From Candidatus Yonathbacteria bacterium RIFCSPLOWO2_01_FULL_43_27 (lineage in GTDB: Bacteria > Patescibacteriota > Minisyncoccia > Phycocordibacterales > UBA1550), in contig MHUV01000007.1 of assembly GCA_001823545.1 (NCBI GenBank), positions 115 to 59,674 on the forward strand: a stretch of DNA of 59,560 nt. The letters are read 5' to 3'. The translations under genes were made by a program, and so were the position numbers. Under the pieces are notes generated by a model, which saw only the letters and a list, made by a program, of their open reading frames with translations, had not been told where the DNA came from and did no database searches. Every line of letters begins with the position of its first letter. Within the stretch, counting starts at the first letter, position 1. Below are positions 1 to 59,560 of the stretch, piece by piece.

Positions 1-1
1 A

Positions 2-133
2 GCTGTTGCTCTCTACGAACAGGGTTTTTCAACCCGGGCGGTTTCTCTGTTGCTAAAAAAATTGGGCATCAGGAAAAGCCACACATGGGTCGCCGAGCTT
101 ATTAGAGCTGAAGGGCAGGGGAGGCTCCCCTAA
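2..133 (+). CDS. 3' end of helix-turn-helix protein (truncated by window edge)
   Basis: Manual translation AVALYEQGFSTRAVSLLLKKLGIRKSHTWVAELIRAEGQGRLP*; LYxxGxSxRxV...SHTWV pattern typical of HTH domains. Confidence 0.55.
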   Translation, partial: AVALYEQGFSTRAVSLLLKKLGIRKSHTWVAELIRAEGQGRLP

Positions 134-340
134 TAGTTTATCCACTTACCCACTTTACAAAATTTTACAGACGGTCTATCGTATGGGTAAGGCTCCCACA
201 AAAAGCCCCAGCACATTGACAACAGAATAGGTGACACCAGGATCAAGATTGTTTTTGAGACTGATGCACTGCGAACTTAATTTTTTGATACGTTTGAGAG
301 AGGGAAGCCCGCAATTCGCGGGATTAAATAATATCCTCTA

Positions 341-368
341 ACGTCGCACAATATATCTTTTGCGACAT
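341..368. other. dif/Xer-like 11-6-11 recombination site
   Basis: ACGTCGCACAA-TATATC-TTTTGCGACAT; arms are 9/11 inverted and resemble the XerC arm GGTGCGCATAA. Confidence 0.4.
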
Positions 369-429
369 TGAGTACACAAATAAAGGGTTCCTTAGAAGAG
401 ACCCTTAAAGCTCCCCCAGAGGAATTCAC

Positions 430-612
430 TTAAAGGTATAAGTACCCTGTCCACGCGACAACAAAAATATTCCATACTTTTTGAAATCCTGGGTTCTCCA
501 TAATGTTTCCTACGATTGATCTGAGGTCTACATTAAAATAAATCAGCGCACCAAAAATAATTACCGCAAGAATTAAAATATTTGCACTTCCACGATTTGA
601 GTTCTTTTTCAT
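430..612 (-). CDS. small membrane protein with pilin-like N-terminus, possibly C-terminally truncated
   Basis: Basic N-terminus, G, then hydrophobic stretch; TGATATAAT -10 element 6 nt upstream of ATG. Confidence 0.6.
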   Translation of the reverse strand: MKKNSNRGSANILILAVIIFGALIYFNVDLRSIVGNIMENPGFQKVWNIFVVAWTGYLYL

Positions 613-625
613 AATTATATTATAT

Positions 626-667
626 CAAGTCCCGACCTTAACCCGAAATTCCCAAGGTCGGGACTTG
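626..667. repeat. 14-bp inverted repeat (REP-like/terminator)
   Basis: CAAGTCCCGACCTT-N14-AAGGTCGGGACTTG. Confidence 0.6.
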
Positions 668-677
668 TGGTGCGCTA

Positions 678-1952
678 TTACATATAATCCAGCAAGTCGA
701 GGTACGCGTTCATAGCAGCCATCGGCATTGTATACATACGACCACTGCATGCCTTACTAGGAAGTGTCTTTACCTCAACTCCATCGTTTGCATACACAGA
801 CACATGAAGGTGCGGGCCCGTAGAGTAGCCCGTATTTCCGCTATACCCAATGATAGTATCTGCACTCACGGTGTCCCCTTGCGCAACTTTAATTTGAGAG
901 AGATGACCAAATGTTGCCGCAAGTCCATTCTCGTATCGTATGAGCACCCACTTACCAAACGATGCGCCGGGACACGTTAGGTCAGTATTACCTGTCCCTG
1001 CGACAGTGCCCTTTGCCATCGCTTTGACCTGCGTACCAATACTTGCACGAAAATCTACACCATTATGCGTACCAGAAACATAGAGTCGCCCTGATGCGCT
1101 TGTTTTGCCAAATTTCTGCGTAATGTACACACTATCAAGCGGAGGTGAAAATATTTTTGAACCACGAGTAGGGATCGAGGACGGGTCAAGAATAAACTTG
1201 AGTGTAGATTCATAGTCACTCAATTCTTTTTCAAATGCATCTTTGAGTGCAATTTTTTCTTTGAGAAGTTTGTTGTAGTTTGACTCTTTATTATTCGTCT
1301 GCGCGAGAAGTGCCGCATTTTTCTTTTTAGTATCTTCCGCAATCTTTTTACGATCACTTAGTTCCTCCTTCAATACTAATAATTTATTTTTTTCCTTTTG
1401 TCGAATACCCTGCTTCTCCTCGAGCTCAATTTTAAGGTCTTTCAATATTTCAGTATTCAAACGCACGGTATTACTAAACTGTGTAATTGCTTCAAGATCG
1501 TCCCAGAGGCCTGAAAACGACTCTTTGGAAAGTGCGATTTCGGTTAGACTACGTTCGTCGCGCTCGTATACCTCACGTATTGCTTCATTAAGTGCTGCTT
1601 CATGGGTCGCAATCTCATCTTCTTTAAATGAAATATTACTGCTTAATTCTCGAATCTTAAGATCAGTACTATCTACCTTGGTTGAAGTAACACGGATTTC
1701 CGCATCAAGTTTTTTACGCGTGGTATCCAGTTCTGCAATAAGTGTTTTAAGAGATTTTTTGAGTGTCGTAATTTTTTCAAGATCATTCTTATACTGAATA
1801 ATCTCTTGTTCTATCTCTTTAATCTTATTTTCTGTTTCAGAAATTTTTACTCGCAATTCACCTTCTGTCTGTGCATACAAAAGAGAATGCGCACTTAAAG
1901 AAAGTGTTCCGATGACAAGAAACAAAAATAATTTAAAAAAGAATGTTCGCAT
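678..1952 (-). CDS. M23 family peptidase with N-terminal coiled coil (EnvC/CwlO-like cell-wall hydrolase)
   Basis: Signal peptide MRTFFFK..., long coiled coil, HNGVDF (HxxxD) and GYSTGPHLH (HxH) motifs. Confidence 0.9.
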   Translation of the reverse strand: MRTFFFKLFLFLVIGTLSLSAHSLLYAQTEGELRVKISETENKIKEIEQEIIQYKNDLEKITTLKKSLKTLIAELDTTRKKLDAEIRVTSTKVDSTDLKIRELSSNISFKEDEIATHEAALNEAIREVYERDERSLTEIALSKESFSGLWDDLEAITQFSNTVRLNTEILKDLKIELEEKQGIRQKEKNKLLVLKEELSDRKKIAEDTKKKNAALLAQTNNKESNYNKLLKEKIALKDAFEKELSDYESTLKFILDPSSIPTRGSKIFSPPLDSVYITQKFGKTSASGRLYVSGTHNGVDFRASIGTQVKAMAKGTVAGTGNTDLTCPGASFGKWVLIRYENGLAATFGHLSQIKVAQGDTVSADTIIGYSGNTGYSTGPHLHVSVYANDGVEVKTLPSKACSGRMYTMPMAAMNAYLDLLDYM

Positions 1953-1956
1953 AATG

Positions 1957-3312
1957 CTATGACAATGGTGCCAAAAGTAATTGTCGTGCGAGCTCGATAC
2001 GCTGAAGCGTGACTTCTTTGCCAAAAACTCCAGACAACGTAAATGGGTCTGGCGACTTGTCACGTCCCGAAAGCGCATACCGCATTGGCCACAACACATT
2101 TCCCTTCCCTACCTCGCTCGCATATCCCCAAAGGGCATCCTTGGTTGTCTCGGCAGTAAAATTATCAGAAGGAATTTTTTGTAATATTTCTATGACTTTG
2201 TCAAGCTTTTGTCGCGTATGTTCTGCATCTTTGTCGTCTTTCCAGAAAAGTTCTTCTCGTGAATAGGTAGGGTGCTCAAAATAGTATGCCACCTCTCCCC
2301 TCTCTGCAAGCGTAACAATTTCTCCAAAATGCGTGATGTGGTCAACAAGGAGCGGTACAATGAGTAAAAGTTTCTCGCGTGTATAGTGTGGGAGGGTCGT
2401 AATAAACGACGGCATAAATCGTTCAACGTACGCACACTGCTCTTCAATAGTAAGTCGTTTAATATGCTCTTTGTTAATCCAGTTTAATTTTTCAATATTG
2501 AAGAACCCTGCACTTTTTTGTACACGTTCAAGGTCGAACAATTGCATGAGTTCTTCTTTGGTAAAAATTTCCTGCTCAGTGCCGGGATTCCATCCCACCA
2601 AAGAAAGGAAGTTGAGGATCGCTTCGGGGAGATACCCTTGATCGCGATAGTATGTGAGTGGTTGCGCTCCACGACGTTTGGAAAGCTTTGATCGTTTTTC
2701 ATCAACAACCAACGGCAGGTGTGCATACTGAGGCACAGAGAACCCGAGGGCGTTATACAACAATATCTGACGTGGCGTATTTGAAATATGGTCTTCTCCT
2801 CGGATAATGTGCGTTACGCCCATTGATGCGTCATCAACAACAACCGCAAGGTGAAAGAGAGGCTCATCAATACGTTTTGCAATAACAAAATCACCCAAAT
2901 CAGTAGTATCAGTACTTATATCACCACGAATGATATCGTGGAATGTCACGCGTTGATTGGGATTTTTAAATCGCACGAGTTCACGTATCTGACCTGAGCC
3001 ATCCTTTGCCTCTTCGCGTGAAATGTACGCATTACCTGTATCAATGAGCTTCTGGAGTGCCTTCGTGTGTCCTGCCACGAGATCACTCTGTCGGTACTGT
3101 GCATCATACTCTAACCCTAACCACGCAAGAGAATCCATAATATTATCTTCGTACTCCTTTTTTGAACGTTCACGATCCGTGTCTTCGATACGTACAATAA
3201 ATCTTCCTTTATTTTTTCGTGCAAACAAATACGAAAAAACCGCGGTGCGATAATTCCCTCCGTGAAGAAATCCTGTGGGGCTTGGGGCAAAACGTGTGAC
3301 GATAGTAGACAT
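1957..3312 (-). CDS. gltX: glutamate--tRNA ligase
   Basis: RFAPSPTGFLHGGN, RIEDTD, IRGEDHISNT, KLSKR motifs. Confidence 0.97.
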   Translation of the reverse strand: MSTIVTRFAPSPTGFLHGGNYRTAVFSYLFARKNKGRFIVRIEDTDRERSKKEYEDNIMDSLAWLGLEYDAQYRQSDLVAGHTKALQKLIDTGNAYISREEAKDGSGQIRELVRFKNPNQRVTFHDIIRGDISTDTTDLGDFVIAKRIDEPLFHLAVVVDDASMGVTHIIRGEDHISNTPRQILLYNALGFSVPQYAHLPLVVDEKRSKLSKRRGAQPLTYYRDQGYLPEAILNFLSLVGWNPGTEQEIFTKEELMQLFDLERVQKSAGFFNIEKLNWINKEHIKRLTIEEQCAYVERFMPSFITTLPHYTREKLLLIVPLLVDHITHFGEIVTLAERGEVAYYFEHPTYSREELFWKDDKDAEHTRQKLDKVIEILQKIPSDNFTAETTKDALWGYASEVGKGNVLWPMRYALSGRDKSPDPFTLSGVFGKEVTLQRIELARQLLLAPLS

Positions 3313-3316
3313 AATA

Positions 3317-4450
3317 TTATGGTAATGTTTGATGACGCATAAGCACCATGGTAATTTGCTCGGCAATTTTTTCTGCTGCATCCGTGCGGGTAAACTTTTT
3401 CGCAGATTCTTTCATTTCATCACGGCGTACAGTATCGCCCATCAAGCGTTCGATCTCCGCCATTAGTATATTTGGGGTAAGGTTTGCTTCCTCGATGACA
3501 TTGGCACCACCTGCACGAGCATACGCAAATGCATTCTTGCGCTGATGATCAGCGTTCGAATTAGTTATGGGAATAAGAATCGCTGGTACGCCCCATGCAG
3601 CAATTTCAAAAATTGCAGACCCTGCACGAGAAATCACGATAGTCGATATTTCCGAAGCAAGCTTTAAAGAAAGTGCATCGAGGTACCCATACACGTGATA
3701 TCGTGACGCACCTGGGTTGCCAGCAAGAAGTCCATTTACTAAATTCTGCACTTCAACAGCGTTTGCTTCTCCGGCTTGATGAATGACTTGGTATTTTTCT
3801 ACCAGCCGTGGCGAAAGGGATACGATATTATTGTTAATTTTTTGAGCACCCTGAGAGCCTCCTAAAATCAAAATTACAGGAATATTAGGATCAAGTCCTA
3901 ACTCTTTAAAACCATCCTTTCCTGTAGGGCGAATCACTTCCTCGCGAATTGGGTTTCCCGTAAGTGCCGTACGTCCTTCGGGAAAAGATGAGGCAGTTTC
4001 TGGATATGAAATTGCAACTTTTTGTGCAAATTTTCCTGCCCATGCATTTACACGGCCGGGTGCGCTATCGGACTCATGAATAATAACAGGGATTCTAAAA
4101 AATCGTGCTGCCACGAGTGCGGGGAAACTTGCATATCCCCCTTTACTAAAAACAACATCGGGATACAACGAAAACATTTTAAAAAATGCTTTGATAACAC
4201 CACCCGCCATAATAAAAATATCAGTAATATTTTTGAATGAGAAATATGTTCGCAATTTTCCCGCAGATACGGGCAAGAACGTTATCTTGTTGTTATACAA
4301 GAGACGCTCGTTATACGGCTCAGTAGACATATAAAAAAGCTCCACGCGGGCAATTTTTTCGCGCTCAAGAAATGCATTCAATTTTTGCGCAACAGCAATT
4401 ATCGGATAAAAATGTCCGCCACTGCCACCACCGGTAAAGAGGACTTTCAT
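3317..4450 (-). CDS. murG: lipid II GlcNAc transferase MurG
   Basis: TGGGSGGHFYP, KGGYASFP, HESD, GNPIR, GGSQGA, HQRKNA motifs. Confidence 0.96.
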   Translation of the reverse strand: MKVLFTGGGSGGHFYPIIAVAQKLNAFLEREKIARVELFYMSTEPYNERLLYNNKITFLPVSAGKLRTYFSFKNITDIFIMAGGVIKAFFKMFSLYPDVVFSKGGYASFPALVAARFFRIPVIIHESDSAPGRVNAWAGKFAQKVAISYPETASSFPEGRTALTGNPIREEVIRPTGKDGFKELGLDPNIPVILILGGSQGAQKINNNIVSLSPRLVEKYQVIHQAGEANAVEVQNLVNGLLAGNPGASRYHVYGYLDALSLKLASEISTIVISRAGSAIFEIAAWGVPAILIPITNSNADHQRKNAFAYARAGGANVIEEANLTPNILMAEIERLMGDTVRRDEMKESAKKFTRTDAAEKIAEQITMVLMRHQTLP

Positions 4451-5556
4451 TTTTGTTGAGAAGTTTTAGAAATATTAAGCAGGAGGCCTATTTCAAGAAA
4501 CGCAAACAGGAGTGCCGTTCCCCCATGACTCATAAACACCAGAGGCACTCCTGTTAGAGGAATGAGCCCGAGCATTGACGCAACATTTGCAAATGATTGC
4601 GATACAATCAGTATAACAATTCCAACTGCTAAAAGTCCACTGAACATATCAGGGGTTCGATATGCAACTTGAATACCTCGTACACCAAACAAAAGAAAGA
4701 GTAGAATGATGAGCGAACCCCCTACAAAACCGAATTCCTCCCCTGCAACCGCAAAAATTGAATCTCCCGTAGGCTCAGGAAGTGAACCAAATTTCTGAAT
4801 ACTTTGCCCAAATCCACGACCCGAAAGCCCCCCAGACCCGATAGCGATAAGTGACTTTTGAATTTGATAACTCGCCCCCTGAGGATCACGTGAGGGGTCC
4901 AAAAATGTGAGAACGCGTTCACGAACATACGGCTTCACAAGTGCAAGCGTTCCCACCGCAAGAACTGAAATAATAATGAGGAAAAAGAAATATCGAATTT
5001 TTGTTCCTGAAGCCAAGAGCATTGCGCAAAGCGCCGCAAAAAGCACAGCAAGAGTCCCCGTATCCGGCTCACACAACAAAATGATTGCGGGAACTGCAAT
5101 AACTATTCCCGTTAAACCAAGGGCGTACTTCACCGTACGAATACGATCCTTAAAAAGTGGTAGGAGTGCCGCAAAATAGATTATCGCACCAAGTTTCAGT
5201 GCTTCGGAAGGCTGGAATGAGGTGGTACCAAAAATAGAGATCCAGCGTTTAGCACCACCATGTTCAAATCCTACGCCAGGAACAAACACGAGGAGCGTCA
5301 AAAAAATAGAGATTATGAAAATATGAATGGCGTATTTACGAACAAGTTTGAGAGGGGTATAGAGCGCTCCCACGAGCACCACACAACCCAACATCAAACC
5401 GAGCACTACCTGATCAAACAAAAGATTAGTGAGAGAAAATCCCTTACGCGCAAAAAGTCCAAATGACGCCGATGTAAAAATAAAAAATCCGCCAAGCGCG
5501 AGGATCGCAACAAGAACGAGGAGCACAATATCAATTTTTGAATTTTTTTTCGTCAT
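4447..5556 (-). CDS. ftsW: SEDS family peptidoglycan polymerase FtsW
   Basis: Multi-TM; GAKRWI, FQPSE, PDTG, YQI..S, LPE..DSIFA, PLTGVPLVFMSHGGT; overlaps murG start. Confidence 0.9.
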   Translation of the reverse strand: MTKKNSKIDIVLLVLVAILALGGFFIFTSASFGLFARKGFSLTNLLFDQVVLGLMLGCVVLVGALYTPLKLVRKYAIHIFIISIFLTLLVFVPGVGFEHGGAKRWISIFGTTSFQPSEALKLGAIIYFAALLPLFKDRIRTVKYALGLTGIVIAVPAIILLCEPDTGTLAVLFAALCAMLLASGTKIRYFFFLIIISVLAVGTLALVKPYVRERVLTFLDPSRDPQGASYQIQKSLIAIGSGGLSGRGFGQSIQKFGSLPEPTGDSIFAVAGEEFGFVGGSLIILLFLLFGVRGIQVAYRTPDMFSGLLAVGIVILIVSQSFANVASMLGLIPLTGVPLVFMSHGGTALLFAFLEIGLLLNISKTSQQK

Positions 5557-6530
5557 TAATTATTTAGCCCAATTACCGTTTTTGCTATCTTTCCCATGTC
5601 CTCAAAGCGTCCTTTTTGTGTAGAGCCAAGCACGACCGCAACAACAGGATGCCCAATACTTATATCAAAAATCACTACTAAATTACCCCCTGCAAGATCA
5701 GTATATCCTGTTTTAGACGCCATCAACCCTGGAATACGGCCTGTGATTTCGTTGGTATTGATAAGGCTATGAGTAATTTCGCTTTGTGACACCATGCGCA
5801 CATCCTTATGTGCGGTTATTTCGAAAACATCTGGATATTTTTTCCACAATACAGAAGCAAGTTGCGCGACATCGCGTGCTGACCCGAATCCACCCGCGCG
5901 TCGCACGAGCACCGATTCATTCTCAGTTTCTTTAATATCCAATCCTGATTCATTAGAAAACTCAAGAGAAACGAGGCCAAGCTTTTCAGCCTCATCATTC
6001 ATCATTTGAATAAACCGTGCACGCGCAATAGAAGGTTCAATACTATCTTGCCCACCGCTTCCCACAAGACGTGAGACGGCCGTAGCAGCATCATTCGAAG
6101 AAACAAGGAGCATCATTTGTAAAAGATCACCCAAACGCCAGCGCTCGTCAACAAGAAGACCAGAATCCCCCTCTGTTAAAAGATCATCGCCCGAAATCAC
6201 CACGACCGTACTTTCGTTCATATAATCTCGCGCCGTAAGTGCGGTCATAAGTTTTGTAATAGACGCGAGGGGAAGTCGCTCGTCTTCATTTTTAGCAAAC
6301 AAAATATGATTTTCAAGGAGATCGTATACATACACCGCATGCGCACCAAAAACAATATCTTTAAATTGATTTACTAACAATTTATCCTCTTCTAAAGGAA
6401 TAGAGGACTCCTCTACCGATACCCCCGCTTGTGCAACATAAACGACTGAGAGCAATTGATGCAACCCTATGGTGAACGCCATCATGCCCCCAAGCACCAA
6501 CAAAAGTTTATTGTGCTTCACTATCGGCAT
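5556..6530 (-). CDS. D-alanyl-D-alanine carboxypeptidase (peptidase S11)
   Basis: ASITKLMTA (SxxK), SSND (SxN), KTGYT motifs; N-terminal TM; start uncertain. Confidence 0.9.
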   Translation of the reverse strand: MPIVKHNKLLLVLGGMMAFTIGLHQLLSVVYVAQAGVSVEESSIPLEEDKLLVNQFKDIVFGAHAVYVYDLLENHILFAKNEDERLPLASITKLMTALTARDYMNESTVVVISGDDLLTEGDSGLLVDERWRLGDLLQMMLLVSSNDAATAVSRLVGSGGQDSIEPSIARARFIQMMNDEAEKLGLVSLEFSNESGLDIKETENESVLVRRAGGFGSARDVAQLASVLWKKYPDVFEITAHKDVRMVSQSEITHSLINTNEITGRIPGLMASKTGYTDLAGGNLVVIFDISIGHPVVAVVLGSTQKGRFEDMGKIAKTVIGLNN

Positions 6531-7122
6531 CGTCAATTTGGTCAGGTTCTTCTTCATAGGTTTCTGTTTGTTTTTTATCTTCTTCTTTGAACGCATCGAT
6601 CGTCGTATGCACATCTTCATATCCGGGTAATTCTTTTACGTTGCGTACACCCATATATGAAAGAAGTTCAAATGTGGGACGATAGACGGTACTGCGCGAC
6701 CCTCCCTCCTTACCTGCCTCTTCAACTTTTTCTATAAGCCCCCGCACAAGGAGTGCACGGAGAATATGATTCGAATTTACTCCTCGAATATAATTTATTT
6801 CGCTTCGCGCAATAGGCCCACGATACAAAACAATAGATAATGTTTCTAATCCTGCTCTTCCAAGGTCTTTGTTTAATTCATCCTTGACGAGCGCCTCGAT
6901 CATCTGCCCCATCTCTGGCGCGGTACCAAGCGTTACTTCATCCTCGATTTGCACCAACACAATTCCACGCCCTTGCAGTGTGCGTTCGAGAGAAGTAAGC
7001 GCTTCGCGTGCCGCCTCCTCGGAAACCTTGAGCGTTTCAGCTAAAAAACGTACCGATACAGGCTCTCCTTTATAGAAAAGTAATGCTTCTATGCGCGATG
7101 AAATATCTGACGTATCATCCAT
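6508..7122 (-). CDS. scpB: SMC-Scp complex subunit ScpB
   Basis: IEALLF..GEPV, LETLSIVLYRGPI.RSEI..IRGVNS. Confidence 0.95.
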   Translation of the reverse strand: MDDTSDISSRIEALLFYKGEPVSVRFLAETLKVSEEAAREALTSLERTLQGRGIVLVQIEDEVTLGTAPEMGQMIEALVKDELNKDLGRAGLETLSIVLYRGPIARSEINYIRGVNSNHILRALLVRGLIEKVEEAGKEGGSRSTVYRPTFELLSYMGVRNVKELPGYEDVHTTIDAFKEEDKKQTETYEEEPDQIDDADSEAQ

Positions 7123-7197
7123 TTTTTCATTTTATCACAACTGACACTATCTTTCTACGGTAAATGACAGATTATTATTGGCGTGATATTACAAGGA

Positions 7198-7566
7198 TTA
7201 TTCACCGTTGCTATCAGGAATTATATTATTACGAAGAACATCAGGATCACCAGAGTCAGGGAGATCAGATTCAGGATAGAACTCCCCGAGTTCGCGATCA
7301 CGGTCAACAAATTCAAAATCAGGAATTTTCCCCCGTGGTGCGCTGTCGTCATACTCAAGCGCAAGCTGTTCATTTTCCATTCGTTCAAAAAATTCCTCCC
7401 ACTCTATCTCCTCCATCTCCGGTAAAAGTGGACCAAACGCGACGTGAATCATTTCAGTTGATTCTTTTCCATTTTCTTCAACACCCTTCACAAGTACCGG
7501 CACACCACCATACTCTTCTATCCATGATCTAATTTTTTCCTCACTTGTTGTGTATTTTATTGCCAT
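7198..7566 (-). CDS. acidic conserved hypothetical protein
   Basis: 122 aa; TT..E.IR.W.EE.GG.P and EEIEWEEFFE pattern; in operon context. Confidence 0.75.
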   Translation of the reverse strand: MAIKYTTSEEKIRSWIEEYGGVPVLVKGVEENGKESTEMIHVAFGPLLPEMEEIEWEEFFERMENEQLALEYDDSAPRGKIPDFEFVDRDRELGEFYPESDLPDSGDPDVLRNNIIPDSNGE

Positions 7567-7576
7567 ATATTATGTA

Positions 7577-8104
7577 TTATTTTTTACGTAGTACTTCTAT
7601 AATTTTTTTACCAAAATCACGTGCGGCCGCTGGACCATGTGCGGTCACCACTACCCCATCCATCACGACCGATTCTTCTACTCGAATAACACCATAGGTA
7701 TCAAAAACACGTTGAAGCTCTCCGTCACCATCCCATCCTGTCGCGTGAACATTTTTCAAAACTCCCGCCTTTGCCAAAATGCGCGGTGCAATACAAATTG
7801 CACCATACGGATAATTTTCAGTCTGGTGCGCTTCCATGAAAATACGCGCGGTTTCGGTAGTATCTAAATATTCTAACGCCCCAGGACCACCAATAGCAAA
7901 CACGCCATCATAATCAGTGACGCGCACATCCGAAAGAGCGAGGTCGGGCATTACCTCGTCACCCATATGAGAATATGCCATTTCATGAAGAGGGGCAGTC
8001 GTAACAACGTGAATTCCTTCATTTTGCAATACGTCTTTCGTGTCAAAATATTCTTTTGACTGAAATCCTTTTTGCGCAATAATGAGGAGTACCTTGTTCT
8101 GCAT
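7577..8104 (-). CDS. DJ-1/PfpI family protein
   Basis: YDGVFAIGGPG, GAICIAP (nucleophile Cys), VVTAHGP. Confidence 0.92.
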   Translation of the reverse strand: MQNKVLLIIAQKGFQSKEYFDTKDVLQNEGIHVVTTAPLHEMAYSHMGDEVMPDLALSDVRVTDYDGVFAIGGPGALEYLDTTETARIFMEAHQTENYPYGAICIAPRILAKAGVLKNVHATGWDGDGELQRVFDTYGVIRVEESVVMDGVVVTAHGPAAARDFGKKIIEVLRKK

Positions 8105-8114
8105 ATGTTGTTAT

Positions 8115-8855
8115 TTATGAATTAAACTCTCCATATTTGGGTGTTTCTAAGATCCCTGTCTCCATATGAATATCATCACCGTGTGCATGTTGGGTCACCG
8201 CAAGGACACCTTGCTTCACGAGCTCAAGCATCGCAAGGAAACTTACAATGACATTAACTTTTTCTGCCTTCCCTACTCCGGCAAATTCACGAAAACTCAT
8301 TTTCAAATTAGAGGTAATGCGATCCGTAAGGCGAGACATCATTTCGTCAAGAGAAATAACTTTCCTTACCATTACCTTTGGAAGCGAAACTTTTTTAGGA
8401 AAACGCGCAATCACATCACGTATTGAGGAAAAAATGCTTGACGTAGTGATTTCCTCACTTGGTACGAACAGTGCCTCACGCAAGCGAGTCTGCCCCTTAG
8501 GAAACAGCATATTGAAACCAAAGAGTTTCTTCACGTGAAGCGAAAGCTCACGAATGCGCTGATACTCCTTCAGGCGTGCTTCGAGCTCCGCAATGTCTTG
8601 TGTTTCTTCGGGGGTAAGACTGAGCGTTGGGAGGAGTGATTTTGATTTTATGAGAATGAGCGTAGACGCCACCATGAGAAAGTTTGACACAAAATCTACG
8701 GGAAACTTTTCAAAACTTTTTAAATGCGCAACATAATCATCCGCAATCTGCGCAAGCGAAATCTCATTGATAAAGAGCTTACGCTTTTCAATAAGGTCGA
8801 GTAATAATTCGAGCGGCCCTTCAAATACTTTGGTTTTAATTTGGTAATCGGTCAT
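8115..8855 (-). CDS. scpA: segregation and condensation protein ScpA
   Basis: FEGPLELLLDLI, IKSKSLLP, VSFLAMLELVK. Confidence 0.95.
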   Translation of the reverse strand: MTDYQIKTKVFEGPLELLLDLIEKRKLFINEISLAQIADDYVAHLKSFEKFPVDFVSNFLMVASTLILIKSKSLLPTLSLTPEETQDIAELEARLKEYQRIRELSLHVKKLFGFNMLFPKGQTRLREALFVPSEEITTSSIFSSIRDVIARFPKKVSLPKVMVRKVISLDEMMSRLTDRITSNLKMSFREFAGVGKAEKVNVIVSFLAMLELVKQGVLAVTQHAHGDDIHMETGILETPKYGEFNS

Positions 8856-8894
8856 CCATTTCATTTTACCACACCAATACACTAAACAAAGATA

Positions 8895-9500
8895 TCAATT
8901 AATACCCTCCCGAAGTTTCTTTGTATATTTCTCCCCGCAATCATCTTCCAATTCTCCGAGAACTAGTTGGATTGATTTGTATTGCCCTGTCGGCAATAAT
9001 GAAACATATTTATATTTTTTATATAGTGGTTTATAAAACCTCCTTAGTAAAAAGTGGAGTCCTTTATGCATTCCAGATAATATAAGGTCGCGTTTTTCAT
9101 TTCTAATTTTGTTTAGAGCAAAGCTATTTTCTGGGCATCTAATATGAACAGTAAGAGGCCCTAATTCATTTCTAAACATTCGTACTGCTGACTGACGGAT
9201 ATTCCCGTTGTCGTGTTGTATCAGATAAAACAACCAAGGAAAAAGGAAATCTTGCTCGTTTTCTTTATCGTGCAAGAAATATATTACCGATACCGCCATT
9301 ACAAAATTCTCCTGTCGCCACCCTTCTTTTATATTCCTATATACCTCGTCCGCATTATTAACAATTTTTTTAATCTCAATATATTGCTCTTTTTCGCTTT
9401 TTGAACTATACAAAAGCTTGCGAACCCCTCTCGCCGCTTTACGACTAGATTGCTGATCTCCTTCTAATATTATTCTAAATAGATCATTAAATGATTGCAT
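8895..9500 (-). CDS. hypothetical protein, helical (HEAT-like segment)
   Basis: Long ORF, AT-rich; LIQHDNGNIRQSAVRM resembles a HEAT repeat; start uncertain (9500 or 9659). Confidence 0.6.
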   Translation of the reverse strand: MQSFNDLFRIILEGDQQSSRKAARGVRKLLYSSKSEKEQYIEIKKIVNNADEVYRNIKEGWRQENFVMAVSVIYFLHDKENEQDFLFPWLFYLIQHDNGNIRQSAVRMFRNELGPLTVHIRCPENSFALNKIRNEKRDLILSGMHKGLHFLLRRFYKPLYKKYKYVSLLPTGQYKSIQLVLGELEDDCGEKYTKKLREGIN

Positions 9501-9670
9501 AATTGTGATTGATGTCAAAATCGGCGGAAAAACGCTACGAGAAAAAGTCCCCTCTTTTTTCCTTTGAGTGATGAACGGCTCAAATACTGTCAGTTCCACA
9601 GGTGTTACCACAGTATCTGATTGCGCTATTTGGTGCGTCGGCGCTTGTTGTCGCTTCATCTTGCATATGG

Positions 9671-10312
9671 TTATGTATTACCTGACCCTATTTTTTCTCG
9701 TTTTGGTAGCTTAATATGGATTCTTAATATTGAGGTTATCCGACCTATTCTATTTAAAAAAAGGATTGCTGGCTTAGATAATACAGGAAACCAAGTTATA
9801 AAGAAATAATGGATAGCATCTCCAACTGTAAAATTATATTCTAATAATGGTTCGAATCTAATAAACAACATCCCGCCTGTTCTGTTATAACAAATAAACT
9901 TTAGCTGACGAAATCCATCTGAACCGATGCTTGCCGTAAGACTCCATATTCTTCGCGTAACATCACTAGATATTTTAACATCGTGACCCACTCCTTCATC
10001 AAATGGGAAATTAGGGATTAACCATCCATTTTGATCTTCAACTCTAAACATAATCCACCCAAGTTTGTTTTCATCTGTTGGATAACAAGTAATTCTTATT
10101 GATTTGATACGGTAGTGACGTTGCCTATCGAATGTAGTGCTAGATATGAATGGAGCTTCTCCTTCAACATACGGGCGTACAGATGTCTCGCTCCAAGAGT
10201 TTATGGTTGTTGTTCGTTTTATTGTTCGATTCCAACCAGCTATAGCCACCATCAAACCTATCACAGCTAAAAGTAGTTCGATAGATGATATAGGAGGCGG
10301 GTCAGGTATCAT
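9671..10312 (-). CDS. hypothetical membrane-anchored protein
   Basis: 213-aa ORF with N-terminal TM; AT-rich; no recognised motif. Confidence 0.55.
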   Translation of the reverse strand: MIPDPPPISSIELLLAVIGLMVAIAGWNRTIKRTTTINSWSETSVRPYVEGEAPFISSTTFDRQRHYRIKSIRITCYPTDENKLGWIMFRVEDQNGWLIPNFPFDEGVGHDVKISSDVTRRIWSLTASIGSDGFRQLKFICYNRTGGMLFIRFEPLLEYNFTVGDAIHYFFITWFPVLSKPAILFLNRIGRITSILRIHIKLPKREKIGSGNT

Positions 10313-10326
10313 TTAATATATACTAA

Positions 10327-11727
10327 TTATTTCTTAGATTTTACAACCACAATCCCCAACTCCTGCAATTGCTCTGCGCTCACTTCTGACGGTGCTTCCA
10401 TCATTAGGTCGCGGCCTTCGCCGGTTTTTGGGAAAGCGATCACTTCGCGGATATTGGGCTCATTCGTGAGGATTGCCAAGAGACGGTCAAGGCCCCATGC
10501 AATACCTCCGTGTGGTGGCGCGCCGTATGAAAACGCATCGAGCATATGCCCAAAGTTTTTGCGAATATTTTCCTCGGTGTGTCCCAATATTTCTAAAACC
10601 TTGATGAGCGCTTCAGGGCGATGATTGCGGATACTACCCCCTCCAATTTCATATCCGTTGAGTGCCACATCGTACTGTGTCGCCAAAATCTCACCAATCT
10701 TTTCTTTGTTCATCAGCCATTCGTAATGCTCTGGCATTGGCGCAGAAAAAGGATTGTGAGTAAATGTCCATTCTCCCGCTTTGTTTTTTTCAAAAAATGG
10801 AAAATCAACAACCCAACAAAATGCCAAAAGATTTGGATCATTTTTGTCCTCGCGCATATCTGGCTTGTCGTTGCCGTATTTTTCCATCGCCTCTTTGTAA
10901 GTGATGCGCGGAAACGGTATCGTCTGTATTTTTTTCTCTGGCGCAAGTGTTTGCACAAGCTCGATCAAAAGCTTTTCGTTGAGCTTCATAATGTCCTCTT
11001 GTGTTGTAAACGAAAGCTCCATATCGAGCTGAGTGAATTCTGGTTGGCGATCACCGCGCGTATCCTCGTCGCGCATACAACGTGCGATCTGGAAATATCG
11101 CTCCATCCCCGCCACCATCAAAAGTTGTTTATACTGCTGGGGCGATTGTGGAAGCGCGTAAAATTTTCCTTGTTCAATACGTGACGGCACAATGTAATCG
11201 CGCGAACCCTCGGGTGTTGATTTTGTAAGGAGAGGGGTTTCTATTTCAAGAAAGCTGTGTTTAGAAAGAAAATTACGAATATGAAGAGCAACCTCATGAC
11301 GCAAACGCATATTACGCTGAAGGCGTGGGCGACGAAGGTCGAGGTAGCGATACTTGAGGCGCGTTTCTTCCCCTATCTCGTGACCATCTGAAGTTACATC
11401 CATTGGCGGAGTTTGTGCTTCGTTCAATACTACAATATTCAAAACTTCAAGTTCAATATCACCATTGGAAACATCCAATTTTACATTTCTCTCTGGGCGC
11501 CTGTTTACCTGCGCATTAACCTCAACAACCCACTCTGGACGAATAATTTGCGCTACAGCGAGAGCTTCGGTGTGATTGGGGAGTACCACCGCCTGCACCT
11601 TGCCACTCATATCACGCAAATCCAAGAAAACCATCTTTCCTTGATCACGACGAATATCCACCCAGCCGGCGATCGTTACTTCTTTTCCTATGTGATTTTT
11701 GAGATCCTTGATGTATGTACGTTCCAT
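10327..11727 (-). CDS. aspS: aspartate--tRNA ligase, short form lacking GAD insertion
   Basis: RLKYRYLDLRR, STPEGSRDY, YALPQSPQQYKQLLM, RQPEFTQLDME, GGGSIR, GAPPHGGIA.GLDRL. Confidence 0.97.
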   Translation of the reverse strand: MERTYIKDLKNHIGKEVTIAGWVDIRRDQGKMVFLDLRDMSGKVQAVVLPNHTEALAVAQIIRPEWVVEVNAQVNRRPERNVKLDVSNGDIELEVLNIVVLNEAQTPPMDVTSDGHEIGEETRLKYRYLDLRRPRLQRNMRLRHEVALHIRNFLSKHSFLEIETPLLTKSTPEGSRDYIVPSRIEQGKFYALPQSPQQYKQLLMVAGMERYFQIARCMRDEDTRGDRQPEFTQLDMELSFTTQEDIMKLNEKLLIELVQTLAPEKKIQTIPFPRITYKEAMEKYGNDKPDMREDKNDPNLLAFCWVVDFPFFEKNKAGEWTFTHNPFSAPMPEHYEWLMNKEKIGEILATQYDVALNGYEIGGGSIRNHRPEALIKVLEILGHTEENIRKNFGHMLDAFSYGAPPHGGIAWGLDRLLAILTNEPNIREVIAFPKTGEGRDLMMEAPSEVSAEQLQELGIVVVKSKK

Positions 11728-11733
11728 ATAATT

Positions 11734-11994
11734 TTAGTGATATAACTTTCTTTTTACTTCTTCGATTGCGTCATTGTGTGTTTCGCTGTCAGCCAAGCGG
11801 TTAAATAAAACGCTCCCCTCTTCATCGATAAGCTCACGGAAACGACGGGAATACGCATCGATCCAAACTCCTGACTTATCTTCACCAAACGCCATCATAA
11901 GTTCAATTTGCGCCTTGTTGGTGACTTCCAAACGATGTTCAGCTGGGTCAACTTTTTCCTCTACCCATTGCCCAATTTTTTCTAACATTCCCAT
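11734..11994 (-). CDS. hypothetical protein
   Basis: 86-aa ORF tightly packed between trpS and aspS. Confidence 0.65.
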
Positions 11995-12011
11995 GATATA
12001 AATATAAAAAA

Positions 12012-12986
12012 TTATAATGATAACAGTAACCCAACTTTCTCGCGCACGTCGTGCATCATTTTCTGTGCCTCGGCACGTGCAACTTCACCTCCTTCACGCA
12101 AGATACGAAGTACCGCCTCGGGGTCGCGTGCGATGTCTTCACGGCGAGAACGAAGTGGGGTGATAAATGCACGAAGGTTATCAATTAAAATTTCTTTTGA
12201 TTCTTTGTAGCCAATACCACCAGCAAGGTACCTCGTACGAACGTCCTCAAGATTTTCTGCTTTCAAAAGTTCGTGGAATGCAAACACGTTGCACGTTGCG
12301 GGATCTTTTGGTTCCTCGATACCCTTCGAATCCGTAGGAATACTCATCACTGCTTTTTTAATTTCTTCATCAGAGGCAAAAAGGCTTATCACATTGCCGT
12401 AACTCTTGCTCATTTTGCGACCATCGGTACCCATAACCGTTTTCACTTCAGGAAGAATCATCGGTTCAGGAAGCTTAAACGTCGCGCCAAAAACATGATT
12501 GAATTTTTGTGCAATATCGCGTGCAATTTCAATGTGCTGTTTCTGGTCTTGCCCCACCGGTACCACATCAGTACCATACATGAGAATGTCTGCCGCCATA
12601 AGGACTGGGTAATCAAACACTCCCACATTCACCTCTTTGTTTTTTTGCTCGGCATCCTTGTATGCATGCGCGCGCATAAGGTACGGAACAGAAATAAGAG
12701 TGTTGAAAATCCAAGAAAGTTCAGTCACCTCAGGCACATCTGATTGAAGAAAAAGGGTGGTCTTTTTAGGATCAAGACCAATTGCGAGGTAATCCATCGC
12801 CACATCGAGGGTGAGCTTTTTTAAGAGCGCGCCATCCGAAATACTGGTCAGTGCATGATAGTTCACTACAAACGCAAACGAGCGATAATCGTTTTGAAAA
12901 TCAACCAATTGGCGCATTGCACCAAAATAGTTGCCCAAATGCACTGTTCCTGTCGGTTTTATCCCCGTAAGTAATGTTTTCTGCAT
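12012..12986 (-). CDS. trpS: tryptophan--tRNA ligase
   Basis: [39 protein letters not shown]. Confidence 0.97.
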
Positions 12987-13056
12987 CATTTCATCTTACC
13001 AGAAAAACGATGTTTATTGAAGGGTATCCCCTCAATATACTCGTTATATAAAATAA

Positions 13057-13088
13057 TAACCCTGCTCCGATAAATTGGAGCAGGGTTA
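13057..13088 (-). terminator. intrinsic terminator/hairpin after orphan gene
   Basis: TAACCCTGCTCC-N8-GGAGCAGGGTTA. Confidence 0.7.
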
Positions 13089-13108
13089 AATTCTAAACCC
13101 TAAAGAGC

Positions 13109-13720
13109 CTAGGATTCAGTACTGGCGTGCGACACGACGAATGCAGACCCACCGGCTCTATTCCACACTTTATCACTCTCGTTGCAGCACGCGTAGATCC
13201 AACTACCACCATCACCACGATATACACCTAGAAAGCGCGGTTTGCCGTTAGGAGTGATGATGGATTCGTGCATGGCAATGATGTACCACAAACCCATGGC
13301 CTCTAACTCATCGTCCGTGAACTTCTCGCGGATGAGGCAGGCCAGTTCAGGTTCAGGTTTGCCGAGCTTGCGATTGTCGGGCGTCCTGAAAGCTTTCGCA
13401 TATGCGCGGATCTTCTTCGTTGTCCGGTTGTTGTCCTCGAAGAAACAACCCCGAAGAACGGCAACATCGGTCGTCACGCCGCTCGTCGGCTTGAAGGAAG
13501 GCGAACGGAGCACCTGCTTGGCGTAGTCACCCACGCGGGAGCCTTTGCTTTCGAGTCGGGTGATCCAGTCCTTGCCGGTCGTGCCGTCCGAGGTGACCGA
13601 GAAGTAGATGATGCCGTCTACCTCGCACCACGAACGGACCAGTTCAGAGACCGAAAGTTCATCGGTGCTGAGTTGGCCGGCAGTGAAATCAGCAGATGCA
13701 AATCTGTTACTGTTGCCCAT
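13109..13720 (-). CDS. hypothetical protein, probable DGR-target-like (C-type lectin-like variable C-terminus)
   Basis: Strong SD AAGGAGG; GC-richer than flanks; C-terminus GDGGSWIYACCNESDKVWNRAGGSAFVVS resembles CPR DGR variable regions as recalled. Confidence 0.6.
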   Translation of the reverse strand: MGNSNRFASADFTAGQLSTDELSVSELVRSWCEVDGIIYFSVTSDGTTGKDWITRLESKGSRVGDYAKQVLRSPSFKPTSGVTTDVAVLRGCFFEDNNRTTKKIRAYAKAFRTPDNRKLGKPEPELACLIREKFTDDELEAMGLWYIIAMHESIITPNGKPRFLGVYRGDGGSWIYACCNESDKVWNRAGGSAFVVSHASTES

Positions 13721-13864
13721 AATTGCCTCCTTGCGTTCATATGCGCGTTTTAGTTTTCCTCTCATTCGAGGAAGGAATGTACCTACTCGCAAATCGTATC
13801 AAAGAACTGTATTAATACATTATACACCTAATAGACACATATGTCAAACGCCAGAGTACGTTTT

Positions 13865-14887
13865 TTACAGCGAAAAACTTTTGATGTTATAGAGATCTTC
13901 TTCAGGCGCCTCTCCTACCGTATCCTTGCCATCCTCAGCAAGCTCATGAGGCTCTGCGGGGCGTGTCGCTTCCTCGACAGTCTCTCCGAGTGGGGGAAGG
14001 TTCTTTGCTTCACTCCCTGCTTCAAGTTCTGCCTGTAAGCGTTTGATGAAATTGCGCACGTCATCACTTGAAAAGAAATCGATGACGATTTTCCCTCCGA
14101 CTTCACGTTTTTCAATCTGCACGCGTGTGCCAAGGCGCTCGGTAAGTTCGTGCTCAAACTCCATAATCTCAGGATCAATCCCCCGTTCTGGCTTGCGCAC
14201 TTTGTTCACCGCGATACGACGTGCGATACGTTCTGCTTCACGCACATTGAGCTTCTTAAATATAATTTCCTTAAAAAGGGTCATTTGCTCCTCCGCGCGA
14301 TCACCGAGCATAAGGAGTGGACGAGTGTGTCCTTCGTTGATACGTCGCTCAGCAAGTGCGGTGAGCATTTCTTGAGGAAGCGCCAAAATGCGAATCGTAT
14401 TAGATACATATTCGCGACTTTTACCAACCTTGTGCGCGATCTGCGCGTGCGTAAATTTGAATTCAGACGCAAGACGGTTAAAAGCCATCGCGCGATCAAC
14501 GGCATTCAGGTCTTCACGTTGGAGATTTTCAATGATCGCAAGTTCTAGTTTTGCTTGCGCTTCTTCTTCTTTTCCTTCTTCGCCAATACGAATAAGTACT
14601 GGCACTTGGGTTAGTCCCGCAATTTTTGAAGCCCTCAAACGACGTTCGCCTGCAATAAGCTCGTATTCTACGGCAAGACCACCTTCTGGCTTTTCTACCT
14701 CACGACGCGTCACGACGAGTGGCTGAAGAATACCGTACTGTTTAACCGAATCAGCAAGATCACGAAGTTTCTCTTCATCAAATTCTTTGCGTGGCTGAAA
14801 TGGATTTGGTTTTATTTTTTCAACTTCGATCCAAAAGATCGCATTCTTATACATTTGATGGTGTTGATTCTCGTGTGGTGTGGTCAT
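13865..14887 (-). CDS. parB: ParB/Spo0J family partition protein
   Basis: PNPFQPRK.F, GILQPLVV, LIAGERRLRA, IENLQREDL, HTH KSREYVSN. Confidence 0.93.
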   Translation of the reverse strand: MTTPHENQHHQMYKNAIFWIEVEKIKPNPFQPRKEFDEEKLRDLADSVKQYGILQPLVVTRREVEKPEGGLAVEYELIAGERRLRASKIAGLTQVPVLIRIGEEGKEEEAQAKLELAIIENLQREDLNAVDRAMAFNRLASEFKFTHAQIAHKVGKSREYVSNTIRILALPQEMLTALAERRINEGHTRPLLMLGDRAEEQMTLFKEIIFKKLNVREAERIARRIAVNKVRKPERGIDPEIMEFEHELTERLGTRVQIEKREVGGKIVIDFFSSDDVRNFIKRLQAELEAGSEAKNLPPLGETVEEATRPAEPHELAEDGKDTVGEAPEEDLYNIKSFSL

Positions 14888-15003
14888 AAGAAATAAAATA
14901 GAATTATACGTTCCATCTTAGCACAAGAAATCCTTTGCGCAAGATTTTTTAATACATTACGTCATATGCACATGCCTCTACTAAGTGAGGAGAAATTTTA
15001 TTA

Positions 15004-15033
15004 TTTACAAACAACGATATTCAATGTTATAAT
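15004..15033 (+). promoter_or_regulatory. sigma70-type promoter of flavinylation operon
   Basis: TTTACA-N18-TATAAT with TG extension, 9 nt upstream of ATG 15043. Confidence 0.6.
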
Positions 15034-15042
15034 ATAAGACAT

Positions 15043-15285
15043 ATGGGGCAAATAACAATATTTTTAGGGCACGGGTTGGTATGGTGGACAGGAATGCTCG
15101 GCGGGTTTTTCTTCCTTCTCCTCATTATCACCGCACTCGTAAAACAATTTAATTATAATATTTTTATGGGATGGCAGATCCCGCTCACGCCACTTCACCA
15201 TTGGTTTGGATGGCTTGCGTTTGGACTGCTCTTTATTCATTTCCTTCTCGCACTCTTTAGTTCTGTATTTATGGTCTTCTTCTAA
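15043..15285 (+). CDS. small membrane protein, putative minimal b-type cytochrome (DUF4405-like)
   Basis: Two hydrophobic helices; LHHWFGWLAFGLLFIH places His residues 13-14 apart in one helix. Confidence 0.65.
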   Translation: MGQITIFLGHGLVWWTGMLGGFFFLLLIITALVKQFNYNIFMGWQIPLTPLHHWFGWLAFGLLFIHFLLALFSSVFMVFF

Positions 15286-15313
15286 AAAACCATAATAGGA
15301 CCACGAACACAAG

Positions 15314-16036
15314 ATGAATATTATCGCAAAGATCAAACACTGGTTTACCGAAGCACCATACGTTGAAGGCACGGTCATTGAATCAGAACGTATTGGCTCA
15401 CGTATCCAAAAAGTTACCATTGGACTTCCGCTGGATGTCCGTGGCCCCTTTCCTATGGGTTCCTACATTGTCGCTTATACCTGGGGTTGTATACCTCGCG
15501 CATACTCGATTGCAAAAACCGACGGAGGTTCATTTACTCTTCTCGTAAGTTTTAGTGGTGGTGGCGCAGGCGCGCGATATTTCCGCGATATTACCGTCGG
15601 CAAAAAAGTTATTTTTTATGGACCTTTCGACGACTTCCCTTATCGTGCGGGCACTGGCCGTCCAAAAATATTCTTTGCAACCTCAACAGGAGTTGCTCCT
15701 TTTCGTATGATGGTAGACGCTGCTATCAGCGAAGGTCTTCATGCGACGATCGTACTTGGATCACCCAAAGAAGGCGATGTCGCATTCAAGGAAGAGCTTG
15801 AGGAGCTCTCGCGCACGAACCCTCTCTTTTCTTTTGTCCCCACACTCTCAAACGCTGATCCTAATTGGCAAGGCGCGCGCGGATATGTAACTGACTACAT
15901 TTACAAAAACCCAGAGATCGTACGCTCAAGCGACGTATATATTTGTGGTATTCCCCCCATGACACTCGGTGTTCTCGATGCACTCAAAAAGATCCGCATG
16001 CCACAAGACAAGATATTTGTGCAAAAATTCGGATAA
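15314..16036 (+). CDS. FNR-type FAD/NAD(P)H oxidoreductase
   Basis: RAYS (RxYS FAD motif), GPF, FATSTGVAPF, RGYV, YICGIPPM, C-terminal KFG. Confidence 0.92.
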   Translation: MNIIAKIKHWFTEAPYVEGTVIESERIGSRIQKVTIGLPLDVRGPFPMGSYIVAYTWGCIPRAYSIAKTDGGSFTLLVSFSGGGAGARYFRDITVGKKVIFYGPFDDFPYRAGTGRPKIFFATSTGVAPFRMMVDAAISEGLHATIVLGSPKEGDVAFKEELEELSRTNPLFSFVPTLSNADPNWQGARGYVTDYIYKNPEIVRSSDVYICGIPPMTLGVLDALKKIRMPQDKIFVQKFG

Positions 16037-16078
16037 AGAGTATACTTACAATATTACTGATATCTCATCAATTCAACT

Positions 16079-16561
16079 ATGAACATAAAAGAATCAACGA
16101 TCTCTCATGGAATACAAGACGTGCGTAGGTACGGTATCGCTGTTTTAATAGTACTTTTTTTACTCAACGTCATCACATTGGGTGCACTTCATTGGGTTGA
16201 ATCGAACCAGCTTCATAATGAGCTCGCAAAATATATGGAAACGATCCCATCCCCTAGTGCCACAAGCACCACACAGACAATTCGTCTTCCTGAAGATGTT
16301 CTATCATTTCAATTGAGATCTTCTGATCGCACAGGTTTTTACGAAACCTCCCTCGGCACGGGGAAGGACCGACAGGATTATCTTGCGTACGCAGACCCTA
16401 ACAAACATTATGTATTAATGAAATCCGAGAAGGCAATCCAAGAAGAAACAAAAGGGTTCGGTATTACACTCCTCGCGCTGTATGCAGGTGAAGTGATCCT
16501 TCTTCTTGGGTGGTGGTTCTTTGTTCGCGCAAAGATACGTGAGATCTTTGACATTGACTAA
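16079..16561 (+). CDS. two-TM membrane protein resembling a sensor input domain without kinase
   Basis: TM - ~85-aa loop - TM - very short tail. Confidence 0.7.
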   Translation: MNIKESTISHGIQDVRRYGIAVLIVLFLLNVITLGALHWVESNQLHNELAKYMETIPSPSATSTTQTIRLPEDVLSFQLRSSDRTGFYETSLGTGKDRQDYLAYADPNKHYVLMKSEKAIQEETKGFGITLLALYAGEVILLLGWWFFVRAKIREIFDID

Positions 16562-16583
16562 CAACGATAAATTAATAATTACT

Positions 16584-17162
16584 ATGCCAACATCCTTTTC
16601 AAAAAATATTCAAAAATTTCTTGTGCTCTCATTTACTGCCGTCGCGTTGGTAGTGATCGTCATTGGCGTCAGTCGTACCAAAAAAACTGACGTTACTACA
16701 GATGCCAACAATGCATCCCCCACCCCTACACCAATAGACACCACCGGAGCGAAAACGTTCACAGGCACCTCCTACCAAACGCCGTGGGGTAACGCCGTTG
16801 CTTCTATTTCAGTCAAAAACGGCAAAGTTGTTGCTGTTACGATGCCTCAAGTACCAAACTCACCACCAAGCATCTTTGCAGAGCCATACCTTGTCGACCA
16901 AGCACTTCGCACAGGAAGTGCTAACATCCAAGGTGTGTCTGGCGCCACCTTTACAAGCATGGCGTTTAAATCTTCTCTTGAAAATGCTCTTCTTCAGGCA
17001 CAAACACAAGGAGAAACGATTACCGGAGGTACCGGCACCACGACCTCGACAGCAAAACCCGTAGTTCCACGTAAATACCGCGACGATGATGACGAAGATG
17101 AGGATAGCGACGATGATTTCTTTGATTTTGACGACGACGAAGACGACGATTCAAGTCTCTAG
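16584..17162 (+). CDS. FMN-binding (flavinylated) domain protein, one site, acidic tail
   Basis: N-terminal TM; TFTG..YQTPWG.....I.VKNGK fold start; IQGVSGATFTS flavinylation motif; poly-D/E C-terminus. Confidence 0.88.
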   Translation: MPTSFSKNIQKFLVLSFTAVALVVIVIGVSRTKKTDVTTDANNASPTPTPIDTTGAKTFTGTSYQTPWGNAVASISVKNGKVVAVTMPQVPNSPPSIFAEPYLVDQALRTGSANIQGVSGATFTSMAFKSSLENALLQAQTQGETITGGTGTTTSTAKPVVPRKYRDDDDEDEDSDDDFFDFDDDEDDDSSL

Positions 17163-17303
17163 TGTATCTTGTACAAGGTTGTACGATACGTTTTTTAACG
17201 ATTTTTTGAGTTTGTAAGATTTTTTTGCTGACATCGTCTTAATATTGGTACGCACTGCGAGACTTTGTTTCGTGGTTGTTTTGAAAACTTTTATATTTTA
17301 TTT

Positions 17304-18395
17304 ATGTCAACATTTTCAAAAAAACTTCAAAAATTCTTCATTTATTTCTTTACCGGTGTTTCGGCAGTTGTTATTGTGCTTGGGATTCATCGTGCAAAGG
17401 AAACAAACGCGCTGGGAATAAATCCTATTCCTGACAACACGAGCGATATCCCCGGCGACACGTCTGAAACTTCAAGGCAAAATATTGTAAAAAACTCAAG
17501 CATACTCGGTACCTCGGTCGCTCTTCTCGATAAAACAGTTACCGCACAAGGCACCTCATACAAAACACCGTGGGGAAACCTCTCCACGAAGATCCAGGTA
17601 AAAAATGGCAAGATTGTTGCCGTGGAAATCCCAGAGCTTCCCGATTCTCCTCCAAGTATCTACGCCGAGCCATACCTTATTGATCAGGCACTTCGTTCTG
17701 GTAGTACCAACATTCAAGGAGTTTCTGGGGCAACCGTTACCACCAATGCTTTCAAATCATCTCTTGAAAGCGCACTTGCGACGGCGCGTAAACAAGAAGG
17801 AACTTCCTCAGTAAATTCACCAAAAGCAGTGAGTGCAAAAAATACCAGCACGTCAGCAAAAACTACCTCACAAATTACGACCCCTCCTCCAGCCTATGCA
17901 CTACCTCCTGCATACGTACCTCCGCAAGTAAAAACGCAGACAATTTCTCAACCTACACTTACACAGGCAACCCCAAAAGCAGGTGTATCAGGGAATTTTA
18001 CCGGTAATCCATTTTCAACCAAATGGGGAAATGCGGTTGCTTCAATTACCGTAACGAATGGGAAAATTACCGGCGTTACAATGCCGCAAGTTCCAAACTC
18101 TCCTCCGTCTATCGACGCAGAGCCATTTCTCATTTCACAGGCACTCGCCTCAGGAAATGCTAATATTCAAGGTGTGTCAGGCGCAACCGTGGTAAGTAAT
18201 GCATTCAGAGCATCGCTCGAAAGCGCTATTGCAAAAGCAAACGCGCAAGCAGTGACACAAGGAGCAACGACCGTAGTTACAAGCCCGACAACAACGGCAA
18301 CTTCTAATACTACAATGACATCTTCAACAAACACTCAACCAACCAAATACAAAAAAAATAAAAGAAATCATGATGACGAAGAGGACGACGACTAA
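17304..18395 (+). CDS. FMN-binding protein with two FMN_bind domains
   Basis: N-terminal TM; IQGVSGATVTT and IQGVSGATVVS motifs separated by a P/T/S-rich linker; acidic tail. Confidence 0.88.
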   Translation: MSTFSKKLQKFFIYFFTGVSAVVIVLGIHRAKETNALGINPIPDNTSDIPGDTSETSRQNIVKNSSILGTSVALLDKTVTAQGTSYKTPWGNLSTKIQVKNGKIVAVEIPELPDSPPSIYAEPYLIDQALRSGSTNIQGVSGATVTTNAFKSSLESALATARKQEGTSSVNSPKAVSAKNTSTSAKTTSQITTPPPAYALPPAYVPPQVKTQTISQPTLTQATPKAGVSGNFTGNPFSTKWGNAVASITVTNGKITGVTMPQVPNSPPSIDAEPFLISQALASGNANIQGVSGATVVSNAFRASLESAIAKANAQAVTQGATTVVTSPTTTATSNTTMTSSTNTQPTKYKKNKRNHDDEEDDD

Positions 18396-18404
18396 TTTAT
18401 ATTT

Positions 18405-19328
18405 ATGAACCAACCCGAACATCGTGTATTTCATTCAATGGGGATCCCCATTCACATAACACTGGTGGGCTGTTCGGCAACAGAGGCAGACCACGCAGCA
18501 CAAAAAGCAGAGGCCATATTCAACGAGTACGACCTCCGTTTTAGTCGTTTTAAAAATGAAAGTGAGCTCATGTCGCTTAATAACAGCAATGGTGTATGGC
18601 ACAAAGTGTCACTGCCATTATTCCAAGTACTCAAAAAATGCGTAGCACTCTCGGCCGATACCATGGGAATATTTGATGCATCCGTAGGTGGAATACTTGC
18701 ATCCTATGGATATGGATTGCCAAAAAAATTCATTCGAAAGACCCCCTTCCCTACGTACCGCGATCTTGCGTTCAACGATCGCGAACTTTTGGTGCGTCTT
18801 GCGCCTGGACAAATTCTTGAACCAGCGTGTATTGTAAAAGGAATGTCAATTGATGCTGCCGGACAAGCTCTTTCGGAAGTACGCGGTTTTATGATAAATG
18901 CAGGTGGTGATATTCTTACGCATGGTTCATTTAATAATGGCTCAGCATGGAACATTGCCATACAGGATCCGCGTGACCTGCGCGCAATTGTCACCACGAT
19001 AGGTATCAAGAATGCCGGCATTGCAACTTCGGGTATTTACCAAACAGGAGGAGAACACGATGGTGAAAAATGGCACCACCTCATCAATATGCAAACAGGA
19101 AAACCAGCTAATCGCACCATGAGCGCTACGGTGATTGCACCTACGTGCGAACAAGCAGACATTGAAGCATCGCTCGCAATCCTTCTCCCCTTCGAACAAA
19201 CTGTTGCTCGCCTTGAGCAGAGAAAATTGCCATATTTCCTTATTTACAACGATGGGCATATTGCGAAAAATGCCGCTTTTTCGGCACTTGAGGTTCCGTT
19301 TGACAAAATAGCAACGGATACAGTATAA
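18405..19328 (+). CDS. apbE: FAD:protein FMN transferase (ApbE family)
   Basis: MG..I.I, FSRF...SEL..LN, G.FD.SVG, IVKG..ID, INAGGDI, W.IAIQDP, IATSG.Y, HHLIN..TGKP. Confidence 0.93.
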   Translation: MNQPEHRVFHSMGIPIHITLVGCSATEADHAAQKAEAIFNEYDLRFSRFKNESELMSLNNSNGVWHKVSLPLFQVLKKCVALSADTMGIFDASVGGILASYGYGLPKKFIRKTPFPTYRDLAFNDRELLVRLAPGQILEPACIVKGMSIDAAGQALSEVRGFMINAGGDILTHGSFNNGSAWNIAIQDPRDLRAIVTTIGIKNAGIATSGIYQTGGEHDGEKWHHLINMQTGKPANRTMSATVIAPTCEQADIEASLAILLPFEQTVARLEQRKLPYFLIYNDGHIAKNAAFSALEVPFDKIATDTV

Positions 19329-19364
19329 TTTAAAAGTGCCTATCCTTAACAAGGGAGTAAACTT

Positions 19365-19586
19365 ATGGAGGAATTTAAAATAGACCCGATCAAACAGAAG
19401 GAACTTCACGAAGAAGTTCTGCAAAAAATTGATCCTCGTATCGCAGAGATTTTACGAAAGCACCTTCATTATTCCACTCCTCAAGAAGAAGAGGTGCCAT
19501 TCAACGAGGAGCCTCCAAAAAAGACCTCCCACAAAAATGGACCAGGTGCATTTATCGAGAATTCTATACCAGAAAGCCATCGATAA
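19365..19586 (+). CDS. small hypothetical protein
   Basis: GGGAG SD, 73 aa, followed by terminator. Confidence 0.6.
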   Translation: MEEFKIDPIKQKELHEEVLQKIDPRIAEILRKHLHYSTPQEEEVPFNEEPPKKTSHKNGPGAFIENSIPESHR

Positions 19587-19620
19587 ATGTCACCAATAAG
19601 GACAGCCGCACGTAGTACAA

Positions 19621-19652
19621 AGAGCGGGGACCCCCCTCCCCGCTCTTTTTTT
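19621..19652 (+). terminator. intrinsic terminator
   Basis: AGAGCGGGGA-N6-TCCCCGCTCT followed by T-run. Confidence 0.8.
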
Positions 19653-19665
19653 ATTTATATTTTTA

Positions 19666-20181
19666 TTATTTCATTACAAAACGATATTTCTTTTTAGCCC
19701 ACACTCCTGCATAGTCAACGCCAATACGCGTAGTCTTTTTTATTTTTTGTTCAGGAACTACAACCCCCTTATCTTCAATCCATAAACCACTTATTCGTAT
19801 TGCACGCAAACCATTCTGAGCACGCGTGATATGTAAAAATTTTGTAAGTCTTCCCGGCCCAACAATACCATCAGTACCACGAATAAGTACCGCCGCGGGA
19901 TACCCACGTGCTCCCGTGACGATGTTGAGCATCTCGTACATACCGTATACCAGATACACATACCATCGTCCTGCATCACCAAACATCACCGCATTTCGCT
20001 CGGTCTTTCCTTTGTGCGCATGCGAGGCTTTATCGCCAACCCCGTCATATGCCTCAACCTCGGTTATCATCACGGCGACATCTTTGCCTTGTATGCTCCG
20101 CACCAAATACTTACCAAGAAGCTCACGCGCAACAATGAGTGTATCCCGCTCAAAAAAACTTTTTCCTAACACTTTTTTCAT
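19666..20181 (-). CDS. mpg: 3-methyladenine DNA glycosylase (Mpg/AAG family)
   Basis: ARELLGK, ITEVEAY, YVYLVYGM, AVLIRG, GPGRL, RIGV. Confidence 0.93.
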   Translation of the reverse strand: MKKVLGKSFFERDTLIVARELLGKYLVRSIQGKDVAVMITEVEAYDGVGDKASHAHKGKTERNAVMFGDAGRWYVYLVYGMYEMLNIVTGARGYPAAVLIRGTDGIVGPGRLTKFLHITRAQNGLRAIRISGLWIEDKGVVVPEQKIKKTTRIGVDYAGVWAKKKYRFVMK

Positions 20182-20870
20182 TTGCTATTAAGATCATAGA
20201 TCACATCTTTGCGCTCAACCACGATCTGCCATCCATTGCGCTTTGCATGACGATAGAGCTTCATATTAGGGTTAAAACATATGGGATTTTCTACGAGCTC
20301 AAGAAAAGGAATATCACTTTCAGTGTCTCCTACCCCCACTGAAGCTTCGAGTGTCAAACCTTCCTTTTCTACGGCACGACGAAGAATTGCAGCCTTATTC
20401 TCAATCAAGTGTTCATCTTCAACACGTCCTGTAAAACAGTCGGTAGGGCCAAGTTCATAAAATCGCCCATATACTTTATCGAAACCAAGTTCCTTACAAA
20501 AAAGATCGAGAATGCCTTTAGGTGATTGAGAGATAGCGAGAATAAAATATTTTTTACGTTTTAGTTCGGCAATAAGGTCGGTAGTCATACGGTAGGTACG
20601 ATTACGATACCGGTCCACAACGATGTTTGCCGAACGATTGAAATCTTTGTACGATACTCCCTTGATATTTTTTACAAACACTTTTACTACGGCGCTAATA
20701 TATGAATCATAATCACCTTTACGATCAAGCCATCGTACCTTTTCTCGCGCATAATCAGCACGCACCGATACAGGAAAAATTTTCTCTTCAATGAGCACTT
20801 CTACGAGTTCAATCAATAAACTTGAACGAAAAATAGTACCATCAATATCAAAAATAGCAACGTTGCGCAT
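20178..20870 (-). CDS. HAD-IB family hydrolase
   Basis: FDIDGT, ISQS, K, VGDTESD motifs. Confidence 0.9.
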   Translation of the reverse strand: MRNVAIFDIDGTIFRSSLLIELVEVLIEEKIFPVSVRADYAREKVRWLDRKGDYDSYISAVVKVFVKNIKGVSYKDFNRSANIVVDRYRNRTYRMTTDLIAELKRKKYFILAISQSPKGILDLFCKELGFDKVYGRFYELGPTDCFTGRVEDEHLIENKAAILRRAVEKEGLTLEASVGVGDTESDIPFLELVENPICFNPNMKLYRHAKRNGWQIVVERKDVIYDLNSK

Positions 20871-20901
20871 ATCTATATAATATCACAATGCACAGCTGGA
20901 T

Positions 20902-20936
20902 AAAAAAACCGCCAGTTCCCTCGAAAGGAAACTGGC
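20902..20936 (-). terminator. intrinsic terminator
   Basis: GCCAGTT...AACTGGC stem with A-run on + strand. Confidence 0.65.
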
Positions 20937-20965
20937 AGCTTGTCAAAAAAAACGGCACTTAATTA

Positions 20966-21520
20966 TTAAGGGATTATCCCAGAAACTCCTCGTATTGCCT
21001 CGCGAAGACTTTCTCCCAGGCCTATGTATCCGACATGAAGTTCGGAAAAGTTATTACTCAGTTCGAACAACTCAAGTGCGTTTCTCTTAACCCTTGTTAT
21101 GTCAATAAGGGTTCCTTTGTTTTCTCTGACCATACAGCGCATACCTGGTGCGTTGCTCATTACGCCGAGATGTTCCTCGAGAAATTCGCTCACCTCGAAA
21201 TGAATGGGACTGGCCGGGACAAAGAGAACAAGAAACTGTCCTTGCTGGTTTTTCCAGACAAAAAAAGACATTTCTTTTTCTCTTGCCCAATAATCAAGAA
21301 ACGACGATACATGAGGGCTTCTAATCTCATTGAAGCACAACATTCTGTTCACTTCTATCGTCGCTTCATTCTCCAAAAGGCTCGGCATCTTATCCAGAGC
21401 GCTTTTTACGCAATACCCCCCTACCAATACGTCAGAGGGTTTTCCTGCAAGAATTCCTGTTATCCTCACCTGTGCTTTGGAATGTCTAACCAGTCCCTGC
21501 AACATTAAGGCTCTGTGCAT
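20966..21520 (-). CDS. hypothetical protein (orphan cassette)
   Basis: AGGAG SD, own promoter TGGTATACT and terminator. Confidence 0.65.
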   Translation of the reverse strand: MHRALMLQGLVRHSKAQVRITGILAGKPSDVLVGGYCVKSALDKMPSLLENEATIEVNRMLCFNEIRSPHVSSFLDYWAREKEMSFFVWKNQQGQFLVLFVPASPIHFEVSEFLEEHLGVMSNAPGMRCMVRENKGTLIDITRVKRNALELFELSNNFSELHVGYIGLGESLREAIRGVSGIIP

Positions 21521-21591
21521 ACCGTATACTCCTAATTTTTTTGAACTACCTTTTTTTAGTATACCACAAATATCAACAAAAAACAATAGCC

Positions 21592-21600
21592 TGTGGATAA
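21592..21600 (-). promoter_or_regulatory. perfect DnaA box
   Basis: TGTGGATAA = TTATCCACA on minus strand, upstream of orphan gene promoter. Confidence 0.5.
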
Positions 21601-21602
21601 CG

Positions 21603-23387
21603 CTAGTTCTTTCTCTGTGCTTTTACACGATCAAGTTCGGTGAGATATTGCTTGCGAAGACGAACGGATTTTGGCGTAATCTCCAAATACTCATCGCCAT
21701 TCATAAGCTCAAGTCCACGCTCGATAGTAAGCTCAAAAGGAGGCACGAGGGTAACCGCTTCATCTGAACCAGATGCGCGCATATTAGTAAGCTGTTTACC
21801 TTTGGTAGGATTAACCGACATTTCATCGCCTTTAGAGGTATTTCCTACTACCATTCCTTCGTAAACCTCGGTAGCTGGACCGATATACAACACACCACGC
21901 TCTTGGAGATTCCAGAGTGAAAATCCGAGTGCTTTTCCACTTGCCATAGAAACCATTGAACCTGCATCACGCTTCTTAATTTCGCCTGCAAATGGACGAA
22001 ACTCAATAAAACGACTGGAAAGAATTCCCTCACCTTTCGTATCGACAGTAAATTGTCCACGGAAACCAAGGAGACCACGCGTAGGAATTTCGTATACCAC
22101 ACGCGTAATACCATGCTCCTCTTTCATATTGGTCATCAGCCCTTTTCGCTTGTTGATTTTTTCAATAACCACACCGGAGCATTCGGTCGGCACATCAATA
22201 ATAAGCTCTTCGTATGGTTCAAGCTTAACACCTTTTTCTTCTTTAATAATAACCTGTGGTTGTGATACCTGCAGTTCAAATCCTTCACGGCGCATTTGTT
22301 CAAGGAGGATAGAAATGTGGAGTTCACCACGACCATACACTTTGAAAGAATCCATTGCAGAAAAATCAACACGGAGGCCCACATTCACCTCAAGCTCACG
22401 CTCAAGACGATCACGAATCTGACGAATCGTAACAAATTTTCCTTCACGGCCTGCAAATGAGGAATCATTTACCAATAAGTTAAGGGAGATAGTAGGCTCA
22501 TCGATTTTGATAGCAGGAAGTGGCTCTTGGTCAGCGTTCGCGCAGATCGTCTCACCAATATAAATATCAGGAAGTCCTGCAACCATTACAATATCTCCAG
22601 CTATTGCCTCTGCGACTTCTTTGCGCTCGGTTCCCTCGTGGGTACAGAGTTTCGTAATGCGTCCTGTGCGCGTTTCGCCGTTAGACTTTTTTATTACCAC
22701 AGCTTCTCCTGCATGAATAGTTCCTTCGTAGATGCGTCCAATAGCAAGACGTCCGAGGAAATTGTCGTACCCAAGGTTAAATGGTTGCATACGGAGTGGT
22801 ACTGAAGTATTTGCTTGCGCAGGTGGTACCTGTTCGAGGATAACATCAAGAAGTGGCGTAAGATCTTTTGAATCCTCCTCAAGTGTTCTTTTTGCAATAC
22901 CCTGACGACCAATAGCATACACAGTGGTAAAATTGAGCTGTTCATCGGTTGCGCCGAGCTCGAAAAAGAGTTCGAATACCTCATCATGCACTTCCTTAGG
23001 ACGTGCTGCTGGTTTATCAATTTTATTCAACACGACAATCGGTTTAAGACCGAGCTCGAGAGATTTCTTGAGCACGAAACGTGTCTGAGGCATAGGACCT
23101 TCTTGTGCATCCACAAGGAGAAGCACGGTATCAATAGAACGAAGCACACGCTCTACTTCAGAACCAAAGTCCGCGTGTCCAGGAGTGTCTACGATATTAA
23201 TTTTTGTATTCTTATAGAACACAGAAGTATTCTTTGCATAGATCGTAATACCACGCTCAAGCTCGAGTGCATTTGAGTCCATCGAAACTCCCTCACCTAC
23301 CATTCCTGTCTGGCGCATCAAGGCATCGGTCAAGGTGGTCTTGCCATGGTCTACGTGTGCGATAATTGCAATGTTTCTGATTTCCAT
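21603..23387 (-). CDS. typA: translational GTPase TypA/BipA
   Basis: [49 protein letters not shown]. Confidence 0.97.
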
Positions 23388-23608
23388 AATGAATAATTTA
23401 TATAAATGTGGTAATAACGGTTATGCGTATGCTCTGCCAACAAATAAAAAATCCGCACAAAGCGGAAGTTAATTCCTAGATAGTTACTATACCAAATATA
23501 AGTTTAATGGTCAACATTGTTACGGCGTAACCATTATGTAAATTGACTTAAACGCACGAAATTAGTATAATATTTAAAGAATAAAATAACCAAAAGGAGG
23601 GCGCTGTA

Positions 23609-24040
23609 TTGAAGATCCGAACAAAAAGAGACTGCTCAAAAGCAGCAAAATTGATTGGAGAGGAAGATATTACCGCCCTCATAATCGCAGAAGCATTTGG
23701 ACTCTCGGAGAACGAAGAGGTCACAAAAAGAAAAGCAATGCGATTGAAACTTGAAACAGCAACATCACAGAAAGAGCTCTGGGAAGTGCTTGATGAGTCT
23801 TCGCGAGGTTCTGAAATAGAACTCGAAGCACTTAAAAAACTTCTCGAGAATGCCCACACCCAAGAAGAACGATGGGCTGTCCTTTCCGAGACTTACGCGA
23901 GTTCAGAAATAAAATTCAAGATTGTACGTGAAATTATTTCTCATGATACCTCACAAGACGAACTTGTTAGGATTTACCGAGAGAACCCCCTCAGTGAACT
24001 CAGCGAGGAAGCACTTCGTAAACTTTGTGAAATACTATAA
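23609..24040 (+). CDS. helical repeat hypothetical protein
   Basis: AAGGAGG SD with TTG start; ~31-aa repeats (T.Q.E...V......SE......K); terminator follows. Confidence 0.7.
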   Translation: MKIRTKRDCSKAAKLIGEEDITALIIAEAFGLSENEEVTKRKAMRLKLETATSQKELWEVLDESSRGSEIELEALKKLLENAHTQEERWAVLSETYASSEIKFKIVREIISHDTSQDELVRIYRENPLSELSEEALRKLCEIL

Positions 24041-24042
24041 TA

Positions 24043-24078
24043 CCCCGGCACACCTTGTGGTGCCGGGGATTTGTTTTT
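24043..24078. terminator. intrinsic terminator between convergent genes
   Basis: CCCCGGCAC-N8-GTGCCGGGG followed by T-rich tract. Confidence 0.75.
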
Positions 24079-24083
24079 AATAA

Positions 24084-25628
24084 CTATTTTACCACTACGG
24101 CTTGATCGGTAACACCAGGGATTGCATTGATATGTGTTATCAATTTATCAGCATCCCAATACTCGTATTCTGCACCACTCAAAGGGTCGTGGAGATAGAA
24201 TCCTGCGGGAAACTCGACCGAGCCATACACACCCACGACAAGGCGCGCATGCTCGCCAAAATTTGCCGTAATTTCTTTTCCTTCTGGCGTCTTCCATGTT
24301 GTTACCCCCGCCCCGAGAGATGTATATCCCCACAGTACAATAGGGTATCCTTCTCTAATGTTTTTTGCAAGAAATTTTGGTGTAATTGCTGATGCTTTTA
24401 CATATTCAGCGTTTCGCCCAAACTTCGTTGCCGCCAGCGCGACAGGCTCGCCATATACACCATATCCTTCACCATTATCTTTTGAAGCATCCCCGACAAA
24501 CATCTTGTGAGGGTCATCCCATACGTTATTTTCTTTATCTTTTGAGCGTGGGTTGTATCCCATTTTTTGAATAATTGCCATATCATCAGTACTAATACCA
24601 TAGTATGCTAGTGCCATACGGAGCGATGCCGCTTCACAACTTCGTGAATATAATTGTTTAAAATAAGGAACATCGAGCTTATAAACTTCTGGCGCAGTTA
24701 CGAAAGAAATACTTACTTTTTCCTTGCTTGGTAAACCAAATTTTGCCTGCACGCCTGGCGTAATCGATGCTACGTATCGTTTTTGAGGTTCAAGTTTCTT
24801 TGGCGTAAAAATCAACTTTTCTTCTTCCCATGAAAATACTCCTGATGTCTCTGGTGACAACTGAAAAGCTTTTTCGGCACTTGCTTTATCCACCGGCTGA
24901 TTAAAAGAAACTTCAATCGGTGTCCGTGTCCCGTGCTCATGCGATATTGAAGAAAATGAAGCAACCACATACCCCGGAGAAGCAATGGTGCGAACGTCAT
25001 CTACGGTTACTACCCCACCCTCCTCTCCACGTATACCTTGTAATAGTTTTACAAGGTATGTCTTACCGCCAATTACTTCACTGACCGTATGTTCATAGGT
25101 GAGAGAGTCAACCCACGTCCCTTCTCCAGGAACATCGAAAAAAAGAGTAGATGACTCTCTCTTCATCGGTACATTAAAGGTAACTCGTATTTTGTCCCCA
25201 GGAAGTACTGGTTTCTTTGTAGAAAAATCCACGATCTTTGGCTCAATAGAAGATGGGGCTACTGAAAATGTTATCGAGGAAAGATGATTAGGTTCTCTCT
25301 CTCCATATCCCTGCGCAATAGAAATATCTGCAGTATACACCTCGCCTTTCATAAAAGAACTACTTGGCTTAAACGTAAGCGCAGTAACACCGAACATGCC
25401 CTTGTGAGCATACCACGAACCAGAAACAGCGGGCACAATACGTGCGCGCGTAATACGCACGTCCCTTCCGAAGGAAATCGTCCATTCATCAGTACTGCCA
25501 ATTCCTTCTTTCTTATATTCAAGAACTAAAGGAAGCTCTGTACGAACAACGTACACACCAGCAAAAAACACGCCGGCTATTACAAAGAGAACTATTGGCA
25601 AAGTAAGAACTAATTTTAGTGAAGACAT
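24084..25628 (-). CDS. membrane-anchored C39-like cysteine peptidase with Ig-like (Big_5) domains
   Basis: N-terminal TM; I.V.FNQPVD Ig-like repeats; LDVPYFKQ...SCEAASL, EHARLVVG, HDP catalytic motifs. Confidence 0.85.
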   Translation of the reverse strand: MSSLKLVLTLPIVLFVIAGVFFAGVYVVRTELPLVLEYKKEGIGSTDEWTISFGRDVRITRARIVPAVSGSWYAHKGMFGVTALTFKPSSSFMKGEVYTADISIAQGYGEREPNHLSSITFSVAPSSIEPKIVDFSTKKPVLPGDKIRVTFNVPMKRESSTLFFDVPGEGTWVDSLTYEHTVSEVIGGKTYLVKLLQGIRGEEGGVVTVDDVRTIASPGYVVASFSSISHEHGTRTPIEVSFNQPVDKASAEKAFQLSPETSGVFSWEEEKLIFTPKKLEPQKRYVASITPGVQAKFGLPSKEKVSISFVTAPEVYKLDVPYFKQLYSRSCEAASLRMALAYYGISTDDMAIIQKMGYNPRSKDKENNVWDDPHKMFVGDASKDNGEGYGVYGEPVALAATKFGRNAEYVKASAITPKFLAKNIREGYPIVLWGYTSLGAGVTTWKTPEGKEITANFGEHARLVVGVYGSVEFPAGFYLHDPLSGAEYEYWDADKLITHINAIPGVTDQAVVVK

Positions 25629-25666
25629 TGTACTATATAGAAATTAACTAAAAGTCCATTACCGTC

Positions 25667-27070
25667 TTAACTACTCACTCCTTTCAAGAAATCAATATTA
25701 TCTTGGATGCTCTCAGCTTTTTTCAAAACTTGATTGCCATAAAATGTATTTGCGGGACGCGCATTATCACACTTTCGCCCAGAGTAATACCTACATGCTG
25801 CGTTTCTTTCTGCGGTATATCCACCATTGTCAGCACCAAGGTCAGAAAGGTAAATTGCAGTTGCAGTAAACGCATGTGCAGGATCCCATGGGTTTGCACT
25901 TTGAGCGCTCACCCCAACAGCCGAAGCAATACGCTCCTTAAAAAGCTCCCATGTTGAGGGAATAAACTGCGAAGGCCCCATACCACCACCGAACCCACGT
26001 CCTTTGTAATAGCGCGCCTCAGGAGGACACGATACCGGGGTCTTCTTCCAATCGAAACCTAAACGATCAGTAATTTTTTTGAACGGATCAGTATCACGTG
26101 GTGCTTTCATTACCTGACTGAATACCGTACCAGTGTTTTTACCCACACCATCCCCCGAATCGAGATCAGAGACGAGACATGAACCAACATTTTTTCCAAG
26201 ATCTGATTCTTGCGTCAAAATAGCGAGCACGAGCGCAGGACGCACATTCGTTGCTTTTGCAGCGATATTTGCATATTCAAGCGCCTTCTCGAACGGAATT
26301 CCTTCAGTATCGCGAAGAGAGAACAATGCTGCACGAATCTGCGCAGCCTTCTTCTGCTTTTCTTTTAACTCTTTTTGGTATGCTGCTTCTTTTCCTTTCG
26401 TTTCTTTGAGAATACGTTGCTTTTCTGCTTCATTAGCTTCTGTTTTCTTTTTCTCTAACTCTTGCTGATAACGCAAATCAGCTTCTTTATTTTTCTTCTG
26501 TTCAAGAAGCGTTTTCTCTTCTTCGGTCATTTTTTTTGTAGCACCAATTTCAACAAGTGAATCATAGATTGATTCCTCTATATACTCGAAATCATCAATA
26601 TCAGCAAAAAATTCAGAAATAGGTTGGTCTGAAAGAGCAATCTCAACAAGCGAATACGAATCAATCTCATCAGTGCGACGAAGTAACCCCGCAAGCGAAT
26701 CGCGCTCGCGTTCAATTTTTTGCGTTAAATTTCCAATTGTTTTATTTTTTACCACAATATCCTCGGTAAGGTTATTGATGGAAGCCGTGCGCATTTTAAT
26801 TGCGAGTTTTGCCTGTTTTATTTTATTGTTCAAAAGCGTAATATCGCGAGAAAGCGTTGTTTTCTCTTTTCCTGTTTTTTCAATATTCGCCTCAAGAATC
26901 ATTGACTCTTTCTCACACGCCACAAGCGCATCCATAAGCTGTTCCTTAGTAAGACCATTGAAATTATCAGGGCATACTGTTTCCGCTTGTACCATCACGC
27001 CAAAAACCCATAGAGAGATCATAGGGAGCAAAAAAAGTATTTTGTATTTTGCGAGAAAATGTTTATGCAT
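25667..27070 (-). CDS. coiled-coil lytic transglycosylase (SLT/MltB-like)
   Basis: Signal peptide, coiled coil, LAILTQES, GGMGPSQFIPSTW, NPWDP..A..ATA.YL. Confidence 0.88.
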   Translation of the reverse strand: MHKHFLAKYKILFLLPMISLWVFGVMVQAETVCPDNFNGLTKEQLMDALVACEKESMILEANIEKTGKEKTTLSRDITLLNNKIKQAKLAIKMRTASINNLTEDIVVKNKTIGNLTQKIERERDSLAGLLRRTDEIDSYSLVEIALSDQPISEFFADIDDFEYIEESIYDSLVEIGATKKMTEEEKTLLEQKKNKEADLRYQQELEKKKTEANEAEKQRILKETKGKEAAYQKELKEKQKKAAQIRAALFSLRDTEGIPFEKALEYANIAAKATNVRPALVLAILTQESDLGKNVGSCLVSDLDSGDGVGKNTGTVFSQVMKAPRDTDPFKKITDRLGFDWKKTPVSCPPEARYYKGRGFGGGMGPSQFIPSTWELFKERIASAVGVSAQSANPWDPAHAFTATAIYLSDLGADNGGYTAERNAACRYYSGRKCDNARPANTFYGNQVLKKAESIQDNIDFLKGVSS

Positions 27071-27158
27071 ACGTATTTTTTACAACAACCAACACTGCTC
27101 ATTATAACAAAAAAATCCACATTTGTATGTGGATTTTTTTGTACATAAATCGTCGTAT

Positions 27159-27800
27159 TTATTTTTCTGCAGGAGCCTCTTCTTCTTCCTCTTTTTTGCC
27201 TTTCTTTTCAACCTCGATCTGAGAAATATCCATTGCAGGTGCCTCAACTGGCTCATCTTTTCCAACAGTTATTGACACTACCACATCATCTGGATCGGTA
27301 ATAAGTGTAACGCCTTTTGAAAGAATGATGTCTTTCGCGAGAATCTGACTATCAAGAGCCTCGAGTTTTGAAATATCAACCACCACATTATGAGGAAGGT
27401 TTTCTGGGAGTGCCTTCACTTCGAGCTCATACAATACCTTTACCAAGGTACCACCGAGAGATTTTACTGCTTCTGAAACTCCCACAAATTCAATAGGCGT
27501 ATGTACCGTTACTTCTGCACCCTTTTCTATAGCATAAAAATCAACATGAATAGGGAGGCCACGAATTGGTTCCTTTTGTACTTCGTGAATAAGAGCGCTC
27601 ACCTTTCCTTTTGGCATCTCAAGGGTAATCACGGTTGACTCACCAGCCTCCTTCCAAACTTTTACAAACTCATTTATTGGGAAAACGCAAAGTGTTGCCT
27701 TTTCCTTGTGTCCATAATATACGCCAGGAATAAAACCCTGCTTGCGGATTTGTCCAAGCTTGGTCTTTCCTTCACGAATTTCTCCTTTTAGGGTAATCAT
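27159..27800 (-). CDS. rplY: 50S ribosomal protein bL25 (Ctc form)
   Basis: R..GFIPGVYYG, HVDFY, GG.L, acidic tail. Confidence 0.95.
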   Translation of the reverse strand: MITLKGEIREGKTKLGQIRKQGFIPGVYYGHKEKATLCVFPINEFVKVWKEAGESTVITLEMPKGKVSALIHEVQKEPIRGLPIHVDFYAIEKGAEVTVHTPIEFVGVSEAVKSLGGTLVKVLYELEVKALPENLPHNVVVDISKLEALDSQILAKDIILSKGVTLITDPDDVVVSITVGKDEPVEAPAMDISQIEVEKKGKKEEEEEAPAEK

Positions 27801-27895
27801 AGTGGGTAGTATACGGATTTAAAGAAAAAAAGCAACTGATAATGAGATTTATTATGCCACCGAACCATTTTTACACAATACTCATCAAAACTATC

Positions 27896-28771
27896 TTATA
27901 GCTTGCCTGAAAACAATCTCAAACGTCTTTCAATAACTGCAGTCATAGCATCAACGCCAGGCTTGCCAAATTTATAAGGTGCAGTCTCATCTGGGTGCTC
28001 TACAAAGAATGCTTTCAATGCTTGTTGGTACGCAACACGAATTTCAGTATTGATATGTACCACACTGATACCTGCCTTTATCGCCGAGACAAAGTCTTCA
28101 TCACTGGTACCAGACCCACCATGAAGCACCAGAGGTACGCCCGATGCCTGACGTATTTCACGAACACGCTCGATATTCAATCGTGGTTCGGGTGCATTGC
28201 GAAGCATCCCATGAATATTCCCCACTGCAGGCGCAAAAAGATCGATACCGGTTTCCTCAACAAAACGCTTCGCTTCTTCGTTGGTCGTAAGATTATCAAA
28301 TGACACACCTTCGGGAACCGCATCAAGCACTTTTGAACCAGAGCCAATATATCCAAGCTCTGCCTCAACAATGATTTCTGGATTTACGCTTCGTGCATAA
28401 TCTACGCATTGTTTCGTAATGCGTGCATTTTCTTCAAACGAAAGTTTGGCACCATCAAAAATAACTGCGTCATATCCCGCATCGATCACCTCTTTTACAC
28501 GTTCAAACGAGTACGTGTGGTCAGCGTTGAGATACACAGGGTAATTCAATTCTTCACGAACACTCCTTACCATCGCAGCCACTTGTCGTATACCAATAAA
28601 ATCACGTTCGCCCTCAGAAACGCCAATAATAACCGGTACTCCTACGGCACGTGCGCCATTGACGACCCCCCAAAAACCCTGGCTATCGGAAATATTAAAA
28701 TGACCTATAGCAGTGCCTGCGTTTCCTGCTTCGGCAATTGCTTCTCGTAATGTTGGTATGGTGGTAGTCAT
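27896..28771 (-). CDS. fba: class II fructose-bisphosphate aldolase
   Basis: LNADH, VEAELG, AVGNIHG, PLVLHGGSG, INTE. Confidence 0.93.
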   Translation of the reverse strand: MTTTIPTLREAIAEAGNAGTAIGHFNISDSQGFWGVVNGARAVGVPVIIGVSEGERDFIGIRQVAAMVRSVREELNYPVYLNADHTYSFERVKEVIDAGYDAVIFDGAKLSFEENARITKQCVDYARSVNPEIIVEAELGYIGSGSKVLDAVPEGVSFDNLTTNEEAKRFVEETGIDLFAPAVGNIHGMLRNAPEPRLNIERVREIRQASGVPLVLHGGSGTSDEDFVSAIKAGISVVHINTEIRVAYQQALKAFFVEHPDETAPYKFGKPGVDAMTAVIERRLRLFSGKL

Positions 28772-28788
28772 ACGGTTATAAAGTTAAA

Positions 28789-28950
28789 TTACAATTTTGA
28801 ACTATCCTGCATTGAATAGAAATCATTGATTTTATCCATTACTGCAGATTTAGCTTCAGGTACCCCTTGCTTTTTACGTGCAATGCGATATCCAAGCGAA
28901 CAAACAAAACCAACCCCCAATGCAATTCCTCCGTACAAAATAATATCCAT
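28789..28950 (-). CDS. small single-TM protein (53 aa, below ORF-track cutoff)
   Basis: Manual translation MDIILYGGIALGVGFVCSLGYRIARKKQGVPEAKSAVMDKINDFYSMQDSSKL*. Confidence 0.55.
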   Translation of the reverse strand: MDIILYGGIALGVGFVCSLGYRIARKKQGVPEAKSAVMDKINDFYSMQDSSKL

Positions 28951-29052
28951 AGTACCTACGTATAATAATTATTTTCTATTAATGTTCATATTCTACCACA
29001 AGATACCTCTCTATGATACAATATCCCTAATTATTCAGTAATTATTTTTAAT

Positions 29053-30054
29053 ATGGAACAACAACTTGATTTTGTAGCGATTGGGGACACGGTCGTCGAT
29101 GCGTTCATACGACTAAAAGAGGCACATATAGACAACGGACATCGCGTTGATGTCGCAAACCGTGAAATTTGTATGGTGTTTGGTACAAAAATTCCTTATG
29201 ATTTTGTAAATGTACTCTACGCAGTTGGCAATAGCGCTAATGCGTCCGTATCAGCATCACGCCTCGGTCTCAAGAGTGCCCTTATTTCAAACGTAGGCGC
29301 TGACGAGGACGGCAAAAAATGCTTGGAATCACTTCAAAAAGATGGTGTCGACATTCGTTATATGCGTACCCACGACGGAATGAAGACCAACTATCACTAT
29401 GTATTGTGGCTTGGTGACGAGCGCACGATTCTTATCAAACACGAGGATTTCCCCTACACACTCCCCCTAGAAACTCCAGGACCACGCTGGCTCTACCTCT
29501 CCTCGCTCAACGAGCAATCACTTCCCTTCCATAATGAAATTGCAAAGTATCTCGCAGAACATCCAGAAACAAAACTTGCATTTCAACCAGGAACATTCCA
29601 GATAAAGCTTGGTGTGGAGAAACTCAAAGACCTCTACGCACACACAGAAGTATTTTTCTGTAACGTTGAAGAGGCACGTATCATCCTTAATACAGATGAG
29701 CCTGAACCAAAAAATCTCGCGCGTATGATGACAACGTTTGGCCCAAAGATTGTGGTCATTACTGACGGACCAAACGGCGCGTATGTATTTGATGGCACCG
29801 ACGTATGGTATATGCCGGTTTATCCAGACCCTGCACCACCGTATGATCGTACGGGCGCGGGCGACTCATTTGCCTCGACATTTGTTTCCGCACTTGCCCT
29901 TGGAAAAACGCCTGCAGAAGCAATCGCATGGGCACCCATCAACTCGATGTCTGTGGTGCAAAAAGTAGGCGCACAAGAAGGTCTTCTCAAGCGTACCGAA
30001 TTAGAAAAATATCTTTCTGAAGCACCAGAGCATTACAAAGCAGTGAAATTATAA
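29053..30054 (+). CDS. PfkB family carbohydrate kinase
   Basis: GNSANA....SRLG, N.EEA, ITDG.NGA, DRTGAGDSF. Confidence 0.92.
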   Translation: MEQQLDFVAIGDTVVDAFIRLKEAHIDNGHRVDVANREICMVFGTKIPYDFVNVLYAVGNSANASVSASRLGLKSALISNVGADEDGKKCLESLQKDGVDIRYMRTHDGMKTNYHYVLWLGDERTILIKHEDFPYTLPLETPGPRWLYLSSLNEQSLPFHNEIAKYLAEHPETKLAFQPGTFQIKLGVEKLKDLYAHTEVFFCNVEEARIILNTDEPEPKNLARMMTTFGPKIVVITDGPNGAYVFDGTDVWYMPVYPDPAPPYDRTGAGDSFASTFVSALALGKTPAEAIAWAPINSMSVVQKVGAQEGLLKRTELEKYLSEAPEHYKAVKL

Positions 30055-30061
30055 AATAAAT

Positions 30062-30093
30062 AAAACCGCAGGCAATAACACCTGCGGTTTTTT
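30062..30093. terminator. bidirectional terminator
   Basis: AAAACCGCAGG-N8-CCTGCGGTTTT. Confidence 0.8.
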
Positions 30094-30112
30094 GTACATA
30101 CTGGCACCTCTA

Positions 30113-30709
30113 TTAACCAGTGTAGAGTAACCTCAGTTTATTATTTCTCTGAAGTTTCCCGATTGCGCATTTTTTTAACTGATCAACTCTCGCGCGAGAG
30201 ATTTTTAATTCCCTGCTCGCTTCCACGAGAGTTCTTTCGCCCTTGCCATCAAACCCAAAGCAGGTACAGATGGCGCGCTTTTCTTTTTCTGTAAGTCCAG
30301 CGAGCATGTCATCCATACGTCGTGCAAGTTCACTCCGGAACACTGCACGTTCCGGATGAAAAATTTCCTCGGCGTGAGACAAAAGAACGTCACTACGCTC
30401 GTGTGCAAAACACGTCTCCGCACGAACGTTGTGAAAATCACGCGCTCGTGACTTTTTTTTGATGCCCAGAAATTCGCCAGGCAAACATTCAAAAAACGCC
30501 GAAAGAGAAGTTACTGCTTTCCTCCATACCCCCTTCTTGGTTTTGAATGAGAGGATCCCGCTGACCAGACTGCTTAACGTCGGCTGGTCAATACCGCTTC
30601 GTGATGAAAGCTCAATGATACTGCCGATACCCTGCTCCTTCATTTTGCTAAGGATAATCGTGCCGGAAAACTGAACAAAACCGTTCCCTCTTGCACATCT
30701 TTTTTCCAT
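30113..30709 (-). CDS. XRE-like HTH plus sigma70 region 4 fusion protein (copy 1)
   Basis: N-terminal SIIELSSRSGIDQPTLSSL; C-terminal LTEKEKRAI...FG.....TLVEAS..LKISRARV.QL...AI.KL. Confidence 0.75.
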   Translation of the reverse strand: MEKRCARGNGFVQFSGTIILSKMKEQGIGSIIELSSRSGIDQPTLSSLVSGILSFKTKKGVWRKAVTSLSAFFECLPGEFLGIKKKSRARDFHNVRAETCFAHERSDVLLSHAEEIFHPERAVFRSELARRMDDMLAGLTEKEKRAICTCFGFDGKGERTLVEASRELKISRARVDQLKKCAIGKLQRNNKLRLLYTG

Positions 30710-30813
30710 ACGCGGGACCCCCTTCAAAATTTTTTTTACTATCTTTTATAAGCATAGTACACAACACTACAACAATCAATCAATAGTTATCAACAAGGCT
30801 AATGTGTGTCTAC

Positions 30814-30844
30814 AAAAAAGCCACGGGGTTGACTACCCGTGGCT
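30814..30844 (-). terminator. intrinsic terminator
   Basis: AGCCACGGG-N8-CCCGTGGCT with A-run. Confidence 0.7.
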
Positions 30845-30853
30845 CAAGAAAAC

Positions 30854-31381
30854 TTATCTCGATTTTTTCTTCTTTTTCACAATATGATACTTTACTTTGC
30901 CAATTGCTTTTTTCTCTATTTCCCCAATACAGAAGGCTGAAATCTTTAAAACCTTCTTAATTTCTTCGAGAGTCTTCTTGGGGCCTTCTCCGAATCCAAA
31001 ACGGAGCGAGAGCACCTCGCGTTCCTTGAATGAAAGCTCACGTAATGCAAAAGAGATATCTTCCCACGATGCATTGAAACACTCTTTGGCACGCTTTCGC
31101 CCAAGATCAGAGGTGATGCAAATCTGGTCTTCCTCAAAGAGTTCGTACGGTGTAACTGAAAAAAACTTTGCAATTGCAAGCACGCACGGCCTCCACCTAT
31201 GCATACGATCCTGAGGAGAAAGTTCTTTATTAATCAATTTAAGGAGCAAGGTCTGACATATGTCACTCTGCTGTGAAAGCTCGACAACACTTGAAATGCC
31301 GTGTTTTTTCATCATGTCCAAAATGAACATATTTCTCTCTTTCACACCACAGTGAAAGACACTATGCTTATTTTTATTCAT
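30854..31381 (-). CDS. XRE-like HTH plus sigma70 region 4 fusion protein (copy 2)
   Basis: SVVELSQQSDICQTLL; LSFKEREVLSLRFG.....TLEEI...L.IS...I..IE.KAI.K. Confidence 0.75.
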   Translation of the reverse strand: MNKNKHSVFHCGVKERNMFILDMMKKHGISSVVELSQQSDICQTLLLKLINKELSPQDRMHRWRPCVLAIAKFFSVTPYELFEEDQICITSDLGRKRAKECFNASWEDISFALRELSFKEREVLSLRFGFGEGPKKTLEEIKKVLKISAFCIGEIEKKAIGKVKYHIVKKKKKSR

Positions 31382-31460
31382 ACCACGTACCTCTTTTATT
31401 TTTTTTGAACAACTCTTGTATGAAAATAACGTACTATTATTCAATTGTCAATAAAGCACA

Positions 31461-32822
31461 TTACACGACAGGTAGGGTAATAATGAAATCAGTTCCCTTA
31501 CCTTTAATTGATTCGATGCTGATTGAACCACCCATTTCTTTAACAATTTGATGCGTAATCCAGAGTCCTAATCCCGTACCACGAACATCTTCTGTTTCTT
31601 TTGATTTTACGCGGTAAAACTTTTGAAACAAATTCTTTTGATCTTCTGCGGAAATACCAATACCGGTATCACTCACGCGTACGACCACGTGATTTTGTTT
31701 TACATCTGCTCGCACCACCACCTCACCAGCAAACGTATACTTAAGAGCATTTCCAATAATGTTTGTAAAAATCTGCTTAGTTCTTTTTTCGTCAGTAGTA
31801 AGGAGAGGTATCGCATCAGAAAACTCCACGCGAAGTGCGAGACCTTTACTCTGCGCAACATTCTGAAGTGTCAAGACAACAGAAGAAAGAAGAGCTCTCA
31901 CGTCTATCTCTGTTCTCGTAAACGACATTCGTCCCTCTTGAATACGCGCCACATCCAAAATATCATCCACGAGAAATGCGAGATCGCGGGCAGAAGCATC
32001 AATCATTTCAATATCCCGCTTGTGTGTTTGTGGGATATCTTTCATCCCCTGTAATAAATTGGCATATCCGCGAATAGCGGCAAGTGGCGTACGTAGTTCA
32101 TGTGCTGCCATCGAAACAAAATCATCTTTCATTTGATCAACCTCCTTTAATCGTTGATACAACGTTGCATAATCAATAATGCGTGCCTGGCGCGCCAACA
32201 TAACAATAATGAGTAGGATAATAATACCGAGCAATCCATAGGCATTACGCATATTTTTGCGCATCACAGCATCCGCTTGAGACATCGAGAGATCAACAAC
32301 GATATACCCTATAGTTTCAGAGCTACTTGTCGCCGTGATTGCGCGTACACCACGCCAGTAACGCTCACCTTCTATAAAATAGGAAGTGGCATACGTCTCA
32401 CGCGGATTTCCTGAAGCCGATCCCAATAGAAATGTTGAAAGATTATCTACTTCAGATCCTGTGTCGAGGTCGCCTGAATTAAGTGACGCTACTACCGGAT
32501 AGGTTTCTCCAAAACGAGGACCAAGTACTTGGAAATTTCGCATGGTCTCATTATTTTTACCCAGCGCAACAATACGTTCTCTCAAATACGCAGGATCACG
32601 CATATGATCGCCGGCAAAAAGAGCAAATGTTTCTTCGAGGATGCTAATACGATTGCGCTCTAATTTGTTTTGATTCTCGCGCGTAATTTTCAGAAATTGT
32701 TCGCTCGTAAACACGAACGCGAGAGGAATCACAATCACAAGAAAAAATGTGTAGATGATTTGGGGGTTATTGCGCACAAAATTAAAACCATGAACGAAGA
32801 ATTTTTTTAGTCGCTCTGTCAT
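31461..32822 (-). CDS. sensor histidine kinase
   Basis: Two TMs; AAHELRTPL (H box), NIIGNALKY (N), DTGIGI (G1), FQKFYR, GTGLGL (G2). Confidence 0.95.
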   Translation of the reverse strand: MTERLKKFFVHGFNFVRNNPQIIYTFFLVIVIPLAFVFTSEQFLKITRENQNKLERNRISILEETFALFAGDHMRDPAYLRERIVALGKNNETMRNFQVLGPRFGETYPVVASLNSGDLDTGSEVDNLSTFLLGSASGNPRETYATSYFIEGERYWRGVRAITATSSSETIGYIVVDLSMSQADAVMRKNMRNAYGLLGIIILLIIVMLARQARIIDYATLYQRLKEVDQMKDDFVSMAAHELRTPLAAIRGYANLLQGMKDIPQTHKRDIEMIDASARDLAFLVDDILDVARIQEGRMSFTRTEIDVRALLSSVVLTLQNVAQSKGLALRVEFSDAIPLLTTDEKRTKQIFTNIIGNALKYTFAGEVVVRADVKQNHVVVRVSDTGIGISAEDQKNLFQKFYRVKSKETEDVRGTGLGLWITHQIVKEMGGSISIESIKGKGTDFIITLPVV

Positions 32823-32827
32823 ATTGA

Positions 32828-34927
32828 TTACATTTCTGTAGCGCCAGCTCCACTGCCATCACGTCTTCGCACGATCACACCAATAGTCAAGAAGCTAAGG
32901 CCTAAAATACCAACGATAAGTACAAAAAGAGTGTAGAGCGAAAGCCCAGAGAAGAACCCCGGTTCATTATGCGCAACCGGAAGCATTACATCAACATTTC
33001 CCAAAGTGACAGCTTCTGCAACTTTCACAAATGGTAACGGTTCCGATTTTACAAGGACACGCCCATCGCCATCGGTAATTGCCGACACTACATGATGGGT
33101 GCCATCAGGAAGCTCTTTATCAAGCGTATATGACCATTCACCTAATGAATTTGTTTTTACCATCACTACGATTGGCTCAGAAAAAATGTAAAGTGTCACA
33201 AAACTATTAGGCAATGCTGTTCCGGTAAATGCAAAATGAGGAGCATGAGATTCACCAAGGGCGTCTGTTGTCGAGGTGCTCATAGTATTGTTTAATGCAA
33301 GCACCTTTTTAACCACAAGGAGTTGCTTGTCAGTAGTACCAGAAACAAGAGGATTGTTCTCGGTTGCAAGCACGGAAATAGATGGAATTACAGCACCCGT
33401 AGTGGTGGCTTGCGTGGCAAAAAGTACCGCAGACGTCTTGCTTCGGGGGTTAGAACGCACCGCAATTTCGTTTCCATCAGAAACACCATCTTGGTCCGTA
33501 TCTCTATTTTTTGGATCTGTATGATAAATGTTGACTTCATCATAGTCCGCAAGTTCGTCATTATCAGTATCAACAAAGACACGAGCGCCAATGCGTTCAG
33601 TAAAAATTTTCTTTTCTTCCTTGTGATTCTGATTAAGAGCTTGTGTGCGTTCAATTATTGTTTCATTGGATACCAACTTATTTTTAACAAGGACCTGCGT
33701 ACAAACACCCGTGTTCTTGAGGTCTGAACAGAACTGCTGAAACTCTTGTGGACTTTTTACTACAGAAGGAAGCTCTGGAGGACGCACGGCAATGTCGGCA
33801 AGAATACTCTCGATACGTTCAAAGGGAACACTACCAACGAGAGAAGGCTTTATCGGGGAAAGCATCGGCATCTTTGTTTGAGCAAATGTCACACACGTAC
33901 TCGTTTCGCGTTTTTCTTTTTGCTCACAATACACCGCACACTCTTTAATGTCCGTACACCCAGCAGGATTTTTTATTCTGTTTACAATTTCTTGTTGTTC
34001 TTTTTTAGAAATTTTATTTACAATCTCTTTTTGCTTTTTCTCATCAAATCTTTCAAAATGTTCTACGGCGGGAAGAGCAGACCTCATTCCCTCAACGAAC
34101 GCGACATTAACACGAACAGGTGTTCTCTTATCTTCGTTATGTTCTTCTCCACGAACAGGGGGGCCAACATACAAAGGAAGAGTTGGCGTGAGCGTTGTTT
34201 TAGGTAACGTGGAAGGCAACGTGTTGTTTGCCGTTGAGGAAAGTGGCGCAGGAACAATAACAGGAGGTGGTGGTAATGGTATCTTTGGCAGTGAAGTCGT
34301 GGTGGTAACGGGAAGTGGCGCTGATGGTGAGACCTGAGGCAACGTAGCAACAGAAGTACCAAAAGAAGAAGTGATGTTATCTTCTTCATGATCGTCATCA
34401 TAAGAAACAGCGACATTCCCCGTCGTCACCACCACACTTTCCGTAGTCACCGTACTACTTGCCGACGAAACCACATTCCCCGTACCAGAAAGCGTACAGG
34501 TGACATCCAACACAAACTTACCATAGAGCATTCCAGATCCTACGTGGGGTTGATTGACCACCGCCGACCAATGATACACCCCATTACGAAGAAGGTGGGA
34601 TCCTGGCAACACTGATGTGTTTGACGAATCAGTACCAACAGAGAGTTTAAAACTTCCCCCCGCTAAAGGATTCGCAATAAATGCAGTTTTTGTTTTTGGA
34701 TGAGTAGGCTCAGAACAATCAACGCTTGTTGTGGGAACAACAGAAAAGGTAACAGGGGTTCCTGTGGTAGTGGTATTAGAATACGTAGCGGTTGTGCTCG
34801 TGGTGGTATTAAAAAAACTGGTCGTATCAGCAAATGAGTTCAAAGGAAAACGGATAACACCGACCCCAATTATAAGTGCAGCGATCACACCTATGTGATA
34901 TTTATAAACGTGAAAGAAATTGTACAT
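32828..34927 (-). CDS. large surface protein: low-complexity stalk, Cys repeats, DxDxD (TSP3-like) repeats, Ig-like domain, C-terminal TM
   Basis: GCTDIKECAVYC, DTDNDELADYDE...DTDQDGVSDGNE, GTALPNS.VTLYIFS, C-terminal hydrophobic helix followed by RRR. Confidence 0.8.
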   Translation of the reverse strand: MYNFFHVYKYHIGVIAALIIGVGVIRFPLNSFADTTSFFNTTTSTTATYSNTTTTGTPVTFSVVPTTSVDCSEPTHPKTKTAFIANPLAGGSFKLSVGTDSSNTSVLPGSHLLRNGVYHWSAVVNQPHVGSGMLYGKFVLDVTCTLSGTGNVVSSASSTVTTESVVVTTGNVAVSYDDDHEEDNITSSFGTSVATLPQVSPSAPLPVTTTTSLPKIPLPPPPVIVPAPLSSTANNTLPSTLPKTTLTPTLPLYVGPPVRGEEHNEDKRTPVRVNVAFVEGMRSALPAVEHFERFDEKKQKEIVNKISKKEQQEIVNRIKNPAGCTDIKECAVYCEQKEKRETSTCVTFAQTKMPMLSPIKPSLVGSVPFERIESILADIAVRPPELPSVVKSPQEFQQFCSDLKNTGVCTQVLVKNKLVSNETIIERTQALNQNHKEEKKIFTERIGARVFVDTDNDELADYDEVNIYHTDPKNRDTDQDGVSDGNEIAVRSNPRSKTSAVLFATQATTTGAVIPSISVLATENNPLVSGTTDKQLLVVKKVLALNNTMSTSTTDALGESHAPHFAFTGTALPNSFVTLYIFSEPIVVMVKTNSLGEWSYTLDKELPDGTHHVVSAITDGDGRVLVKSEPLPFVKVAEAVTLGNVDVMLPVAHNEPGFFSGLSLYTLFVLIVGILGLSFLTIGVIVRRRDGSGAGATEM

Positions 34928-34945
34928 AATATTTTTTTGCTCCCT

Positions 34946-35923
34946 TCATCCAAGAAGCATTTTCACGGCATACTTAATTCCCTCTTTGTCCATACCATAA
35001 TGTTTAAGAAGCTCCTCAGGTTTACCCGACTGTCCAAACTTGTCATGTACCCCCACAAATGCCATACGCGTAGGATGCGTGGTAGCAAGAACCTCGGCAA
35101 CCGCGCTACCCAACCCTCCCGCAACCTGATGCTCCTCTACCGTAACAATAGCGCCACACTCTTTCGCAAGCGCCACAATGGCATCGCGGTCAAGCGGTTT
35201 TATCGTAGCAATATTCATCACCATCGCACCAATTCCGTCGTTTTCGAGTTCTCGTGCCGCAAGGAGTGCGTTGTGGACGAGTGCACCACACGCAATAATA
35301 CCTACGCGTACTGTCCCCTGTGGACGATAGAAAATTTGTGCCTTACCTATTTCAAACGGCGTATCCTCGGTCGTAACGATAGGAGTTTTTTCGCGCGCAA
35401 GACGTAGATAGGTAGGGGTTGTTGTTTTTGCCATAGCAATCGTTGCCTTCTTGGCCTCGATAGTATCACAGGGTGCAATAACGACCATATTGGGAATTAC
35501 GCGTGTGATCGCAATATCCTCTACTGCTTGGTGCGTACCACCATCAGGACCAACGGAAATACCCGCATGAGAACCAACGATTTTCACTGGCCGATCGTTG
35601 TAACAAATTGTGGTACGAATTTGTTCCCAGTTACGCCCCGGGCTAAACATTGCGTATGATGAAATAAAAGGAACCTTCCCCATCGCTGCCATTCCCGAAG
35701 CAACCGATGCCATCGACTGTTCCATAATTCCCATTTCAAAAAAACGTTTCGGAAATTCTTTTGCAAACGCGTCCATTTTGGTGGATTCCGTAAGGTCGCA
35801 ACAAAGTCCCACCACACGCTCGTCAGCGCGCGCTGCTACAAGAAGTCCTTCACCAAACCCTGCGCGAATAGGTGCTTGCTCTACATCTGTATCAAAAAGT
35901 TTTGGATTAAGGGGAATGTTCAT
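34946..35923 (-). CDS. transketolase, C-terminal subunit
   Basis: EMGIMEQ, GPDGGTHQ, YLRL.R, TVEEHQ..GGLGSAV. Confidence 0.93.
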   Translation of the reverse strand: MNIPLNPKLFDTDVEQAPIRAGFGEGLLVAARADERVVGLCCDLTESTKMDAFAKEFPKRFFEMGIMEQSMASVASGMAAMGKVPFISSYAMFSPGRNWEQIRTTICYNDRPVKIVGSHAGISVGPDGGTHQAVEDIAITRVIPNMVVIAPCDTIEAKKATIAMAKTTTPTYLRLAREKTPIVTTEDTPFEIGKAQIFYRPQGTVRVGIIACGALVHNALLAARELENDGIGAMVMNIATIKPLDRDAIVALAKECGAIVTVEEHQVAGGLGSAVAEVLATTHPTRMAFVGVHDKFGQSGKPEELLKHYGMDKEGIKYAVKMLLG

Positions 35924-35926
35924 ATA

Positions 35927-36796
35927 TTACTCATGTTCGCTTACAATTTGTCCACCGAGCGTACGAAGTTCTGCTAGTGCATTTGCTCCCTGATCTTTAT
36001 TCGGAGGGTTGCCATGCCATTTATAATCTCGTTGAAATGCTTCCACACCCTTACCCGGAATCGTATGCGCAATGATAACGGTAGGTTTTTCAAAAATTGC
36101 TTTTCCTTCGTTGACAGCATCGTTGATTGCCTCCATATTATGACCGTCAATTTCAAGCACATGCCATCCAAACGCCTCCCATTTTTGAACAAGTGGTTCA
36201 AGAGGCATCACATCTTCCGTGAAGCCATCAATCTGAATATTATTACGATCAACAATAGCAATAAGGTTATGGAGTCGCTCTTTCCCCGCGAGCATAATAG
36301 CTTCCCATACTTGTCCTTCATTAAGCTCACCATCACCAAGGAAACAATAGATGTAACGATCTGAGGAAAGACCATCGTTCAAACGATCTACCAGCGCCAT
36401 ACCAACCGCCTGTGACAATCCTTGTCCGAGAGGACCCGAGCTTGTCTCTAGCATTGGTAAATATTCACGATGAGGATGACCTTGCAGGCGAGAACCAAAT
36501 TTGCGGAGCGTTTTCATTTCCTCGACGGGGAAATACCCACTGTGTGCCATCGTTGCGTAGAGTACGGGACAAATGTGTCCATTGGAAAGAATAACCCGGT
36601 CGCGTTCTTCCCACATTGGGTCTTCAGGGTTATGTTTGAGAATATGAAAATAGAACGCAGTAAAAATATCAGCCATACCAAGAGGTCCTGCGGTATGCCC
36701 TGACTTTGCTTCAACTAATCCTTCAATAATTGTTGCGCGAATGGCAACTGCTTTTTCTTCAAGAAATTTTATTTTCTCATCATGAAGATGTGTCAT
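35927..36796 (-). CDS. transketolase, N-terminal subunit
   Basis: SGH, DRVILSNGH, LQGHP, GPLGQGLS, GDGELNEG TPP motif. Confidence 0.93.
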   Translation of the reverse strand: MTHLHDEKIKFLEEKAVAIRATIIEGLVEAKSGHTAGPLGMADIFTAFYFHILKHNPEDPMWEERDRVILSNGHICPVLYATMAHSGYFPVEEMKTLRKFGSRLQGHPHREYLPMLETSSGPLGQGLSQAVGMALVDRLNDGLSSDRYIYCFLGDGELNEGQVWEAIMLAGKERLHNLIAIVDRNNIQIDGFTEDVMPLEPLVQKWEAFGWHVLEIDGHNMEAINDAVNEGKAIFEKPTVIIAHTIPGKGVEAFQRDYKWHGNPPNKDQGANALAELRTLGGQIVSEHE

Positions 36797-36800
36797 GCAA

Positions 36801-37475
36801 TTATTGTACCAGATTTCTTAAATCTTCAATAGTGTTTGAAACGTCTCCACTCTTCAAAATAGTTGAACCAGAAACCAAACGTGTTGCGCCAGCATCTACG
36901 AGTATGCGTGCGGTCTCGTAATTAACTGAACCATCAATACTAATAGGCATTTCTGGATAACGTGAACGTATGTTGCGTACCTGCTCAAGAACACGCTCGT
37001 CAAAAGCCTCTCCTTGAAATCCAATTTTTCCAATTCCCATACATTGCACAAAATCAATATCCTGCATATAGGCTTCAATAGACTCAAATGGTGTTGTGGT
37101 ATTGAGCGCAAGACCCAGCTCAACCAAGTCTTGCGGCACACTGTTGCGAACTGCCTCGAAATCTGTCATCGACTCAACATGCACGATAATGCGACGTGCA
37201 CCAGCGGTAACCCATTTACTCACTGCTTCTTCAGGATTCTCGATCATAAGATCAGCTTCGAAGTCAATGAATTCCCATTCCGGCATCCCTTCGTCTTCAG
37301 TAATAATGTTCGCAAAATGCTGATCTCCCGGATAATACGGCCATGTGCGTGCGGGAACAAATTTCCCATCCATGATATCCAACTGTACCAACGGGACCAC
37401 ACCAGCAAAGAGTCCCATCTTTTCTGCGAGATCCTCATAGCTCTTTGGCATAATGGCAGGGATAATTTCAATCAT
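36801..37475 (-). CDS. rpe: ribulose-phosphate 3-epimerase
   Basis: DIMDGKFVP, DLMI.NP, GFQG, IDGSVN, VSGS. Confidence 0.88.
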   Translation of the reverse strand: MIEIIPAIMPKSYEDLAEKMGLFAGVVPLVQLDIMDGKFVPARTWPYYPGDQHFANIITEDEGMPEWEFIDFEADLMIENPEEAVSKWVTAGARRIIVHVESMTDFEAVRNSVPQDLVELGLALNTTTPFESIEAYMQDIDFVQCMGIGKIGFQGEAFDERVLEQVRNIRSRYPEMPISIDGSVNYETARILVDAGATRLVSGSTILKSGDVSNTIEDLRNLVQ

Positions 37476-37518
37476 TTTTTGTTTTCAAAGTTTGCCAAGG
37501 ACCGCCCTTGGCAAACTA

Positions 37519-38532
37519 TTATTTCTTAGTAATGATACTTTTCTTATACGTATTCAAATGTTCAAGTGCGATACCGGTACCTTTTGCCACACAATAGAGC
37601 GCATCTTCAGCAAGAACCGCTTTTACTCCCGTGCGACTAAATACAAGCTCGGGAAGATTGCGAAGTTGTGATGAACCTCCCGTCATAATTACTCCTTGAT
37701 CAATAATGTCTGCAGAAAGTTCAGGAGGGGTCTCTTGTAACACATCTTTAATAGCGCGGATGATCTCGCGTAGTTCGCGATCAATTGCCTTTACAATTTC
37801 ATTTGTCGAAACTTGCGCTGTGCGAGGAAGTCCCGTGACATAATCACGTCCCTTAATTACCAAAACAAGCTCATCATCAAGAGGAATAGCGGAACCAATG
37901 CGAATTTTTACCTCTTCTGCCGTACGGTCACCAATCGCAAGATTGAATGTTTTTTTAATATAGTCTGCAATGGCGTGATCAATTTTGTTTCCTGCGCATT
38001 TTACCGATGTCGATGCAACAATTCCTCCCAACGAAATCACCGCAACATCAGTAGTACCACCACCAATATCCACCACCATATGTCCGCGCGCTTCGTGAAT
38101 AGGAATACCCGCACCAATAGCGGCAAGGATCGGCTCTTTCACTACGTATGCATTTTTTGCACCGGCTTTAATCGTCGCTTCAATAACAGCACGACGCTCG
38201 GTCGATGACACACCAGCAGGCACAGAAACCATCACGTCTGGCTTCAGAATATTCCATTTACCCAACGCCTTGTTGAGGTAGTAGCGAATCATTGCTTCGG
38301 TGATGCGGTAATCGGCAATAACACCATCCTTCATCGGACGATATGCAATAATATTGTCAGGGGTACGACCAATCATCTGCTTTGCCTCGAGCCCCACAGC
38401 CATAATGCGATTATTCTGTTCATTTACTGCAACGACAGACGGTTCATTGAGTACAATTCCCTTTCCTGGAATAAACACAAGTGTATTTGCCGTACCGAGA
38501 TCAATACCGATTTTTCTAATAAAAAATGACAT
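37519..38532 (-). CDS. mreB: rod shape-determining protein MreB
   Basis: IGIDLGTANT, EPSVVA, RPMKDGVIAD, VDIGGGTT, TPPELSADI. Confidence 0.96.
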   Translation of the reverse strand: MSFFIRKIGIDLGTANTLVFIPGKGIVLNEPSVVAVNEQNNRIMAVGLEAKQMIGRTPDNIIAYRPMKDGVIADYRITEAMIRYYLNKALGKWNILKPDVMVSVPAGVSSTERRAVIEATIKAGAKNAYVVKEPILAAIGAGIPIHEARGHMVVDIGGGTTDVAVISLGGIVASTSVKCAGNKIDHAIADYIKKTFNLAIGDRTAEEVKIRIGSAIPLDDELVLVIKGRDYVTGLPRTAQVSTNEIVKAIDRELREIIRAIKDVLQETPPELSADIIDQGVIMTGGSSQLRNLPELVFSRTGVKAVLAEDALYCVAKGTGIALEHLNTYKKSIITKK

Positions 38533-38742
38533 GAGAATTATTGAATGAATATTAGGTGCTTTCTTTTCCAGAATTGCGTAATGATGACATTATGGACGAC
38601 GAGTGCACCTTTTGCAACTTTACAGCGTCTAGAGAAAACGTCCCCCACAGACATACTACTACGTGTGACGGCCCTTGAGCAAATGGGCAAAATATGAGGT
38701 AATATACTATTATGACCTCTCAAACGAGGAATAACCTATTTT

Positions 38743-40695
38743 ATGCATATTCTTACCGTTCTACCAATTACCCGAGGTGTTCTCAAAGGCACCTACACAT
38801 ACTTTTCAAAAGATCCCGCGGATATAGGATTAGTAATTTCTGTCCCTATTCGTTCACAAGAAATGCCTGCGCTCGTCGTAGAAACACAAGAGGTATTTGA
38901 TGCTAAATCAACGATAAAATCTTCAGGGTATGCTTTACGAAAAATTAAACAAATAAAACCTCTTACCATCTGGAACAGCGCTTTCATTGATGCGGTAGAT
39001 AAAACCGCACACATTCATGCGCAAGGATTTGGCGAGACACTTCTCACCCTCACTCCTAAAACAATTCTTGATGCATACCTTTCAAAAGATCTTGCTCTCC
39101 CCCACACGACATTTCCTTCATTTACTCACCACCCCCGTATTCTTGCTATCCAAAATAGCGCCACCGTGCGCCTCGAGTCCTACCAACGTCTCGTACGCGA
39201 ATCATTTGTCCGCCATGAATCAACATTTATCTGTGCTCCTACTGAGCAAGAAGTAGAACGAATTGGACAAATACTTAGCCACGGCATCGAAGACTATGTA
39301 TTTGTATTTCATAGCGGACTCTCCAAAAAACGCACCCTTGAACGGTGGCGCGCCGCACTTAAAGCAGAGCACGCTGTTCTTGTCGTTGGTACCCCGCAAT
39401 ATCTGGCACTCGGACGATATTTTGCAAGCATTATTTTAGATGAAGAACATGCACGTGGATGGAAGCCAATGGTACGTCCACTCATTGATATGCGTATCTT
39501 TGCAGAACAATACGCACATTTAGCCGGAAGCACTCTCATTCTTGGTGCTCCTATTCTTCGCGCTGAAACACAAAAGCGTATCAAAGAAGGAACGATTGAA
39601 GAATTTGAAAGAATTGCAGTACACACAGAGAAACATATTACCACCGCAATTATTGACCCTCGTATTGAAGAAAAAGCAATTAAAGAGAAGGCAGGAAAAC
39701 GCGTGGTACAAATGCTCACTAATGAAGTGCGCGCACTCATACAAACAGCACGTGAAAAAAATCAAAATATCGTGCTTGTCTCCGCACGAAAAGGACTGGC
39801 ACCTATTACTGTTTGTGGTGACTGCGGTACGGTTGTGCGCTGTACTACGTGCGATAACCCTCTCGTTATTCACCACGTCAAAAGTCGCGAGAAGACGACC
39901 ACACACACCACCGTCAAAAAAACTAGTGCAAGAATATTTACCTGCCACACCTGTGGTTTTGTACGTGTCCCTGAAGACGACGAACACGAAACGTGTCGCT
40001 CGTGTGGCGGATGGCGCCTTGGAGCGCTCGGTATCGGCACCGAACGAATACAGGAGGAAGTAGAAAAGTTTTTTCCGGATACTCCTCACGTTATTTTCGA
40101 TAGCGAACACATTACAACACGTACACAAGCAAAAAAATGCATCGCGCAGTTCGAGGAACATCCGCATTGTATTCTCATTGGTACCCCGATGGCCGTTCCC
40201 TACCTCACAAACGCAGACCATATAGTGATCATTTCGCTCGATTCACTCTTTGCAATCCCCGACTTTCGCATCAATGAGCACATTTTCGCGCTCGTCCTCA
40301 CGCTTCGTGAAAAGGCAACGGCATCGCTCCTCATCCAAACGCGCGCCGACGACACCACACTTTACACCCAAGCACTCGCAGGTGACCTTCTTACATTTTC
40401 TGAGAACGAACTTGCTCTCCGTAAAGCTTTTTCATACCCACCCTACAGCACAATTATCAAAATTATACTGCGCGGTACGAAAGAAGAATTTCCAGAAAAA
40501 ATTGCACTCCTAAAAACATTTCTCGCTCCCCTTGAGATCATTACTCCCAATACCGTATCGAAAGAACCAAAAAACACCTATCGCACGCACACCATTCTCA
40601 AGCTAAAAATCTGGCCTGACGAAAAACTCATCACCAAACTGCGCGCCCTTCCTCCCGAGTTCACCATCGACGTAAATCCAGACCATTTACTGTAG
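38743..40695 (+). CDS. priA: primosomal protein N' (degenerate helicase)
   Basis: HSGLS, IILDEEH, four CxxC Zn ligands, GIGTER, PDFR..E, YPPY; Walker A not recognisable. Confidence 0.85.
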   Translation: MHILTVLPITRGVLKGTYTYFSKDPADIGLVISVPIRSQEMPALVVETQEVFDAKSTIKSSGYALRKIKQIKPLTIWNSAFIDAVDKTAHIHAQGFGETLLTLTPKTILDAYLSKDLALPHTTFPSFTHHPRILAIQNSATVRLESYQRLVRESFVRHESTFICAPTEQEVERIGQILSHGIEDYVFVFHSGLSKKRTLERWRAALKAEHAVLVVGTPQYLALGRYFASIILDEEHARGWKPMVRPLIDMRIFAEQYAHLAGSTLILGAPILRAETQKRIKEGTIEEFERIAVHTEKHITTAIIDPRIEEKAIKEKAGKRVVQMLTNEVRALIQTAREKNQNIVLVSARKGLAPITVCGDCGTVVRCTTCDNPLVIHHVKSREKTTTHTTVKKTSARIFTCHTCGFVRVPEDDEHETCRSCGGWRLGALGIGTERIQEEVEKFFPDTPHVIFDSEHITTRTQAKKCIAQFEEHPHCILIGTPMAVPYLTNADHIVIISLDSLFAIPDFRINEHIFALVLTLREKATASLLIQTRADDTTLYTQALAGDLLTFSENELALRKAFSYPPYSTIIKIILRGTKEEFPEKIALLKTFLAPLEIITPNTVSKEPKNTYRTHTILKLKIWPDEKLITKLRALPPEFTIDVNPDHLL

Positions 40696-40738
40696 CACTT
40701 CAAAAAAGTAACTATTTAAGGTATACTGTGTCCGAAAT

Positions 40739-41320
40739 ATGGCAAAAATACTCCAGCAAGATGCGCCGGTTCTTCGGGCAGAAGCTGAACCTGTCAACCC
40801 AAAAGATTTTGGCTCACCACGCCTCAAAAAAATCTTACAAGATATGCGCGTCGCCCTTGAGAAAGAAGAGGACGGCGTTGCGATCGCTGCTCCGCAAATT
40901 GGCGTTCCTTTGCGTATTTTTATTGTGTCACATCGTGTGTTTGAAATGGATGACACCTCTTCGGAGACTTCCCCGCAAGGTGAACCACAACCTCCAGTCA
41001 AAAAAGCACCAGCACGCGATATGGTTTTCATCAATCCAAGCTTGCTGAAAGTATCTCGCAAAAAGAAGTGGGTCCCCGAAGGATGCCTTTCAGTTCGCTG
41101 GCTCTATGGCGAAGTCGCCCGTGCCGACAAAGCAACGGTACGCGCATATGATGAACAAGGGAAACTTTTTACCCGTGGCGCAGGGGGACTTCTCGCACAA
41201 ATATTTCAGCACGAAACCGATCACTTAAACGGCGTACTTTTTATCGATACTGCGCGCAATGTAGAACAAGTTACGAAAGAAGAAATCGAACGACAAAAAC
41301 ACCAACATCACCATGAGTAA
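40739..41320 (+). CDS. def: peptide deformylase
   Basis: GVAIAAPQIG, EGCLS, QHETDHL. Confidence 0.96.
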   Translation: MAKILQQDAPVLRAEAEPVNPKDFGSPRLKKILQDMRVALEKEEDGVAIAAPQIGVPLRIFIVSHRVFEMDDTSSETSPQGEPQPPVKKAPARDMVFINPSLLKVSRKKKWVPEGCLSVRWLYGEVARADKATVRAYDEQGKLFTRGAGGLLAQIFQHETDHLNGVLFIDTARNVEQVTKEEIERQKHQHHHE

Positions 41321-42203
41321 TATCCAAGAAGCCCCACCCACCCTCTCGTTTACCTTTTTCGGCACCTCACACATTTCTGTCATCATTCTTGAAGAATTGC
41401 TTCGTGGTGGCTTAACGCCCACCCTTATTGTTACCGCGCCACCGAAACAAAAAGGGCGCGGTCTCTCACTCACCCCCAGCGAAGTAAAAGTATGGGCAGA
41501 CGCGCACCATATCCCAACCCTCGAACCAGAAAAACTTAATGATGAATGTTATAACCAACTGCTTGCCGGAAATTTTGAATTGTTTGTTATTGCATCGTAC
41601 GGAAAAATCATCCCTGAAAGGATCCTTAATATGCCACGCCACGGCACCTTAAATGTTCATCCTTCCCTTCTGCCAAAACTTCGAGGTGCCTCTCCACTCC
41701 AAGGAAGCATCCTTGAAGACGTTCCCGTAGGTTCAACACACGAAACGGGCGTGACCATTATGCTTATTGATGAAGAAGTAGACCACGGCCCTATTGTTGC
41801 ACAGGAAAAAATCTCTCTCCCTAACTGGCCACCAAAAGGAAGTGAACTCGAACACACCCTTGGTGTTCTTGGTGGAAAGCTACTCGTAAAAACGATTCCT
41901 CTCTGGACAGCAGGAACTATCACCCCTAGCGCACAAGAACACAACAAAGCCACCTACACAAAGAAAGTCACCAAAGAAAGCGGACACATTGACCTCGCTG
42001 ACGATCCAGAGCGTATGTATCGCAAGATCCGTGCTTTCGATGTATGGCCTCGCTCATACTTCACCACCACGCGAAGTGGACGCGAAATGCGGGTGGTCGT
42101 TACCGACGCAAAAATAGAAGAGGGAAAACTCGTTCCGCTCCGTGTAATTCCAGAAGGAAAGAAAGAAATGAATTACGAAGATTTCCTAAAAGGACAAAAA
42201 TAA
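41313..42203 (+). CDS. fmt: methionyl-tRNA formyltransferase
   Basis: FFGTS, GRG, SYGKII, NVHPSLLPKLRGASP, DHGPI. Confidence 0.95.
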   Translation: MSNIQEAPPTLSFTFFGTSHISVIILEELLRGGLTPTLIVTAPPKQKGRGLSLTPSEVKVWADAHHIPTLEPEKLNDECYNQLLAGNFELFVIASYGKIIPERILNMPRHGTLNVHPSLLPKLRGASPLQGSILEDVPVGSTHETGVTIMLIDEEVDHGPIVAQEKISLPNWPPKGSELEHTLGVLGGKLLVKTIPLWTAGTITPSAQEHNKATYTKKVTKESGHIDLADDPERMYRKIRAFDVWPRSYFTTTRSGREMRVVVTDAKIEEGKLVPLRVIPEGKKEMNYEDFLKGQK

Positions 42204-42233
42204 AAAAGCAGGCAAGATTTCTCTTGCCTGCTT
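42202..42233. terminator. terminator between convergent genes
   Basis: AAGCAGGCAAGA-N4-TCTTGCCTGCTT. Confidence 0.75.
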
Positions 42234-42247
42234 CAGGTCAACAGGGT

Positions 42248-43054
42248 TTAACTACCGGCAAGGAAGAGCTCCATCCATCTCTTCTCGAAGATCTCTTTAG
42301 CAGTACTTCCATTCGGAGCAGTATTATACAATTCTCGCGCTTCCTCCGCCGTCCGGCATGCAGGAGCTTTTACAGAAGCCTCAGCGTTAGAAAGTTCTTC
42401 TAATCGCGTCTTGAAGATCTTCTCCACAGTGCTTCCTTCCGGAGCGTTGTAATACAACTTTTGCGCCTCCTCCGCCGTCTGGCACGCAAGAGCTTTCGAG
42501 GGAGCCTCAATGTTTAAAAGATCCTCCCACAACATCTTGAAGATATTCTGAGCAGCGCTTTCGTCCGGAGCACCTCCAAATAACTCAAATGCCTCCTCGA
42601 CTGTCCAGCACGTTGCAGCTCTTGCGATAGCTTCAGCGTTTGCGAGTTCTTTCCACCGCGCCTTGAATATCTTCTCATCAATGCTTCCATTCGGAGCACA
42701 GAAATACAACTTTCGCGCTTCCTCCGACCTCCGGCACGCTGCAGCTTTTGAGGAAAGTTTTGCTTCCGTTGCGTTTAGGATCTCTGTATACCGCGCGTTG
42801 AATATTTTTTCAGCAGTGCTTCTTTTTGGAGCGTTGATGCGCAAATCCCGCGCCTCCTCCACCGTCCGACATGAAAGAGCTTTTGCGGGAGCCTCAGCGT
42901 TTGCGAGCTCTTTCCACCGCGCCTTAAAGATATTCTCAGTGGTGCTTCCTTTTGGAGCGTTGGAAAACAACTTTTTCGCTTCCTCTGCTGTCTGGCATGT
43001 GGCGGCTCTTTCAGTGATCTCCCTCAACAAAACATCTAATGTCTTAGACTGCAT
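42248..43054 (-). CDS. tandem 42-aa helical repeat protein (6 repeats)
   Basis: Consensus KA.AC.T.EEA..L...AP.GS..E.IFK.RW.EL.NAEA; SD GAGGAGGTG. Confidence 0.85.
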   Translation of the reverse strand: MQSKTLDVLLREITERAATCQTAEEAKKLFSNAPKGSTTENIFKARWKELANAEAPAKALSCRTVEEARDLRINAPKRSTAEKIFNARYTEILNATEAKLSSKAAACRRSEEARKLYFCAPNGSIDEKIFKARWKELANAEAIARAATCWTVEEAFELFGGAPDESAAQNIFKMLWEDLLNIEAPSKALACQTAEEAQKLYYNAPEGSTVEKIFKTRLEELSNAEASVKAPACRTAEEARELYNTAPNGSTAKEIFEKRWMELFLAGS

Positions 43055-43191
43055 ATTCTCACCTCCTCAATTTTTTGTGTTCTATCTGTTTATTATTTTA
43101 GCACAATTAAACATACACGTCAAGAATTTACATAAGAAAAATGAAGTTGGTGCAAAGTCTCTTGTCTCACAAGACGCAGTTTAAGATTTTA

Positions 43192-43221
43192 TAAAAACCG
43201 CGCTTCTTGCGAAGCGCGGTT
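43192..43221 (-). terminator. intrinsic terminator
   Basis: AACCGCGCTTC...GAAGCGCGGTT with A-run. Confidence 0.8.
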
Positions 43222-43247
43222 AAGAGTCTTTTCGACCTTACAAACCC

Positions 43248-43601
43248 TCATCTCTCTCGAACAAAAAGAACTTCGGTCCCTCGAGGTAACGTCCATACAA
43301 CGTCTTCTTTGGCTTCCTCAACCCAAGAACCATTGATCCTGTAAATTTTTGCAAGAGCACATGCTTTTGCAAAAAACACAGGGCCAATCCCGACGGCCCT
43401 CGAGTGCCACCGCGAAGGTGAGTACTTTTGTGCAAACGCCTTGAGTTCCTCTTTTTTTGCGATCCTGAAGTCGTTACTTTCAGCTTCGTACAATAAAGAT
43501 ATTTCTGTATCAGATAATAAACGGAACACCATTGCTTCCCTACCATCAGGAAGCGTGAGGTCTACCCCTAGCAAGTTCAAAAAAACGAGTTTTATACTCA
43601 T
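43248..43601 (-). CDS. hypothetical protein (orphan cassette)
   Basis: AGGAGG SD, TGATATAAT promoter, own terminator. Confidence 0.65.
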   Translation of the reverse strand: MSIKLVFLNLLGVDLTLPDGREAMVFRLLSDTEISLLYEAESNDFRIAKKEELKAFAQKYSPSRWHSRAVGIGPVFFAKACALAKIYRINGSWVEEAKEDVVWTLPRGTEVLFVRER

Positions 43602-43671
43602 AGCAACCTCCTGTTTGAAGTTATAGTCTTGCAATATTATATCAAATCTACAAACACGAGTATACAGTTAT

Positions 43672-43938
43672 AAAAAAACCGCGCTATCATCACGACAGTG
43701 CGGTTAGCAGCCTTTTCGGCTCGGGTGCTACTACTATGACCCTATCCACTCTTTGGCTTTCAAGGCGTGGATGCCTCGTAATCTAAGACTTCATCGGAAT
43801 TTTTGGCGGTGCCGTCTCATTTTGCGAGATACCCCTTTGTTTGCAAGCCTACTTTGTTTTCAGGGTGTAGGTCCCTGTCAAAATTTGGTTCGGAGTTTTT
43901 GCCGTCGAGGCATCTGCTCTCCTCCTTAATTTTATCTT
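43672..43938 (-). ncRNA. candidate structured ncRNA / micro-ORF transcript
   Basis: Bounded by a consensus promoter and a terminator; no ORF after the SD-led ATG longer than 11 codons; H-type pseudoknot and 9-bp long-range helix. Confidence 0.35.
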
Positions 43939-43943
43939 AAAAC

Positions 43944-43971
43944 ATTATAGCAAATCTACAGATATTGTCAA
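43944..43971 (-). promoter_or_regulatory. consensus sigma70 promoter
   Basis: TTGACA-N16-TATAAT with TG extension on minus strand. Confidence 0.75.
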
Positions 43972-45038
43972 GAGCGTGTATAACCGCACCCACTTTTGCA
44001 CTCCTTGGAGAAAATTACTTGATAATAGGGTGATTGTACCAGAAACTGCATAGGTGACAACTTGTTCTCAAACGCTCCGTGTACCCGCTCGGTGTTGTAA
44101 AAAACAAGCCAGTCCATAAGAGCATGGTTGAACTTCATGGGGTCAAGAAGAAGTCCGGTGTGGTAGTCCACAAATTCTTCTTGAATCGTGCGATTGAATC
44201 GCTCCACATGGGCGTTCATCTTGGGTGTTCTGGGGTAGGTGTGGTAGTGCGTGAGGTGGAGATTCTTGATCTCTTCATTAAAGTGCTTCTTGAACTCAGA
44301 ACCATTGTCGGTGAGTACGAACTCCATTTGAAATGGAAATACGACACGACAGAGATCAAAGAATTCTTTGGCGGCAAGCGATGCGTGTGAGGTCGTGCAC
44401 CATGCAAAGGCAAAGCGAGTGTGAATGTCCTCAAAGGTGATGATGTACCTCCTGCATCCGTTCACAAAGCGTTCGATGGTGTCGAGGGCGACGACATGTC
44501 CCGCGTGCGTGATCTTCAAATGCTTTGGTTTCCTTAAGACTTTCTGACGATTTACTTTTTTGATCTTGCCGAAGTGGGATACCTTTTGCGGGAACTTCCG
44601 CAGCCCTCCCATATCTTTCATGAGGCGTCCGATGGTCACGGGCTTGGGGCACGGGAGATTGTTTGCCGTACAGAACTTTGTGAGAAATGGGTAGAGTTTT
44701 TCTTCTCCGAGATTTGGGTACTTGTCACGCAGGCGACGTATCTCGTCCAAGGTGTTTGCGTCCCAGAGACGTCTCCTTGTTACTTTGGGACTCTTAGATC
44801 CCGAATTTAATGCTTGAATCTTACCACCGCCCTTCTTGAGATTTTTCTGCCAGTAAAAGAGTGTCCGCCGATGCACCCCGTATGCTTCTAAAACTGCTTC
44901 AGTTCCATGCTTCTTCCAAAATGTCAGTATTCTCGCCCGTTCTTGTGCTTGTTCGGTGATCATATACCGAAAGCGTATCAGACGATCGGATAAAATAGCA
45001 GACCCTTTAATTCCTTTATTTTGATTGAATATCCTCAT
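43968..45038 (-). CDS. IS481-family DDE transposase
   Basis: N-terminal HTH, ALDT, LTDNGSEF, P.TPKMNAHVERFNRT, YNTERVH. Confidence 0.92.
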   Translation of the reverse strand: MRIFNQNKGIKGSAILSDRLIRFRYMITEQAQERARILTFWKKHGTEAVLEAYGVHRRTLFYWQKNLKKGGGKIQALNSGSKSPKVTRRRLWDANTLDEIRRLRDKYPNLGEEKLYPFLTKFCTANNLPCPKPVTIGRLMKDMGGLRKFPQKVSHFGKIKKVNRQKVLRKPKHLKITHAGHVVALDTIERFVNGCRRYIITFEDIHTRFAFAWCTTSHASLAAKEFFDLCRVVFPFQMEFVLTDNGSEFKKHFNEEIKNLHLTHYHTYPRTPKMNAHVERFNRTIQEEFVDYHTGLLLDPMKFNHALMDWLVFYNTERVHGAFENKLSPMQFLVQSPYYQVIFSKECKSGCGYTRS

Positions 45039-45083
45039 TTCTTTGGTTTCCCAAAGAGTGCAATATGTATGTGAGGTTATGCA
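43977..45083 (-). mobile_element. IS481-family insertion sequence, 1107 bp, 5-bp TSD GAGCG
   Basis: Imperfect terminal IRs TGTATAACCGCACCCACTTTTGCACTC / TGCATAACCTCACATACATATTGCACTC; GAGCG at 43972-43976 and 45084-45088. Confidence 0.88.
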
Positions 45084-45128
45084 GAGCGACAAAAAAACAC
45101 CAATTTTATTGGTGTTTTTTTGTCGCTC
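45084..45128 (-). terminator. long hairpin terminator of cyclophilin gene
   Basis: GAGCGACAAAAAAACACCAAT-TTT-ATTGGTGTTTTTTTGTCGCTC perfect 21-bp stem. Confidence 0.75.
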
Positions 45129-45140
45129 GTCTCTATAAGC

Positions 45141-45779
45141 CTATTTTACTTCAATTTTTTCTACGATCATATCCTCGAGTGGTCGGTCAGCAACTCCTGT
45201 TGCCGTGTTTTCTATCGCAGTGACAGTCTCCATACCAGACGTCACACGTCCAAAGACGGTGTGTTTTGTATCAAGAAAGTTGTTGTTGGCCGTATTGATA
45301 AAGAACTGACTGCCGTTTGTGTTAGGTCCCGCATTCGCCATTGAAATCGTACCGATATCATTTTTATTCTCTGGAGTAATTTCGTCCGCAAACTGATACC
45401 CAGGACCACCAGTTCCCCACCTATTCTGATTGCTTGCCTCCTTTGAAAGCGGATCGCCACCTTGAATCATAAATCCTTTAATTACCCGGTGAAAGCGCGT
45501 GCCGTTATAAAAACTATCGTTCGCAAGCTTCTTGAAATTCTCAACCGTTTTTGGTGCACGCTCGGTAAAAAGTTCAAGAGTAATAATTCCTTTATTGGTC
45601 GTAATAGTTGCCGTAGTCATAGTAGTTGTATTAAGGGTAGATGTGGTAATAAGTTCTTTTGATAAGGTGGCGGATTCAGGTGCGGTATCTTTCTGTGGAG
45701 TAGTTCTGCCATTCACCCAAACCATACCAACAACAAAAATAATCGCGAGAGTAGTGAAAATGATATTTCGTGTATTCAT
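45141..45779 (-). CDS. cyclophilin-type peptidyl-prolyl isomerase, membrane anchored
   Basis: APKTVENF, FHRVIKGFMIQGGDP, SMANAGPNTNGSQFFI, HTVFGRV. Confidence 0.95.
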   Translation of the reverse strand: MNTRNIIFTTLAIIFVVGMVWVNGRTTPQKDTAPESATLSKELITTSTLNTTTMTTATITTNKGIITLELFTERAPKTVENFKKLANDSFYNGTRFHRVIKGFMIQGGDPLSKEASNQNRWGTGGPGYQFADEITPENKNDIGTISMANAGPNTNGSQFFINTANNNFLDTKHTVFGRVTSGMETVTAIENTATGVADRPLEDMIVEKIEVK

Positions 45780-45783
45780 AGGT

Positions 45784-46155
45784 TTAATCTTTCCTTCCAA
45801 ATCGAATTATATTTTTAATCATACCAGCGCCACGGCGTACGAGGGTGCGATTTTTTTCTTTATTTGAATTAAGTTCGCGCACGATTTCATTACGTACATC
45901 GTCAATCGCTGCGTACAAATCAGACTTTTCAGAAACAGCACGATATTTTTTACCTCGCACCACCATCATTACCTCTGCACAAAAGATATCCCCGGCATTG
46001 TGATGTCGTGTAGACATACCAATTTCAACATTCGCGAGAATAACTTCTTCTTCGTGAGGTGGCGCAAACTTTTCTACACTGTTAATTTTTTCCTCAACAT
46101 ATGCCGAAAGAGCACTCGTGAGTTCTATGTTGGTTGTTTTTATTTTTATCTGCAT
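45784..46155 (-). CDS. hpf: ribosome hibernation factor (RaiA/HPF)
   Basis: MQI.I...NIELT.AL..YVEEK, DLYAAID. Confidence 0.9.
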   Translation of the reverse strand: MQIKIKTTNIELTSALSAYVEEKINSVEKFAPPHEEEVILANVEIGMSTRHHNAGDIFCAEVMMVVRGKKYRAVSEKSDLYAAIDDVRNEIVRELNSNKEKNRTLVRRGAGMIKNIIRFGRKD

Positions 46156-46282
46156 ATACTCATTTTAGCACCACCTAAGGATTTGGCAACTCATTGAGTG
46201 AGGAGCTTAAAGCTCTCTCACTCACGCACACGCACACAGGGGCTGTTTATCTAGAACCGTTCTAGATGTTTCTTTTATGCAA

Positions 46283-46324
46283 CTATCGACGTATAATATA
46301 CTATAGTATATTATACGTCGATAG
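46283..46324. repeat. perfect 42-bp palindrome
   Basis: CTATCGACGTATAATATACTA|TAGTATATTATACGTCGATAG. Confidence 0.9.
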
Positions 46325-46409
46325 GGGGAATATATGTTTACAAATATATGAGAATTCTCATATACAGGTGACATTATACACTCGTACAATACAAGCTCTC
46401 TTCAAAAAA

Positions 46410-46640
46410 CTATTGCAAGATATCAGGGATACTTAGTATTTTCCCTGGACTATGATGTCCGGAAATAATACGAATCTGCTTTGGAGAAATACCGTAATGC
46501 AGAGCTATAAGCTCAAGTACCCGCACATTAGCACGGTTTTGCTCTGCCGGTTCCTTCACCGAAACAAGAAAGGAGTCTTCCCGCTCGCGCGAAAATGACT
46601 CCTTCTTTGCATCTGCAGTTACGCGTACGCGTATATACAT
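46410..46640 (-). CDS. DUF167 (YggU-like) protein
   Basis: VRV...AKKE, V.EPAEQNRAN, I.I.SGH.SP.K. Confidence 0.85.
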   Translation of the reverse strand: MYIRVRVTADAKKESFSREREDSFLVSVKEPAEQNRANVRVLELIALHYGISPKQIRIISGHHSPGKILSIPDILQ

Positions 46641-46669
46641 AGATAATAAATGAATGCACCTAAAACAAA

Positions 46670-48103
46670 CTAGATGACCTCTACGAGCAACATATTGGTT
46701 CCGCCTGAACTACCAAATGGCATACCTGCGACGATCACCACCTTGTCGCCTTTTTTTGCAAACTTATGCGCAACAGCAAGTGCGCGTACTTTTTTAGTTA
46801 CCTCATCAATAGTCATCAGATTTTCTGCATAGATTGGATAGCATCCGAACGAAAGGACAGCCTGATTTACCACAGATACATTTGGACTCATTACAATGAT
46901 CGGCTGTGCGGGACGAAAACGAGAAATCATACGCGCGGTCAAACCAGATTCCGTGAGTGCCACAATAGCGGTCGCACCAATAGCTGATGCCGCACTTACC
47001 ACAGAAAATGTTACCGCATCAACAACCTCCTTTTGCACACTGTTGCCGTTTGCATGGTCACCCAAAATACTTTCTGCAAGCACATCAAGGTGTGGGTAGT
47101 TCTTCTCCATCATAAGCGCAACCTTTTGCATCATGGCAACAGTCTCTACAGGGTACAAACCAAGTGCGCTTTCTTCTGAGAGCATCACCGCGTCAGCACC
47201 ATCAAGGATCGAGTTTGCAACGTCTGACACCTCTGCGCGTGTTGGCACCGGTGTCTTGATCATTGATTCCATCATCTGTGTTGCAACAATTACCGGCTTG
47301 CCCGCAACGTTACATTTTTCAATAATCATTTTCTGCAAAATAGGAACTTGCTCTGCAGGAACCTCTACCGCAAGGTCACCACGTGCCACCATCACACCGT
47401 CAGTTTCCTCGATGATTGCGTCAATATTTTCAATAGCCTCGTGGGTCTCAATCTTTGCAATTATTTTTGCGGTTGATTTACTCTTTGCAAGAATACCGCG
47501 AAGCTCGCGAATATCTGATGCGCGACGTACAAACGAAAGTGCCACAAAATCAACATTCTGTTCAATACCAAACACAAGATCTTTCTTGTCTTTTGGCGTA
47601 AGACAGCTGATTTTGAGCGATACGCCTGGAAGATTTACTCCGCGACGACCCTTGGTCTCACCGCCCACCATGACGCGACATTTCACTTCATCCTCAGAAA
47701 CGGAAATTACTTCAAGCGCCTTTTTACCATCATCAAGCAAAATAATATTACCCTTTTTCACTTCCTTAGGAAGCGCTTTGTAGTTTACAAATGCTTTCGT
47801 TTCATCACCTACACACGCTTTGGTGGTAAGAGTAAAAATAGTTCCCTTTTTCAAGATGACACGCTCTTGATAAAAATCGCCAATACGGATCTTTGGGCCA
47901 GAGAGGTCCTGAAGGATTGCGATAGGTGTTTTGAGCTTTTCTGCTACGGCACGAATATTTTGCACCTGAAGAAGTGCTCCTTCGTGCGTTCCGTGAGAGA
48001 AATTAAGACGACATACATTCATTCCTGCTTTTGAAAGTTTCTCGAGCATTTCCTGACATTCAGATGCTGGTCCAATCGTTGCAACAATTTTTGTTTTTTT
48101 CAT
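46670..48103 (-). CDS. pyk: pyruvate kinase
   Basis: KTKIVATIGPAS, RLNFSHG, DL.GPKIR, IAKIE, MVARGDL, ATQMMESM, PTRAEVSDV. Confidence 0.97.
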   Translation of the reverse strand: MKKTKIVATIGPASECQEMLEKLSKAGMNVCRLNFSHGTHEGALLQVQNIRAVAEKLKTPIAILQDLSGPKIRIGDFYQERVILKKGTIFTLTTKACVGDETKAFVNYKALPKEVKKGNIILLDDGKKALEVISVSEDEVKCRVMVGGETKGRRGVNLPGVSLKISCLTPKDKKDLVFGIEQNVDFVALSFVRRASDIRELRGILAKSKSTAKIIAKIETHEAIENIDAIIEETDGVMVARGDLAVEVPAEQVPILQKMIIEKCNVAGKPVIVATQMMESMIKTPVPTRAEVSDVANSILDGADAVMLSEESALGLYPVETVAMMQKVALMMEKNYPHLDVLAESILGDHANGNSVQKEVVDAVTFSVVSAASAIGATAIVALTESGLTARMISRFRPAQPIIVMSPNVSVVNQAVLSFGCYPIYAENLMTIDEVTKKVRALAVAHKFAKKGDKVVIVAGMPFGSSGGTNMLLVEVI

Positions 48104-48199
48104 AAAAAATCTTTTTTCTATTTTGAATTAAGTTCCTATCATACCAGAAAACCAATTACGAGTCCACTCATAATTGGTTCGTGCGCGCTATACGCGAAA

Positions 48200-49972
48200 C
48201 TATTCCAAGACCGCTTTGATGCGACGCACGCCTGCCGACGAAGCTTCCTCTTTAAGGATTTTAAAATGTCCGAGCGTACCCGTGTTTTCTACGTGTGGGC
48301 CACCGCACATTTCAAGACTAAACTTGTTATCCCCCTCGCCTATTTGATACACGCGCACAATGTCGCCGTATTTTTCACCAAAAAGTCCGATGGCACCACG
48401 ACTGCGTGCCTCATCAATAGAAATATCTTCTTGGAGAACTGGTAGACGCTCGGCGATCTTCTGATTCACCAGATCCTCTACCTTCTTTTTTTCATCATCG
48501 GTCATTTTATCCGTGTGAGTAAAATCGAAACGCAAACGCTCTACGGTAATATTAGAACCTTTTTGTGCTACATGTTCGCCGAGCACCCTGCGAAGCGCCT
48601 CATGAAGAAGATGAGTTGCGGTATGATACTTGATAGACATCTCACTCGTATCAGCAAGTCCTCCTTTAAATTTTTGTTCGCTCCCTTCACGTGAAAGGTC
48701 CTGATGCTTTTTCATTTCCTCATAAAACCCATTCGTATCAATCGTAATATTATTCTCACGCGCAATTTCCTCAGTAAGTTCAACGGGAAATCCATGAGTA
48801 GAAAAAAGATGAAACGCTTCATGGGCAGAAATGCTCCCTTTTTCAAGAAGACGTTTGAGCTCCCTGAAACCCTTTTCTATTGTTTTTCTAAACTTGTCTT
48901 CCTCTTCCCAAATCTCCTTAACAATAAAATTTTCTTTTTCCTTAATATTGTCATACACACCACGATAAATACCCGCAATAACCGGCACAAGCTCGGAAAG
49001 TTGACTATGCTCAATATGAAGCACGTCGGCATAGCGCACCGCACGACGCAAAAGACGACGCAAAATATATCCTTGCTCGGTATTCGATGGGTGCACGCCG
49101 TCAGCAATCATAAACACACTGGTGCGAATATGATCTGCGACAATTCGTGATGCGCGCACATCACGAATCTCGCCTCCCGAGAGTTCGCGAATCTTATTCA
49201 TCAAAGGAACAAACAAGTCCGTATCGAACACATTGTCCTTTTTTTGCACTGCCATCACCACACGCTCAAGCCCGGATCCAGTATCAACATTTTTCTTGGA
49301 AAGTTTACCGATCACCTTGCCGTCTTTTTTCTCATACTCCATAAACACATCGTTCCAAATTTCTACTACCTCCTGGCGATCATCTGCTGCCATATATTCT
49401 TCCTTGGACATATCGCCCAATCCGCGCTCGGTAACATCGTAGAACATCTCTGTATCAGGACCACATGGACCATTATCTCCCGGACTCCACCAGTTCGATT
49501 TTGCCGACATAAAATAGATGCGATGTTCTGGTATATATTTTTTCCAAATCTCAAATGCTTCAAGGTCGCGTGGTGCATTTTCGTCGCCTTCAAACACGGT
49601 TACATAGAGACGTTGCGGATCAAGCCCAAGTCCTTCTTCTTTTGAGGTGAGAAATTCAAAACTCCACTTGATAGCGTCTTCTTTAAAATAATCCCCGAGC
49701 GACCAGTTCCCCAGCATCTCGAAAAACGTATCGTGTGTTTTGTCGCCGACCTCTTCGATATCCTGCGTGCGCACACACTTCTGAGAGTTTGCGAGACGTT
49801 TTCCTTGTGGATGTGGTGCTCCCATAAGGTACGGCACAAGCGGTTGCATCCCCGCCGTATTAAAAAGCACGGAAGGGTCATTCTCGGGCACGAGTGGCGC
49901 GGAAGGGATAATAGCGTGTTCCCTTTTTTTGAAAAAAGTTAAAAAACGATTTCTAATCTCGTGTGACTCCAT
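48200..49972 (-). CDS. alaS: alanine--tRNA ligase, short form lacking C-Ala domain
   Basis: LFNTAGMQP, TFFEMLGNWS, GPCGP, EIWN.VFM, HTATHLL, CGGPH, ends GVRRIKAVLE. Confidence 0.96.
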   Translation of the reverse strand: MESHEIRNRFLTFFKKREHAIIPSAPLVPENDPSVLFNTAGMQPLVPYLMGAPHPQGKRLANSQKCVRTQDIEEVGDKTHDTFFEMLGNWSLGDYFKEDAIKWSFEFLTSKEEGLGLDPQRLYVTVFEGDENAPRDLEAFEIWKKYIPEHRIYFMSAKSNWWSPGDNGPCGPDTEMFYDVTERGLGDMSKEEYMAADDRQEVVEIWNDVFMEYEKKDGKVIGKLSKKNVDTGSGLERVVMAVQKKDNVFDTDLFVPLMNKIRELSGGEIRDVRASRIVADHIRTSVFMIADGVHPSNTEQGYILRRLLRRAVRYADVLHIEHSQLSELVPVIAGIYRGVYDNIKEKENFIVKEIWEEEDKFRKTIEKGFRELKRLLEKGSISAHEAFHLFSTHGFPVELTEEIARENNITIDTNGFYEEMKKHQDLSREGSEQKFKGGLADTSEMSIKYHTATHLLHEALRRVLGEHVAQKGSNITVERLRFDFTHTDKMTDDEKKKVEDLVNQKIAERLPVLQEDISIDEARSRGAIGLFGEKYGDIVRVYQIGEGDNKFSLEMCGGPHVENTGTLGHFKILKEEASSAGVRRIKAVLE

Positions 49973-49996
49973 AATATATACCATCGACTAAACTAA

Positions 49997-50470
49997 TTAT
50001 TTTAATTCGTGACGCACAATTGCCTTGAGGCGATCCTCGACATACCAAAAGAAGGTAAAGGTCAAGATTGCGAGCACGGTAGTCACCATAGCAAGTGTGT
50101 AGAAACCATATCCTATTGCAATACCCACGCCAGCAGAAACCCAGAGGCCGGCAGCGGTTGTTACCCCGCTCACATCGGCTCCCTTTATAAAAATAAGGCC
50201 AGCACCAATAAACCCGATTCCGGTAATGATCTGTGCTGAAAATCTAATAGAATCCACCAGTGCAGTTGGTGAGTCAAATCCCCCGCCTATAAATACTCCC
50301 GTCATCGCAAGGAGTGCTGAGCCCATCGTCACTAGTCCATACGTTCTCATACCAGCAGTTTTACCCGCAATAGCACGCTCGATACCCAAGGACATTCCCA
50401 ACAAAAGGGCGATGGCGAGCTTTGAAATTATCTCAATTTGTTCTCCGGAAATAATGTTTACTATATCCAT
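49997..50470 (-). CDS. MgtC/SapB family membrane protein
   Basis: GIER....K.AGMRT, AQIITGIGFIGAG, GVTTAAGLW. Confidence 0.92.
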   Translation of the reverse strand: MDIVNIISGEQIEIISKLAIALLLGMSLGIERAIAGKTAGMRTYGLVTMGSALLAMTGVFIGGGFDSPTALVDSIRFSAQIITGIGFIGAGLIFIKGADVSGVTTAAGLWVSAGVGIAIGYGFYTLAMVTTVLAILTFTFFWYVEDRLKAIVRHELK

Positions 50471-50510
50471 AGTAATTAATAATATACCAAAAAAACTACA
50501 TAATTGCCAC

Positions 50511-53050
<2,540 letters not shown>

Positions 53051-53060
53051 AATAAATGAA

Positions 53061-53600
53061 CTAACTATTAATGCCTGCAATAAATCCGGTTATAGAAAGT
53101 GTGTGAGATATATTCATTGAGTCTCGCCAAAAAACATAAGAATCAATTCGCTTCTCCTCTGGAACAATAGACGTAATCAGGACATACCGTTGAAATTTTG
53201 TAACCGTACCTCCTCCAGCACTTGACTGATAGTATAACCCTGTTGCTGTATCCTGACGAATAGTTAACGTAGTTAAATTACACACAACACCACCGCATGA
53301 TATTAACATAGGTACAGATCTTGGATCCACAGCATAGTAATTATTCGCAACAATTCCACTATCCCACGCAGTATTTGTACCATTCCAATCATTCAACATG
53401 TTGGAATCCCTCTTTTGTCGCACTGCTTCTATCCCCTCTTGTGCCAGATTTACCGCGATAGCATGATCGCGCGCATACGCAGATTGAGGTAATGAACGTC
53501 CGATAATAGACATTGGGGCAACAACCGCAATAAGCAAAATAGAAATTGCAACAAGTGTCTCAAGGAGTGTAAACCCTTTTTGTGAATGATTAGTGTGCAT
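53061..53600 (-). CDS. PilV-like minor pilin
   Basis: KG|FTLLETLVAISIL, A.NLAQEGIE.VR..RD. Confidence 0.85.
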   Translation of the reverse strand: MHTNHSQKGFTLLETLVAISILLIAVVAPMSIIGRSLPQSAYARDHAIAVNLAQEGIEAVRQKRDSNMLNDWNGTNTAWDSGIVANNYYAVDPRSVPMLISCGGVVCNLTTLTIRQDTATGLYYQSSAGGGTVTKFQRYVLITSIVPEEKRIDSYVFWRDSMNISHTLSITGFIAGINS

Positions 53601-53601
53601 A

Positions 53602-54216
53602 TTATATATCATACATTCTTTGCGTTATCGTTGTTTGCAATTTAAATGCTGAGGTAATCTTTCCAGCTGTCGTTATTCCATCAACAAGCACCGCAACATA
53701 GGGCTGAACAGTATTAGGAAGAGGGGCTGCACCATTTACCACAAAGCGTAAGTTCGTAATATGAATGTCCTTTCCTGTTACCAGCAATGGTGTTCCTGAT
53801 GTTATGTGGCGAATCAAACATCCTTGCGTTGTAGAAGAGAAAGTACTTCCACAACCACTTACAGCATTTCCTGCGGTAATAGCTCCGGTGCCAACACCTC
53901 GTTTATAGATAACTCGCTGATCATTTTGGTCTGTTATAGCTAGAATAGTATCACCAGGATAAGGACAATCATTTACCCCAGTTGCCCCTCCTCCACAATT
54001 ATACGTCGTTCCCGTCTTAATACGACGCGACATATCCTCCAGAGAAAGATTGAGGTTATCTATCGCCGTACGCGTTGCGCGTGATTTACGATCAGCATTA
54101 AGAACCGCAAGAAATGCACTTGAGGAAATAAAAAGAACGATAGTAAAAAGACCTATGGAAACAATCATCTCCACCAAGGTAAACCCTTTCTTATGTTGTG
54201 TCGTATGTACTCTCAT
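53602..54216 (-). CDS. PilW-like minor pilin
   Basis: KG|FTLVEMIVSIGLF. Confidence 0.85.
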   Translation of the reverse strand: MRVHTTQHKKGFTLVEMIVSIGLFTIVLFISSSAFLAVLNADRKSRATRTAIDNLNLSLEDMSRRIKTGTTYNCGGGATGVNDCPYPGDTILAITDQNDQRVIYKRGVGTGAITAGNAVSGCGSTFSSTTQGCLIRHITSGTPLLVTGKDIHITNLRFVVNGAAPLPNTVQPYVAVLVDGITTAGKITSAFKLQTTITQRMYDI

Positions 54217-54218
54217 TG

Positions 54219-54758
54219 TTATTCTATCGTTATTTGCCCTGCGGAAGTAATACGCACCGTAGCGCTATTAGTTGAGTTAGAAACAAGGAAGCTCGCTGTT
54301 AAATTACCTGGAACATTATTTATTAATGCGTCTGGAAAAGGTCGCTTAAAAACAATATCGAGTGGCGAGTTAGGAGAAAGTGCTGAAACATTAACACCAG
54401 AAGAAAGATTGATTGCCTCCACTCTCTCAGAAACATTATTATAAGTTCCACTCCCATCTTTATCTACAAAAATAACGTATGTTGGGTTATTGGCAATTAG
54501 CCTCACCCCATATGGACAGTTAAAAGAAGAGCCCCCACACTGTACTGCTGTCGTCGAGGTTGCTCTACCACTCGTCCCATACACCTGTGCCTCTCGCAGA
54601 GAGAGGACGATTGTTTCTGCAGTATTTGCAACCGTAGTCTTAACGCTGTATGAACGATATTTTGCAAGCACCACGCTCGTCAGTACCAAAAATATACCCG
54701 TCGTCACAAGAAGCTCGATCAAGGTAAATGCTGATTGTGACGTACGAAATTTTTTCAT
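54219..54758 (-). CDS. FimT/FimU-like minor pilin
   Basis: SA|[14 protein letters not shown]-terminal V.I...GQI. Confidence 0.8.
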   Translation of the reverse strand: MKKFRTSQSAFTLIELLVTTGIFLVLTSVVLAKYRSYSVKTTVANTAETIVLSLREAQVYGTSGRATSTTAVQCGGSSFNCPYGVRLIANNPTYVIFVDKDGSGTYNNVSERVEAINLSSGVNVSALSPNSPLDIVFKRPFPDALINNVPGNLTASFLVSNSTNSATVRITSAGQITIE

Positions 54759-55591
54759 TACAATAATAAATCAATAATATTTACTGAGCCGTCAAAGAAA
54801 TTTATATGAGTAAAGTATACTATAAAAACACCTAAAATAAGAAACGGACCAAAAGGAATTTCACTCTTAAATGTCCACGACGTTGTAGTGATTTTTGATA
54901 TAGTAAATTTTTGCTGTATGCGCTGTGCCACCATCATCACAACTGCGAACAATGCGCCAATCCAAAAACCAAACATAACCGCCGACATACCAAGCGTCAT
55001 TCCTAAAAACCACCCTATACCTATTGCAAGTTTTCCATCACCGAGCCCCATCCATCGTCCTCGTGAAAAAAACCAAAGAGCCCAGAACGGGAGAAAATGA
55101 AGCGGGCCAGCGAGCAGTGTGAAATAGTATGGAAACTGAAATGCGTGTAGTAATCCTCCAGGTACTGTCCACAAAAACCAGAGTACAGAAAGTATCGCAA
55201 ACATCGCCACGAGACCGTCAGGGATTATCTGGTGGCGAATATCATACACGGCAATTACCAGAAGTATAGAAAAAATAACGACAAGATAAATTGATTCAAA
55301 AAGAGATTTCTCTAGAGCAAACACCGCAACAAAGATTAAACCAGAAAGCGCCTCGACTAAAGGATACTGCCACGAAAGACGCACCGAACACCCTCGACAA
55401 CGCGCGCGCTGAACCAGGAAACTCACGAGCGGGATCAACTCATACCAATGCAGTGTTTTTCCACACGCAAAACACTGCGATCTACCTTTAAGAGGTGAGG
55501 TTCCACTATTGTAGCGATAAATCACCACATTAAGGAAACTACCAATTATAGTACCGAGGACAAACATATAAAGTGTACTCAAAAATTCCAT
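54758..55591 (-). CDS. pilD: prepilin peptidase
   Basis: GSFLNVVIYR, RSQC..C, C..C, YD, MGLGDGKL, IPFGPFL. Confidence 0.95.
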   Translation of the reverse strand: MEFLSTLYMFVLGTIIGSFLNVVIYRYNSGTSPLKGRSQCFACGKTLHWYELIPLVSFLVQRARCRGCSVRLSWQYPLVEALSGLIFVAVFALEKSLFESIYLVVIFSILLVIAVYDIRHQIIPDGLVAMFAILSVLWFLWTVPGGLLHAFQFPYYFTLLAGPLHFLPFWALWFFSRGRWMGLGDGKLAIGIGWFLGMTLGMSAVMFGFWIGALFAVVMMVAQRIQQKFTISKITTTSWTFKSEIPFGPFLILGVFIVYFTHINFFDGSVNIIDLLL

Positions 55592-55607
55592 ACATATAGT
55601 TTACCAT

Positions 55608-55639
55608 AAAACAAAACCTCGCTGTAAGGCGAGGTTTTG
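55608..55639 (-). terminator. terminator after major pilin
   Basis: CAAAACCTCGC-N6-GCGAGGTTTTG. Confidence 0.75.
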
Positions 55640-55665
55640 CAAAAAACTAAACTAGAAATGCTAGA

Positions 55666-56112
55666 TTATGGACATGCCGTAACGCTAGCCCCAAGGTAAC
55701 CTGCAGTGATTCCCTTTGATGCACCTGTACTGTCTACACACCATGAATTTGCGGTATTGCTTTTAAGTGCTGAAGCAATTGCCCATGCATCATTAGCTGC
55801 TGCAAGGTGACAAACAACTGTTGATGCAGTACCTGCTGTTGCAAGAACATTTACCACCGTACCACCCAAAGCAGCTGCTGCGCCTGCTGTTTGTCCAGCG
55901 ACTACAGCGTTTGTACAAAGGTTTGAATAGTTATTATTCGTGTCATACATGATTTCAGCCTGCGCACGAATGTTTGCCAAGTTTGCCTTGATTGCTGCGT
56001 CAGCACCTTTTGCACGTGCACTGTTGAGTGACGCCAAAACAACTGATGCGAGGATACCGATGATCGCGATAACGACCAAGAGTTCGATAAGTGTAAAACC
56101 TTTTTTATTCAT
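55666..56112 (-). CDS. type IV major pilin
   Basis: KG|[20 protein letters not shown]; C-terminal WCVDSTG...C; own promoter and terminator. Confidence 0.9.
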
Positions 56113-56266
56113 AATTGTTTACTAATAAAAACTCTAATAAAAGCCCATTATCGTGAAAGAGTGATATGGCCATTAATCACCCTTTTTTGAACAAGAGAGG
56201 ATACTCGCCTCTCTTTCAATATTATATCACCCGCATTATGAAAGTAGCAAGATAAAAACAGCACAA

Positions 56267-56275
56267 TGTGGATAA
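56267..56275 (-). promoter_or_regulatory. perfect DnaA box upstream of pilin promoter
   Basis: TGTGGATAA; near-box TCATACACA at 56279-56287. Confidence 0.45.
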
Positions 56276-56343
56276 CTTTCATACACAGTTCCTCAAGGTT
56301 GACAAACTGCTACAGAATGCGAGAATAGCAATGCTGAAAATAT

Positions 56344-57057
56344 ATGACTAAACCACCCAAAAAACAAACGAGTAGCACGACGTTCTGGAACAATGAATAC
56401 AAGAAAGGCAAACATTTCACCCTTTCTCGTGAGCCAAGCGAAGACCTTGTAAAATTTACAAGATTTTTGATGCGTCACGAAGGTCGCAAATCCTTGAACC
56501 CTATTTCCTCGGTACTCGACCTTGGTTGCGGTAATGGAAGAAACCTCATCTACCTCGCAAACACTTTTGGTATGCGCGGTGTAGGATATGACATATCAGG
56601 AGAAGCAATCGCGCAAGCAAAAAAAGAAAGTGCAGGACTTCCTATTACCTATGACATACAGTCTGTGGCACTCGAAGTCCCTCTGCCTAACAATTCTCAA
56701 ACACTCGTTCTCGACATGATGGTTTCCCACTTTTTAAATGCTGACGAGCGCACGCACCTTGTTGCCGAAGTTATGCGCGTACTCAAACCAGGGGGCTGGC
56801 TCTTTTTCAAAACATTTCTTCTTGATGGAGACACGCATGCAGAACGCCTCCTCCGCGATCATCCTGCAGATGAGTCAGGCTCTTACATCCACCCTGCAAT
56901 TGGTGTTCAAGAACACGTATTTACTGAAAACGAAATACACGAACTCCTTTCAGAAAACTTTTTTGTACACACGGTTGCCAAATCTCATCGTCACAAAGCG
57001 CCAGGCAATGCTGCAAAACGTCGCAGTATCTCGGTGTATGCACAAAAGATGGGGTAA
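56344..57057 (+). CDS. class I SAM-dependent methyltransferase
   Basis: VLDLGCGNGRN, GYDIS, RVLKPGG. Confidence 0.9.
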   Translation: MTKPPKKQTSSTTFWNNEYKKGKHFTLSREPSEDLVKFTRFLMRHEGRKSLNPISSVLDLGCGNGRNLIYLANTFGMRGVGYDISGEAIAQAKKESAGLPITYDIQSVALEVPLPNNSQTLVLDMMVSHFLNADERTHLVAEVMRVLKPGGWLFFKTFLLDGDTHAERLLRDHPADESGSYIHPAIGVQEHVFTENEIHELLSENFFVHTVAKSHRHKAPGNAAKRRSISVYAQKMG

Positions 57058-57065
57058 CGGAAAAG

Positions 57066-57311
57066 TTACTTACTATTGTCGAAACGTGCGCTCTCTAATT
57101 TACGAAGTGCAGTTTTTTTCAAAAGCTCGATTTCCAGGTCAGTCATACCTTTATCCTTAAAATTTTCGATTTCTTCAGGAGTAAAATTGAGCGTGAGCAC
57201 GTCCGGATTAAACGCTTTCTTCTCTGTCACCACTACGGGTTCAGCAAATGCTTCATCACGTTTCTGCTCAGGCGCTGTCTCCTTCCCAAAAATTCTTGAT
57301 AAATTAAACAT
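57066..57311 (-). CDS. small hypothetical protein
   Basis: 81-aa ORF with plausible composition. Confidence 0.55.
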   Translation of the reverse strand: MFNLSRIFGKETAPEQKRDEAFAEPVVVTEKKAFNPDVLTLNFTPEEIENFKDKGMTDLEIELLKKTALRKLESARFDNSK

Positions 57312-57438
57312 ATGCTATATAGTACTACGCTTTATGTACTCATGGCAAGTATTATGGCAAGTTTGTTTTCCTTTCGCAAAATAATATGCTAATATTTCCA
57401 CCAGACTTATTTTCTCAATACGCCGCAGGAGAAACGTT

Positions 57439-57636
57439 ATGCCGAACGATAAGGTAATAGTACCGCCGAGCTCGCTCTTTGAGTACGTCATACAGGCACT
57501 TGCCCCGCGTTCGAAGCACGCTATCGACCTCTGTGCCTTCAACGTCGCGAGAGAGAAAATTGCACACAAAAGAAAGGAGAAAATAAAGCAGCGCAGACAC
57601 CTCCAACTGGTTCACTCTAACAGTGACGCAAGATAA
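57439..57636 (+). CDS. small basic hypothetical protein
   Basis: AGGAG SD; terminator-like hairpin ACCCCTAC...GTAGGGGT plus T-run downstream. Confidence 0.45.
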   Translation: MPNDKVIVPPSSLFEYVIQALAPRSKHAIDLCAFNVAREKIAHKRKEKIKQRRHLQLVHSNSDAR

Positions 57637-57770
57637 CCCGCACGGCTCCACACCCACCCCTACCACGTTTGTAGGGGTTTTGTTTTTTGTAAATTTCCAA
57701 AAAAATTTAATTCTTCTAATCTACCCTTAAAGGATCGACAGAACTCATCGAGCCTTACGTCTAATTTCCT

Positions 57771-58274
57771 TTAGTTTCTATATTTTTTAAACAAAACCCT
57801 CCCTAAGACTAATACAATTGCAAGAAGCGCGACCGTACCGACTATAACTAATATATCTCCTGTAGTATAATTAACATTTTGTACAAAGGAATACCCTAAC
57901 TGAGCACAACAATCAGAAAAATCACCAGAAACATTATCGTCTCTCTGTTTAATTATACAACTTCCAGCTTTTGTTTTAAAAGAGATATATTCTTGTAAAT
58001 GCCTATTAGATTCTAAACCACCTACATAATTCTTACTAGAATTATCAGAGATATCAGTATTGTAGTATAGATGTTCAGGATAATACGATTCCCAACCACG
58101 AGGTAAATGATATGACGTAAATTCATCCCCAGCCCAATAATTTGCGCATGTCTTATTTGTAGGGTTTAGGGCAATACCTCGGGGAGCTGGAATTGCTAAT
58201 ACCTTTCCAGCCCCGCTAAATAAAAGAACAGGAACAAAAGAAATTATAAAAGCATACAAAATTTTTCTCTTCAT
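57771..58274 (-). CDS. exported Cys-containing protein with C-terminal TM anchor
   Basis: Signal peptide MKRKILY..., C..YW.GDE, CCAQLGY, C-terminal TM; leaderless promoter. Confidence 0.7.
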   Translation of the reverse strand: MKRKILYAFIISFVPVLLFSGAGKVLAIPAPRGIALNPTNKTCANYWAGDEFTSYHLPRGWESYYPEHLYYNTDISDNSSKNYVGGLESNRHLQEYISFKTKAGSCIIKQRDDNVSGDFSDCCAQLGYSFVQNVNYTTGDILVIVGTVALLAIVLVLGRVLFKKYRN

Positions 58275-58424
58275 AAATTCATTATAGCATTTAAATTCTC
58301 TCTTTGAACAACTTAACACTCGGTCAGTTTTTTCCATGATATATGCCCCGTTGCGATTTTTAACGATATTTTTCTTACAGCACCGTAATTTACAGCACTA
58401 ACAACCTAGGTACTCCTCTTACGA

Positions 58425-58892
58425 CTAGATATTTATAGCTCGTTTGATTGCGACCTCAAGTCTTTCCGGTTCATCCGTTCCTATGCGATAGACGTTCCCA
58501 TTTTTCATATTTATTTCAACTGCATCAAAACCAGAAACATTATATATCCACATCTTTGGCCACAGCCATAACCTTATCCCCCAGCCATAGTACCAATGAT
58601 TCTTAACTTGCTTTGTTGATACTATTTCACTAAGCAGAAATTTTTTCTTAAAAATTCCATACCCAAATTTAATCTGAAGATAGCTGTTATCAATGGATGT
58701 TGTTAGGGTGGTAAACGATGCAAGGGTAGACACAATTAAGACCATTATGGCCGTGACGAGGAAATTTGTACCGGAGTAATACGAAGGTGGCTCAGCCCTA
58801 GCCGTAATATACACCCACGCGAAAAGCGCCAGCACAGCAAGCGTAACGACCAGTATCAAGTATCCAATTTGGGTGTGTCTATATGACGTCAT
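58425..58892 (-). CDS. two-TM protein with bacterial PH-like domain
   Basis: YRHTQ, WYYGWGIR, YNVSG..AVEI, IGTDEP..L. Confidence 0.75.
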   Translation of the reverse strand: MTSYRHTQIGYLILVVTLAVLALFAWVYITARAEPPSYYSGTNFLVTAIMVLIVSTLASFTTLTTSIDNSYLQIKFGYGIFKKKFLLSEIVSTKQVKNHWYYGWGIRLWLWPKMWIYNVSGFDAVEINMKNGNVYRIGTDEPERLEVAIKRAINI

Positions 58893-58919
58893 AATTTATT
58901 TCAAATTTTTCTTTTCCGA

Positions 58920-59177
58920 TCACTTGGAACGATGAGGACAACCTGCCCAACAACAAGGCCGGCGCATTCCACCCTTAATCTTCGAGAGCGCCTTCTCGAT
59001 CCGAACACTTCTTGTCTCCTCTTTCTTGCCGGACGTGACCCAACAGATCCACTCATTGCGTGCGAGTGGTGTAATATCTTCCCATACAGCTCGCACCGCA
59101 GGCGTTGAGATAATGGCCTTTCGTAAATCATCTGGCATTTTATGCACCACACCACCGGAGAGTCTTTTTTCGGCCAT
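58920..59177 (-). CDS. YdeI/OmpD-associated (OmdA) family protein
   Basis: MPDDLRKA, W..ITPLARNEWICWV...K..ETR..RI, RRPCCWAGC.HR. Confidence 0.82.
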   Translation of the reverse strand: MAEKRLSGGVVHKMPDDLRKAIISTPAVRAVWEDITPLARNEWICWVTSGKKEETRSVRIEKALSKIKGGMRRPCCWAGCPHRSK

Positions 59178-59265
59178 AAGATTATGTTATCAATCTGACG
59201 TATTCATTGTACCGCGTGCACCGCAACATGTAACAAGGCCAGAGCGATGCTCTGGCCTTGGCAGT

Positions 59266-59396
59266 TGCGGAGACGGCGGTTCGGTCACGAGTTACTAGGT
59301 CTGCTCACGCGGGTACGCGTTGTGCGGACCAAGTACTCTCGACCCCAGCTCGTGGTTTTTGACTACAAAAACATCACTGCGCTTTTCGAATCCCGC
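59266..59396 (-). pseudogene. tRNA-Ser-like 3' remnant interrupted in the T-loop by a structured insertion
   Basis: Minus strand GCGGGATTCGAA-[~100 nt]-GAACCGCCGTCTCCGCA; no 5' half. Confidence 0.45.
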
Positions 59397-59430
59397 ACGC
59401 AATGTGCGCAGGCACATTGCTCGTCTCCTT

Positions 59431-59468
59431 AAAACAAAATCCCCCATTTAAATGGGGGATTTTGTTTT
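59431..59468. terminator. palindromic terminator
   Basis: AAAACAAAATCCCCCATTT|AAATGGGGGATTTTGTTTT. Confidence 0.8.
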
Positions 59469-59497
59469 GGCGGTGACGATGTCCCGAAGTTAGAACC
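59468..59497 (-). other. second tRNA-Ser-like 3' end (att-like)
   Basis: Minus strand GGTTCTAACTTCGGGACATCGTCACCGCCA ending in GCCA directly before a terminator; no matching 5' strand in window. Confidence 0.35.
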
Positions 59498-59560
59498 CAT
59501 TAGGACGCTACACTTCAGTCGTGTCGATAAAATTGTAAGGGATTTACGCCGATTATACAA

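Follow-up and report, generated by a model that had tools for sequence, protein, structure and literature searches.

The available sections of Meheust et al. (2021, eLife, PMC8238504) describe MsrQ-like flavinylation systems, which are mainly actinobacterial and built on a six-helix PF01794 domain that is usually fused to an NAD domain, and NQR/RNF-like systems, which occur in Actinobacteria and the candidate phyla radiation. In the MsrQ-like clusters, a His-bearing membrane carrier is encoded together with a PF00175 NAD module, FMN_bind and apbE, and the proposed electron flow runs from NAD(P)H through membrane haems to an extracytosolic flavin. Huang et al. (2024, mSystems, PMC11334425), in the sections available, showed that flavinylation-associated cytochromes, including homodimeric FezC, bind haem b; FezC, the ferrosome cytochrome, was modelled with haem sites formed through homodimerisation, and the flavinylation-associated DUF4405 proteins are six-helix proteins of Proteobacteria/Firmicutes, encoded beside Flavodoxin_4 and a flavin transporter. 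NOX/FRE-type fused reductases pass electrons from a cytoplasmic NAD(P)H dehydrogenase to two stacked haems, with His pairs 13–14 residues apart, in a single polypeptide that combines six helices with FAD_binding_8 of the HPFS type. Flavin-based extracellular electron transfer in Listeria involves PplA, the lipoprotein FmnB, Ndh2, DmkA/B and EetA/B.

The locus considered here lies in a window of 59,560 nt (the whole stretch of DNA that was analysed), and the host is a groundwater bacterium with a tiny genome. Six co-oriented genes, encoding an 80-aa membrane protein (TM80), an FNR-type reductase, a protein of no known family (g3), two FMN_bind proteins and ApbE, occupy 15043–19328 of the + strand (Table 1). 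Counting non-overlapping ORFs of 120 aa or more, this strand carries 12 against 44 on the − strand, so all six genes that the preliminary description had placed on the minority strand were indeed found there. Its start coordinate of 15004, however, marks a promoter-like site and not a gene; the site ends 9 nt upstream of the g1 ATG and, predicted from a consensus scan alone, is probably the operon promoter. Alignment with orthologs also corrected the earlier reading of the FMN_bind genes from longest-ORF starts (16506 for g4, 17265 for g5). The apbE gene begins 9 nt past the g5 stop codon. Between it and the first strong terminator-like hairpin lies a 73-aa ORF (19365–19586) that matched no family in a Pfam scan and has its own consensus promoter, which makes the link of the hairpin to the operon uncertain.

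Table 1. Features of the locus, in window coordinates.
Feature	Position	Strand	Basis
Promoter-like site: TTTACA, 18 nt, TG-extended TATAAT	15004..15033	+	11/12 consensus matches
g1 / TM80, 80 aa, two-helix hairpin	15043..15285	+	Alignments, invariant His
g2, FNR-type NAD(P)H:flavin oxidoreductase, 240 aa	15314..16036	+	FAD_binding_6, NAD_binding_1
g3, 160 aa, two TM helices, no known family	16079..16561	+	Pfam/NCBIfam negative, alignments
g4, FMN_bind protein, 192 aa, one site	16584..17162	+	Pfam, ortholog-aligned start
g5, FMN_bind protein, 363 aa, two FMN_bind domains	17304..18395	+	Pfam, ortholog-aligned start
g6, ApbE flavin transferase, 307 aa	18405..19328	+	Pfam ApbE
Terminator-like hairpin, 12-bp stem, T tract	19619..19648	+	First strong one 3′ of operon

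The suggestion that this architecture may be undescribed did not hold, since the cluster is a variant of published types, closest to the MsrQ-like (PMC8238504) and DUF4405/FezC (PMC11334425) types as the available text presents them. We read the operon as a split, minimal relative of these flavinylation-associated cytochrome systems. It matches the MsrQ-like clusters in components and in proposed electron flow, but its membrane part is a two-helix protein whose only Pfam match, Ferric_reduct (PF01794), is sub-threshold (E 0.011, 16.2 bits, cut-off 28), its reductase is separate, and it has an additional subunit in g3 and a leaderless ApbE. The earlier statement that no MsrQ partner is present is thus formally true, although by sequence TM80 appears to be related to that class of cytochromes at half their size. 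With DUF4405/FezC it would share small haem-b membrane units whose two haem sites are built from conserved His of paired helices (PMC11334425, in part); TM80 differs in having FNR and FMN_bind neighbours, and its haem binding is putative. Fused NOX/FRE-type proteins (Ferric_reduct + FAD_binding_8 + NAD_binding_1/6, 430–520 aa) are widespread in Patescibacteria, whereas the window FNR is of the RxYS-type FAD_binding_6 kind. The NQR/RNF-like systems likewise have a one-way path from NAD(P)H to extracytosolic FMN_bind with apbE, but their NqrB/RnfD-like multi-pass domain is fused to an NAD-binding domain; Pfam found no such domain in the window cluster, in line with the preliminary description. 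Listeria monocytogenes offers a likeness in its surface-tethered two-FMN_bind proteins, flavinylated by an ApbE homolog, and in an external electron sink for a fermentative Gram-positive-type cell (in part from PMC9973259). The window system lacks Ndh2, quinone synthesis and an ECF-type flavin exporter, its ApbE is leaderless where FmnB is a lipoprotein, and the PplA model (cut-off 325) gives g4 a score of 11.6 bits.

Three His of TM80 (H52, H53 and H66) are invariant in an alignment of 12 orthologs, where a His pair had been described; H53 is invariant within the genus, and only H52 and H66, 14 residues apart in helix 2, remain so in the wider family. The conserved loop, KQ(F/Y)NYNIF.KWQIPLTP, carries a positive charge and holds all of the K/R residues of the protein. 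TM80-like sequences are rare, forming only five clusters within 1.84 billion representative proteins. No haem-protein family matched TM80 at its curated cut-off: Ferric_reduct was seen at E 0.011–0.11 in four members of the family out of five scanned, DUF4405 at E 0.0012 and 0.025 in family members (the window TM80 had no match to it in the Pfam scan at E up to 1), and Ni_hydr_CYTB and Cytochrom_B561 at E 0.014–0.046, all under cut-off. In hhalign comparisons, the His helices of TM80 aligned on TM3 (H98, H112) and TM5 (H176, H189) of 11 fused Patescibacteria ferric-reductase proteins (probability 25%, E 7.8e-4), whose TM3 His spacing equals that of TM80. They also aligned, His on His, with four small Patescibacteria DUF4405-matching proteins (probability 51%, E 1.5e-4), three of which are over cut-off and one at 24.8 of 26.7 bits; these have the 14-residue spacing as well (H61 and H75 in A8, by sequence reading). 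A PDB sequence search with TM80 found nothing relevant. For a tandem form of TM80 (below), the AF2 model was poor (pLDDT 63.5) and the fold search gave no hit at E <1, with b561, STEAP1, NOX5 and Dcytb among its top 20. Together, the family likeness and the placement of His on haem-ligand His suggest that TM80 is probably a two-helix, haem-b-binding half-cytochrome. The tiny cytochrome proposed earlier is upheld to that extent, with every similarity below threshold.

An HMM scan with Pfam agreed with the previous identification of the FNR, FMN_bind and ApbE proteins. The FNR (FAD_binding_6, 3.7e-5; NAD_binding_1, 1.4e-16) is soluble, without a membrane segment, and the PRxYS, GxGxxP, CGxPxM and C-terminal KFG motifs are invariant across 14 FNR sequences. 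Its best NCBIfam models, all far under their cut-offs, were MmoC, BenC, AntC and NqrF-type reductase modules. A simple fission origin of the split TM80/FNR pair from a fused reductase was considered and is unsupported, since the FNR shares only 22–30% identity with the reductase domains in fused proteins of Patescibacteria; a search found no longer, fused relatives of the FNR, which is weak evidence. The g3 protein consists of a TM helix, a four-strand beta domain and a second TM helix, with no invariant His in its alignments and no family in Pfam or NCBIfam; its 65 homologs (133–163 aa) also lack a Pfam family. It is similar to a histidine-kinase N-terminal sensor module: the closest PDB match of its AF2 model (pLDDT 72) was a WalK model, at a non-significant E of 0.089, and its Atlas look-alikes include some 2CSK_N. 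It travels with the FMN_bind/ApbE module and is probably an adaptor for the flavinylated subunits.

The three SGAT sites noted previously on two anchored FMN_bind proteins are all present as QGVSGAT, a single one in g4 and the other two in g5. After its N-terminal TM anchor, g4 (FMN_bind, 9e-6) has a P/T/S-rich linker, QGVSGATFTS, the motif PRKYR and an acidic tail at the C-terminus; g5, with two FMN_bind stretches (2.2e-15), has an N-terminal TM anchor, domains bearing QGVSGATVTT and QGVSGATVVS, P/T/S-rich linkers and an acidic C-terminal tail. These are the only three FMN_bind domains in the genome, and g6 (Pfam ApbE, 1.9e-49, 169 bits) is its sole ApbE.

The preliminary description had made its reading depend on co-conservation of the genes, which holds: among 24 other genomes of the same genus the cluster was recovered in 12. 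The order TM80-FNR-g3-FMN_bind-ApbE was complete on a single contig in 11 of these and split between two contig ends in the other (G017). TM80 and ApbE were each found in 14/24 and TM80 was absent from 10/24; one genome (G020) has fragments of TM80 and ApbE at contig ends, and another (G001) a frameshifted remnant. The FMN_bind part varies from one to two genes and from one to four sites. The whole cluster was also present in a genome from a different Patescibacteria family (G067), so that gene order recurs beyond chance, in 12 same-genus genomes and one of another family. Identities between G067 and the window were 68% for TM80, 45.5% for the FNR, 43% for ApbE and 29% for g3, which makes TM80, at sequence level, the most constrained part of the cluster. 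In a third lineage (G423), TM80 occurs as a 151-aa tandem duplication whose gene overlaps that of the FNR; it has four helices, four His in pairs 14 apart, and five K/R per loop, while the linker between the repeats carries no K/R. Searches of this genome (96% complete) returned no ApbE, FMN_bind or g3. Within the genus, G005 lacks the TM80 cluster and encodes an NqrB/RnfD-like + NAD_binding_1 protein with a leaderless ApbE, a set of the published NQR/RNF-like type that may be a functional equivalent; G013 has the TM80 cluster plus, judged by gene order, an apparent set of this kind (505-aa membrane ORF), again with a leaderless ApbE.

We lean towards reading the operon as a minimal, split chain that uses NAD(P)H to drive electron export across the membrane. 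NAD(P)H would be oxidised by the cytoplasmic FNR, which would dock at the positively charged cytoplasmic loop of TM80. Two TM80 hairpins would pair into a four-helix bundle holding two haems b, the inner ligated by the H52 pair and the outer by the H66 pair, in parallel with helices 3 and 5 of ferric-reductase/NOX/MsrQ domains and with the modelled FezC homodimer. From the outer haem, electrons would pass to FMN attached covalently by ApbE to the SGAT Thr of g4 and g5, whose long P/T/S linkers may let the FMN_bind domains extend outward to an acceptor, with g3 as a putative accessory membrane subunit of the flavinylated module. We predicted a complex of two TM80, the FNR, two haems and FAD, using our own alignments and including the small molecules. 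The ipSAE had a median of 0.42 (runs 0.35, 0.43 and 0.42), against 0.01 for the best of three controls, with partner pLDDT of at least 88 and between-run contact agreement of at least 78%. In the ipSAE calibration, which applies only roughly here because of our own alignments and the small molecules alongside, the mark was reached in 58/80 solved complexes and 2/110 mismatched pairs; at 0.60 or below, it was reached by only seven of the 80 solved complexes and by both mismatches. The model thus lends weak support to the predicted TM80 dimer–FNR–haem–FAD complex.

Inspection of N-termini revealed no signal peptide or lipobox on ApbE in the window or in any of its 12 orthologs, an export signal was absent at all 30 Patescibacteria loci examined, and TatC was not found. 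A leaderless ApbE, which the preliminary description had overlooked, clashes with a simple extracytoplasmic flavinylation model, since its FMN_bind substrates look exported. These features would suit a cytoplasm-facing system, which we regard as quite unlikely, where ApbE and the FMN_bind domains reside in the cytoplasm, held at the membrane by anchors of N-out/C-in orientation. Flavinylation would then take place in the cytosol, like that by the second ApbE of Klebsiella pneumoniae, and the carriers, away from the cell surface, would shuttle electrons on the inner face, for example between the FNR and the membrane protein or a cytosolic acceptor. ApbE and three FMN_bind domains form an in-frame fusion in G007 and must there occupy the same compartment; the flanks of the FMN_bind anchors are nearly charge-balanced (2–3 K/R per side), and cytosolic ApbEs are known (review PMC12052999, in part). 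Yet G188 encodes, next to an ApbE without a leader, an FMN_bind protein whose lipoprotein signal is classical and ends in LLSGC, so a leaderless ApbE need not mean cytoplasmic substrates in this phylum. The 2–3 Lys in the anchor N-tails disfavour their crossing the membrane, surface proteins typically have such long P/T/S linkers and acidic tails, and g3, the companion of FMN_bind and ApbE, shows a topology like that of an extracytoplasmic sensor domain; a cytoplasm-facing system would also leave a transmembrane, His-bearing hairpin without a role.

We give little credence to the idea that TM80 is not a cytochrome, such that its His hold another metal or stabilise the protein, TM80 anchors the FNR, and a diffusible carrier reduced by the FNR, a free flavin or quinone-like lipid, reaches the FMN_bind proteins. 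The sub-threshold haem-family similarities and non-significant structure and fold searches are in keeping with it, and the TM80 profile also matches the His-rich helix of MraY (E about 1e-3), so the His motif is not unique to cytochromes. Haem synthesis and handling genes were not found either: the genome (99.6% complete) has no ferrochelatase, HemN_C/HemW or cytochrome bd. It also lacks FAD synthetase, and haem and FAD would therefore need scavenging. This objection to a cytochrome is weakened by the distribution of canonical Ferric_reduct domains, present in 94/301 Patescibacteria genomes against 3/301 for ferrochelatase, with zero overlap (PF01794 was found neither in the window genome nor in five same-order genomes of that sample). 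Moreover, the His spacing equals that of Ferric_reduct TM3 and the small DUF4405 proteins, the tandem fusion yields exactly four such His, and TM80 is conserved above the neighbouring enzymes, all of which favour the half-cytochrome.

The same mechanism could serve assimilatory ferric iron reduction in place of a catabolic redox sink, which we judge unlikely as the specific role. Published MsrQ-like/PepSY-like clusters are tied to iron uptake via VIT1 and Fur (PMC8238504, in part), and the acidic C-termini of g4 and g5 may serve to bind cations. VIT1, however, was not found in the genome, its four FeoB_N matches are not FeoB but small GTPases/TypA-like ORFs (205–605 aa), no iron transporter lies in or adjoining the cluster at any of 13 loci examined, and the lack of the cluster in 10/24 same-genus genomes would be odd for an essential nutrient route. 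No terminal reductase is present in the genome. Iron reduction and electron exchange with a host, both offered in the preliminary description, are putative roles. For the electron-export chain that we prefer, our guess is that it may provide a fermentative cell with a redox sink or reduce ferric iron.

The six-gene cluster is a real and conserved operon in a source genome of 741 kb (7 contigs, 99.6% complete). Homologs carry Yonathbacteria or Pacebacteria source labels, which puts the genome within the Patescibacteria. All six co-oriented plus-strand genes claimed in the preliminary description are present, four of them with a Pfam identity, and they lie on the minority strand of the window, which carries 12 open reading frames (ORFs) of at least 120 aa compared with 44 on the minus strand. 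In the Pfam scan, we detected FAD_binding_6 and NAD_binding_1 in g2 (the FNR-type reductase), one FMN_bind domain in g4 and two in g5, and g6 matched ApbE (PF02424) with 169 bits against a cut-off of 25.6. The 80-aa product of g1 (TM80), which has two hydrophobic helices, gave a match to Ferric_reduct (PF01794) that stayed below the cut-off (16.2 bits, cut-off 28, E = 0.011), and the 160-aa product of g3 had no Pfam match. The gene identities assigned earlier therefore stand, and the starts of g4 and g5, which had been taken from the longest ORFs, are replaced by those that ortholog alignment gives. Past the operon, we observed a perfect sigma-70 consensus within the end of the ApbE gene, followed by a 73-aa ORF without a Pfam family and then by the terminator-like hairpin; this ORF may represent a small gene in its own right or belong to the operon as its seventh member. 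Among the 20 listed sequencing runs containing the stretch, there was no RNA run.

Features of the six-gene cluster and its flanks (window positions)
Feature	Position	Strand	Remarks
ParB gene	13865-14887	-	Divergent neighbour on one side of the cluster
Promoter-like site (TTTACA, 18 nt, TG-TATAAT)	15004-15033	+	11/12 consensus matches; 9 nt 5′ of g1 ATG
g1, TM80	15043-15285	+	
g2, FNR-type reductase		+	
g3, two-helix protein		+	
g4, membrane-anchored FMN_bind protein	from 16584	+	Start from ortholog alignment
C-terminal tail of FMN_bind protein	17100-17162		Basic motif, then Asp/Glu run
g5, membrane-anchored FMN_bind protein	from 17304	+	Start from ortholog alignment
C-terminal tail of FMN_bind protein	18360-18395		Basic motif, then Asp/Glu run
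g6, ApbE	18405-19328	+	
Sigma-70 consensus (TTGACA, 18 nt, TATAAT)	within 19300-19648		Within end of ApbE gene
73-aa ORF	19365-19586		
First strong terminator-like hairpin past operon	19619-19648	+	Sequence scan
Block of minus-strand genes	from 19666	-	Other flank of the cluster

Within the genus, ApbE was found in 14 of the 24 other genomes, and TM80 likewise in 14, with the remaining 10 lacking it. Sixteen stretches were retrieved from same-genus genomes for gene-order comparison, and the complete order TM80-FNR-g3-FMN_bind-ApbE was present on a single contig in 11 genomes; in one further genome (G017) the cluster is divided between two contig ends, and in another (G020) fragments of TM80 and ApbE lie at contig ends. 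The clusters differed solely in how many FMN_bind genes (one or two) and how many sites (one to four) they contain. The cluster is conserved yet accessory. We also observed decayed versions, namely a locus in G001 (L053) with a frameshifted TM80 and a truncated FNR gene beside ParB but no ApbE, and a protein (P0070) in which the N-terminal half of TM80 is joined to an ApbE-like fragment.

Searching a sample of 401 Patescibacteria genomes with a TM80 profile yielded two real relatives outside the genus. G067, from another family, carries the whole cluster (identity to the window proteins 68% for TM80, 45.5% for FNR, 43% for ApbE and 29% for g3), and G423 carries a 151-aa tandem duplicate of TM80 that overlaps an FNR gene. 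A search throughout the G423 genome (96% complete) detected no ApbE, FMN_bind or g3, which argues that TM80 and FNR form a functional unit of their own and that g3, absent together with FMN_bind and ApbE, belongs with the flavinylated module. The remaining profile matches came from 9 Patescibacteria genomes (E = 1.7e-4 to 0.01). The proteins from G410 and G169 were read and are MraY, five further matches fall in ORFs of 347-397 aa and were taken as probable MraY from this MraY-like size, and the last two, in an 89-aa frame of G381 and a 243-aa frame of G112, were treated as not relevant.

The TM80 family is very narrow, comprising 5 clusters among 1.84 billion representative proteins, two of them truncated or chimeric. 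Three histidines of TM80, all on helix 2, are invariant within the genus (H52, H53 and H66), and two of these, H52 and H66, which are 14 residues apart, are invariant over the entire family, both repeats of the tandem form included. A single TM80 contributes two helices and two His that are invariant in the family; only a dimer or the G423 tandem brings together four helices with four His. Lys and Arg are restricted to the conserved loop, and in the tandem form each loop contains five K/R, compared with zero in the linker between the repeats; on this basis we assign the loop and H52 to the cytoplasmic side of the membrane, with H66 lying nearer the outside.

To these features we can add a set of distant similarities. 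Members of the TM80 family gave sub-threshold matches to the transmembrane haem-b families Ferric_reduct, DUF4405, Ni_hydr_CYTB and Cytochrom_B561; for DUF4405 (PF14358), the tandem form scored 19.8 bits and P0069, another relative, 15.6 bits (cut-off 26.7), and the window TM80 itself gave no match at E up to 1. Aligned by hhalign with 11 fused Patescibacteria ferric-reductase proteins, TM80 reached a probability of 25% (E = 7.8e-4), with the His helices of the tandem form falling on TM3 (H98, H112) and TM5 (H176, H189). Comparison of the TM80 alignment (A1) with an alignment of four small Patescibacteria proteins with DUF4405 matches, of which three exceed the cut-off (A8, n = 4), gave a probability of 51% (E = 1.5e-4) and put H52 and H66 on the two conserved His of A8. 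These profile-profile comparisons, all below family thresholds, lend modest support to a haem-protein likeness of TM80. A PDB sequence search with the TM80 profile returned only a boron transporter (E = 0.19), a fold search with the low-confidence model of the tandem form gave no match at E < 1, a six-frame search of the window's own genome with PF01794 gave no match, and the Atlas look-alikes of TM80 were unnamed clusters only. Taking the tandem fusion and the His spacing together, our best reading of TM80 is a putative homodimeric four-helix bundle with two haems.

A comparable small protein was observed in G230 (L091:1480-1680), where a 66-aa two-helix DUF4405-like hairpin (24.8 bits, cut-off 26.7) with two His 14 apart adjoins a membrane-anchored cupredoxin (L091:584-1015; Copper-bind, 2.1e-13). 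Judged by these matches, the two are a further candidate case in Patescibacteria of a mini-cytochrome that is paired with a redox carrier at the surface.

The g2 protein belongs to the FNR-like superfamily, with both Pfam domains over their cut-offs and RxYS, GxGxxP and CGP motifs; among 14 sequences there is no variation at P61, R62, Y64, S65, G126, P129, C211, G212 and P214. By coordinates, the TM80 and FNR genes overlap, end to start, in five of the compared clusters (G019, G008, G013, G067 and G423). A predicted complex of two TM80, FNR, two haems and FAD had a median ipSAE of 0.42 (best control 0.01), a partner pLDDT of at least 88 and a contact agreement between runs of at least 78%. In the calibration of such predictions, 58 of 80 solved complexes attained the mark, as did 2 of 110 mismatched pairs, and scores up to 0.60 accounted for only 7 of those 80 solved complexes and for both mismatches, so that the predicted docking of TM80 with FNR is suggestive only. 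A search for longer or fused FNR relatives found none at E up to 1e-5, which by the tool's own note is weak evidence.

For g3, we found 65 homologs, every one 133-163 aa long and none with a Pfam domain. Its AF2 model (pLDDT 72) consists of a transmembrane helix, a four-strand sheet and a second transmembrane helix, and the best look-alikes, which were non-significant, are N-terminal modules of sensor kinases. We rejected a PepSY/FoxB-like haem subunit as an identity for g3, because it has no invariant His, no Pfam match and no significant fold match; FoxB was not among the 50 fold matches listed. We infer that g3 is an adaptor that positions the FMN_bind domains.

The three FMN_bind (PF04205) domains of g4 and g5 are all over the cut-off, and each contains GVSGAT (QGVSGAT), giving three putative flavinylation sites. 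They are the only FMN_bind domains genome-wide, and the genome has a single ApbE, which is therefore without any other recognisable substrate there. At the C-termini of the FMN_bind proteins, in the window and in loci L038-L050, we observed a basic motif (PRKYR or similar) followed by an Asp/Glu run that often finishes in WDD; our guesses for this acidic tail are that it binds cations or minerals, or serves as a signal for docking or sorting. In the window ApbE, the Pfam domain begins at residue 12 and the 11 residues ahead of it contain no hydrophobic segment; neither this ApbE nor any cluster ortholog has a signal peptide or lipobox. In a sample of 301 Patescibacteria genomes, ApbE was present in 51, and among 30 ApbE loci drawn from these, in 30 genomes (L099-L126, L071 and the window's own L001), none had a hydrophobic N-terminus, the longest uncharged run being 7 residues. 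In one of the genomes (G188), the FMN_bind protein beside the leaderless ApbE (L106:2285-2701, minus strand) has a classical lipoprotein signal. Together, these observations make a leaderless ApbE with exported substrates look like a phylum-wide property, and the absence of a leader from every Patescibacteria ApbE locus examined (n = 30) raises the question of where and when flavinylation occurs.

Three explanations may account for this. Flavinylation may take place before Sec export; ApbE may exit the cell by some route other than those recognised; or the FMN_bind domains may face the cytoplasm, which would put them in one compartment with ApbE, and cytosolic ApbEs are indeed described in passages of PMC12052999. 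The lipoprotein signal in G188 bears on these as an instance of an exported substrate beside a leaderless enzyme, and TatC was not found in a genome search. An uninterrupted 725-aa ORF in G007 (L042:3920-6097) has three FMN_bind domains fused in frame to ApbE and lacks both the acidic tail and the first 26 ApbE residues. In 9 of 12 clusters, the ApbE gene shares its frame with the FMN_bind gene that precedes it and begins 3-18 nt past the stop codon of that gene. Programmed read-through from g5 into ApbE was considered on account of this shared frame and is mentioned only in passing, as the stop is TAA in 9 of the 12 and the relatives are not independent.

In the window's genome, we found no ferrochelatase, HemN_C/HemW, cytochrome bd or FAD synthetase, so the cell would depend on uptake for haem as well as for FAD. 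The lack of haem genes weakens the cytochrome model of TM80 less than it first seems to, given that PF01794 occurs in 94 of 301 Patescibacteria genomes, in many cases as fused NOX-like proteins of 430-520 aa, compared with ferrochelatase in 3 of 301, none of which has PF01794. It seems usual in Patescibacteria for haem proteins to occur in the absence of haem synthesis. FeoB was rejected as a gene of this genome, the four FeoB_N matches being other GTPases.

We compared the cluster with published systems. The MsrQ-like clusters, as described in passages of PMC8238504, have a six-helix PF01794 protein, often fused to PF00175, together with apbE and FMN_bind; the window cluster shares with them apbE, FMN_bind and the NAD-binding PF00175 module, but carries this module on a separate protein, and whereas theirs has six helices and two haem sites (four His) per polypeptide, TM80 has two helices and two His. 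The closest precedent for a homodimeric two-haem TM80 is provided by the DUF4405 and FezC cytochromes, both of which bind haem b according to passages of Huang et al. (2024; PMC11334425), with the haem sites of FezC modelled via homodimerisation, although the window TM80 has no PF14358 match. In NOX/FRE ferric reductases, Ferric_reduct, FAD_binding_8 and NAD_binding_6/1 lie on one chain, unlike the separate genes of the window, and g2 (FAD_binding_6 plus NAD_binding_1) differs from the fused Patescibacteria reductases in FAD-domain type and is only 22-30% identical to their domains, for which reasons an origin of TM80 and FNR by recent fission of these proteins is not supported. The NQR/RNF-like system has an NqrB/RnfD-like PF03116 protein fused to PF00175, and PF03116 is on none of the six window proteins. 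For the Listeria EET locus, g4 scored 11.6 bits against the PplA equivalog NF041941 (cut-off 325). The nearest published types are the MsrQ-like clusters and the DUF4405/FezC cytochromes; the window cluster falls outside both formal definitions but would work like them.

The NQR/RNF-like type was observed within the same genus. G005 (L051) encodes a 512-aa protein that combines NqrB/RnfD-like and NAD_binding_1 parts, together with an ApbE that lacks a leader and a small protein with an anchor, as in the published type, with a PF03116 match of 24.7 bits that is under the cut-off of 27.7, and contig 58 of G013 (L052) appears, by gene order only, to carry this type beside the TM80 cluster. That G005 has it instead of the TM80 cluster and G013 apparently has both argues for equivalent function. 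Literature searches joining "ApbE" with "Patescibacteria" found nothing, the supplementary tables of PMC8238504 lying outside the search, and those joining "ApbE" with "candidate phyla radiation" found, among others, Meheust et al. and an unrelated study.

On balance, we think it probable that the operon encodes a minimal electron chain, split over separate proteins, that leads from NAD(P)H to the surface and has a dimeric two-helix protein as its putative cytochrome. A joint reading, in which no transmembrane electron conduit smaller than TM80 would be known and flavinylation would occur inside the cell before Sec export throughout the phylum, is by our estimate unlikely. On its TM80 side, a homodimer of 80-residue hairpins would hold two haems, and the hairpin would be a half-unit whose duplication leads to six-helix ferric-reductase, DUF4405 and b561-type cytochromes; on its ApbE side, a leaderless ApbE would act on a short linear motif of FMN_bind proteins before their export.

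With pre-export flavinylation, if true, the cell would need no FAD exporter. Such a mechanism would also explain why the candidate phyla radiation is "strikingly underrepresented" in the survey of Meheust et al., which, according to passages of PMC8238504, dropped genes without signal peptides; we infer that this filter contributed to the underrepresentation. Surveys that require a signal peptide may undercount Patescibacteria flavinylation. For studying how a membrane protein can hold two haems across the bilayer, a hairpin of 80 residues would offer a very small test system, and it would also bear on the origin of the larger ferric-reductase/NOX and DUF4405 folds. The general view of Patescibacteria is that they ferment, lack respiratory chains and depend on other cells, and a compact route from NAD(P)H to the surface, complete in itself, would let them dump reducing power, reduce iron, or trade electrons with a host.
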